DNA of 32,000 nt from positions 180,001 through 212,000 of the forward strand of contig NZ_LT963433.1 in the NCBI RefSeq assembly GCF_900199515.1. The letters are read 5' to 3'. The position numbers were made by a program, and so were the translations under genes. This document shows positions 1 through 32,000 of the stretch, piece after piece (position 1 is the stretch's first letter; every line of letters starts with the position of its first letter). The notes beneath the pieces are model-generated. The model searched no databases. It saw nothing but the letters and a program-made list of their open reading frames with translations, and had not been told where the DNA came from. Origin of the DNA: Massilicoli timonensis. Lineage in GTDB: Bacteria; Bacillota_I; Bacilli_A; Erysipelotrichales; Erysipelotrichaceae.

Positions 1-117
1 TGTATCAAGTATGCCGTTTTCAAAAAGCGCGAGCGCTTTCCTCTTGCTGATGCGTTCCTCTGCTTCGGCAAGTTCAGGGGAAGATGTAATACCTAATTTA
101 TTTTCAAGTGGCATCAT
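1..117 (-). CDS. Fic/DOC (Fido) family protein, N-terminal fragment; gene continues beyond window start
   Basis: Minus-strand ATGATG at 112-117 lies just downstream of GGAGG (121-125). Hand translation MMPLENKLGITSSPELAEAEERISKRKALALFENGILDT resembles the conserved N-terminus of Fic-family proteins. The ORF is open to position 1. Confidence 0.5.
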   Translation of the reverse strand, partial: MMPLENKLGITSSPELAEAEERISKRKALALFENGILDT

Positions 118-133
118 GCACCTCCAAAATCAA

Positions 134-377
134 TCACTGATCAGCGGCAACACCGGATTTCATCCAAGCATCAACTTCGCTGATTTTGAATTTCCATAAT
201 CAGATGATTTTTGCGGCAGGCATATATTACACGCTCGAACCAGTGAAAGCTCGTATCATGCCTAACACCCAAATATTCCATTATTTCTTTCATTGCATAC
301 CAGTTCAAAGTTGTGATCCATAGTGAAATCCTTCGTTTTCGCGAAAATACAATTTTACAAGACATACTATACTGCAA
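134..377 (-). pseudogene. Excisionase/HTH_17-type helix-turn-helix gene, apparently disrupted by a frameshift plus an in-frame stop
   Basis: ORF 171-377 encodes ...WYAMKEIMEYLGVRHDTSFHWFER (HTH) but then diverges. The family-typical C-terminus MPAAKII*LWKFKISEVDAWMKSGVAADQ* is readable in another frame, starting at the ATATAT run (222-227). It contains an in-frame TGA at 200-202 and ends at TGA 134-136, just upstream of the Fic RBS. Confidence 0.5.
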
Positions 378-512
378 TCTTTATTTAGATGCAAGGTTTC
401 ATAGGTGGTTATTCGAGATTATCAAGAAAAAATCATAAATTCAATAACAAAACACAAAGCCTTCTTTCGAGGAAAATATGCGGACAAAGTGTATCTTTAT
501 GTTTGTTTTATG

Positions 513-540
513 AAAAAGCGAAGTCTTTTACGCTCCGCTT
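513..540 (-). terminator. Rho-independent terminator downstream of the LRR surface protein gene
   Basis: On the minus strand AAGCGGAG-loop-CTTCGCTT forms an 8-bp stem with one G-U pair, followed by a U run. Confidence 0.5.
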
Positions 541-572
541 TCTCATCTCAATCTTATTTTAGCATCTAAATG

Positions 573-3168
573 CTACTGCTCGCTTCTTCTGTTCTTGCGT
601 AACATTGCAGCGAATACGATCATACTTCCCCCTAGCAGTACATAATACATTCCCTTGCTTACTTCATCCCCTGTATGTACTGCTTCGCTCTCCTCTTTCT
701 TGATCTCCTCGATATTGCTTTCTCCCTTTTCCTCTTCATTTGGTGTATTCGGCTTTTCTTCCGGCTCTGTCGGCTTCTCCTCCGGTTCACTTGGTTTCTC
801 TTCCGGCTCTGTCGGCTTCTCTTCCTTCTGCCACATCACCTCAAATGTCCCAAACTCCTTGCTTCCTACCTCAAACTCCAATCCACCCTCTGTCTTTCTT
901 ACTTCTATCTCTCTCGCTTTGCTCTTTGCGATCTCTTCATCCAAAGCCTCTTCGCTCATCTGCATCGTGTAATCTCTTGTCAATCCCTCATAATACACGA
1001 CCGCAAACCGATCCCCTTCTTCGCTTCCTTCCGGATATGGATAATATACGCTTACCGTTTCCTTTTCTGTTCCTACCCATAAGTTCCCGTCATTTTGATC
1101 GACCAGATCCAAATACCGAAACTCTCTTTTTACTTCCTTCGTTTCATCTATCCCTTTCACTGCTTCCATTCCCTTTGCATGCAGCGCTTCCATCCGTTCT
1201 GCTGATCCCAATACCTCTTCGATCAATTCATCCCATAACAGCACGATCTTCGCATCTTCATTTACCGGATACATCGTATTCCCGTTCTTATAAAACTGCG
1301 TCCCTGCTTTTACATGTGCATGCGCTTCCTTGATCTGGCATGCTCCTTCTTCTTCATATACTCCCTTATAGATCTCACTGCTCAGTGTCTCCGCACTTTC
1401 ATCGCTTACTTCTCTTACCTTTACTTCCCCTACTGCCATCCCTTCTTCCGGTATACTCAATAAGTGTTCATCTAATCGGATCTCTTTATCATCTACTCTT
1501 GGTAATGCATACAGTGCATAGCTTCCCGCTTTCGCTGCGCTCTCTACCTTCTCTCCCTCGCTGTTTCGATATTCCCATGCAAATGGCACTCCCTCTTCTT
1601 CCAGATCCCATGCTTCCCCATCTACGCTGATCGCATAGCTTTCCAAGCCTTCTTCCCATTGCGGTTCCGGCAAGGCATCGCCATGATTGCTGGCGTCGGT
1701 TCCCGATCCTCCTTCATATGCGATCAGTTCGACTGCTTGAAGCGGTTCACTATATCCTGCATATAAGTGCAGCGTACCGTTCTCTAATGTCGTAAAGTCG
1801 ATCGTTGCTGCTTCATCAAATGGCTTCGTACATGCTTCATCTAAATACCAGCCATTGAATACGCTTCCCTCTTTGCTTAGGCTAGTAGATGGGTTATTCA
1901 TCAGAATGTCAGTTCCCGGCACTGCGGATACAGAAGCTTTTGCTTGATCGATCTCTGCTTCATTTGCATAGATAAAGTGATTGGTTTCATCATTTACAAC
2001 CGCAAATTGCTTTGTGCTTCCATCTGCAAATACACCGCCATTGGCATCAAAAGACACATTGCCAAAATAAGGGATTCTCCCTTTTATACTGTCAGGATCA
2101 TTATATCGTTCGATCAGTTTTTCATCTTCCGTAATGATAATGGTAGGAATCGGATCATCCACATGTGCATCACTGTCAAATAAATTACCATATGTTTTTA
2201 CTGAATCAAGTTGGAAATTACTTAAATCGAAATAAGTCAGACTATCACAATTCTGAAACATAGCGCTTGTATATATCGCATTTTCCATATGTAATTGATC
2301 TAAACCTTTTATTTCTTTCAGATTTTCGCATCCCTTAAACATACTGGCTGTTTGTCTTAATGATTCTGTATTAAAATAACTGAGATCAACGCTCTCTAGA
2401 CTATAACAACCTAAAAACATACCTTCAAAATCAGTTATTTTCGCTCCATCAAAAATAGCAAAATCAATGTTTTTAAGCGAACGGCAATGTGAAAACATAA
2501 AATTTGTTTCTTCTACATTACTCATATCAAGACTATCCAATCCTTTAATTGTTTTCAAATTATAACAACCATCAAATAATCTTTTCATATAAGATATTCT
2601 GCTTGTATCAAGTCCTGTTAAGTCCACGGTTTCCAAATTATGACATTCAAGAAATAGACCATCCATTGAAATCATATTTTTTGTATCTAACCCACTTAAA
2701 TCAACAGAAAACAGATTTATAAACTCACATTGAATATCATTATCTGCATAATAAAAAGCACTATCGAGACTCTCTGTACCCATTTTTACCTTTTTGTCAG
2801 TTGTTCCGACTTTCAAAGAAGTCAATTTATTAGAAAGAATCCAATCTGAAAACTCCGGAAAATCCGGATGAGGCTGCATCAAATTCTCAAACATTCTATC
2901 AAAGGTTTTAATCTCTACTGTTTTCCCTTCCTGTCCTTCAAATTCAGAAGGAATTACAACATTCACTTGATCCCCTTTGTATTTTGTTAATGTGATCTTA
3001 TCACTTGTTTCTGTATAATCCCAATCACTTAGCGTTAGGCCGCCAACCTCAGTTTCAGAGTACTGATTTACAGTACCCCCCCCCCTGGGCAAAAATCATG
3101 TTCGGTTTTGCTGTCATGCCCAGCATCAGGCATAGACTTGCCAAAAGCAACGATACTTTCTTTTTCAT
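573..3168 (-). CDS. BspA-type leucine-rich-repeat cell-surface protein; signal peptide and mature part are out of frame at a G10 tract (phase-OFF or frameshifted as sequenced)
   Basis: The main ORF 573-3092 (839 aa) has these parts: ~25-residue DUF285/BspA-type LRRs (DLSGLDTKNM..MF..C..L repeated); Listeria-Bacteroides (InlB B-type) repeat motifs (FDANGG..., NGWYLDEACTKPFD); EEKPxEP repeats; and a C-terminal AVHTGD + hydrophobic helix + RKNRRSEQ tail. It has no signal peptide and only a TTG start. A separate short ORF 3055-3168 (strong RBS GGAGGAAAAG-ATG) encodes MKKKVSLLLASLCLMLGMTAKPNMIFAQGGG. This is a classic signal peptide, and it runs into the G10 tract. Confidence 0.85.
742..832. repeat. 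About 4 tandem 21-bp repeats encoding EEKP(T/S/N)(E/T)P
   Basis: The TCCGG motif recurs at 759, 780 and 801 with a 21-nt period. The protein reads EEKPTEPEEKPSEPEEKPTEPEEKPNTP. Confidence 0.8.
3076..3085. repeat. Homopolymeric C10 (G10 on the coding strand) between the signal peptide and the mature LRR protein
   Basis: Counted directly: positions 3076-3085 are all C. With G10 the signal-peptide frame terminates at TGA 3055-3057. With G9 or G12 it would read ...IFAQGGGTVNQYSETE... continuous with the 839-aa ORF. Confidence 0.95.
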
Positions 3169-3222
3169 CTTTTCCTCCTTCTCGTCTGTTTCCTTTTACA
3201 GACGCTATCTTTGCTTGTTTAC

Positions 3223-3251
3223 ACTATACCATATTTTCCCATATTTATCTA
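3223..3251 (-). promoter_or_regulatory. Candidate sigma-A promoter for the LRR surface protein gene (TAGATA-17-TGgTATAGT)
   Basis: On the minus strand, -10 TATAGT (3223-3228) carries an extended TG. -35 TAGATA (3246-3251) follows a 17-nt spacer. The element lies about 55 nt upstream of the ATG at 3168. Confidence 0.4.
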
Positions 3252-3474
3252 CTTTTACTGTAACCGCTAACGATTATCTCAATACATTTGATAACAAATA
3301 CACTTAACATGTGCATTAAACATTCATCAAAGTAATCTTATTTCCTTACAGTGGCAGAAAAGATTTTCGCCGTTTATGAAATCGAAGATGATGAGCGCAA
3401 GCAGAAAAACTATATAATAACTTATATATGATTATAATTGCTAACGAAAAAAATCGCATCCTTTCAGACACGAT

Positions 3475-4311
3475 TTATGCTTGTTTTTGTTCACTCATAC
3501 ATACACGTTCAATGTGTATTGCCAAATAACCTGTTTCCACTTTCGGGATGCTTTGATGCAGCGTTCGCTCAATGCGTGCAATGATATGCTGGGCAACCTG
3601 ATAGGAATATGGAAAACTGTTTTGCGCATACGCCTCTATATCAAGCGTCAATTCTTCTCCTTTGCGTAAACGGGCAAGCAAATACTTCATGTGTGCCAAC
3701 AAACGAGAATAAGAAAGCGAATTGACATCAATAGATAGATTGCATTCCTCCTCCACTTGCCGAATGCTCTCATTGATGATAACTGCCACCATCATGCCTG
3801 CATCTACCTGCTCTCCCATTGCACTATGAATATGCAGCGTGATATAGCCGACCTCATCATCATTGATCTCATAGCCGCAGCGTTCACGGATCATGTTTTT
3901 TCCCTGCATTGCGATCTCATGTTCTTTAGGATACAAAAGACGAATATCGTTGACAAAAGGATTGGCGATATTCAGCCCGTTCTTGATCCGCGTGATCGCA
4001 AAAGCGATATGATCCGCCAAAGGAAGCAGGACATTACGATCAATATCCTGAAACTGCTCTTCAGCCAGCGTCAGTATTTCACTGCTGATTTCCAGATACA
4101 CTGGCTCTAAATGACGAAACACCTCTTTGGTCGAGCCTCTGCTTGTTTCCTTTTGCAGTTCATAAACCTTACCGGAATAGGGAGGATCGATCTGTTCATT
4201 GATCTTACGTCCAAAACCGATTCCTTTATCAAGAAGCAGGAGAACATGATTGTTCACTGCCTCATGCACGATGATCGCATTATGATTCAAAATCCGTATG
4301 ATCTTTGCCAT
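3475..4311 (-). CDS. glcT: PRD-domain transcription antiterminator, BglG/LicT/GlcT family
   Basis: 278 aa. The N-terminal CAT RNA-binding domain (MAKIIRILNHNAIIV...DKGIGFG) is followed by two PRD-like regions with conserved His. RBS is AAGGAGGAG. It sits immediately downstream of a PTS glucose-family permease whose leader carries a RAT element. Confidence 0.85.
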   Translation of the reverse strand: MAKIIRILNHNAIIVHEAVNNHVLLLLDKGIGFGRKINEQIDPPYSGKVYELQKETSRGSTKEVFRHLEPVYLEISSEILTLAEEQFQDIDRNVLLPLADHIAFAITRIKNGLNIANPFVNDIRLLYPKEHEIAMQGKNMIRERCGYEINDDEVGYITLHIHSAMGEQVDAGMMVAVIINESIRQVEEECNLSIDVNSLSYSRLLAHMKYLLARLRKGEELTLDIEAYAQNSFPYSYQVAQHIIARIERTLHQSIPKVETGYLAIHIERVCMSEQKQA

Positions 4312-4330
4312 GTTCTCCTCCTTTCCATCT

Positions 4331-6451
4331 TTATTTTACACGAATCAGCGCATCACCGACACTGACTTCTCCCAATTTCAACAATTCTAAATGATGCGTG
4401 CCTAAATTGGTAAATACCAATGGAATCGCATCTGACGATGCTTGTTCTCTTATATATTGTAAATCAAATTCCATCAGTTTTGTACCCTTTTGCACAGTTT
4501 GACCATTCTCTACCAGTACATGGAAGCCTTGTCCTTTTAAGTCTACCGTATTGATGCCGACATGAATCAGCAGCTCCACGCCCTCTTCAGAGATGAACCC
4601 GATCGCATGCTTGGTATCAAAGACAAATTGAATCTTTCCATCACAAGGCGCATATAAATTTCCATCGTGTGGGAAGATGACGACACCATCTCCCATCATC
4701 TTCTGGGCAAAGGTCGCATCCGGTGTCTCATTGATCAGCTTTGCCTCTCCGTTGATCGGAGATGTAAACACTGCTTGGATCAGTTCATGCTCCTCTTCTT
4801 TTGGTTCCTTTATTTCCACAGAGGCTAGCGGCTGTATCGCACTTGGATGATGCAGATATTCTTCCAGATCGGATTTGATGACAGATACACGCGGTCCGTA
4901 AATCACCTGCACGTTGTTGCCCTTTTTCAAGACGCCGGCTGCACCGGATTGCTTTAAGATACTTTCATCGACCTGATTCCCATCTGCTACTCCGACGCGT
5001 AAACGAGTTGCACAGCAATCGACATTCTTAATGTTTTCTACACCGCCCAGCCCCTGCACGATCAGCGCTGATAAAGCAGTTGTTGCATCTGTCGCATGCT
5101 TCGTGCTGCGGGCATTGACATCGGCTTTTGTATAAAGTTTTGTCTCTTCATCGTCATCTTCACGCCCCGGCGTTTTTAACTGGAAGCGTTTGATGAGGAA
5201 TTGGAAGATAAAATAATACAGGAAGAAATAAACGATACCGACAGGAATGATCAGCATCCAGCTGGTCTTGTCATTGCCCTGTAAAATTCCAAATAGCAGC
5301 AAGTCCAAAAGACCGCCGGAGAATGTTAAGCCTACCGCAATATTCAAAATATGAGCGATCATGTAAGCCGCACCTGCTAATACCACCTGTACGACAAACA
5401 GCATTGGCGCCACAAACAAGAAGGAAAATTCAATCGGTTCTGTTATACCGGTAAACATACTGGTAAGCGCCGCTGACAATAACAACCCGCCAACTACCTT
5501 TTTCTTCTGCGGCTTTGCACAGCGATACATCGCCAGTGCAGCTCCCGGCAGACCGAAAATCATGAAGATAAATTCACCGGAAAAATAGCGGGTCGCATCA
5601 GCGCTGAAGTGTACGACGCTTGGATCGGCAAGCTGGGCAAAGAAGATATTTTGTCCGCCTTGGATCAGCTGGCCGCCTACTTCCATCGTGCCGCCGACTG
5701 CGGTTTGCCAAAATGGCAGATAGAACACATGATGCAGTCCAAAAGGAATCAATGCACGCTTGATGATACCGAAGATCAATGTACCAAGATAACCGGTTCC
5801 GGTTACCAAAGAACCTAATGCATAAATACCGTTTTGTACCAGCGGCCAGACAAAGAACATCAAGATTCCGACTAACACAAAGACCGCAGTAGAGATGATC
5901 GGCACAAAACGCGTACCGCCAAAGAAGGAGAGCGCATTCGGCAGTTCGATCTTATAAAACTTATTATGCAGCGCCGCTACGCCCAAACCGACGATGATAC
6001 CGCCAAACACGCCCATCTGCAGCGTTTGGATGCCACACATGGAAGCGATCGTACCGCTTAAGACATGTGGTGCAATACTGCCATCTGCTAAGATCTGTCC
6101 ATTGATCGTCAATACCGCATTGATCGATACATGCATAACAAAGAAGGCAATGACTGCGGAAAGCGCCGCTACCTCTTTTTCCTTCTTCGCCATACCGATG
6201 GCGACTCCAACGGCGAAAATCAGCGGAAGGTTGTCGAAGATCGCACTACCCGCCTTGCTCATGACCGTTAAAAAACCGTGCAGCAGCGTACCATTTCCTA
6301 AAATAGATTGTAACCCATAGGAGGCGATCATCGTCTCATTGGTAAAGGAGCTTCCGATTCCTAATAATAATCCGGCGATCGGAAGAACCGCGATGGGAAG
6401 CATAAAGCTTCGTCCGATGCGTTGTAAAACGCCAAAAATTTGATCTTTCAT
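4331..6451 (-). CDS. ptsG: PTS glucose-family transporter, fused IICBA
   Basis: 706 aa. A polytopic IIC N-terminus is followed by the IIB motif NVDCCATRLRV and a C-terminal IIA-Glc domain (..LIHVGINTVDLKGQGF..). Confidence 0.85.
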   Translation of the reverse strand: MKDQIFGVLQRIGRSFMLPIAVLPIAGLLLGIGSSFTNETMIASYGLQSILGNGTLLHGFLTVMSKAGSAIFDNLPLIFAVGVAIGMAKKEKEVAALSAVIAFFVMHVSINAVLTINGQILADGSIAPHVLSGTIASMCGIQTLQMGVFGGIIVGLGVAALHNKFYKIELPNALSFFGGTRFVPIISTAVFVLVGILMFFVWPLVQNGIYALGSLVTGTGYLGTLIFGIIKRALIPFGLHHVFYLPFWQTAVGGTMEVGGQLIQGGQNIFFAQLADPSVVHFSADATRYFSGEFIFMIFGLPGAALAMYRCAKPQKKKVVGGLLLSAALTSMFTGITEPIEFSFLFVAPMLFVVQVVLAGAAYMIAHILNIAVGLTFSGGLLDLLLFGILQGNDKTSWMLIIPVGIVYFFLYYFIFQFLIKRFQLKTPGREDDDEETKLYTKADVNARSTKHATDATTALSALIVQGLGGVENIKNVDCCATRLRVGVADGNQVDESILKQSGAAGVLKKGNNVQVIYGPRVSVIKSDLEEYLHHPSAIQPLASVEIKEPKEEEHELIQAVFTSPINGEAKLINETPDATFAQKMMGDGVVIFPHDGNLYAPCDGKIQFVFDTKHAIGFISEEGVELLIHVGINTVDLKGQGFHVLVENGQTVQKGTKLMEFDLQYIREQASSDAIPLVFTNLGTHHLELLKLGEVSVGDALIRVK

Positions 6452-6498
6452 TATTTCTTTCCTTTCTTCTCATGATTCTTTACTGTTTTGCCCGCCAT

Positions 6499-6559
6499 AA
6501 AGAAAAGGCACAAACACTAAAGAATCTCTATCGAGATCAATTCTTTAATAGTTCATGCC
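6499..6559 (-). terminator. Leader terminator of ptsG, overlapping the RAT
   Basis: In the minus-strand RNA, GGCAUGAAC (6551-6559) pairs with GUUUGUGCC (6507-6515). Inner helices are AAAGAAU/AUUCUUU and UCUC/GAGA, followed by UUUUCUUU (6499-6506). Confidence 0.7.
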
Positions 6560-6578
6560 TGCTTTACCAGTAACACTC
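6551..6578 (-). promoter_or_regulatory. RAT (ribonucleic antiterminator) element
   Basis: Minus-strand GAGUGUUACUGGUAAAGCAGGCAUGAAC matches the conserved RAT core GUGUUACUG...CAGGCAUGA of the B. subtilis ptsG/LicT-type RATs. Its 3' half overlaps the 5' arm of the terminator. Confidence 0.75.
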
Positions 6579-6591
6579 TATTTCTGCCCTT

Positions 6592-6620
6592 ATTTTACCA
6601 ATGTAAGCGATTACTGTCAA
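6592..6620 (-). promoter_or_regulatory. sigma-A promoter of ptsG-glcT (TTGACA-17-TGgTAAAAT)
   Basis: On the minus strand, -35 TTGACA (6615-6620), a 17-nt spacer, then an extended -10 TGGTAAAAT (-10 hexamer 6592-6597). Confidence 0.7.
6602..6615. promoter_or_regulatory. Candidate cre (CcpA) site inside the ptsG promoter spacer
   Basis: TGTAAGCGATTACT matches the cre consensus TGWAANCGNTNWCA at 13 of 14 positions, on either strand. Confidence 0.5.
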
Positions 6621-6858
6621 TGCTTTTTATCATCTCTTTGTAAATCTTTCATTCATTCTACTTCCTGACAGCGTGCCGCAAGCTTTGCCTGTAACCCTAA
6701 TATGCCATGCAGACAATACCTAAACTCCATCATTTCCATGATCAGCACATGAAATTTTTGCTGGATCGTGTATACATGAAAATCATCAAGATTGTCTATT
6801 TACTTTTTACTTAACAAACACTACAATGTTATAAGAAACAGAAAGATGAGGGATAAGA

Positions 6859-8091
6859 ATGAAAACGATAGCAGTATTAGGCGCCGGGCAGCGCGGACAG
6901 TATGCTTACAGCGATTATTTGAAAAAGTATGCGGATCAGGTAAAGATCGTCGCAGTCTGTGAAATTGATGATTACCGACGCAGCCGTATGAAAGAAATGC
7001 ACGGCATCAGTGAAGAAAATGTGTTTGCGGATGCAGATGCCTTTTTTGCCAAAGGAAAATTGGCCGACGCACTGATCTTAGCGACAATGGATGAAACGCA
7101 CTACACCTATACGATGAAGGCGTTGGATCTGGGATATGATATTTTATTGGAAAAACCGATCTCACCGAAAAAAGAAGAATGCATTGCGATGGTAGAAAAA
7201 GCGAATGCCTGCGGCAGACTGTTAATGATCTGTCATGTGCTGCGTTATACGACGTTCTTTCGCAAGATCAAAGAAATCATCGACAGTGGAAAAATCGGGG
7301 ACATCGTATCGATCCAGCACAATGAAAATGTCGGCATCTATCACATGGCCCACAGCTTTGTACGCGGCAACTGGCGCAACAGCGATGAAACCAGTTCGAT
7401 CATCTTGCAGAAAAGCTGTCATGATCTGGATATCTTGACTTATTTGGTAGACAGTAAGGTGAAAAGCATTTCCAGCGTCGGCGCATTGGCGTACTTCAAT
7501 GAAGAACATGCGCCAAAGGGAAGCGCAAAGCGTTGCGTAGACTGCAAGGTAGATTGCATCTTCGATGCCAGAAAGGCGTATCTGCCTTGTATCGGCACTT
7601 GGCCGACAACCGTCATCAGCAACGAACAAAGTGAAACAGCAGTCATGGAGGCATTGCGGCAGGGACCATATGGGCGATGTGTGTTCCACTGTGACAACAA
7701 TGTATGCGATCATCAGGCAACCCTGATCGAATTTGAAAACGGGGTCAGTGCAACCTTTAATTTGTCCGCATTCACCAATCAGATCTGCCGCACGATCAAG
7801 ATCATGGGTACCAAAGGAATGGTCAGCGGCAATGACGCAGCCGGTGAAGTCGTTTATCAGTCATTTGTTTCCAACGGCTTTGAAGAAGTGAAAAAAGAAA
7901 CGTACCGCGTAGCCAAGGTTGCAGGCGGCCATAACGGCGGCGACAGCGGGATCATGGAAGAATTTATCAAGGTGCTGCAAGATAAAGACCACGATGTGAT
8001 CTCCAGCGCCAATCGCTCGCTCCAATCGCATCTGATGGCATTTGCGGCAGAAGAATCAAGATTACAGGAAGGCAAGACGATTTATTTTTAA
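6859..8091 (+). CDS. Gfo/Idh/MocA family NAD(P)-dependent oxidoreductase
   Basis: 410 aa with an N-terminal Rossmann motif (IAVLGAGQRG) and the EKP motif (LLEKPIS). The RBS-like sequence GAGGGATAAGA precedes the ATG. Confidence 0.8.
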   Translation: MKTIAVLGAGQRGQYAYSDYLKKYADQVKIVAVCEIDDYRRSRMKEMHGISEENVFADADAFFAKGKLADALILATMDETHYTYTMKALDLGYDILLEKPISPKKEECIAMVEKANACGRLLMICHVLRYTTFFRKIKEIIDSGKIGDIVSIQHNENVGIYHMAHSFVRGNWRNSDETSSIILQKSCHDLDILTYLVDSKVKSISSVGALAYFNEEHAPKGSAKRCVDCKVDCIFDARKAYLPCIGTWPTTVISNEQSETAVMEALRQGPYGRCVFHCDNNVCDHQATLIEFENGVSATFNLSAFTNQICRTIKIMGTKGMVSGNDAAGEVVYQSFVSNGFEEVKKETYRVAKVAGGHNGGDSGIMEEFIKVLQDKDHDVISSANRSLQSHLMAFAAEESRLQEGKTIYF

Positions 8092-8121
8092 GCTTCGTCG
8101 ATCAGCTTTCTTTATAAAAAA

Positions 8122-8166
8122 GCAGAGCGCTTCACTTTTCCTAAGTGATCGTACTCTGCTTTTTTT
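8122..8166. terminator. Bidirectional Rho-independent terminator between convergent genes
   Basis: GCAGAG (8122-8127) pairs with CTCTGC (8154-8159), with an inner TCACTT/AAGTGA helix. It is flanked by an A run upstream and a T run (8160-8166) downstream. Confidence 0.75.
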
Positions 8167-8174
8167 ATCCTGTT

Positions 8175-8639
8175 TTATTTTTTTGATGAAGAACGGCGCT
8201 TTTTCCAAGTATTCGCCAATATGTCTTTCAACACCAGCATAGCGTCTAATTCACTGTAACCGTGATCCTTCTTCAATTCATCCAGCATCACGCTTAACGC
8301 TTCCGCATACTTGGCAATATTGACTTCTTCCTGATAACGCAGTAAAATCGGATATTTCTTGCCCCATGCCTTTGTCCAGTCGATCTTGTCATTGATCTTT
8401 TCATCACTTGTCAAAATGACTTGTTCGATTTCTTTGACATCCATATCAAACTCGATCAGTTCATCTAAGGTTACATGATAAAGCATCGCCATGCGCTTTG
8501 ACTGACGAATATCTGGCAGGGTTTCATCACTTTCCCATTTCGATACAGTTTGACGGCTCACACCTAATTTTTCCGCTACATCCTCCTGCGAAAGCCCGCT
8601 TTTTTTACGCGCCTGAAACAAACGATTACCTAAACGCAT
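8175..8639 (-). CDS. XRE-family helix-turn-helix transcriptional regulator
   Basis: The N-terminus LGNRLFQARKKSGLSQEDVAEKLGVSRQTVSKWESDETLPD is a canonical HTH_3. The ATG at 8639 is 6 nt after GGAGGG, so it is preferred over the TTG at 8642. Confidence 0.85.
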   Translation of the reverse strand: MRLGNRLFQARKKSGLSQEDVAEKLGVSRQTVSKWESDETLPDIRQSKRMAMLYHVTLDELIEFDMDVKEIEQVILTSDEKINDKIDWTKAWGKKYPILLRYQEEVNIAKYAEALSVMLDELKKDHGYSELDAMLVLKDILANTWKKRRSSSKK

Positions 8640-8691
8640 CAATATCCCTCCTTACGATCATCTTTATTATATCTGATAAAAAAAGGAAGCA

Positions 8692-9267
8692 CTACCAAGT
8701 ATCGCTGTCATTTTCGCCCGTTTTCTGTTCATTTTTCATCTTCTGCGCTTGTTGCCATTTCAGCGCTTTCTTTTCCAGTTCTTTCATAAAAGCATCTTTC
8801 CCATCGCAATATGCGCCCAGATCATTGGGATAACGCACTGCCAAGGCTTGTTTTAATGCGGCATAGCGCTTTGCTTCATCCTCATGTGCGCGCAAATAAT
8901 CACGTACTGCCAGATGCCGCTCGATCGAAAAGCGATCATCCTTTTGAAAGATATGAACATGATGGGTACGTTTATTCCCGATTCTTTTTCGTAAATAGCG
9001 TCTGCCCGCTATACCGAACTCTCCCATATATTCATAGCCAAGCGCAAGCAAGGCGTCTTTCCGCCGGTCTACTTCCGCCAAATCGGTTACGATCCCCATG
9101 ATGTCAATGATCGGCTTTGCGCTTAAAGAAGGCACTGCGGTGCTGCCGATATGATGGATCGCAAGCAGTGGTTCTCCCAAAGCCTTTGCAATCTTTTCGG
9201 CTTCTTCTGCATAGGCGCTTGCCCAGCGCGAATCATAAGGAACTACCAGCACCTCATCCCGCTTCAT
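8692..9267 (-). CDS. GrpB family (UPF0157, nucleotidyltransferase-fold) protein
   Basis: 191 aa. Motifs VVPYDSRW...IHHIGSTAVPSLSAKPIIDIM and ...HHVHIF... are typical of GrpB. Confidence 0.75.
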   Translation of the reverse strand: MKRDEVLVVPYDSRWASAYAEEAEKIAKALGEPLLAIHHIGSTAVPSLSAKPIIDIMGIVTDLAEVDRRKDALLALGYEYMGEFGIAGRRYLRKRIGNKRTHHVHIFQKDDRFSIERHLAVRDYLRAHEDEAKRYAALKQALAVRYPNDLGAYCDGKDAFMKELEKKALKWQQAQKMKNEQKTGENDSDTW

Positions 9268-10054
9268 CTGCTAAGATCTCCAGTTCCTTCAGTAATTTTG
9301 CGATCCCGTCCTGCTCGATGCGATCACACACACGATCTGCGACCTCCTTACAGTTCGCTTCGCCATTTCCCATCGCGACGCCGATCCCCGCACGTTTGAT
9401 CATTTCCACATCATTGAACCCATCGCCAAAGGCCATCGTTTCTTCCATATCCATGCCCCAGTATGCACATAGCCATTCAATGCCGGTAATCTTATTGGCT
9501 TTTTGATCGGTTACTTCCAAAACACTTTTGTGATCAGTAAAAGCACAGTCCGCAAGCCCTGCCATCAGATCCTTTCTTGCCTGTTCATCCGGCACATATA
9601 ACAAGACATTGTAAACCTCATCTTCTTGCGCATATGCTTTGACCTGCGGCACATTCAAATACAGCTTGAAGTAAACTGCCTTGATTTCCTGCGCACATGG
9701 CATTGAGAAATAATCGCCGTTTTGCGTGGAATAGCGAAAGACGATTTCATGTTCTGCACAGTATTCTTGCAGAAAGTGCATGCTTTGCCTGCTGATCGGC
9801 AATCGATGGATCACCTTACCCCGCTCACTAATCAATGCGCCGCCATCACTGATTACCGCATCAAATGGAAAAGCGCGCACTTCTTTACGAAAATTCTCCA
9901 TTTCCTTTAAGCATCTGCTCGTTGCGATCGCCACTCGATATCCTTTCTTCTGCAGCACTTTCCATGCTTGCAAGGTAGAAGGCATCACATCATGATATTT
10001 ATGATAATAAGATGTCCCATCTAGATCAAAGAAAAATGCTTTTGGCTGTTTCAT
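9254..10054 (-). CDS. Cof-type HAD-IIB family hydrolase (sugar-phosphate phosphatase-like)
   Basis: 266 aa with HAD motif I FFFDLDGT and motif IV GDGFNDVEM. Its 3' end overlaps the grpB-like start by 14 nt. Confidence 0.8.
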   Translation of the reverse strand: MKQPKAFFFDLDGTSYYHKYHDVMPSTLQAWKVLQKKGYRVAIATSRCLKEMENFRKEVRAFPFDAVISDGGALISERGKVIHRLPISRQSMHFLQEYCAEHEIVFRYSTQNGDYFSMPCAQEIKAVYFKLYLNVPQVKAYAQEDEVYNVLLYVPDEQARKDLMAGLADCAFTDHKSVLEVTDQKANKITGIEWLCAYWGMDMEETMAFGDGFNDVEMIKRAGIGVAMGNGEANCKEVADRVCDRIEQDGIAKLLKELEILADEAG

Positions 10055-10068
10055 ATTTTAACTCCTCT

Positions 10069-10099
10069 CAAAAACAGGGCTTCACCATGTGAAACCCTG
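10069..10099 (-). terminator. Rho-independent terminator after nagA
   Basis: On the minus strand, CAGGGTTTCAC-ATG-GTGAAGCCCTG forms a hairpin followed by TTTTTG. Confidence 0.6.
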
Positions 10100-10107
10100 C
10101 ATCTTTT

Positions 10108-11247
10108 TTACAGGCATGCTTTGCCTTTGCAATAGGTTTGGGCAACGCTGTAATCATCGTTTAATACGACAATATCCGCATCATAGCCTGCTACCAATTT
10201 GCCTTTTCGATCATCGACCTTCAATAAACGAGCCGGATTGATCGTGCAGGCATTGATCGCATAATCCCAAGGCACCAACGCTTTTTCTACCAGTACCTTT
10301 AAGCCTTCATTGACTTTCAAGGTAGAACCGGCCAAGCCCTTAGTAGAAGTCAGATGCGCACTGCCATCCGGATAAAGCTCGATCTCATTGCCGCCAAACA
10401 GCACCTTTGTGCCGACCGGCAGTCCCTTTACCATCAAGGCATCGGTTACCATGACCGTATAATCACGGCCCTTTGCCATGAACAGGTTATTTAAGGCATC
10501 CGGTGTAGAATGATTGCCATCGCAGATCACTTCACCAAACGTATCACGGAAACGCATCGCCGCACCGACCAAGCCCGGATTGCGGTGATTAAATGCGGTC
10601 ATACCGTTAAAAATATGCGTCATCGATCTTGCCCCATTGGCGATCGCCATGCTTGCCTGATCGAAAGTTGCGGCTGAATGCCCCATGCTTACAACCACAT
10701 CATGATCAGCCAGATAACGGACAAAAGAGAGATCCTCATCGGTTTCCGTTGCCATCGTAATGACCTTGATCAAACCGTTCGCCGCTTTCTGATAGCGTTC
10801 AAACTGTTCGATCGTACCTTTGCAGATATACTGTTCCGGCTGTGCGCCTTTATACACCATATCCAGATAAGGTCCTTCAAAATGGATTCCCAGGATCTCC
10901 GCGCCTTCATAGCCTTCTTCCACGACATTCGCAACATTTTTCAGCGCCTTGGTCAATACTTCTTCCGACTGCGTGATCGTCGTCGGACAAATACCGGTTA
11001 CCCCTTCTTCCGGGATATGCTTCATCCAGTTGCGTAAGCCCTGCGGCTCAGCGTCATTGGTATCGAACCCATATGCCCCATGCGTATGAATGTCAATGAA
11101 TCCCGGAACGATGCGCTTATCGCCATAATCGACATCCACCGCTTTCTCATTATAACCCAGTACTTTTTGGATCTTTCCGTTTTCTACCTCTAACTGTGCT
11201 TCCATAAAATGGCCCAGCACCCATACACGCTTACTTTGTATAATCAT
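10108..11247 (-). CDS. nagA: N-acetylglucosamine-6-phosphate deacetylase
   Basis: 379 aa. It carries the amidohydrolase metal-binding motif PGFIDIHTHGAYGFD and the downstream HSAAT / THIFNGM motifs characteristic of NagA. Confidence 0.85.
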   Translation of the reverse strand: MIIQSKRVWVLGHFMEAQLEVENGKIQKVLGYNEKAVDVDYGDKRIVPGFIDIHTHGAYGFDTNDAEPQGLRNWMKHIPEEGVTGICPTTITQSEEVLTKALKNVANVVEEGYEGAEILGIHFEGPYLDMVYKGAQPEQYICKGTIEQFERYQKAANGLIKVITMATETDEDLSFVRYLADHDVVVSMGHSAATFDQASMAIANGARSMTHIFNGMTAFNHRNPGLVGAAMRFRDTFGEVICDGNHSTPDALNNLFMAKGRDYTVMVTDALMVKGLPVGTKVLFGGNEIELYPDGSAHLTSTKGLAGSTLKVNEGLKVLVEKALVPWDYAINACTINPARLLKVDDRKGKLVAGYDADIVVLNDDYSVAQTYCKGKACL

Positions 11248-11285
11248 GATTATTCGCCCTCCTTGTATGCGTTTTAGATAGTTTT

Positions 11286-11313
11286 ATTATACCCTAATTT
11301 CATCAATATGCAA
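11286..11313 (-). promoter_or_regulatory. Candidate sigma-A promoter of nagA (TTGCAT-16-TATAAT)
   Basis: On the minus strand, -10 TATAAT (11286-11291) and -35 TTGCAT (11308-11313). Confidence 0.5.
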
Positions 11314-11413
11314 AGAATACGATCGGAAAAGATCACGCTTTTTCATGAAGGCAAAGCATTTGTCTATTCTTTTATGAGCGATGCCTATTCCTTCGCTTTT
11401 TCAGGCATATTCA

Positions 11414-11442
11414 TTTATCATTATCCGGAAATATGGTATAGT
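11414..11442 (+). promoter_or_regulatory. Candidate sigma-A promoter of the flavodiiron gene (TTATCA-17-TGgTATAGT)
   Basis: -35 TTATCA (11414-11419), a 17-nt spacer, then an extended -10 TGGTATAGT (hexamer 11437-11442). It lies 39 nt upstream of the ATG. Confidence 0.5.
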
Positions 11443-11480
11443 AATATGGTTATGGAAGCAAGTAAAGGAGCAGTGGAAAA

Positions 11481-12683
11481 ATGAAACAAGCGATTCAAAT
11501 CAAAAAGGATATTTATTGGGTAGGCGTACATGACTTCCAGCTGCGGCAGTTTCACGGCGCTTTATTCCCGATCAAGGAGGGGGCAAGCTATAATGCTTAT
11601 CTGATCGTGGACGATGAGATCACCTTGATCGATACAGTAGAGGCAGAATTTACGCCGATCTTATTAGAACGGATCCGTTCGGTGATCGGTGATCGCAAGA
11701 TCGATCATATCATCGTGCAGCATGGCGAACCGGATCATTCCAGCGGCTTTTTAGAAGTAAAGCGGCATTATCCTGATGCCAAAGCATATTGTTCCAATGC
11801 CGGTGTTACCAGCATGATGCAGCAGTATTTCCAAGATCATGGCTATCAGAAAGTAAAAAGCCATGATACGCTTTGTACCGGGCGCTATACGCTTTCTTTC
11901 ATTGAAATGCCGATGATCCATTGGCCGGACAATATGATGACCTACGTAAAAGAAGCGCAGGTACTGTTTTCTAATGACGCCTTCGGCCAGCACATCGTCA
12001 GCTATCAGCTGTTAGATGATGCACATGCATGTTCTTATCTGTTATCACAGGCAAAGGACTATTTTGCCAATATCGTCATGCCTTATGGCAAACAGGTGGA
12101 AAACAAATTAAAAGAAATTGCGGCACTGAATCTGGAAATCACTCATATCGCGCCTTCTCACGGAATCATCTGGCATCGCTATATCAAAGAATTGTTAAAC
12201 GCCTATATGGAATTTGCCACTTATCAAAGCAAAGATAAGGCGGTGATCGTTTATGAGAGCGTTTGGCATCACACCCAGGCGATGGCGGAAGCACTTGCTG
12301 AAGGATTAGGCAGAAGCGGCATTGATGTAAAGATCTATCAGTATTCGAAAACAGATCGCTCGATCATCATGAAAGAACTGTTAGACGCGAAAGCGGTGCT
12401 GGTGGGAAGCGGCTGCTACAATAATTTGATGGCAGCGGAAATAGCCGGGTTCTTAGAACAATTAAAAGCTTTTAAGTTCCAAAAGAAAAAAGGCCTTGGC
12501 TTTGGCTCTTACGGCTGGTTCAAGATGATCCCCGCACAGATCAATACCCGTTTACAGGAGGCCGGCATCGCTTTGTTTGGGGAAGCGCAAAGCATTTGTT
12601 ATACGCCATCTGAACAAGACCTTGCCACACTGGAACAACTAGGGGAAGCATTAGCAGCAGAAATCAAGGCAATGCCGCAGTAA
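11481..12683 (+). CDS. FprA-family A-type flavodiiron protein (metallo-beta-lactamase-like domain + flavodoxin domain)
   Basis: 400 aa. The N-terminus IYWVGVHDFQLRQFHG..YNAYLI is followed by the diiron ligand region HGEPDHS and a C-terminal flavodoxin-like fold. RBS is AAAGGAG. Confidence 0.8.
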   Translation: MKQAIQIKKDIYWVGVHDFQLRQFHGALFPIKEGASYNAYLIVDDEITLIDTVEAEFTPILLERIRSVIGDRKIDHIIVQHGEPDHSSGFLEVKRHYPDAKAYCSNAGVTSMMQQYFQDHGYQKVKSHDTLCTGRYTLSFIEMPMIHWPDNMMTYVKEAQVLFSNDAFGQHIVSYQLLDDAHACSYLLSQAKDYFANIVMPYGKQVENKLKEIAALNLEITHIAPSHGIIWHRYIKELLNAYMEFATYQSKDKAVIVYESVWHHTQAMAEALAEGLGRSGIDVKIYQYSKTDRSIIMKELLDAKAVLVGSGCYNNLMAAEIAGFLEQLKAFKFQKKKGLGFGSYGWFKMIPAQINTRLQEAGIALFGEAQSICYTPSEQDLATLEQLGEALAAEIKAMPQ

Positions 12684-12695
12684 AACACACGCATA

Positions 12696-12742
12696 AAAGA
12701 ATGGAAGTATGACACAAGGCTGTTTCTTTCCATTCTTTTTTA
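12696..12742 (+). terminator. Rho-independent terminator after the flavodiiron gene
   Basis: AGAATGGAA (12698-12706) pairs with TTCCATTCT (12728-12736), followed by a T run. Confidence 0.7.
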
Positions 12743-12806
12743 TTATGTTTATGGAAAGGACTGGATATGGCTGCTTCATGATGGTGCACAAGCCTTTCTT
12801 GGAAAT

Positions 12807-12842
12807 AAGAAAAGCAGATCGTAAGCCGATATCGCTTTTCTT
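12807..12842 (-). terminator. Hairpin terminator after the SufBD-like gene
   Basis: AAGAAAAGC (12807-12815) pairs with GCTTTTCTT (12834-12842) in a 9-bp stem. The U residues are partly inside the stem. Confidence 0.5.
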
Positions 12843-12863
12843 ACAACCTGCTGTATCAATTCT

Positions 12864-13796
12864 TTATTTCAGAAAGCCGTCAATGATGACTTTTTCCGCT
12901 GCTTCTTCATCCAATCCCAGCGTCTGCAGCTTGATCAGCTGATCAGAGTTGATCTTGCCGATCGCCGCTTCATGAATGATCTGGGCATCAACGTGATTCG
13001 CCGCAATTTCCGGGATAGAACTGATCTTTGCCTGTCCCATCAAAATAGAATCACACTGGATATGGGCGCGGCACTTGGTATTGCCGACTGCGATCGGATG
13101 AAATACCTGTACCGAATTGTCTTTCCCCACAGAACGGGATACGATCTGCACACTGCTGTCTGCTCCGTTGAGATTGACCGTTACATCACTGTGCGCGGTT
13201 TGTACCCCATGCGTCATCAGCTTCTCATTCACGATCAGTTTGGCATTGGCGCCGACATAAGCATCCATTTTCCGTACCGTAGAATCAACCCCTTTGATCT
13301 GCACCGTATCCATCTGACAAACCGCGTTTTCTTCCATATAAACGATCGTAGTCGGATTCAAAATACGCTCGCCGCTGCCGTTTCCTTCTCCATAGTGCTT
13401 TTCACTATATATGACATTGGCATTTTTTCTGATATGAAACGTATGGATCCCATCATGCTGAGATGGATTACAGCCGTCATTATGGATACCGCATCCGGCA
13501 ATGATCTCCACCTGTGCGCCTTCACCGATATAAAAATCATTGTAGACCAGATCATTTACCCCGGTATCGGTAACGATTACCGGAATATGTACCTGTTCAC
13601 CTTTGCTGTTTGCTTTTACATAAATATCAATGCCCGGCTTATCCACCTTAGATACGATCTTGACCTGATCGGTGGAATGACGTTCGACCCCGACCCCGTT
13701 GGCTCTTAAATTAAAGGCGCTGCCTAACGAGAAACCGCTGATGCCGGCGATCTTCTTTAATAAGTTTTTCTCCATTTCATTCTGCATACCGTTCAC
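12864..13796 (-). CDS. SufB/SufD-family Fe-S cluster assembly protein
   Basis: 310 aa. The beta-helix-like repetitive body and C-terminal ...EAAIGKINSDQLIKLQTLGLDEEAAEKVIIDGFL are typical of SufBD. It is tightly coupled to an upstream SufC-like ATPase. Confidence 0.7.
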   Translation of the reverse strand: MNGMQNEMEKNLLKKIAGISGFSLGSAFNLRANGVGVERHSTDQVKIVSKVDKPGIDIYVKANSKGEQVHIPVIVTDTGVNDLVYNDFYIGEGAQVEIIAGCGIHNDGCNPSQHDGIHTFHIRKNANVIYSEKHYGEGNGSGERILNPTTIVYMEENAVCQMDTVQIKGVDSTVRKMDAYVGANAKLIVNEKLMTHGVQTAHSDVTVNLNGADSSVQIVSRSVGKDNSVQVFHPIAVGNTKCRAHIQCDSILMGQAKISSIPEIAANHVDAQIIHEAAIGKINSDQLIKLQTLGLDEEAAEKVIIDGFLK

Positions 13797-13798
13797 CT

Positions 13799-14521
13799 CT
13801 ATTTCTTAAACGCGCAGTTATCAGAAAACTGTTCCATCAAATGCGGCAGGATTTCCGCTTTAGAACCGCGTTCTTTTACTTTGCCGTTGTCGATGACGAT
13901 GATTTCATCAGCCAGTTCCATGATCCGTTCCTGATGAGAGATCAAAATGATGCTTTTTAAGCTTTGTTCCTTCAGCTTCTGGAAGGTTTCTACCAGTTTC
14001 GCAAAACTCCATAAATCAATGCCCGCTTCCGGTTCATCAAAGATCGCCAGTTTCAGATCCTGACGGGCAAGCAGAGAAGCGATCTCGATCCGCTTTACTT
14101 CACCGCCGGACAAGGAAGCGTCTACATCCCGATCCAGATAATCTTTTGAACAAAGACCGACATCCGTCAGATAAGAACAGCACTTTTCTTCCGCAAGCTC
14201 ACTGCCGTGCGCAATCGACAAAAGATCTTTTACCTTTAAGCCCTTAAAACGAGGCGGCTGCTGAAACGCATAGCCGATCTGTAATTTTGCCCGCTTGGCA
14301 ATGCTCATATCGGTAATATCTATCCCATTCCATAAGATCTGTCCGCCGGTCGGCTTTTCAATTCCCATGATCAGCTTCGCAAGCGTTGATTTTCCACCGC
14401 CGTTAGGACCGGTAATGACCACAAATTTATCATCTTCGATACACATGCTCAGATCTTTGATGATCTCTTGACATGCTTTGTTATCTGTAACTTGAAATGA
14501 TACATGCCTTAATTCTAACAT
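13799..14521 (-). CDS. sufC: SufC-like ABC ATPase (Fe-S cluster assembly)
   Basis: 240 aa with Walker A GPNGGGKST, ABC signature LSGGEVKR, Walker B LAIFDEPEAGID and an H-loop ISHQ. Confidence 0.75.
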   Translation of the reverse strand: MLELRHVSFQVTDNKACQEIIKDLSMCIEDDKFVVITGPNGGGKSTLAKLIMGIEKPTGGQILWNGIDITDMSIAKRAKLQIGYAFQQPPRFKGLKVKDLLSIAHGSELAEEKCCSYLTDVGLCSKDYLDRDVDASLSGGEVKRIEIASLLARQDLKLAIFDEPEAGIDLWSFAKLVETFQKLKEQSLKSIILISHQERIMELADEIIVIDNGKVKERGSKAEILPHLMEQFSDNCAFKK

Positions 14522-14649
14522 GAATGCTCATCCTTTCTTTTACCGCCGTTATTGTACCACAAAACAAAAGAAATAAAAAAGAAAACGATTATTTTTTTAT
14601 CCATCCTAAACCCCTGCTTTCATCTTTCTGTTTTTACATGTGCCGGCAA

Positions 14650-14689
14650 CAAAAAAGAACGCCGCTTGGATTTGGAAAAGGACGTTCTT
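14650..14689 (-). terminator. Rho-independent terminator after the UPF0210 gene
   Basis: On the minus strand, AAGAACG ... CGTTCTT forms a stem followed by TTTTTTG. Confidence 0.55.
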
Positions 14690-14717
14690 ATAAGCATTAT
14701 CTACAACAAATGCTCCG

Positions 14718-16076
14718 TTAATTTTTCAAGCTCTGCAGCGGAGCGGGGATCCGCCCGCCGCGGTTGATCATGTCCGCACATTCCGCCTGATTGATTTCCA
14801 TGATCACGCCGCTTCCAAGCAAACCGCCGAATTCCAGTTCTTCACCGGCTTTGCGATCGATCGCAGGGATGATGCGTACGGCAGTCGTTTTGCTGTTTAC
14901 CATGCCGATTGCCGCTTCATCGGCAATGATTCCGGAAATGATCGTTGCGCTCGTATCGCCCGGTACGACGATCATATCTAATCCCACTGAACAAACGGCA
15001 GTCATCGCTTCTAATTTTTCCAAACAAAGATGCCCGGCTTTTACCGCATCGATCATCCCCGCATCCTCCGATACCGGAATAAACGCGCCGGATAAGCCGC
15101 CGACTGACGAGCTTGCCATCACGCCGCCTTTTTTGACCGCATCATTGAGCATCGCCAGACATGCGGTCGTTCCATAAGCGCCACAGTGGCGCAAACCCAT
15201 CTCTTCCAGTATATGCGCGACGGAATCACCGATTGCCGGCGTCGGTGCCAAGGAAAGATCGACGATGCCAAAAGGCACACCCAGCCGCTCGCTTGCCAAG
15301 GTGCCGACCATCTGTCCCATGCGGGTGATCTTAAACGCTGTCTTTTTAATGATCTCCGCTAATTCGTGCATTGGCAAAGATGGATCTGCTTTAGCTAACG
15401 CCGCTCGTACCACACCGGGGCCGGATACCCCGACATTGATGACACAATCCGCCTCCCCTACTCCATGGAATGCACCGGCCATAAACGGATTATCCTCCGG
15501 TGCATTGCAGAACACCACCAGCTTGGCAGCGCCGATACAGTTGTCATCAGCGCTCAAACGGGCGCATTCCAAAACGATCTCCCCCATTTTTTTGACTGCG
15601 TCCATATGAATGCCCGCTTTCGTAGAACCGATATTGACCGATGCACAGACGCGCTGCGTAACAGCCAATGCCTTGGGAATCGAAGCGATCAAAGCCTCAT
15701 CGCCTGCAGAGAAACCTTTCTGCACCAAAGCCGAATAACCGCCGATAAAATTCACACCGACTTCTTTGGCACAGCGATCCAGCGTCAAAGCATATTGCAG
15801 CGGATCACCGCCTGATGCACCTACCAGCATCGCGATCGGTGTTACCGAAATCCGTTTATTGATGATCGGAATGCCATATTCTTTTTCGATCGCTTCCCCT
15901 ACCTTTACCAGATCTTTTGCCAGCCGGGTAATTTTACGATAGATCTTCTCACAGGAACGATCAATATTCTCATCCATGCAGTCGATCAAAGAAATCCCCA
16001 TCGTAATGGTACGAACATCTAAACAGTCCTCATCGATCATTTTGATCGTTTCTAATATCTCATTGGTAGTAAACAT
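14718..16076 (-). CDS. UPF0210/DUF711 (PFL-like) family protein
   Basis: 452 aa. The N-terminus [30 protein letters not shown] is characteristic of the UPF0210 family, and the gene pairs with an upstream small ACT protein. Confidence 0.8.
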
Positions 16077-16087
16077 CGTTTCCCTCC

Positions 16088-16357
16088 TTAAATACGATGC
16101 ATCGCCTGAAAGATCGTTTCATGCATCACATGGATCTTTACCTGTATCTGTTCGCCATAGCGCTCCATATGTTCTACAAAAGAAGCAAACGGCACATTGC
16201 TGTTTTCAATATCCACTAACATGATCATCGCAAACATATCCTGCAAGATCGTCTGCGATACTTCGATCACATTCATATTGGCTTTTTCACATTCTCCGCT
16301 TACCTTTGCCAAAATTCCTACCATATCCTTGCCGATCACACTGATTACCGCCCTCAT
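16088..16357 (-). CDS. ACT domain protein (UPF0237 family)
   Basis: 89 aa. [36 protein letters not shown] matches the ACT fold, and the gene is the conserved partner of UPF0210. Confidence 0.8.
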
Positions 16358-16410
16358 TTTTTTCCTCCTGTTCCACTCCTTTATGCAAAGGAATCGTTTT
16401 GATCGTTATC

Positions 16411-16439
16411 ATTATATCCTGTTTCCACCCCCTTGACAA
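16411..16439 (-). promoter_or_regulatory. sigma-A promoter of the ACT-UPF0210 operon (TTGTCA-17-TATAAT)
   Basis: On the minus strand, -35 TTGTCA (16434-16439), a 17-nt spacer, then -10 TATAAT (16411-16416). Confidence 0.6.
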
Positions 16440-16481
16440 CGACTGTTCAAACCAAAAAAAGCAAGCTAAAACAGACAAAGA

Positions 16482-17834
16482 TCACTGCTTTGTCTGCTCT
16501 TTTCCATATGTGTAATGATCATCGCGAATTACGACCGTAGGCGTTTCATCAAGGGAAAGGCCATAAGCGCCGTTTATATCATAATTGATCTGTCTGCCTA
16601 AATATGCCTGATCGCCCTTCATGATGCGATAGCTTTCCTCAAACATTTCCTGCTCGACACACGCTGATTTCCTTGTGCCGCTCAGCCGGATCAGATAATC
16701 GCTGTCGCTTCCTCCAAGCAAGATCATCTGATGGATGTGGATCTCCTCATAACAGGTTTCCTGTTCCATACGCAGCTGATTATCGCGGATGCGCCGCATC
16801 ATCTGAAAAGCCACTTCAAAGCGATCCGCATATGTCCCCTGCAATTTCCCCTGCCAATAATCCCCGCTGTCATCATAGGTCGTCAAGGTCGGGTCCCGCA
16901 ACAAAAGCTGCTGCATTTCCAGCTGCATTAAATTTCCATAGCGATCCTTCAGCTCCTCATAGCGCTTGGAAGTTTTAGACGCATCACTTTCCTGTTTATC
17001 TTTATGCAAAAGCGTCATACTGTCATAGCCTTCATCTTCGATCCGCACCAGCCGTACGCTGCCCGCTTTCCATGCACCGCTTTTGCTCTGCTTCAGATCG
17101 GCGTTTGGAAACAAGATATATTTGGCATTGCCGGCATAATACAAAACGATCGTACCGTCTTCTCCGCATACGCTCTCCTCGATCAGAAAATAGTCATTGA
17201 CATCTTTCCATTTGATCGCCACGCCTTTTTCATCACTGGTCATCATGACTTGATCGCTTTGATCATGCCAGTTTTCTAATAAGAGCCGTTTCTGCTTTTG
17301 GGCATCGCTTTTTTCTTGTCGATGGAAAGAAATCGGCGTGATCCTTTTCGTATTGCTTTGATCCTCATAGCGCAAGAGCGCACTGTCCTCATCAAGCCAC
17401 TCCAGACGCTCAAGCGACTTCACCTGTTCGATCGTTTTGATTTTTTCCGCCAATAGAAAATATTTGCGCTCATAAAGATCCAACAGTTTCTTTTTATGAC
17501 TGTATCGCAGCACGATGCTGTGCGTATGCGTATCATTTGCCACAACGCTCTGCAAGCGCTTGATCCGCAGCGTGCCATATAATCCCATCAAGATCAATAA
17601 AGCAAATAAGATCAGCATCACCAGATTCTTTTTATGATCGGGATCTCCTACCAATAAAAACCAACCGACCAGATATAAAATCACGATCAGCGCCATCATC
17701 AGATAAGGAAGATAGTCTTGAAAAAACACATAGCCTTTTGCCTGAATCGCCCATACGCTCAGTACAAGCAAGATCAATAAAACAGAAGCGACTACAATGC
17801 TTCCATAAGCGGCGATCTTTCGTTTCATTCGCAT
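16482..17834 (-). CDS. Hypothetical membrane protein (three N-terminal TM helices + ~350-aa soluble region), no recognisable family
   Basis: 450-aa ORF with hydrophobic segments at roughly aa 8-30, 42-62 and 70-90. The remainder is hydrophilic and matches no motif I recognise. Confidence 0.6.
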   Translation of the reverse strand: MRMKRKIAAYGSIVVASVLLILLVLSVWAIQAKGYVFFQDYLPYLMMALIVILYLVGWFLLVGDPDHKKNLVMLILFALLILMGLYGTLRIKRLQSVVANDTHTHSIVLRYSHKKKLLDLYERKYFLLAEKIKTIEQVKSLERLEWLDEDSALLRYEDQSNTKRITPISFHRQEKSDAQKQKRLLLENWHDQSDQVMMTSDEKGVAIKWKDVNDYFLIEESVCGEDGTIVLYYAGNAKYILFPNADLKQSKSGAWKAGSVRLVRIEDEGYDSMTLLHKDKQESDASKTSKRYEELKDRYGNLMQLEMQQLLLRDPTLTTYDDSGDYWQGKLQGTYADRFEVAFQMMRRIRDNQLRMEQETCYEEIHIHQMILLGGSDSDYLIRLSGTRKSACVEQEMFEESYRIMKGDQAYLGRQINYDINGAYGLSLDETPTVVIRDDHYTYGKEQTKQ

Positions 17835-17876
17835 CTAACCTCTCTTTACTGTGCTAATATCATATCACAAACCGGT

Positions 17877-17902
17877 TAAAAAAAGGCATAGATCATGCCT
17901 TT
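17877..17902 (-). terminator. Rho-independent terminator after transketolase genes
   Basis: On the minus strand, GGCAT-GATCT-ATGCC (extended by A-U pairs) is followed by TTTTTTT. Confidence 0.65.
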
Positions 17903-17929
17903 CTTACTAAAATGTTAGAAATTCAGACG

Positions 17930-18868
17930 CTATTTGCCCACGTCTTTATGATGCGCTAACACCGTATCGACGATCGCTTCCGCCGTCAAACCGTATTTTT
18001 CTAACAGCGCTTTCGGCGTACCGCTTTCCCCGAAGGTATCCTGCATGCCGACCATCGCCACTTTACGCGGTGCATGTTTGACCAACACCTCGGCAACCGC
18101 ACTGCCTAAACCACCATACACCGTATGCTCCTCACATGTTACAAATAATTCATGATCATTTGCCAGTTCGATCAGCAGTTCTTCATCGATCGGCTTGATG
18201 CTGTACATATCGACTACGCTCGCATCAATGTCATGCGCTTTTAATAATGCGGCAGCCCGCAGCGCTTCCTGCACCATCATCCCGCATGCCACAAGCGCAA
18301 CCTTCTTGCCTTTCTTTAAGACATTTCCTTTGCCTAATGCAAACACCGCGTCCTCACCATACACATCATCGACACCGGAGCGTCCCAAACGCACATAACA
18401 AGGACCGTTGTAATCATATACGCGATAAAGCAAAGCCTTGGTCGCCGCCGCATCGCATGGTACGACCACGCACATGCCCGGGATCGCCCGCATCAATGCC
18501 AAATCTTCGATCATCTGATGGCTTGCCCCATCTTCTCCGACCGTAATGCCCGCATGGGTTGCGCAGATCTTGACATTCAGATGCGGATAGCCGATCGAAT
18601 TGCGGATCTGCTCATAAGCACGTCCGGCCGCAAACATCGCAAAAGAGCTTGCGAAAACGGTATTGCCGCTCGCCGCCAAACCGGCTGCTACTCCCATCAT
18701 ATTGCCTTCCGCAATTCCCATGTTAAAATGCTGAGCAGGACGCACTGCTCTTGCCTCGCTGGTCTTTGTCGAACCGCTTAGATCTGCGTCCAATACCACA
18801 ACATGATCATCTTTTTCAATGATTTCTGCCAATGCTTTTCCATATGCTTCTCTTGTTGCTAATCCCAT
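17930..18868 (-). CDS. Transketolase, C-terminal (pyrimidine-binding) subunit
   Basis: 312 aa. Sequence REAYGKAL..., FNMGIAEGNMMGVAAGLA and the C-terminal domain match the split transketolase B subunit. Confidence 0.9.
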   Translation of the reverse strand: MGLATREAYGKALAEIIEKDDHVVVLDADLSGSTKTSEARAVRPAQHFNMGIAEGNMMGVAAGLAASGNTVFASSFAMFAAGRAYEQIRNSIGYPHLNVKICATHAGITVGEDGASHQMIEDLALMRAIPGMCVVVPCDAAATKALLYRVYDYNGPCYVRLGRSGVDDVYGEDAVFALGKGNVLKKGKKVALVACGMMVQEALRAAALLKAHDIDASVVDMYSIKPIDEELLIELANDHELFVTCEEHTVYGGLGSAVAEVLVKHAPRKVAMVGMQDTFGESGTPKALLEKYGLTAEAIVDTVLAHHKDVGK

Positions 18869-18870
18869 AT

Positions 18871-19707
18871 TTACTCTCCTAACTCAGCAAGCGCCTGGGC
18901 AAGCTGTTCTTCATTTGGGGCAGTGCCGTGCCATTTTGCCTGATTTTCCATAAAGGAAACGCCTTTGCCTTTGATCGTTTTGGCAATGATCACGCTTGGC
19001 TGCCCTTTGACTGCCTTTGCTTTTTCACACGCTTCGATCAGCGCTTCAAAATCATGTCCATCCACGACCTGCACATGCCAGCCGAAAGCCTTGAATTTCT
19101 CATCGATCGGCGTCGGATTCATTACATCGACTACTTTTCCATCGATCTGTAACCCATTATGATCGACAAATGCCAGCAGCTGATCCAGATGATAATGCGC
19201 CGCAGCCATCGCTGCTTCCCAAACCTGTCCTTCCTGCAGCTCACCATCGCCTAATAATGCATACACATGATAAGGCAGACCGTGCAGCTTGTTGGACAAA
19301 GCCATACCGACCGCTGCGGAAATGCCTTGTCCCAGCGAACCGGTGGACATATCGACTGCCGCGACATCATTCATGTTAGGATGACCCTGCAAATCAGAAT
19401 TGATCTTGCGGAAGGTTTCCAGTTCCTTTTCGGGAATCAATCCTTTTTCTGCCAGCACTGCATACAGCGCCGGTGTTACATGTCCCTTTGATAAAACAAA
19501 GCGGTCCCGTTCCAAACTGTTTACATTTTCATTTGAAATGTCCATCTGGGTAAAATAGATCGTCGTCAAGATTTCCACTGCTGACAAAGATCCACCCGGA
19601 TGTCCGCTTTTTGCGCCGGCAACCGTTTTGACGATGTTTCTGCGAATATGCTTCGCATGTGCCTGCAATTCTTTGATTTCCATTTTATACCTCCTGATCT
19701 TTTCCAA
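18871..19707 (-). CDS. Transketolase, N-terminal (TPP-binding) subunit
   Basis: 278 aa with [12 protein letters not shown] and GDGELQEG (the TPP GDG motif). It lies directly upstream of the C-terminal subunit. Confidence 0.9.
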
Positions 19708-19724
19708 CTCTAACTCTGTATGTG

Positions 19725-19752
19725 ATTATAGCACAAAAAAAATGACTGTAAC
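19725..19752 (-). promoter_or_regulatory. Candidate promoter of the transketolase operon (GTTACA-16-TGcTATAAT)
   Basis: On the minus strand, -10 TATAAT (19725-19730) with an extended TG, and -35 GTTACA (19747-19752). Confidence 0.45.
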
Positions 19753-19765
19753 AGATGACAGTCAT
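19734..19765 (-). terminator. Rho-independent terminator (downstream of rluA-family gene region)
   Basis: ATGACTGT (19742-19749) pairs with ACAGTCAT (19758-19765). On the minus strand a run of 8 T follows. Confidence 0.65.
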
Positions 19766-19957
19766 ACAAAAAACAATTCCCTTGCTTTCTCAACACTTTA
19801 TTTTTTTCTTTGTCAGCGCTTTTTCTTTACCGATCCTTCTCTTTCACAGTGAAAAAATGTTCCTGCCCGCTTTCTTTGGCAAAACGAATGAAAGGATCGT
19901 TCTCTTTATAAAAAGCAGCCAATGCAGCCCCTTCAGGCTAACGGATGTCATCCTGTT

Positions 19958-20917
19958 TCAGGAAGACAAGCGGTCATACAGATCATCGATCTCACAATGT
20001 GGAAGCGTGATCGTCTGATCGGACAGATATGCAAGCGGTGCGAAGAGCGGATCATCATGCAGCGATAAAAAGGCAATTTGATAAGAGCATAACGCCTGAT
20101 AAGGATAACGGTGTTTTTTCGCCCCGTATTTGACATCTCCCAATAATGGATGCTGATAATACGCAAAAGCAGCACGGATCTGATGGGATCTGCCGCTGTG
20201 CAGTTCCACCTCCAACAGTGAATAACGGCCATTGCTTTGCAGTTCGCGATAGCTTGTCCGGGTCATTTTAGCGCCTTCTACGGCTTCAGCGGAAAGTGTC
20301 GCTTTATTGATCTCTTTTTGTTTTTGATGATACAGTACCAGCGTATCTTCCGGTTTCATCCTGCCCTCGATGATACAATGATAAAACTTACGCAGCCGAT
20401 GACGACGAATGATCTCATTCAGTGCCCGTAAAGACGCCGCATCTTTGGCAGCCAGTACAATGCCCTGGGTATTGCGGTCGATCCGATTGGCCAAAGCGGG
20501 GCGAAAGCTTTGTTCCGCCTGCGGATCATAAACCTTTTTTTCATAAAGATAGCGCCATAAACGCTGGATCAAGGTATCTTCATCTGCTTTGCTTTCGCTG
20601 TGACATAAAACACCGCTCGCTTTATTCAATACGATGATGTGCGAATCTTCATAAACGATCTGTTTATCATCAAGAGGCTGGGCGTTCAAAAAGTCATAGT
20701 TCTTTGTTTCTTCCAGCACATCCGGCGGCAAAAACAGCTGTACGACATCACCGATCTGTAAACGCTGCGCCGCTTCACAGCGTTTGCGGTTCACTTTGAT
20801 CTTTTTATTGCGGATGGATTTATAAAGCAAGCTTTTCGGCAGTTTCTCCATGCTTTTTAATAAAAATTTATCCAAACGCTGATCTGCGTCATTTGCGGTA
20901 ATGATCAATTCTTTCAT
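19958..20917 (-). CDS. RluA-family 23S rRNA/tRNA pseudouridine synthase with N-terminal S4 domain
   Basis: 319 aa. It carries an S4-like N-terminus (RLDKFL..), the catalytic motif NRIDRNTQG (HRLD-type) and SGRSHQIR. Confidence 0.85.
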   Translation of the reverse strand: MKELIITANDADQRLDKFLLKSMEKLPKSLLYKSIRNKKIKVNRKRCEAAQRLQIGDVVQLFLPPDVLEETKNYDFLNAQPLDDKQIVYEDSHIIVLNKASGVLCHSESKADEDTLIQRLWRYLYEKKVYDPQAEQSFRPALANRIDRNTQGIVLAAKDAASLRALNEIIRRHRLRKFYHCIIEGRMKPEDTLVLYHQKQKEINKATLSAEAVEGAKMTRTSYRELQSNGRYSLLEVELHSGRSHQIRAAFAYYQHPLLGDVKYGAKKHRYPYQALCSYQIAFLSLHDDPLFAPLAYLSDQTITLPHCEIDDLYDRLSS

Positions 20918-21094
20918 AGCACACCTCTTATCTGCCCTTTTGCTTTTTTCTCGTTCTCATTTCTTATACTTATTTATCATACTCTGCAAAAAAAGGCAAT
21001 AAAGAAAACGCTGCCGCATCATTGTTCAAACGGTGAGCCGCTTCCCAATCCTATTAAAAAAACAATGATGACATGACAGATCTTGCGATGGGTT

Positions 21095-21123
21095 CTGACA
21101 GAAGCCGGAAAATGTGTTAGAAT
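21095..21123 (+). promoter_or_regulatory. Candidate promoter (CTGACA-17-TGtTAGAAT) ending 6 nt before the helicase ATG
   Basis: -35 CTGACA (21095-21100), a 17-nt spacer, then an extended -10 TGTTAGAAT (hexamer 21118-21123). The ATG is at 21130 and there is no Shine-Dalgarno in between. Confidence 0.4.
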
Positions 21124-21129
21124 AAAGCC

Positions 21130-23514
21130 ATGTTTAAGATCACTTGTTCCGTCAGGACACTGGTTGAGTTTGTATATTTGTGCGGCGATCTCGTTCGTCC
21201 TTTTCATGATGTGCAAAGAGCACAGGAAGGGGCCAAGATCCATCGCTTATTGCAAAGAAGCAGCAAAGACCATTATGAAGCAGAAGTCGCATTTCGTCAT
21301 ACGACGATCTTAGACGACATCTGCTTTGAGGTGGAAGGCAGGGCTGATGGTGTCATTCATCGAAATGATGAGATCATCATTGATGAGATCAAAACGACAG
21401 ATGTGCCTTATGATGAAATTATGGAAGACGGGATGCCGGTACACTGGGCACAGGCAAAATGCTATGCCTATTTTTACTGTGTCAAGCATCCGCGCGATAC
21501 GATTTTGATCTCTTTGACTTATTATCAAATGGCAGAAGCGCGCACCAAGATATTTGAGAAAGCTTTTACGTTTGCGCAGCTGGAAACTTTTTACTTTGAT
21601 TTATTAAAGCAATATCAAAAATGGGCGCTGTTTGCGAAGCAGCATAAGCAGGCGCGGCAGATTTCGATCAAAACGCTGACATTTCCTTTTGCGCAGTATC
21701 GAAGCGGACAGCGTGATCTGGCGGTTGCGGCCTACAAGACCATCCTAGATCAAAAAGTGCTGTTTGCTCAAGCGCCGACCGGGATCGGCAAGACCATTTC
21801 TACGCTGTTTCCTGCTGTGAAAGCACTGGGAGAGGATAAGGCAGACCGTATTTTTTATGTAAGCGCCAAGACGCTTACGCAAAAGGTCGCAGTGGATGCC
21901 TTGGATAAGATGCGCACACAGGGATTACAGATCAAAAGCGTCGTGATCGCTGCCAAAGACAAGTGCTGTCTGATGGAGGAAAAAAACTGTGATCCTGAAA
22001 TCTGTCCTTATGCGAAAGGCTATTATGATCGTTTGCATGAAGCGATGTATGCGCTATTGACACAGTCGGATCACTATGAATTAGAAGGCTTGCGCGCCTT
22101 TGGCAAAGCATGGCAGTTATGTCCTTTTGAACTGTCGCTGGATCTATCGCTTTATTGCGATGTCATCATCGGTGATTATAATTATGTATTTGATCCGCAG
22201 GTTTATTTGAAACGCTTTTTTCAAGAACAAAAGGAGCGGATCGTGCTGCTGGTGGATGAAGCGCATAATTTGGTCGATCGTGCCCGGATGATGTTTACCA
22301 AACGTCTTAGCAAAAAAATGATACAGAGCGCTTATGCGTCTGTCCCAAAAGCAAAGCGCAAACTGCGCAAAGCACTTGCTTTATGCAAAGAGGAAATGGA
22401 ACAACTGGAACAGGAACAGGAAGGCCGCTTTCATAGCGAATGGGAAATAAGGGAAAGCTTGCAGGCGAGCTATGAAGCGGTAATCGAACCGGGGGAACAC
22501 TATTTGAAGGAAACGCCGTTGGCAAATGATGACGCTTTTACAACACTTTACTTTGAACTGCTGGCATTTAAGCGGATACAGGAACTGGCAGATGATCATT
22601 TCATCTATCTCAGTGAAAAAGAAGACGATGATTTTATTTATGAGATCTTTTGTCTGGATCCTTCTTCTCTGTTGAAAAAGCGCATGGATGAAGTATGTGC
22701 GACGATCTTGTTTTCCGCAACGCTGACACCGGTTTCTTATTTCGAGCAGTTGTTGGTCGGGCATAATGAAAACCGCAAGCTGATGCTGCGCTCCCCTTTC
22801 CCATCCGAACATCTGCACATCGCCATTCAAGACCGTATCTCCACCCGCTATAAAGACCGTTTACACACTTCCGCAGCGATCGCAGAACTGATTTTCAGCG
22901 CCATTTCTATGAAAACCGGCAACTATATGGTCTTTTTTCCAAGTTATCAGTATTTGCAGATACTGTATGATCTGTTTCGAGAACTCTACCCGCAAATTCC
23001 TCTGTTAAAGCAGGAAAGCGGTATGTCGGAAACGGAAAAAACAGCATTTCTTTCCCGGTTCATGGAAAATCGAGAAAAGACCTTACTGGGCTTTTGTGTG
23101 TTGGGCGGGATGTATGGAGAAGGAATCGATCTACAAAGCGATGCGCTGATCGGCTGTATCATCGTCGGGGTCGGACTTCCACAGGTAAATGAACGGCAGG
23201 AACTGCTGAAAGAATATTTTGATGATACGATGGAGATGGGATTCACCTATGCTTATATCTGCCCCGGTATGAGCAAAGTGTTGCAGGCATGCGGGCGGGT
23301 CATTCGCAGCGAACAGGATCAAGGGTTACTGCTGCTCATCGATGATCGCTATCGCCTGCCGCAGTGGAACGCTTTGCTGCCGGCGCATTACCGTCATTAT
23401 CAGGTCGTTCATTCACCGATTGCCTTGATGAAGCAGTTAAAGCGTTTTTGGGCAGATTCGCAGCTGCCGGCGCATAAACTGGGAACAGAAAAAGAACGGG
23501 GGAATGGAGATTGA
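21130..23514 (+). CDS. PD-(D/E)XK (RecB/Cas4-like) nuclease domain fused to an XPD/DinG-family Fe-S DNA helicase
   Basis: 794 aa. The N-terminus has GRADGV, IIDEIKT and QAKCY (D...ExK...QxxxY nuclease motifs). These are followed by Walker A APTGIGKT, a Cys cluster KCCLMEEKNCDPEICPY ...LCPFE, DEAH (VDEAHNL) and C-terminal helicase motifs (GRVIRSEQD). Confidence 0.8.
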   Translation: MFKITCSVRTLVEFVYLCGDLVRPFHDVQRAQEGAKIHRLLQRSSKDHYEAEVAFRHTTILDDICFEVEGRADGVIHRNDEIIIDEIKTTDVPYDEIMEDGMPVHWAQAKCYAYFYCVKHPRDTILISLTYYQMAEARTKIFEKAFTFAQLETFYFDLLKQYQKWALFAKQHKQARQISIKTLTFPFAQYRSGQRDLAVAAYKTILDQKVLFAQAPTGIGKTISTLFPAVKALGEDKADRIFYVSAKTLTQKVAVDALDKMRTQGLQIKSVVIAAKDKCCLMEEKNCDPEICPYAKGYYDRLHEAMYALLTQSDHYELEGLRAFGKAWQLCPFELSLDLSLYCDVIIGDYNYVFDPQVYLKRFFQEQKERIVLLVDEAHNLVDRARMMFTKRLSKKMIQSAYASVPKAKRKLRKALALCKEEMEQLEQEQEGRFHSEWEIRESLQASYEAVIEPGEHYLKETPLANDDAFTTLYFELLAFKRIQELADDHFIYLSEKEDDDFIYEIFCLDPSSLLKKRMDEVCATILFSATLTPVSYFEQLLVGHNENRKLMLRSPFPSEHLHIAIQDRISTRYKDRLHTSAAIAELIFSAISMKTGNYMVFFPSYQYLQILYDLFRELYPQIPLLKQESGMSETEKTAFLSRFMENREKTLLGFCVLGGMYGEGIDLQSDALIGCIIVGVGLPQVNERQELLKEYFDDTMEMGFTYAYICPGMSKVLQACGRVIRSEQDQGLLLLIDDRYRLPQWNALLPAHYRHYQVVHSPIALMKQLKRFWADSQLPAHKLGTEKERGNGD

Positions 23515-24281
23515 CCTTGGTGCAATGGTTCTTGTTTTTAGGTGGCGGCAGTTCGATCGCCTACTATCTATTTATGAAGATCCGTTATCGTCGAATTGCT
23601 TTTGCGTCTTTCTTTTTGGGATCGGGAATCGCAATGCTGTTTTTTGCGATACTGTGGGACAACGGTGGTGATCAAAACAAGGTATCGGATCTTTGGCAAG
23701 ATGTGATCGGCATTGTTTTCTTAATGGGCATCTTGCTGTTTGTTTTCACACAGGCAATGATCCTTTTCTATGGATTTCATGATGGCAAGAAAAAGGGCGA
23801 CTATATCATGGTGCTGGGAGCAGGATTAAATGGCAGAGAGGTTTCTACGACACTGCGCCTGCGCTTAGATCGGGCAATCGCTTTATATCGGCAATGTCCG
23901 CTTCCCATGATCGTAAGCGGTGGACAGGGAAAGGATGAGGAGCGAAGTGAGGCTGCGGCAATGCGTGATTACTGTATTGCACAGGGTGTGCCTGAGAAAA
24001 TGATCTTAATGGAGGATGTTTCTTGCAGCACAGATGAAAACTTTGCTTTTGTCAAAAGGCTGTTAAACCAACAAACACCGCATGTCCTGCTTGTTACCAA
24101 TCGTTTTCATATGTGCCGGGCGGCCCGGATCGGAGCTTTTCATGGCTTTCGTTGTGAATGCTTTGCATCACCGGTCCATACGGCAACTGCCTTTAATTTT
24201 TATGTCAGGGAGTTTTTTGCTTTGTGGAAAACACTGCTGTGCCATCTTTTTTTCTTGATCTGCAAGAAAAGAAAACGATAA
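23511..24281 (+). CDS. YdcF/DUF218 (ElyC/SanA-like) family membrane-associated protein
   Basis: 256 aa with N-terminal TM helices followed by the DUF218 core (VLGAGLNG...VSGGQG...E..AM). The start is uncertain: TTG 23511, TTG 23517 or GVG-type GTG 23520, downstream of GGAG. Confidence 0.7.
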   Translation: MTLVQWFLFLGGGSSIAYYLFMKIRYRRIAFASFFLGSGIAMLFFAILWDNGGDQNKVSDLWQDVIGIVFLMGILLFVFTQAMILFYGFHDGKKKGDYIMVLGAGLNGREVSTTLRLRLDRAIALYRQCPLPMIVSGGQGKDEERSEAAAMRDYCIAQGVPEKMILMEDVSCSTDENFAFVKRLLNQQTPHVLLVTNRFHMCRAARIGAFHGFRCECFASPVHTATAFNFYVREFFALWKTLLCHLFFLICKKRKR

Positions 24282-24363
24282 GAAGGCTGATCCGACATCC
24301 TGCACGCTGCGACTGTCAAAGGAAAGCCTCATTTTCCTCATTCTCGTATCGTTTTGATAAGAT

Positions 24364-24412
24364 AAAACAGGAGCAAAATGACAGCTCGAATCAGCTGTAT
24401 TGCTCCTGTTTT
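24364..24412. terminator. Long hairpin terminator between convergent ydcF-like and feo genes
   Basis: AAAACAGGAGCA (24364-24375) pairs perfectly with TGCTCCTGTTTT (24401-24412), with an inner CAGCT/AGCTG helix. Confidence 0.6.
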
Positions 24413-24458
24413 GCTTTTGCTTCATCTAATAAACATCGTATCGGATGCGCTGGCTCTT

Positions 24459-24599
24459 TCATTTGGAAAAGCGACAATGTGATGTACAGCAGCCACAGCT
24501 TCCATTACATCCCTGTCGTACTTTTTTATTTTTTCTAATGGATGTGATTGCCGCGATCATGCCAAGCAGCAATAAGCTCAAAACTATAACGGTTGCCAT
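24459..24599 (-). CDS. FeoB-associated Cys-rich small membrane protein
   Basis: 46 aa: MATVIVLSLLLLGMIAAITSIRKNKKVRQGCNGSCGCCTSHCRFSK, one TM helix plus a Cys-rich tail. GGAGG lies 9-10 nt upstream of the ATG at 24599, immediately after feoB. The longer 68-aa track ORF lacks an RBS. Confidence 0.75.
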   Translation of the reverse strand: MATVIVLSLLLLGMIAAITSIRKNKKVRQGCNGSCGCCTSHCRFSK

Positions 24600-24612
24600 T
24601 TTATAAAGCCTC

Positions 24613-26946
24613 CTATCCAAGCCAGCCCATGAAAAGATAAACGATCCATGAAACAAGCCATGCAATCACGCACTGCCCCACCACAACGACCATTGCCCAT
24701 TTCCCGCTCAACTCTCTTTTGATCGAAGCCACTGCCGCAACACATGGTGTGTATAATAAGCAAAATACCAGCAAAGATGCGGCCGCCGCAGATTGGAAGG
24801 TCGCCAGCAGTACATCGGTGCTGCCAAATAAAACCGTTAAAGAGGATACGACACTTTCTTTTGCCAAAAAACCGGCAATCAGCGCCGTTGCAATACGCCA
24901 ATCACCAAATCCCAGCGGTGCAAACAGCGGCGCAAGCATTCCTGCTACATTTGCCAAAATGCTGTCCTGAGAATCATCGACCATGTTAAAGGTCAAATCG
25001 AAATTCTGTAAGAACCAAATAGCGATCGTCGCAAGAAAAATAACGGTAAATGCCCGCTGCAGAAAGTCTTTTGACTTATCCCACAGCAAATGGGCGATAT
25101 TTTTGGCTGCCGGCAGTCGATAATTCGGCAGTTCCATCACAAAAGGTACCGCTTCTCCTTTGAATGTCGTCTTTTTGAATACCAACGCCATGATAATGCC
25201 CATGACGATTCCTAATACATATAGCGCAATCATTACAAGCGCCGCATGTTTTGGAAAAAATACATCGGTAAAAAACGCATAAATCGGCAATTTTGCCGTA
25301 CAGCTCATAAACGGTGTCAAAAGAATGGTAATTTTTCTGTCACGCTGGGAAGGAAGCGTTCTGGTCGCCATGACTCCCGGTACCGTACAACCGAAGCCAA
25401 TGAGCATCGGCACGATACTGCGGCCGGATAATCCCAGTTTACGAAGTAATTTATCCATGATAAATGCTACTCTTGCCATATAACCGCTGTCTTCTAAGAT
25501 CGACAGGAAGAAAAACAAGGTTATGATGATCGGCAGAAAACTAAGTACACCGCCGACACCGCTGAAAATACCGTCAATGATCAAGGCATGTAAAGCTTCA
25601 TTGACCTGTGCACTGTTCATCCACTCATCAACCAATACGGTAAGTGAAGTAATGCCTGTCTCTAATATTTCCTGAAAAAAAGCACCGATCAAGTGAAAGG
25701 TCAGCCAGAAGATCGCCCCCATAATTAAAATGAATAAGGGAATACCGGTATATTTCCCGGTCAAGAAATGATCGATCCTTTTGCTGCGCAGACGTTCTAC
25801 GCTCTCTTTCGGCTTCACGATCGTCGCTTCACATACTGCCAAAATGAAATCAAAGCGCATCTTCGCAACGGCTGCGGAACGATCCAGCTCTGCATCTTTT
25901 TCAATTTGCTGTGTAATTTCTTCTAAAATATGCACTTCATGGTCGCTCAAATGTAACATTTCGATGATCTTGGCATCGCCTTCGATGATCTTTGTAGCCG
26001 CAAAACGAAGCGGTATTGCATGTTCTTGGTGATGGCTTTCAATGAGTTCCATTACGGCGTGAATTCCTCGATGCAGCGGACTGTCCGGTGCACAAAAATC
26101 TTGTTTCATTGGTTTTTCCTGATATTTGGCTACATGGATCGCATGTGCAACCAGTTCATCGACACCCTCGTTTTTTGCCGCTGAAATCGGTACGACCGGA
26201 ACACCTAGTAAATGTTCTAATTCGCTTACTTTTACTGAACCGTCGTTTTTGCGAAGTTCATCCATCATATTTAAGGCGATGACCATAGGAATATCCAGTT
26301 CCAGCAGCTGCATCGTTAAGTACAGGTTACGTTCAATATTAGTGGCATCAATGATATTGATGATGCCTTTGGGTTTCTCTTTTAATAAAAAGGTACGGGT
26401 TACGATTTCTTCACTGCTGTAAGGCGACATGGAATAAATGCCAGGCAGATCGGTAATGGATGTGTGTGGGTGCCCTTTTATTTTTCCGTCTTTTCGATCG
26501 ACGGTTACGCCGGGAAAATTGCCAACATGTTGATTGGCGCCGGTCAATTGATTGAAAAGGGTCGTTTTCCCGCAGTTTTGATTACCAACTAAAGCGAAGG
26601 TAAGCACTTCTTCCTCAGGGAGGGGGTGTTCATGTTTTTTATCATGATATTTCCCGTCCTCACCATAACCAGGATGAATTTTATTAGGCTGTTTCAAGAG
26701 CGATCGCTTTGGTGTATGGGCATATTCTTTTGTTACTTCGATCTGCTTCGCATCATCCATGCGAATCGTCAATTCGTAGTCATGAATCTTTAATTCAATC
26801 GGATCACCCATAGGCGCATATTTTACGATACTTACTTCAATACCCGGAATTAACCCCATATCTAAAAAGTGCTGGCGCAATGATCCGCTGCCTCCAACCG
26901 ATACAATTTGGGCAGACTGTCCGATTGCTAATTCATTTAATCGCAT
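24613..26946 (-). CDS. feoB: Ferrous iron transporter, FeoA-FeoB fusion
   Basis: 777 aa. An N-terminal FeoA SH3-like domain (LNELAIGQSAQIVSV..GDPIELKI) is followed by the FeoB G-domain (LVGNQNCGKTTLFNQLTG, DLPG) and a polytopic membrane domain. Confidence 0.9.
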   Translation of the reverse strand: MRLNELAIGQSAQIVSVGGSGSLRQHFLDMGLIPGIEVSIVKYAPMGDPIELKIHDYELTIRMDDAKQIEVTKEYAHTPKRSLLKQPNKIHPGYGEDGKYHDKKHEHPLPEEEVLTFALVGNQNCGKTTLFNQLTGANQHVGNFPGVTVDRKDGKIKGHPHTSITDLPGIYSMSPYSSEEIVTRTFLLKEKPKGIINIIDATNIERNLYLTMQLLELDIPMVIALNMMDELRKNDGSVKVSELEHLLGVPVVPISAAKNEGVDELVAHAIHVAKYQEKPMKQDFCAPDSPLHRGIHAVMELIESHHQEHAIPLRFAATKIIEGDAKIIEMLHLSDHEVHILEEITQQIEKDAELDRSAAVAKMRFDFILAVCEATIVKPKESVERLRSKRIDHFLTGKYTGIPLFILIMGAIFWLTFHLIGAFFQEILETGITSLTVLVDEWMNSAQVNEALHALIIDGIFSGVGGVLSFLPIIITLFFFLSILEDSGYMARVAFIMDKLLRKLGLSGRSIVPMLIGFGCTVPGVMATRTLPSQRDRKITILLTPFMSCTAKLPIYAFFTDVFFPKHAALVMIALYVLGIVMGIIMALVFKKTTFKGEAVPFVMELPNYRLPAAKNIAHLLWDKSKDFLQRAFTVIFLATIAIWFLQNFDLTFNMVDDSQDSILANVAGMLAPLFAPLGFGDWRIATALIAGFLAKESVVSSLTVLFGSTDVLLATFQSAAAASLLVFCLLYTPCVAAVASIKRELSGKWAMVVVVGQCVIAWLVSWIVYLFMGWLG

Positions 26947-27001
26947 CTGTATTCACCCTCTCTATTTTTGTTAGCGGTTACTAACTAACAACACAGAAAT
27001 T

Positions 27002-27025
27002 ACAGTGTTTCAAGGCTGAAACACT
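27002..27025 (-). terminator. Perfect 9-bp hairpin downstream of the adhesin gene and inside the predicted feoAB leader (terminator or attenuator)
   Basis: CAGTGTTTC (27002-27010), a 6-nt loop, then GAAACACTG (27017-27025). On the minus strand it is followed by UAAUUUCUGUGUUGUU; on the plus strand by CGTTTTT. Confidence 0.45.
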
Positions 27026-27062
27026 GCGTTTTTGATCTGTTGTTTTTATTTTTACAGGGGAA

Positions 27063-27091
27063 ATCATAACAAATAATAGGATTCCATGCAA
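27063..27091 (-). promoter_or_regulatory. Candidate feoAB promoter (TTGCAT-17-TGtTATGAT)
   Basis: On the minus strand, -35 TTGCAT (27086-27091), a 17-nt spacer, then an extended -10 TGTTATGAT (hexamer 27063-27068). This implies a ~110-nt leader. Confidence 0.45.
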
Positions 27092-27136
27092 TAGCTATAC
27101 TGGAATTTGTAATTATTTTACTTTATTTTCTGATTT

Positions 27137-30100
27137 TTATTTTGATAAGGAATTGCTGCTGTTCTTAAAATAGCAGAATGTAGCGCTAAGTCCTGCTAAG
27201 GCTCCAAACAATAACATCCAAAGCATAACTTGGTTTGTATCATCTCCGGTTGGAACACTAGGTACCAATTCATTTAGATAACGATAACTGTAAATATCCT
27301 TATCAGGATCTACAAGCTCGTCATTGAAGAACACACCTTCCTCATTGATCTCTACCTTCAGCACTTCATCCGATAATAAGTATCCCATAGGCGCCTGTGT
27401 TTCCTTGATGTAGACAATTCCATAAGGCAAATCAGTGAATGTGGCAGTTCCTGATTCCTGATCCGCATGAACAGTACGTACTTCTTTCTTACAATCTTCA
27501 TCTTCGTACATCGTGAATGCAAAGTCTTTGGATCTAATGAGCTGATCTGTCTGTGCATCCACTTTCTGTACTTGAATGTCAGTTAAGATCTGTTCATCTT
27601 TCATTACCACTTCCTGTACCTCGCCGGTGGCTTTTACCTCGAAGATCACATCTTCCGCTAAGTGATAGCCATAAGGTGCTGCTTCCTCATGTAAGCGATA
27701 CATGCCCGGTTCTAACATCGTGATCATATGCGCTTCCTCTGTCGATGTCCAGCGTTCTACGATATTCTTTGTCTTTTCACTTGTCAAAATGAAATCTGCA
27801 CCTGCCAATGCCTTACCGGTTGTCTCATCTACTTTCAAGATCTCTACTTTGGTATAGTCATTGGTCATTTCTACTTTCTGTGTTTCTGTTGTATTGGCTA
27901 CTGTGAATTTGATCTCTTTCTCGCTTAACATATAACCAAACGGTGCGATCGTTTCCTTTAAGGTATATTCCTTTCCGACTGTTAATCCCTTGATCAGGTG
28001 TGCTTCCTCTGTGCTGACCCATTCTTCTACTACCTTTCCGTTCTCATCTAGCACCTGCAAGGTTGCGCCCTCTAACTCTTTTCCGGTCGTCAGATCGGTT
28101 TTGGAAATAAGCACTTCTGTCTGTTTGTTCGTGAATTGTTTATGCACTTCATACACTGCTTTCTGATCATCTTCCAAATCAAATTTGATCTCATAAACCG
28201 TTTCATCTAAGACATAGCCATCCAGTGTTCTTGTTTCCTGTAAAAGATAAGAAGCTCCATCTGTTCCAAGCGGTAAGCCTACGATATGGATTTCGCCTAA
28301 TTCATTTGTCATATAGTAACCGTCTTCCGAAATATCCATCGATACCGGATCTCCTGCTTGATGGATCACTTTACCGTTCTGTGGATCGATGATATCATAC
28401 TTCGTTTTCAGCTGATACTGCACACCGCTTAATAACTCCTTTGTTTCCTCGTCTGCTTTCTCGATATGGATCTCTGCGGTTGGCTTTTCATCTTTTACTC
28501 TTACGATAATGAGTGGATCGCCGTCATCATCTGCTTCCATGATACTGCCTGTGATTGTGAAAGGGATCGGATCGGTATTGAGCAGGTATCCGTTTGGTGC
28601 GGTGATCTCTCTTGCTTCATACTCTCCTGCCAATAACATCAATGGCAGCGTTACTTGTCCTTTCTTATTGGTTGTGAAAGTATCGATCCAATCTTCGCCT
28701 ACTTTCTGTTTCACATATTGTTGTTTCTTCACGTTCCAGATCTTAAAGGAAGCATTTGATAATGTGATCGGTTCTTCTGTATCAGCATCCAGCTTGATCA
28801 AGCGTAGATATGCTTTCTTCCATTCGTTCTTGATGGCATAATGGAAAGACTGATCTTGGGTACTGATCGTAAACTCCACAGATCCTTCCATCGGGATCAG
28901 ATCGACATGCGGTGTCTTGGTCTGTCTCATGACATAATCTCCGGCTGCCAATTCACCTGAAGAGGCATAGCCGGTTTTATCTGTTTTTAAGATCGCATAT
29001 TCTTTTTTAGAATACGTATCTAAATGTTTTAATGCTTCCTCAAAAGATCCGTATTGATCTACATATTTCTTTAAGATGACTGTAAACTCGGCATTAGGTT
29101 CCGGTTCCAATACACTGGTTTCTTCATCGGAATACTTATGAATTTCGATCTTACCGGTAATGACTTGATCGGATACGGTCATATTCTGAGTTACGATGCT
29201 GACTGTTTGACCGCCATAAGTAAGATCTATATTGTATTTGTTTGGATCTAATTGATAGCCGGTAGGTGCTTGGATTTCTCGGATATAATAAGCGCCCAAG
29301 TTTTGATTGAGAAAACCTGCTGTATTACCTAAAGAATCGGTCGTTGTTTGTGCAACGAGGGTATCTTTTGCATGATAGAGCTTCCCGGAGATCGGATTGA
29401 CGATATTTTCTCTTGCATAGAGGCCATAGATGGCACCTGCAAGGGTAGCGTCTCCTTGTGCTGTACTTCCGGTATCGGCATCTTGTTTCTTCAATGTGAT
29501 ATTACCTTTTTGGATTGCATTTTTTGCATTGAAAGAAACGACATCATTTGCGATGATGGTAACCTTATAGATCTTACTATCTAAGACAAGATTAGCAGGG
29601 ACATTGGTTTCCTGCACATAGAGATCTTTAGGAAGCAGATCATCGATCTGTACGGTACCATCTGATCCTGTTTTATAGGTGCCGATCGGATCTGACATAT
29701 CGCTGTTATAGGATAATGCGAAAGATGTGTTAGGCACATAGTTTCCTTCTTCATCCTGTTTTGCGATCTTCAAAGATCCTTCTTTGTTTACCTGTAACTT
29801 CAATGTAATTGATAATGGGTCTATTTTATGAAATACGGCGGTGTCTTGTGCTCCTGATTTTCTATAAACCATAGTAGTACCCAAATATTCCTTAGCGATC
29901 CGGTTAAATGTTAGAGTAACATTTTCCGGAGCACTATCAGTTGGGGTAAGCGTAATGGAATTACCGTTGCGAACAACATTGACGCCATTCTGACTGCTTA
30001 CTTCTGCGAAGTCAGAGATTACACCGTTTAGATCGGTAATGGTAATACTTTCATTAACATTTACTACTGGATTTATATTATCAAAATTTGGTTTAATGTT

Positions 30101-30565
30101 TTGACGATTGATTGCTGCTTGTACTTGTGCTTTGTAAGTAGGGTAGTCAAAGCCGGTAATGGATACCGGTGTATGTCCCATTGCCTCATAGATCATATAT
30201 TGGGTTGTAAGACGCCAATGAGTAGAATCTGAATCATTTTTATGTTTATACCACCCATAATATGCAATCTGTTCCATCTGATCTTTTACTGAATGTGAAA
30301 ATTCTTCTACTGAATAATCATTCCCATCTGCAAATGGGGTAGTAGGATCCACACAAAACGCAACCTCTCCATTCGCCGTCATCCAAAAAGCATCACCCCA
30401 AGCCGGGAATCCATTTGACATTGTGAAGCGATAAGTATATCCCGGATAGTAACCGGTTCTGACTTGATTGTTATTAGCAGCTTTGGTGCTGATTGGTGTA
30501 AAACATGTAAAGATCATAAGCAGTACACTTATGATACTGAATATTTTTTTCTTAAGTTTATACAT
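27137..30565 (-). CDS. Large cell-surface adhesin: signal peptide, N-terminal Cys/Gln (thioester-like) domain, ~8 Cna-B/SpaA-type prealbumin-fold repeats, C-terminal SVPTGD sorting-like signal
   Basis: 1142 aa.
- Signal peptide: MYKLKKKIFSIISVLLMIFTCFTPISTKA.
- Repeated modules begin (I/L)x(I/L)xKxD... and end with ...E(T/I)xAPxGY(x)L motifs, for example KETIAPFGYML, HEEAAPYGYHL, KETQAPMGYLL, REITAPNGYLL, REIQAPTGYQL.
- The C-terminus is SVPTGD followed by a hydrophobic helix and a short polar tail containing a single Lys (YFKNSSNSLSK).
- RBS is GAGGAGGAAG. Confidence 0.85.
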   Translation of the reverse strand: MYKLKKKIFSIISVLLMIFTCFTPISTKAANNNQVRTGYYPGYTYRFTMSNGFPAWGDAFWMTANGEVAFCVDPTTPFADGNDYSVEEFSHSVKDQMEQIAYYGWYKHKNDSDSTHWRLTTQYMIYEAMGHTPVSITGFDYPTYKAQVQAAINRQNIKPNFDNINPVVNVNESITITDLNGVISDFAEVSSQNGVNVVRNGNSITLTPTDSAPENVTLTFNRIAKEYLGTTMVYRKSGAQDTAVFHKIDPLSITLKLQVNKEGSLKIAKQDEEGNYVPNTSFALSYNSDMSDPIGTYKTGSDGTVQIDDLLPKDLYVQETNVPANLVLDSKIYKVTIIANDVVSFNAKNAIQKGNITLKKQDADTGSTAQGDATLAGAIYGLYARENIVNPISGKLYHAKDTLVAQTTTDSLGNTAGFLNQNLGAYYIREIQAPTGYQLDPNKYNIDLTYGGQTVSIVTQNMTVSDQVITGKIEIHKYSDEETSVLEPEPNAEFTVILKKYVDQYGSFEEALKHLDTYSKKEYAILKTDKTGYASSGELAAGDYVMRQTKTPHVDLIPMEGSVEFTISTQDQSFHYAIKNEWKKAYLRLIKLDADTEEPITLSNASFKIWNVKKQQYVKQKVGEDWIDTFTTNKKGQVTLPLMLLAGEYEAREITAPNGYLLNTDPIPFTITGSIMEADDDGDPLIIVRVKDEKPTAEIHIEKADEETKELLSGVQYQLKTKYDIIDPQNGKVIHQAGDPVSMDISEDGYYMTNELGEIHIVGLPLGTDGASYLLQETRTLDGYVLDETVYEIKFDLEDDQKAVYEVHKQFTNKQTEVLISKTDLTTGKELEGATLQVLDENGKVVEEWVSTEEAHLIKGLTVGKEYTLKETIAPFGYMLSEKEIKFTVANTTETQKVEMTNDYTKVEILKVDETTGKALAGADFILTSEKTKNIVERWTSTEEAHMITMLEPGMYRLHEEAAPYGYHLAEDVIFEVKATGEVQEVVMKDEQILTDIQVQKVDAQTDQLIRSKDFAFTMYEDEDCKKEVRTVHADQESGTATFTDLPYGIVYIKETQAPMGYLLSDEVLKVEINEEGVFFNDELVDPDKDIYSYRYLNELVPSVPTGDDTNQVMLWMLLFGALAGLSATFCYFKNSSNSLSK

Positions 30566-30627
30566 ATTTCTTCCTCCTCATCATTGTTATTCGTGCTTTC
30601 TTTTCTTAATCCTAAAACTTTTTCATT

Positions 30628-30643
30628 TTTTCTACGTAGAAAA
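30628..30643. promoter_or_regulatory. Perfect 16-bp palindrome TTTTCTACGTAGAAAA in the adhesin upstream region (candidate operator); half-site copy TACGTAGAAAA at 30692-30702
   Basis: Palindrome verified base by base (centre between 30635 and 30636). The 11-nt TACGTAGAAAA recurs 59 bp away, inside the spacer of a TATAAT (-10 at 30681-30686, minus strand). Confidence 0.4.
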
Positions 30644-30816
30644 GGCAGCCATAAGACTGCCTATTAAATATAGTATTAGGATTATAGATTTTACGTAGAA
30701 AACAAATAACAATATTTTTATTCTGATCATAGGTATTACATAAGGACTGCGCATTCCTTAACACCTTTCACATTCCGGGGGATCTTTGTTTTTCATTGTT
30801 TCACGTCCTTTCTTGT

Positions 30817-30847
30817 AAAAGAAAAGAGCAACTGTTCTGATTGCTCT
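30817..30847 (-). terminator. Rho-independent terminator (minus strand) insulating the adhesin promoter region
   Basis: GAGCAA (30826-30831) pairs with TTGCTC (30841-30846). On the minus strand TTTTCTTTT follows. Confidence 0.55.
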
Positions 30848-30858
30848 AAATTAAACTA

Positions 30859-30887
30859 TTGATATTTTCATATGACTGGCATATAAT
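30859..30887 (+). promoter_or_regulatory. Strong sigma-A-type promoter (TTGATA-17-TATAAT) driving a short plus-strand RNA
   Basis: -35 TTGATA (30859-30864), an exact 17-nt spacer, then -10 TATAAT (30882-30887). There is no protein-coding ORF downstream. Confidence 0.6.
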
Positions 30888-30891
30888 ATGG

Positions 30892-30906
30892 GTGTAAGTG
30901 ATAGGT
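30892..30906. repeat. Direct repeat copy 1 (GTGTAAGTGATAGGT)
   Basis: Identical 15-mer at 31056-31070. Looser similarity continues for ~8 more nt (AGGTGGTGC vs AGGTAGCGGTAC). Confidence 0.9.
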
Positions 30907-30955
30907 GGTGCAAACTACCAAAAGAAAAGAGAGAGTTGGCGCTCTCTCTTTTTTT
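30894..30955 (+). ncRNA. Candidate small RNA (~62 nt to terminator T1; ~105 nt if read through to T2 at 30998)
   Basis: The predicted TSS is 6-8 nt after the -10. The 5' end is the 15-nt repeat GUGUAAGUGAUAGGU. A hairpin GGUGGU-GCAA-ACUACC (GNRA loop) follows, then the terminator AGAGAGAG-UUGGCG-CUCUCUCU + U7 (30928-30955). Confidence 0.45.
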
Positions 30956-30969
30956 AGTACCACTACCTT

Positions 30970-30998
30970 GAAAGACTAGATAACTAGTCTTTCTTTTT
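30970..30998 (+). terminator. Second plus-strand Rho-independent terminator (T2)
   Basis: GAAAGACTAG (30970-30979), loop ATAA, CTAGTCTTTC (30984-30993), then TTTTT (30994-30998). The stop codons of both minus-strand small ORFs lie inside this hairpin. Confidence 0.6.
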
Positions 30999-31098
30999 CA
31001 ACTCTACAACGATTAAGTAGAGGATCAATAATTCGATTATTGCCTCTAAATTCATGTGTAAGTGATAGGTAGCGGTACATCAGGAAAGTATCATTCAT
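30976..31098 (-). CDS. Small ORF, 40 aa (MNDTFLMYRYLSLTHEFRGNNRIIDPLLNRCRVEKERLVI), unknown function
   Basis: ATG at 31098 lies 8 nt after GGAGG (31107-31111). The ORF is below the 60-aa ORF-track cutoff and matches no family I recognise. Confidence 0.3.
   Translation of the reverse strand: MNDTFLMYRYLSLTHEFRGNNRIIDPLLNRCRVEKERLVI
30984..31055 (-). CDS. Small hydrophobic ORF, 23 aa (MNLEAIIELLILYLIVVELKKKD), candidate type I toxin-like peptide
   Basis: ATG 31053-31055 directly abuts repeat copy 2. The peptide has a hydrophobic core and a charged KKKD tail. No Shine-Dalgarno is present, so coding status is speculative. Confidence 0.2.
   Translation of the reverse strand: MNLEAIIELLILYLIVVELKKKD
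31056..31070. repeat. Direct repeat copy 2 (GTGTAAGTGATAGGT)
   Basis: Identical to 30892-30906, 164 bp away. On the minus-strand RNA it reads ACCUAUCACUUACAC, immediately 5' of an AUG (31053-31055). Confidence 0.9.
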
Positions 31099-31117
31099 GA
31101 CTAATACCTCCGCAGCA

Positions 31118-31146
31118 ATCATAACATAGATCGCTTCTGCACTCAA
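31118..31146 (-). promoter_or_regulatory. Candidate minus-strand promoter (TTGAGT-17-TGtTATGAT) upstream of the small ORFs
   Basis: -35 TTGAGT (31141-31146), a 17-nt spacer, then an extended -10 (hexamer 31118-31123). The predicted TSS falls at or next to the GGAGG, which weakens either the promoter call or the RBS call. Confidence 0.35.
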
Positions 31147-31179
31147 TATGATCTATTCACAAAAGAAAATCTGTTACTT

Positions 31180-31875
31180 CTAATACTCTGGGAAATATAC
31201 ATCCCAAATTCCTTCTGCTACTTCGCCACACGAATCAAGTACAGTCCCAGTTCCCATACTATATCTTGGCCATCCATACCAAGGACTATTTGGATCTGCT
31301 AATTGTGCCTCTGCCCATGCACTTGCTTCTGCTTGACTGTTAAACCACATTCCGGAATTACCTAAGTTTGTATATGTCCCATTAGGCACACATACATTCT
31401 GTGCCGGTGGAGTAGGGGAAGTAGTATTTCCACCGGTAGATCCTGTTGCAGTAGATCCATTGGATCCGCCGGTATTGGCAGCCGGTGGTGTAACGGCAGG
31501 CGTTTGGGTTGTCGGTGTTTGTGTTTCTGTTTGTTCCTCTGCCGGTGCCTCTTCAGGAGTTTGGGTATTTGCGGTTTCTTCCTTCGCTTTTACATTGACG
31601 GTCAGCTCATAAGTTTTCTTCTTTCCGTCCTCGCCGGTTACCACATATTTCAACACCTGTTCTCCTGCTTCAGAAGTATCCAGCTTCGGATATTTCACTT
31701 TGCCTTCTACACTCTTTATGAAGTCTTTTACATCCACTTCATCGCCCTGCATCACTTCTACTTCTTTATCTTTGAATGTCAGAGAAGCAGCTGCTTTCTT
31801 TTCCTCTTTTTCAGAGCAGCCTGCCAATGTTATGCACATCATCAGTGTTAATAGTAGTGTCGTTGCTTTTTTCAT
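31180..31875 (-). CDS. Lipoprotein of unknown function (Ig-like N-domain, Thr/Pro-rich linker, Cys-containing C-domain)
   Basis: 231 aa. The signal peptide has a lipobox: MKKATTLLLTLMMCITLAGC. A low-complexity TQTPTTQTPAVTPPA linker follows. RBS is GAGGGAGGAAAAACC-ATG. Confidence 0.8.
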   Translation of the reverse strand: MKKATTLLLTLMMCITLAGCSEKEEKKAAASLTFKDKEVEVMQGDEVDVKDFIKSVEGKVKYPKLDTSEAGEQVLKYVVTGEDGKKKTYELTVNVKAKEETANTQTPEEAPAEEQTETQTPTTQTPAVTPPAANTGGSNGSTATGSTGGNTTSPTPPAQNVCVPNGTYTNLGNSGMWFNSQAEASAWAEAQLADPNSPWYGWPRYSMGTGTVLDSCGEVAEGIWDVYFPEY

Positions 31876-31888
31876 GGTTTTTCCTCCC

Positions 31889-32000
31889 TCATCTTATTTT
31901 TTGTAGTTCTTCCAGTAAAAATCTTTTTTTATTTAACTTAAACAGCATTTTAGCCATATCCCAAATGAATAATGCTGCACCAAAAATTATACTTGCCATT
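31889..32000 (-). CDS. 3' end of an upstream gene (or a 36-aa ORF), hydrophobic segment then basic tail; truncated by window edge
   Basis: The minus-strand frame reads (..)MASIIFGAALFIWDMAKMLFKLNKKRFLLEELQKIR*. The stop TGA 31889-31891 overlaps the lipoprotein RBS. The frame is open to the window end. Confidence 0.3.
   Translation of the reverse strand, partial: MASIIFGAALFIWDMAKMLFKLNKKRFLLEELQKIR

What the first reader, a model, noticed from the sequence alone, without database searches (positions are those of the whole stretch)
3055..3168. G10 homopolymer separates the signal peptide from a BspA-type LRR surface protein: candidate slipped-strand phase-variation switch (currently OFF)
What the sequence shows:
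- A short ORF with an excellent RBS (GGAGGAAAAG-ATG at 3168) encodes a textbook Sec signal peptide, MKKKVSLLLASLCLMLGMTAKPNMIFA|QGGG.
- It runs straight into a run of 10 G (3076-3085, counted base by base) and stops 6 codons later.
- The 839-aa LRR protein ORF (573-3092) has no signal peptide, no ATG and no RBS of its own. It begins inside the same G tract in the neighbouring frame.
- Removing one G (G9) or adding two (G12) fuses the two ORFs into ...IFAQGGGTVNQYSETEVGG..., a complete secreted, wall-anchored protein.

The tract sits in the coding sequence just after the predicted signal-peptidase site, so glycine-count changes there would be harmless. That placement is typical of contingency loci. 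Poly-G/C translational switches are well known in Neisseria, Haemophilus, Campylobacter and Mycoplasma. They are rarely described for surface adhesins of gut Firmicutes.
Basis: partly seen in the sequence, partly recalled or inferred. Interest (0 to 1): 0.8.

Follow-up and report, generated by a model that had tools for sequence, protein, structure and literature searches.

The report
Poly-G on/off switch in surface-protein family
A run of ten G's just after the signal peptide of a leucine-rich-repeat surface protein of the gut bacterium Massilicoli timonensis is a real, hypermutable on/off switch (OFF here), and the same switch heads at least five other related genes, so this harmless gut resident varies its surface the way some pathogens and mycoplasmas do.

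Summary

- **The tract.** G10 (window 3085..3076, minus strand) is the only G/C run longer than 5 in 32 kb. It separates a 37-aa signal-peptide ORF from an intact 839-aa BspA/PARCEL (DUF285) LRR ORF. G9 or G12 fuses the two.
- **Same locus elsewhere.** Independent assemblies of this chromosomal locus carry G10, G11, G12 (ON, 827 aa) and two interrupted variants.
- **Whole family.** 96 distinct sequences imply G7 to G12, and 8 of them are ON. Alleles with no amino-acid differences over about 500 residues still differ in tract length (G7/G10/G11; G8/G10/G11).
- **Not pseudogenes.** ORFs downstream of the tract stay intact, and dN/dS is 0.10-0.32.
- **One switch, many loci.** The same module (promoter, 5'-UTR hairpin, RBS, signal peptide, poly-G) precedes different LRR cassettes at six or more chromosomal loci.

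This is slipped-strand translational phase variation of a multigene surface-protein family. It is textbook in kind. Close precedents are a poly-G tract in Mycoplasma agalactiae PARCEL lipoproteins and repeat-variable BspA-like genes in Ca. M. girerdii. I found no report for Erysipelotrichaceae. Read-level heterogeneity, reversibility and protein-level switching were not testable. "Wall-anchored" is plausible but unproven.

The parts
3076..3085 (-). G10 homopolymer, the hypermutable switch. It encodes the last base of Gln28 plus the Gly run at the start of the mature protein. G9 and G12 are in frame (ON). G7, G8, G10 and G11 are OFF.
   Evidence: Length polymorphism from G7 to G12 in relatives.
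3055..3168 (-). Truncated signal-peptide ORF, 37 aa in the G10 state. MKKK forms the n-region, VSLLLASLCLMLGM the h-region, and TAKPNMIFA|Q a putative signal peptidase I site.
   Evidence: hydropathy. The same 33-, 36- and 37-aa ORFs are called on dozens of contigs elsewhere. The signal peptide was judged by inspection, not by a predictor.
573..3092 (-). 839-aa BspA/PARCEL (DUF285) LRR protein ORF. It is intact but out of frame with the signal peptide. The TTG start is mechanical only.
   Evidence: dN/dS is 0.10-0.32 against other alleles.
3223..3251 (-). Predicted sigma-70 promoter: TAGATA, 17 nt spacer, TGgTATAGT (extended -10). The sequence shared between paralogous loci begins at this -35 box.
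   Evidence: One search is a consensus scan, not proof. (alignment A1) shows that loci B, C and D become alignable exactly from GTAGATA onward.
3183..3204 (-). 5'-UTR hairpin CGTCTGT-aaaaggaa-ACAGACG, ending 4 nt before the GGAGG. Function unknown; mRNA stabilisation is a guess.
   Evidence: -9.7 kcal/mol, z = -5.0; the stem is kept while the loop varies, and L025 has CGTTTGT/ACAAACG, one compensatory pair.
3174..3178 (-). Shine-Dalgarno GGAGG, 5 nt before the ATG at 3168.
   Evidence: Conserved in all intact copies.
2883..3306 (-). Conserved 5' module shared with paralogous loci: promoter, UTR, signal peptide, poly-G and about the first 65-95 codons of the mature protein.
   Evidence: blastn: L023 97.6%, L021 98.4%, L022 96.6%..
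2160..2882 (-). Variable LRR cassette (PARCEL/DUF285 repeats). It differs between paralogs and between alleles at this same locus.
   Evidence: no nucleotide homology here between paralogous loci.
573..2159 (-). Conserved 3' module, 96-99% identical between paralogs, with homology ending at the stop codon. It comprises a Listeria-Bacteroides (Flg_new) repeat, a ~310-aa region with no family match, a Pro/Glu-rich stalk and the C-terminal anchor.
749..825 (-). 21-nt in-frame tandem repeat, 3.7 copies, encoding PEEKP(T/S)E stalk repeats. Copy number differs among alleles.
576..683 (-). C-terminal sorting-signal-like segment: AVHTGD, EVSKG, hydrophobic MYYVLLGGSMIVFAAML, then RKNRRSEQ.
   Evidence: srtB_target 13.3 bits, below the 18.15 cut-off; the window's TED/SpaA adhesin ends in SVPTGD-TM-tail, so xVxTGD may be this organism's sortase motif. 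Inconclusive.
3451..3476 (-). Terminator-like hairpin with a T-run after the upstream BglG-type antiterminator gene. It suggests the LRR gene is transcribed on its own.
   Evidence: pattern scan only.

Best explanation
The G10 tract is a slipped-strand-mispairing (simple-sequence-repeat) translational phase-variation switch, that is, a contingency locus.

**How it works.** The gene has its own promoter, a 5'-UTR hairpin and a strong RBS. Translation starts at ATG 3168 and makes a Sec signal peptide. Gain or loss of G's during replication decides the frame.
- With G9 or G12 the ribosome reads on into the BspA/PARCEL LRR protein. The protein is exported and held at the cell surface by its C-terminal anchor.
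- With G7, G8, G10 or G11 translation stops after 32-37 codons. This window has G10, so it is OFF.
- The tract sits just after the predicted signal-peptidase site. The ON lengths therefore differ only in the number of N-terminal glycines.

**It is a family.** The same switch module heads at least six chromosomal loci with different LRR cassettes. A population can therefore display different combinations of these proteins. Most loci are OFF in the dominant genotype of most samples.

**Shown here.**
- The anatomy and the frame logic.
- Tract length is polymorphic across strains at the same locus and across paralogs, and ON alleles occur naturally.
- The tract changes faster than single amino-acid substitutions accumulate.
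- The coding sequence is under purifying selection.
- The switch is organised as a multi-locus module.

**Inferred.**
- The replication-slippage mechanism, reversibility and switching rate.
- Surface display.
- The selective agent, which could be host IgA, phage or niche adhesion.
For: 1. **Outlier tract and frame logic**.
2. **Orthologous locus.** Identified by its flanking genes, it carries G10, G11, G12 (ON) and 11-nt and 8-nt interrupted variants on a 99-99.8% identical background.
3. **ON alleles verified in DNA.** L023 is G9 (818 aa), L024 is G12 (827 aa, same locus as the window) and L025 is G9.
4. **Family tally.** 96 distinct sequences give G7 1, G8 8, G9 6, G10 51, G11 28, G12 2. All three frames are used.
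5. **Hypermutability.** Alleles with 0 substitutions over about 500 aa differ in tract length: P0016 G8 / P0182 G10 / P0176 G11, and P0197 G7 / P0192 G10 / P0193 G11. P0136 (G10) and P0145 (G12) differ by 1 substitution.
6. **Genes are maintained.** ORFs of 400-830 aa after the tract are intact in all complete copies but one. dN/dS is 0.10-0.32 in the C-terminal module, including between alleles that are both OFF (window vs L019: 23 synonymous, 9 non-synonymous changes).
7. **Same module at many loci.** An identical signal peptide plus G10 module lies at five unrelated loci, and the diverged locus of L025 makes six. Homology starts at the -35 box.
[quoted passage not shown] BspA-like genes of Ca. 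M. girerdii show read-level repeat-length variation (PMC5476646).
Against: - No reads were available. Heterogeneity within one clone, reversibility and switching rate are therefore not shown.
- ON states are rare: 8 of 96 distinct sequences, against one third expected if frame were irrelevant (P about 8e-9, with non-independent samples). That fits selection against ON in dominant genotypes. It also means expression has never been observed.
- Some length differences could in principle be homopolymer consensus errors in short-read assemblies. The two interrupted tracts (G8CGG, G7TT) may be such artefacts.
- In some strains this allele is truncated by an insertion or replacement at the position equivalent to window ~2486. 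One degenerate copy has no ATG (L020). Individual copies are therefore dispensable.
- The signal peptide and the anchor were judged by inspection or by sub-threshold matches.
Confidence: 0.85

Rival explanations
1. Homopolymer sequencing or assembly error. The real tract in this genome is G9 or G12, the gene is simply intact and constitutively expressed, and no switch exists.
For: - Homopolymers of about 10 bases are error-prone on some platforms.
- The window is a single consensus.
- Two relatives show odd interrupted tracts, G8CGG in L011 and G7TT in L012, which could be artefacts.
Against: - No other ORF in the 32 kb looked split. The tract is the only G/C run longer than 5, so a general indel-error problem is unlikely.
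- Independent assemblies of essentially the same allele also give G10: L010 at 99.5% identity over 4.4 kb and L019 at 99.0%.
- Across SPAdes, MEGAHIT, scaffolded and NCBI assemblies the lengths span G7-G12. That range is too wide for consensus error at 8-40x coverage.
Confidence: 0.04
2. Decaying pseudogene family. A frameshift in a mutable tract has permanently inactivated these genes, and the tract variation is neutral drift after loss of function.
For: - 88 of 96 distinct sequences are out of frame.
- Some strains carry this allele truncated at codon 202 by foreign DNA.
- One copy (L020) lacks the ATG and RBS and has a 42-aa ORF after the tract.
- PGAP annotates several copies from internal Met codons.
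Against: - dN/dS is 0.10-0.32, even between alleles that are both OFF.
- ORFs of 400-830 aa are intact in every complete copy but L020, whatever the tract length.
- ON alleles (G9, G12) occur in at least five paralog clusters. They are nearly identical to OFF alleles, differing by 1-4 substitutions.
- Promoter, hairpin, RBS and signal peptide are conserved in all copies.
Confidence: 0.05
3. Recoding rather than mutation. RNA polymerase slippage or ribosomal +1/-1 slippage on the G run produces full-length protein from "OFF" DNA, so G10/G11 alleles are the normal low-level expression state.
For: - G10 and G11 are the dominant states.
- tRNA-Gly can re-pair perfectly anywhere in a G run. Long homopolymers are known to allow transcriptional slippage, mainly on A/T runs (my own knowledge, not tested here).
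- It would explain why OFF alleles stay under purifying selection.
Against: - Programmed recoding sites are conserved in length and frame. Here identical alleles occupy all three frames, from G7 to G12.
- In-frame G9/G12 alleles exist.
- No downstream stimulatory structure was looked for or seen.
- Leaky slippage may well coexist with the DNA switch as a minor contribution.
Confidence: 0.05

Closest known systems
Mycoplasma agalactiae PARCEL lipoproteins MAG1330/MAG3260, and PARCEL ORFs with 5' contingency repeats in M. capricolum (Roske et al. 2010, PMC2996958)
   Same: - Same repeat family (PARCEL = DUF285/TIGR02167).
[quoted passage not shown]
- The host lineage (Mollicutes) is, from my own knowledge, related to Erysipelotrichia.
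   Different: - Those are lipoproteins of wall-less bacteria. This protein has a signal peptidase I-type signal peptide and a C-terminal TM/sortase-like anchor, and it belongs to a walled gut commensal.
- Here one identical switch module is copied at six or more loci, with conserved 5' and 3' modules around a variable cassette.
- Comparative tract-length evidence is given here; it was not in that paper.
BspA-like surface protein family of Candidatus Mycoplasma girerdii (Costello et al. 2017, PMC5476646)
   Same: - Large BspA-like family (at least 28 copies).
- Eight genes carry length-variable repeats in or near them.
- The dominant genotype is often OFF, with minor ON variants.
- Detected from metagenomic data.
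   Different: - The repeats there are mostly dinucleotide. Here it is a G homopolymer at a fixed position right after the signal peptide.
- Read-level heterogeneity was shown there and is not shown here.
- Different host and niche.
Neisseria opa genes (CTCTT repeats) and pilC (poly-G) in the signal-peptide coding region (my own knowledge)
   Same: - Translational ON/OFF through a repeat in the leader-peptide region.
- A multigene family (about 11 opa loci) that switches independently, with hypervariable regions reshuffled by recombination.
   Different: - Gram-negative outer-membrane proteins unrelated in fold.
- A pentamer repeat for opa.
- A pathogen or pathobiont rather than a gut commensal.
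Campylobacter jejuni poly-G phasome (e.g. PhasomeIt, PMC6321876; PMC3025981)
   Same: Poly-G tracts of about 8-11 bases in coding regions of surface-structure genes at many loci, with ON and OFF lengths differing by one base.
   Different: - Those are mostly glycosyltransferase and modification genes with unrelated sequences, not a paralogous adhesin family with one shared switch cassette.
- Proteobacterial pathogen.
Streptococcus pyogenes SclB/Scl2 (CAAAA repeats after the start codon) (my own knowledge)
   Same: A Gram-positive, C-terminally anchored surface protein switched at the level of translation by a coding repeat in the signal-sequence region.
   Different: Pentanucleotide repeat, single locus, collagen-like protein, pathogen.

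Membership tests
Simple-sequence-repeat (slipped-strand) translational phase-variable / contingency locus | A long simple repeat inside the reading frame near the 5' end, far longer than the genomic background | tested here: met
   G10 at 3085..3076. The next longest G/C run in 32 kb is 5 bases. A run of nine or more G is expected 0.04 times by chance.
Simple-sequence-repeat (slipped-strand) translational phase-variable / contingency locus | Unit gain or loss toggles between a full-length ORF and early termination | tested here: met
   G9 and G12 give 864 and 865 aa. G8, G10 and G11 stop at 32-37 aa.
Simple-sequence-repeat (slipped-strand) translational phase-variable / contingency locus | Repeat length is polymorphic among closely related strains at the orthologous locus, with both ON and OFF alleles | tested here: met
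   Locus A carries G10, G11, G12 (ON) and interrupted 11-nt and 8-nt forms. Alleles with zero substitutions carry G7/G10/G11 and G8/G10/G11.
Simple-sequence-repeat (slipped-strand) translational phase-variable / contingency locus | The rest of the gene is maintained by selection despite frequent OFF states | tested here: met
   Intact ORFs after the tract. dN/dS 0.10-0.32.
Simple-sequence-repeat (slipped-strand) translational phase-variable / contingency locus | High-frequency, reversible switching within a clonal population | not testable with these tools
   No read data or cultures. It needs a read pile-up or amplicon sequencing of single-colony lineages.
Simple-sequence-repeat (slipped-strand) translational phase-variable / contingency locus | ON/OFF change in the protein or phenotype | not testable with these tools
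   It needs surface proteomics, an antibody or a reporter fusion.
BspA-like / PARCEL (DUF285) leucine-rich-repeat surface proteins | Match to the family repeat models above the curated thresholds | tested here: met
   DUF285 73.6 bits (cut-off 25) and LRR_5 32.2 bits (cut-off 27.7). TIGR02167 PARCEL 63.3 bits (cut-off 30). Sources name the homologs [quoted passage not shown].
BspA-like / PARCEL (DUF285) leucine-rich-repeat surface proteins | Export signal and surface retention | tested here: inconclusive
   The n/h/c-region signal peptide is present only in the ON frame and was judged by inspection. No predictor was available. The C-terminal TM segment and basic tail are present.
Sortase-anchored (LPXTG-type) cell-wall proteins | C-terminal sorting signal: LPXTG-like motif, hydrophobic segment, positively charged tail, recognised by the curated models | tested here: inconclusive
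   The motif is AVHTGD (AVNTGD in relatives), not LPXTG. srtB_target scores 13.3 bits against a cut-off of 18.15, and LPXTG_double 12.9 against 48. In support, the TED/SpaA adhesin in the same window ends in SVPTGD-TM-tail, and one family fragment is named "LPXTG cell wall anchor domain protein" by UniRef.
Programmed frameshift / transcriptional-slippage recoding site | A slippery site of conserved length, with the same frame relationship in all homologs | tested here: not met
   Tract length ranges from G7 to G12 and occupies all three frames among near-identical alleles.
Pseudogene | Relaxed selection (dN/dS near 1) and further disabling lesions | tested here: not met
   dN/dS 0.10-0.32. There is no second lesion in the window ORF. 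Exceptions elsewhere are the degenerate copy L020 and the insertion-truncated alleles L036-L043.

The most novel reading that the evidence does not exclude
Massilicoli timonensis, a non-pathogenic gut member of the Erysipelotrichaceae, runs a multi-locus "phasome" built from one portable switch cassette. The cassette holds the promoter, UTR hairpin, signal peptide, poly-G tract and first ~65-95 codons, and it sits in front of six or more different LRR cassettes. Independent ON/OFF switching at each locus would combine with exchange of LRR cassettes between loci through the conserved 5' and 3' modules. Together these would give Opa-like combinatorial and antigenic surface variation, held mostly OFF in the gut by host IgA or phage pressure. 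If so, multi-locus repeat-driven phase variation is not restricted to pathogens.
Probability: 0.5. Interest if true: 0.65.

Novelty: new member of a known kind. Interest (0 to 1): 0.5.

Why it matters
- **An open question becomes testable.** Phase variation in gut commensals has mostly been studied as DNA inversion, as in Bacteroides. [quoted passage not shown] Here a cultured human-gut Erysipelotrichaceae species has six or more loci with an identical poly-G switch, and public metagenomes already show every tract length from G7 to G12. Read-level analysis of those metagenomes could address the question directly.
- **Annotation.** PGAP starts several of these genes at internal Met codons. The family's secreted nature and its switch are therefore invisible in the databases.
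- **Evolution.** The parallel with poly-G PARCEL lipoproteins of mycoplasmas suggests the arrangement is old, or repeatedly evolved, in the Erysipelotrichia/Mollicutes neighbourhood.

Tried and rejected
- **Genome-contig scan with the fused protein.** It returned only distant LRR proteins from other taxa.
- **Exact look-up of the window's 839-aa ORF.** Not on record.
- **Look-ups of four paralogs on the NCBI 2.09-Mb M. timonensis contig (P0161, P0013, P0201, P0162).** Not retrievable. The within-one-genome inventory therefore rests on protein N-termini listed for that contig: P0201 implies G10, and P0161 and P0162 imply G11.
- **Metagenome contigs pattern scan.** Only 4 loci.
- **Rfam scan of the whole window.** No known RNA family. 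The UTR hairpin is not a described element.
- **The conserved ~310-aa C-terminal module.** No PDB sequence match and no Pfam hit above threshold. I did not predict a structure because it does not bear on the switch.
- **Lipoprotein reading of the signal peptide.** Rejected. ASLC has Leu at position -1 of the would-be lipobox, which is atypical (my own knowledge).
- **"Same cassette at different loci" as proof of gene conversion.** L024 (locus A) and L032 (locus D) are 97.9% identical, and L038 shows the truncated allele at locus D. I treat this only as suggestive, because the ~420-nt 5' repeat and the 1.6-kb 3' repeat could produce chimeric metagenome contigs.
Full report
**1. The observation**

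Read on the minus strand, the window has GGAGG (3178..3174) and then ATG at 3168. The ORF that follows encodes MKKKVSLLLASLCLMLGMTAKPNMIFAQGGG, runs through exactly ten G's (3085..3076), and stops six codons later at 3055. An 839-aa ORF (3092..573) opens mechanically at a TTG 7 nt before the tract, in the neighbouring frame. It has no Shine-Dalgarno sequence and no signal peptide.

Editing the tract in silico gives one ORF of 864 aa for G9 and 865 aa for G12. G8, G10 and G11 terminate after 32-37 codons.

The run is not a chance feature. In 32 kb the next longest G/C run is 5 bases, seen nine times. A run of nine or more G is expected 0.04 times in dinucleotide-preserving shuffles.

The large ORF is a BspA/PARCEL leucine-rich-repeat protein:
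- DUF285 73.6 bits and LRR_5 32.2 bits, plus a Listeria-Bacteroides repeat.
- PARCEL repeat TIGR02167 63.3 bits.

**2. Organism and context**

The closest proteins are named [quoted passage not shown]. M. timonensis is a human-gut isolate (PMC6796691) placed in the Erysipelotrichaceae.

The rest of the window is ordinary chromosome. Upstream on the same strand lie a PTS EIICBA gene and a BglG/LicT-type antiterminator. Further away are SUF, transketolase, FeoB, a DinG-type helicase and a thioester/SpaA adhesin. No other ORF in the window looked split, which argues against a general indel-error problem.

**3. Comparative test of the switch**

*Homolog N-termini.* None of the 17 closest homologs began with the signal peptide. 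Their N-termini were the two alternative frames read through the same DNA:
- MPRGGGTVNQ... corresponds to G10.
- ...DFCPGGGTVNQ corresponds to G8.
- ...DFCPGGGGTVNQ corresponds to G11.

*Cluster members.* Listing members of the 90% clusters added true ON forms. ...IFAQGGGTVNQ is G9 and ...IFAQGGGGTVNQ is G12. It also added the orphan 33-, 36- and 37-aa signal-peptide ORFs, which are called on dozens of contigs.

*Tally over 96 distinct sequences:*

| Tract | G7 | G8 | G9 | G10 | G11 | G12 |
|---|---|---|---|---|---|---|
| Sequences | 1 | 8 | 6 | 51 | 28 | 2 |

*DNA-level checks.*
- L023 has G9 (ON, 818 aa), at a paralogous locus.
- L024 has G12 (ON, 827 aa).
- L025 has a pure G9, in a diverged lineage.

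*The window's own locus.* L024 lies at the same chromosomal locus as the window, with PTS and antiterminator upstream and Fic and thiolase downstream. Using the antiterminator as an anchor that is independent of the tract, this locus shows:
- G10 in L009 and L010.
- G11 in L013.
- G8-C-GG in L011.
- G7-T in L012.

L010, L011, L012 and L013 are 99.5-99.8% identical to the window. L019, found by a pattern search, is also G10 at 99.0% identity.

*Rate.* Alleles with no amino-acid differences over about 500 residues carry different tracts:
- P0016 G8, P0182 G10, P0176 G11.
- P0197 G7, P0192 G10, P0193 G11.
- The G12 ON allele P0145 differs from the G10 allele P0136 by one residue.

The tract therefore changes faster than a single amino-acid substitution accumulates in the rest of the gene. 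That is the signature of a hypermutable contingency repeat.

**4. Not pseudogenes**

- After the tract, every complete copy keeps an intact ORF of about 400-830 aa whatever the tract length. The one exception is L020, which also lacks the ATG and RBS. It shows what a decayed copy looks like.
- Pairwise dN/dS in the conserved C-terminal module is 0.10-0.32, including between alleles that are both OFF. Window vs L019 has 23 synonymous and 9 non-synonymous changes. Window vs L010 has 10 and 7.

**5. Anatomy of the module**

The same signal peptide plus G10 sequence sits at unrelated chromosomal loci:

| Locus | Flanking genes |
|---|---|
| A (this window) | PTS, antiterminator ... Fic, thiolase |
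| B | sigma factor ... MgsA, NusG_II |
| C | ABC/FtsX ... OTCase |
| D | PheS/PheT ... metallophosphoesterase |
| E | Fe-hydrogenase ... arylsulfotransferase |
| F (diverged lineage) | glycogen phosphorylase ... pullulanase |

*5' module.* Between paralogous loci the homology starts about 85-138 nt upstream of the ATG. In loci B, C and D it starts at the predicted -35 box. It then runs about 285 nt into the gene. The predicted promoter is TAGATA-17-TGgTATAGT, at 3251..3223.

*Variable middle and 3' module.* Homology is lost over the LRR cassette. It resumes for about 1.6 kb and ends at the stop codon.

*Other elements.*
- The 5'-UTR holds a 7-bp hairpin (3204..3183) of -9.7 kcal/mol with z = -5.0. 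Its stem is kept while its loop varies, and L025 has one compensatory pair.
- A terminator-like hairpin follows the antiterminator gene, so the LRR gene is probably its own transcription unit.

*Allele types.* Locus A carries at least four allele types in different samples, with post-tract ORFs of 833, 795, 454 and 402 aa. The 454-aa type recurs in at least five independent assemblies. L024 at locus A is 97.9% identical over 809 aa to L032 at locus D. That fits exchange of cassettes between loci. Because the flanking modules are long repeats, I cannot exclude chimeric contigs.

**6. Mechanism**

The best explanation is slipped-strand mispairing in the G tract during replication. This toggles translation between the signal-peptide-only ORF and the full secreted protein.

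The tract lies just after the predicted IFA|Q cleavage site. G9 and G12 therefore differ only by one N-terminal glycine, and both forms occur naturally.

ON states are depleted: 8 of 96, against one third expected if frame were irrelevant (P about 8e-9). Distinct sequences are not independent samples. The result fits most loci being OFF in the dominant genotype. The same was reported for Ca. M. girerdii BspA-like genes (PMC5476646).

The selective agent (IgA, phage or adhesion niche) is inference only.

**7. Rivals**

- *Assembly error.* Unlikely. Independent assemblies of the same allele give G10, and the family spans G7-G12 across different assemblers and NCBI genomes.
- *Pseudogene.* Contradicted by section 4.
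- *Programmed recoding.* Contradicted because the tract length is not conserved and identical alleles occupy all three frames. Leaky slippage as a minor contribution cannot be excluded.

**8. Surface anchoring**

The C-terminus is AVHTGD, then EVSKG, then a hydrophobic stretch, then RKNRRSEQ. It scores below the NCBIfam cut-offs for sortase signals (srtB_target 13.3 bits against 18.15). The thioester/SpaA adhesin in the same window ends in SVPTGD-TM-tail, so xVxTGD may be the local sortase motif. "Wall-anchored" is plausible but not established. A plain TM anchor would equally hold the protein at the surface.

**9. What is known, and novelty**

The kind of system is textbook.
[quoted passage not shown] They also noted contingency repeats 5' of PARCEL ORFs in M. 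capricolum (PMC2996958).
- Costello et al. showed read-level repeat variation in BspA-like genes of Ca. M. girerdii (PMC5476646).
- Neisseria opa and pilC, and the Campylobacter poly-G phasome, are functional analogues.

Searches of the held library found nothing on phase variation for Massilicoli or Erysipelotrichaceae. I therefore file this as a new member of a known kind.

Its modest extra value has three parts:
- It is a multi-locus repeat-driven system in a non-pathogenic gut commensal, and a recent review flags that as an open question (PMC11868660).
- It has a clean modular switch cassette.
- Public annotation hides it, because PGAP starts several copies at internal Met codons.

**10. 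Limits**

- No reads, cultures or expression data were available.
- The complete isolate genome could not be fetched.
- The signal peptide was judged by inspection.
- The sequences in the tally are not independent.

Noticed in passing
window 749-825 (minus-strand coding): A 21-nt in-frame tandem repeat, 3.7 copies, encodes PEEKP(T/S)E stalk repeats. Otherwise near-identical alleles differ in length by multiples of 7 aa, so this looks like a second, in-frame length-variable repeat in the same gene.
   Followed up: partly
window 3183-3204 (minus strand); also L025 ~4815-4835: A 7-bp hairpin lies in the 5'-UTR, ending 4 nt before the RBS (-9.7 kcal/mol, z = -5.0). The stem is conserved across loci while the loop varies, and the diverged copy L025 has one compensatory pair. 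No Rfam match; function unknown.
   Followed up: partly
L036 4607-8600; L037-L043; equivalent to window ~2486: In a set of samples this same LRR allele stops at codon 202 at one shared breakpoint. In L036 it is followed by foreign DNA carrying aminoglycoside nucleotidyltransferase-type genes (Adenyl_transf; Polbeta/AadA_C), a zeta-toxin/AAA_33-like gene and PNP_UDP_1. This looks like a resistance-gene island inserted into, or replacing part of, the gene.
   Followed up: partly
window ~850-1780 (fused-protein residues ~470-780): A module of about 310 aa is 96-99% conserved between paralogs. It has no PDB sequence match and no Pfam hit above threshold. Its fold and function are unknown.
   Followed up: partly
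window 27137-30565 (minus strand): A 1142-aa adhesin with a thioester (TED) domain and eight SpaA-type domains ends in SVPTGD-TM-tail. This is the same xVxTGD pattern as the LRR protein, which hints at a non-canonical sortase motif in this organism.
   Followed up: partly
L011 ~6226-6237; L012 ~6226-6234; protein P0001: Interrupted tracts occur: G8-C-GG in L011, and G7-TT in L012. The G7-TT form is also implied by the N-terminus CPGGVTVNQ of P0001 in another paralog cluster. They are either point mutations that would stabilise the tract or sequence-specific short-read errors after poly-G.
   Followed up: no
L020 ~3600-3740 (minus strand of the locus): A degenerate copy of the 5' module. The ATG and RBS are replaced by unrelated sequence, there is an extra T in the signal-peptide region, the tract is G8, and only 42 codons stay open after it. 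This is a real pseudogene copy, useful as a contrast.
   Followed up: partly
L013-L018 contig ends (equivalent to window ~3067-3243): Many metagenome contigs end inside the shared 5' module or just after the tract. That is expected for a multi-copy repeat. It means this family is systematically fragmented or mis-started in assemblies and annotations.
   Followed up: partly
L010 and L012 46-620; L015 37-610 and 1211-2453: In some metagenome assemblies the neighbouring GrpB gene is split (47+135 aa, or 109+88 aa), and the GFO/IDH oxidoreductase gene is split (367+37 aa). Real frameshifts or assembly errors; not examined.
   Followed up: no
L024 (locus A) vs L032 (locus D); L038 vs L036: The same LRR allele type (97.9% identical over 809 aa) appears behind different chromosomal flanks in different samples. 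This is either exchange of cassettes between loci or chimeric assembly across the repeated modules.
   Followed up: partly

Follow-up and report, generated by a model that had tools for sequence, protein, structure and literature searches.

Does the spacer between two surface-protein genes in the window (the whole 32,000-nt stretch of DNA analysed here) hold a type I toxin-antitoxin locus and, if so, how is it related to the systems already known? The spacer contains two convergent promoters, a bidirectional terminator (T1), a hairpin (T2), a 15-nt direct repeat and a 23-codon hydrophobic ORF. The initial annotation had likened this arrangement to par(Fst)-type loci, and every sequence feature that it listed was found at the coordinates that it gave. 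[quoted passage not shown] Judged from comparative sequence analysis, the description of the locus as a member of a previously undescribed par-like family, set as a self-contained module between two surface-protein genes, largely holds. [quoted passage not shown] Erysipelotrichia are a common class of the gut, and we found no literature on type I systems in this class.

Layout, conservation and genomic context of the module

The features of the locus, ordered largely along the predicted toxin mRNA, are as follows:

31118-31146, minus strand: promoter of the toxin mRNA, with the -35 element TTGAGT at 31146-31141, a 17-nt spacer and a TGn-extended -10 element TATGAT at 31123-31118.
30859-30887, plus strand: promoter of the antisense sRNA, TTGATA-17-TATAAT, with 11 of 12 consensus matches.
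30919-31111, minus strand: predicted toxin mRNA of ~190 nt, from about GGAGG to the U-tract of T1 (ends inferred).
30893-30955, plus strand: predicted antitoxin sRNA of ~60 nt, its ends likewise predicted.
31084-31111, minus strand: 5' stem-loop of the mRNA, in which GGAGG (31111-31107) pairs with CUUUCC and the loop contains the long-ORF AUG.
30976-31098, minus strand: overlapping 40-codon ORF, MNDTFLMYRYLSLTHEFRGNNRIIDPLLNRCRVEKERLVI, with GGAGG, 8 nt and ATG; possible mok-like leader ORF.
31067-31078, minus strand: 5' strand of helix H2, GUACCGCUACCU, whose partner is 30957-30968.
30957-30968, minus strand: 3' strand of helix H2, AGGUAGUGGUAC on the mRNA, the long-range partner of 31067-31078.
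31056-31070, minus strand: mRNA copy of the repeat, ACCUAUCACUUACAC, with which the 5' end of the sRNA would pair; its last nucleotide is position -1 of the peptide AUG.
30892-30906, plus strand: repeat copy at the sRNA 5' end, an exact match to 31056-31070.
30984-31055, minus strand: 23-codon ORF, MNLEAIIELLILYLIVVELKKKD, the putative toxin, beginning right after the repeat and stopping within T2, with no Shine-Dalgarno (SD) sequence.
30970-30993, both strands: T2, a terminator on the plus strand and a hairpin containing both stop codons on the minus strand.
30922-30955, both strands: T1, a bidirectional intrinsic terminator common to both RNAs.
30817-30847, minus strand: second terminator, the downstream edge of the module, a duplicate of the terminator after the lipoprotein gene at the empty site.

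Both promoters proposed in the initial annotation were called. The near-consensus plus-strand promoter has no ORF behind it other than those of fewer than 32 codons, such as 27 aa at 30888-30971 and 24 aa at 30905-30979, and the convergent minus-strand promoter (31146-31118) carries TG ahead of its -10. Terminator-like sites are abundant in the region, with nine between 30000 and 32000 against 1.2 +/- 1.2 in shuffled sequences. T1 was called on both strands (30925-30952 / 30928-30947) and coincides with the inverted repeat I3 (30922-30935 / 30942-30955). Because the two RNAs share this bidirectional terminator, their 3' ends are complementary, and the two transcribed forms of T1 are fully complementary to each other. 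T2 was called as a plus-strand terminator at 30970-30993, where its U-tract is the complement of KKK codons. The duplication of the T1 motif that had been reported was likewise seen, with a AAAAGAAAAGAG-type motif at 30816-30825 and again at 30919-30928. A search of the 32,000-nt window gave no further copy of the module.

About ten related modules, falling into five sRNA/mRNA recognition types, could be aligned end to end. They came from Massilicoli-like metagenome contigs, Thomasclavelia cocleata DSM 1551, a Bacilli MAG, a Rep_3 plasmid fragment and Logan contigs. A word-index search with the 40-aa ORF gave only one protein; the family was opened up by an exhaustive phmmer search. A degenerate peptide pattern, EAIIELLILYLI, proved too strict (0 species-representative genomes, 0 viral contigs and 1 in the JGI metagenomes), and a pattern for the C-terminal part of the peptide found two genomes and nothing in viral scans. 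Plasmid and phage collections searched with blastn and tblastn held no match to the module; the small plasmid hits proved on inspection to be a generic terminator in L. plantarum plasmids and were dismissed.

Conservation in related genomes had been proposed as a check, and modules in different genera and on different replicons have kept the terminator, the 23-aa ORF, the repeat layout and the two -10 elements. The toxin-mRNA -10 (TGnTAnnAT) is positionally conserved in the alignment of the other variants with one exception, L024, whose sequence there is TGCAATAAT (TGnAAnnAT); the -35 of this promoter is not conserved among variants. The position of the sRNA -10 (TATAAT or TATACT, mostly with TGn) is identical in all variants. 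Distances from the sRNA -10 to the start of the repeat and from the toxin-mRNA -10 to GGAGG are each 6-8 nt throughout. It counts against the promoter assignments that those of the homologues are without a good -35 and that a simple scan fails to call the promoters of L024 and L025. T1 was also called in L024 and L025 and contains four covarying pairs (helix 7), and T2, which makes up helices 5-6 of the consensus mRNA fold, is 100% paired and was also called in L024. The T1 loop is inverted in L023, which points to recombination at the palindrome. The type found in the window has a YUNR U-turn (UUGG) in its T1 loop, read in the sRNA sense, and L023 has one in its inverted loop, read in the mRNA sense; the motif is missing from the CGGCAA/UUGCCG T1 loops of the other types. 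This motif is not universal among par homologues either (PMC7472228).

The module in T. cocleata (L024, about 3650-3985, on NZ_FOIN01000003.1) is flanked by genes for a MobL relaxase and a T4SS coupling protein, that of L025 adjoins a Rep_3 initiator with iterons, and that of L030 lies near a YafQ/ParE toxin gene. The L025 contig showed no terminal overlap as a sign of circularity. The homologous spacer is without the module in M. timonensis (L012) and in L008 and L011, and where L016 has the module between two flanking terminator copies ending in TTGCTCTTTTCTTTTAC, L012 has one copy and no module. As judged from this distribution, the module is mobile or accessory. Empty sites in close relatives, together with plasmid and conjugative locations, fit a role in addiction or stabilisation. 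In L026, an array of orphan antitoxin-like sRNA units with other seeds was observed downstream of the module.

Predicted pairing of the two RNAs and fold of the putative toxin mRNA

The 15-nt direct repeat, GTGTAAGTGATAGGT, is exact at 30892-30906 and 31056-31070, and by simple arithmetic a second exact 15-mer would be expected by chance roughly 2e-4 times in about 600 bp. The trans complementarity next to the toxin AUG noted in the initial annotation extends to a duplex of ~19 bp, including G-U pairs, that ends at the peptide AUG. The sRNA is predicted to fold into a single-stranded 5' seed carrying the repeat, a GNRA hairpin (30904-30919), an A-rich linker and T1. This architecture is alike in 8/8 sRNAs folded, with the first 10 nt having unpaired probabilities of 0.82-0.99.

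The repeat sequence differs between recognition types and matches inside each module. Across six variants, 94.7% of cells for the 19 intermolecular pairs were paired, and 12/19 pairs had changed on both sides. The observed covariation was matched in 0/500 shuffles, although the variants are few and related, so that the shuffle controls overstate its significance; slid controls were 30-46% paired. The compensatory change on which the initial annotation had staked its reading is thus present in homologous modules, the repeat copies covarying. The comparison of predicted duplexes that it had proposed also favours the cognate RNAs, with energies of -25.4 to -32.2 kcal/mol against a non-cognate mean of -16.3 and -15.2 +/- 2.7 kcal/mol for shuffled sRNA. 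Differences between repeat copies comprise nine wobble-compatible changes and one wobble-incompatible transition, a bias that suggests selection on RNA pairing and not on DNA identity.

Two observations count against this pairing. In the metagenome contig L017 (1085 bp), the mRNA belongs to one recognition type and the sRNA to another, and their predicted duplex reaches only -17.6 to -19.1 kcal/mol; either the contig is a chimera of the assembly or its module is genuinely mismatched. Moreover, the sRNA target is mostly paired in the fold of the full-length mRNA (unpaired probability 0.08-0.24), and binding would therefore need to occur during transcription or after processing.

A consensus structure of the mRNA comprises 64 pairs, is 97.3% paired and includes 11 compensatory pairs (0/500 shuffles, to be read with the same caution). 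Its 5' stem-loop (helix 1) is 95.7% paired with one covarying pair. Within it the SD sequence has an unpaired probability of 0.00-0.05 in five of the six variants and 0.23 in L022, and the loop AUG of the 40-codon ORF one of 0.76-1.0. Helix H2 has 12 pairs, 4 of them changed on both sides, and is 97.6% paired; in L016, for example, GUACC/GGUAC is replaced by GUGCC/GGCAC. The 3' strand of H2 is the segment GTACCACTACCT (30957-30968), in which the initial annotation had seen a third, inverted copy able to pair with the 5' region of the sRNA. Its complementarity to the region 5' of the repeat stands, while its main role apparently belongs to the minus strand: its covariation makes most sense if the segment forms the 3' strand of a helix that joins the 5' and 3' regions of the toxin mRNA. 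A closed state of the mRNA, in which the only SD sequence would be sequestered, the 5'-3' helix would close the coding domain and the peptide AUG would be buried, is supported by covariation.

Overlapping frames, rival readings and a proposed mechanism

The 23-aa hydrophobic ORF reported immediately 3' of the repeat is present on the minus strand (31055-30984). The peptide is conserved in all modules, and its frame is under strong purifying selection, with a pN/pS over the overlap of 0.10 compared with 3.58 for the 40-aa frame and 0.47 for the third frame. Its best 15-residue hydropathy window reaches 2.59 in this copy and 2.4-2.6 across variants, comparable to Fst, and the C-terminal ELKKKD tail that follows the hydrophobic stretch is invariant. 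A toxin reading is weakened by three Glu in or beside the hydrophobic stretch, by the short length (23 aa) and by a net side-chain charge of -2 to 0 (-1 in this copy).

It also counts against the peptide that no variant has an SD sequence for the 23-codon ORF; low-G+C Gram-positive bacteria usually require one. The initial annotation had listed this absence as a weakness; it is confirmed, as a trait of the whole family and not a flaw of this copy, and its conservation calls for explanation and is not a mere defect. The second small ORF (40 aa) overlaps it in a different frame on the minus strand (31098-30976), with GGAGG 8 nt upstream. The SD sequence and ATG of this longer frame are conserved with a spacer of 6-9 nt, and the frame is open (40-41 codons) in all variants. 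Indirect evidence for coupling of the two ORFs lies in the conserved SD sequence and ATG, the variable spacers and a long ORF open throughout, of which the openness, given the peptide, is only weakly informative and not improbable. By analogy, translation of the toxin probably depends on ribosomes of the leader ORF, as that of hok does on mok.

Could the 40-aa basic protein with its strong SD sequence be the real product, its mRNA blocked or destabilised by the sRNA and the 23-aa ORF a by-product? We give this little credence, even though GGAGG is kept 6-9 nt from the ATG, the ORF is open in all variants and gene callers predict it in several metagenomes. Over the same bases the pN/pS of 3.58 stands against 0.10 in the 23-aa frame, and the long frame undergoes radical replacements (LNR / LDY / LDC / PYR / SNC) at a place where the changes are synonymous in the short frame and LYLI is retained. 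Conservation of its N-terminus coincides with RNA helices, its openness is not improbable given the peptide, and the sRNA duplex borders on the AUG of the 23-aa ORF, with that of the 40-aa ORF 24-42 nt upstream. A peptide that is the product may of course be harmless, namely an antisense-regulated small membrane protein in a module that is no toxin-antitoxin or addiction element. We regard this as unlikely. Such a protein would suit the acidic to neutral charge and three Glu of the peptide, its lack of similarity to any known toxin family and the chromosomal position of this copy beside surface-protein genes. It is harder to reconcile with a module that moves independently of its neighbours and is found in typical addiction contexts (a Rep_3 plasmid fragment, relaxase and coupling-protein genes, ParE/YafQ), with orthogonal recognition types, which fit pairs needing to avoid cross-talk, or with the predicted layered repression, in which the SD sequence is sequestered, the AUG is buried and the start is covered by an antisense RNA. 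Layered translational suppression has been described for type I toxins (PMC7472228, PMC4147584).

Finally, the repeats and hairpins might have no RNA function and represent scars of mobile-element insertion or terminator duplication, homogenised by gene conversion. The module is indeed an indel relative to close relatives, with a duplicated terminator on its flanks, and the T1 loop is inverted in one variant. We nevertheless think this very improbable. Across genera the repeat sequence changes while the repeat layout persists, together with the two -10 elements, the ORF and the fold; differences between repeat copies lean towards wobble-compatible ones by 9 to 1, and purifying selection acts on the 23-aa frame. 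Two further ideas were dropped for want of evidence, namely that ribosomes reach the toxin frame from the long ORF by programmed frameshifting and that the adhesin gene is controlled by a riboswitch or attenuator. The module is found elsewhere without the adhesin.

The type I toxin-antitoxin reading, which we prefer, suggests the following mechanism. The ~190-nt minus-strand mRNA would encode the 23-residue hydrophobic peptide with its charged ELKKKD tail, presumed to be a membrane toxin, and the ~60-nt plus-strand sRNA from the convergent promoter would be the antitoxin. The single-stranded 5' end of the sRNA would form a duplex of ~19 bp with the stretch of mRNA running up to the peptide AUG; this pairing, we infer, blocks initiation there, and the duplex may be cleaved by a dsRNA nuclease. 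Ribosomes would load on the SD-bearing 40-codon ORF, in which the SD-less toxin ORF is nested out of frame.

Tentatively, and with more doubt than confidence, we suggest a new Erysipelotrichia-specific family that would jointly combine toxin translation through the leader ORF only, an orthogonal recognition cassette and orphan-sRNA immunity elements. If so, hok/mok logic would operate within a Gram-positive, par-type layout, and the ~19-nt duplex would be a fast-evolving specificity cassette giving mutually orthogonal pairs (five types so far). Orphan sRNA arrays could then serve as anti-addiction or immunity devices against incoming plasmids and conjugative elements. The family lends itself to testing: the RNA mechanism that it suggests is clear, its natural compensatory variants could serve as specificity mutants without further engineering, and one carrier, T. 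cocleata DSM 1551, is in culture. Its conserved SD-less ORF within an SD-bearing ORF raises the use of SD-less internal starts in Gram-positive bacteria, as well as the question of whether mok-like coupling has evolved independently. The module also marks plasmid and conjugative-element backbones in gut Firmicutes and is a possible source of orthogonal RNA-controlled kill switches.

Comparison with known systems

The logic of par that the initial annotation had recognised, with convergent transcription, a common bidirectional terminator and repeat-derived complementarity at the toxin start, is upheld by the comparative data; the definition of this architecture and the Fst motifs, PXXXG(C) and a conserved Trp, were taken from PMC7472228. 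The proposed likeness to par(Fst) holds for the architecture and not for membership of the Fst/RNA II families by sequence. No family was matched by either peptide in Pfam and NCBIfam at E<=10, and none of the five peptide variants has a G, a W or a PXXXG motif. No Rfam family reached its gathering score in the window, with only chance-level hairpin hits in the module region at E<=10, and the five homologous loci gave nothing within the module at E<=0.1. As far as its predicted RNAs and peptide allow us to judge, the module is par-like in working but not a member of the Fst family.

Like par of the Enterococcus faecalis plasmid pAD1 (RNA I/Fst toxin, RNA II antitoxin) and par-like loci such as S. 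aureus SprA1/SprA1AS (PepA1), the module has convergent promoters, a bidirectional terminator and complementary 3' stem-loops. As in pAD1 par, an intramolecular 5' stem-loop hides the SD sequence and a helix engages the 5' region of the mRNA. Further likenesses to par are that the predicted product is small and hydrophobic and ends in a charged tail, and that copies are carried by plasmids or mobile elements as well as by chromosomes. The direct repeats proposed as par-like do provide complementarity in trans, but here as one repeat of 15-19 nt, where par has DRa plus DRb. The peptide differs from Fst in length (23 aa compared with 33 aa) and in having neither PXXXG(C) nor the conserved Trp. 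In contrast to par, the sequestered SD sequence serves the overlapping 40-codon ORF and the toxin ORF is without its own, the stabilising helix links the 5' and 3' regions instead of being local and upstream, and the YUNR loop motif occurs in some variants only.

The module also resembles hok/mok/sok of plasmid R1, a plasmid addiction module, and the proposed ldrX leader of ldrD, in that an SD-bearing leader ORF overlaps the toxin ORF (coupling features from PMC4147584). A full-length mRNA closed by 5'-3' long-range pairing and control by an antisense RNA are shared with hok/mok/sok. However, Sok overlaps the mok initiation region in cis, whereas the sRNA here is convergent and repeat-based and would pair beside the toxin AUG, far downstream of the leader AUG. 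Hok is ~50 aa, is found in Gram-negative bacteria and has no sequence similarity to the 23-aa peptide, and leader-toxin coupling is here only putative.

Among Firmicutes, txpA/RatA and bsrG/SR4 of B. subtilis are similar in combining a small hydrophobic toxin with a convergent toxin mRNA and antisense RNA that overlap at their 3' ends. The antitoxins of these two systems act chiefly via long 3' overlaps (in part after PMC3834814). In the module described here, by contrast, the RNAs overlap in the terminator only, and they would make their specific contact through the 5' repeat-derived duplex at the start codon.

Layout of the module

The feature in the spacer between the lipoprotein and adhesin genes is real. 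All elements listed in the initial annotation (promoters, T1, T2, repeat and ORFs) are present in the spacer, and its par-like reading is supported by the agreement of architecture, repeat covariation and peptide-frame selection.

Elements of the locus (window positions)
30566-31179: spacer between lipoprotein and adhesin genes, 614 bp
31875-31180, minus: lipoprotein gene
30565-27137, minus: adhesin gene (1142 aa, thioester and SpaA domains)
30859-30887, plus: promoter TTGATA-17-TATAAT, 11/12 matches
31146-31118, minus: promoter TTGAGT-17-TATGAT, with TG extension
30925-30952, both strands: T1 hairpin, called as an intrinsic terminator on each
30970-30993, plus: T2 terminator
30847-30825, minus: terminator
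30892-30906 and 31056-31070: 15-mer direct repeat GTGTAAGTGATAGGT, exactly two occurrences
31055-30984, minus: 23-codon ORF MNLEAIIELLILYLIVVELKKKD
31098-30976, minus: 40-codon ORF, GGAGG 8 nt 5' of its start, overlapping the 23-codon ORF in another frame

The 2-kb region holds nine terminator-like sites, where shuffles give 1.2 ± 1.2, and a search of the window for further module copies returned only this one. The second copy of GTGTAAGTGATAGGT, read on the minus strand, runs right up to the 23-codon ORF's ATG, with no base in between. The invariant KKK-D-stop codons (AAAAAGAAAGACTAG, 30984-30998) double as the 5' arm of T2, with the T2 U-tract on the opposite strand; this sharing of bases between the peptide tail and the back-up terminator of the sRNA may explain the invariance of ELKKKD.

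Distribution and mobility

An exhaustive search by phmmer, with the 40-aa ORF as query, returned unannotated 40-aa homologues, and further members came from the contigs of these homologues and from one degenerate-pattern scan of species-representative genomes. Cluster look-ups placed additional family members on dozens of metagenome contigs.

Further carriers of the module
L022: metagenome contig, 576 bp, without neighbouring genes
L023: metagenome contig; module immediately 3' of a lipoprotein gene and 5' of the same adhesin-leader sequence
L024: Thomasclavelia cocleata DSM 1551 (Coprobacillaceae), a cultured carrier; module flanked by MobL relaxase and T4SS coupling-protein genes
L025: Bacilli MAG, 3.4-kb contig; module adjoins a Rep_3 initiator and 22-bp iterons
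L026-L031: Logan contigs, one with a YafQ/ParE gene nearby

The tandem iterons of L025 (TATGTATATAGGTACACATGTT) form the contig end (3300-3421) beside the Rep_3 gene, which puts this copy on a fragment of a small theta-type plasmid; a terminal overlap, sought as proof of circularity, was not found.

The window lipoprotein, at 72% identity, puts the window close to Massilicoli timonensis (Erysipelotrichaceae). The module was not found in the homologous lipoprotein-adhesin spacer of M. timonensis (L012, 293 bp), nor in the homologous spacers of two other lineages (L008 and L011, 115-146 bp). On the related contig L016 it lies 3' of a paralogous lipoprotein gene, between two terminator copies (4178-4221 and 4515-4547) that both end in the same 17 bp TTGCTCTTTTCTTTTAC (compare window 30817-30847), and the empty site in M. 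timonensis holds a single copy. Its absence from homologous spacers and its flanking terminators in L016 identify the module, on sequence comparison, as an indel of roughly 320-340 bp, and the duplicated terminator could stem from target duplication or mark a recombination joint. Since the module follows a different lipoprotein paralogue in L016 than in the window, the surface-protein locus is recombinationally active. The L016 lipoprotein gene exists as two tandem paralogues of 239 and 229 aa (2501-4177; compare window 31180-31875).

The roughly 250 bp 5' of the adhesin gene (30566-30816) are nearly identical in module-free M. timonensis. This leader includes a 12-codon ORF (MKNKDPPECERC, about 30785-30747, minus strand, SD AAAGGA) and the palindrome TTCTACGTAGAA, present twice (30628-30641 and 30689-30702), on either side of a GC-rich hairpin (about 30646-30665), elements that may form an operator or attenuator of the adhesin gene. 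A sub-threshold Rfam match of the hairpin to STnc50 (E 0.008, 30 bits, gathering score 55) is probably due to chance.

The selected peptide and the predicted RNAs

Substitutions were summed over pairs and pN/pS was calculated by frame over the same 63 bases. Values were 0.10 for the 23-aa frame (159 synonymous, 58 non-synonymous), 3.58 for the 40-aa frame (15 and 202) and 0.47 for the third frame (67.5 and 149.5). Because of this contrast and the conservation of the peptide, with the consensus M[ND][LI]E[ATSP]I[IL][EQ]LL[IV]LYLI[VI]VELKKKD over all variants, the 23-aa peptide is, by these substitution patterns, the product under selection. Its 15-residue hydropathy of 2.59 is comparable to that of Fst (2.70). 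An SD for the peptide ORF is missing from every variant. The long ORF retains an SD and an AUG that sits in a variable loop, and its frame is open over 40-41 codons. Since 35-65% of random synonymous recodings of the peptide also leave this frame open, its openness is weak evidence for a leader ORF.

In the alignment of module variants, both -10 elements (most TGn-extended), the GGAGG 6-8 nt 3' of the mRNA -10, the long-ORF ATG 6-9 nt further on, the 23-codon ORF, T2 and T1 are all conserved, as is the placement of the repeat, with one copy 6-8 nt past the sRNA -10 and the other directly next to the peptide ATG. Conservation does not extend to the -35 elements, and the homologues' promoters received no call in a simple promoter scan. 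Variation clusters in three places, namely both copies of the repeat and the strand that serves as partner in a long-range helix. In L023 the T1 loop is inverted (760-775, GTTGGCG versus GCGCCAAC in L016 and the window, 30936-30941) on the same stems, which looks like a flip through recombination across the palindrome and places the UUGG (YUNR-like) motif in the mRNA instead of the sRNA.

The repeat varies among modules and is matched inside each, giving five recognition types: ACCTATCACTTACAC in the window, CCCAGTTCTTACA in L016, ATCACTCAATTCTTAC in L022, CTACyACTTyTCTGTACA in both L024 and L025, and CCATCACTTTATACA in L026. When the sRNA 5' end was set against mRNA positions -19 to +1 relative to the peptide AUG in six variants, 94.7% of cells in the 19-pair helix were paired, with changes on both sides in 12 pairs; none of 500 shuffles reached this value, and slid registers gave 30-46%. 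Cognate duplexes are predicted at -25.4 to -32.2 kcal/mol, whereas non-cognate ones average -16.3, near shuffled sRNAs (-15.2 ± 2.7). Differences between copies within a module are skewed towards those that keep G-U pairs (nine, with mRNA G/U opposite sRNA U/G), with one transition of the opposite kind and two transversions at the distal end, a bias that speaks for selection acting on RNA pairing and against simple homogenisation of the DNA.

L017 (OLOW01043823.1, 1-340, a 1085-bp metagenome contig) is a hybrid that joins an L016-type mRNA recognition segment and long-range helix to a window-type sRNA seed; the duplex between them is predicted at about -18 to -19 kcal/mol. As the junction falls inside the identical T1 segment, the hybrid may reflect either chimeric assembly or natural recombination that left the module with a mismatched antitoxin. 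In L026 (Logan ERR11457660, 370-640), two or three extra sRNA-like units follow the complete module in the same orientation, each with TATAAT, its own 5' seed of ~20 nt, a small hairpin and, just ahead of TTTTCTTTT, a terminator, and without a toxin ORF. These units, weakly matched by nhmmer (E 2.4e-4 and 3.7), may represent orphan antitoxins or what is left of deleted modules.

A single 64-pair consensus structure fits the seven distinct predicted toxin mRNAs; 97.3% of its cells are paired and 11 pairs are compensatory (0/500 shuffles). It comprises a 5'-terminal stem-loop (GGAGG:CUUUCC) with the long-ORF AUG in its loop, the long-range helix with its four covarying pairs (31078-31067 paired to 30968-30957 in the window), a helix in which the peptide AUG is buried, an internal hairpin, T2 with both stop codons inside, and T1. 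All eight sRNAs adopt the same predicted fold, in which a 5' seed of ~9-12 nt is single-stranded (P unpaired 0.82-0.99) and is followed by a small hairpin, with an A-rich linker leading on to T1. A GNRA tetraloop caps this hairpin in sRNAs of the window, L016/L023 and L022 types. Pairing within the full-length mRNA takes up the SD (P unpaired 0.00-0.05 in five of six variants and 0.23 in L022) and also most of the sRNA target (0.08-0.24), so the sRNA would have to bind while the mRNA is being transcribed or once it has been processed. The duplex adjoins the peptide AUG, 24-42 nt 3' of the long-ORF AUG. The sRNA would stop initiation at the peptide AUG, which ribosomes would reach by translating the leader ORF, as in hok/mok (PMC4147584).

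Comparison with known type I systems

No Rfam family reaches its gathering score in the window, and none matches the module of five homologous loci at E<=0.1; nothing similar to the module was found in plasmid and phage collections. The peptide has no Fst_toxin or other Pfam/NCBIfam match at E<=10 and carries neither the PXXXG motif nor the conserved Trp of Fst. No paper on type I toxin-antitoxin systems in Erysipelotrichaceae or Erysipelatoclostridium was found. Par-like loci are characterised by convergent promoters, a bidirectional terminator, repeat-derived complementarity at the initiation region, and intramolecular sequestration of the SD and 5' end (PMC7472228), and the module shares all four features. 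It differs from par in its one repeat, its 5'-3' helix and its toxin ORF, which lacks an SD and lies within a leader ORF; in the last respect we infer a likeness to hok/mok, where toxin translation is coupled to a leader ORF (PMC4147584). The module is par-like in its predicted working and stands outside the Fst family.
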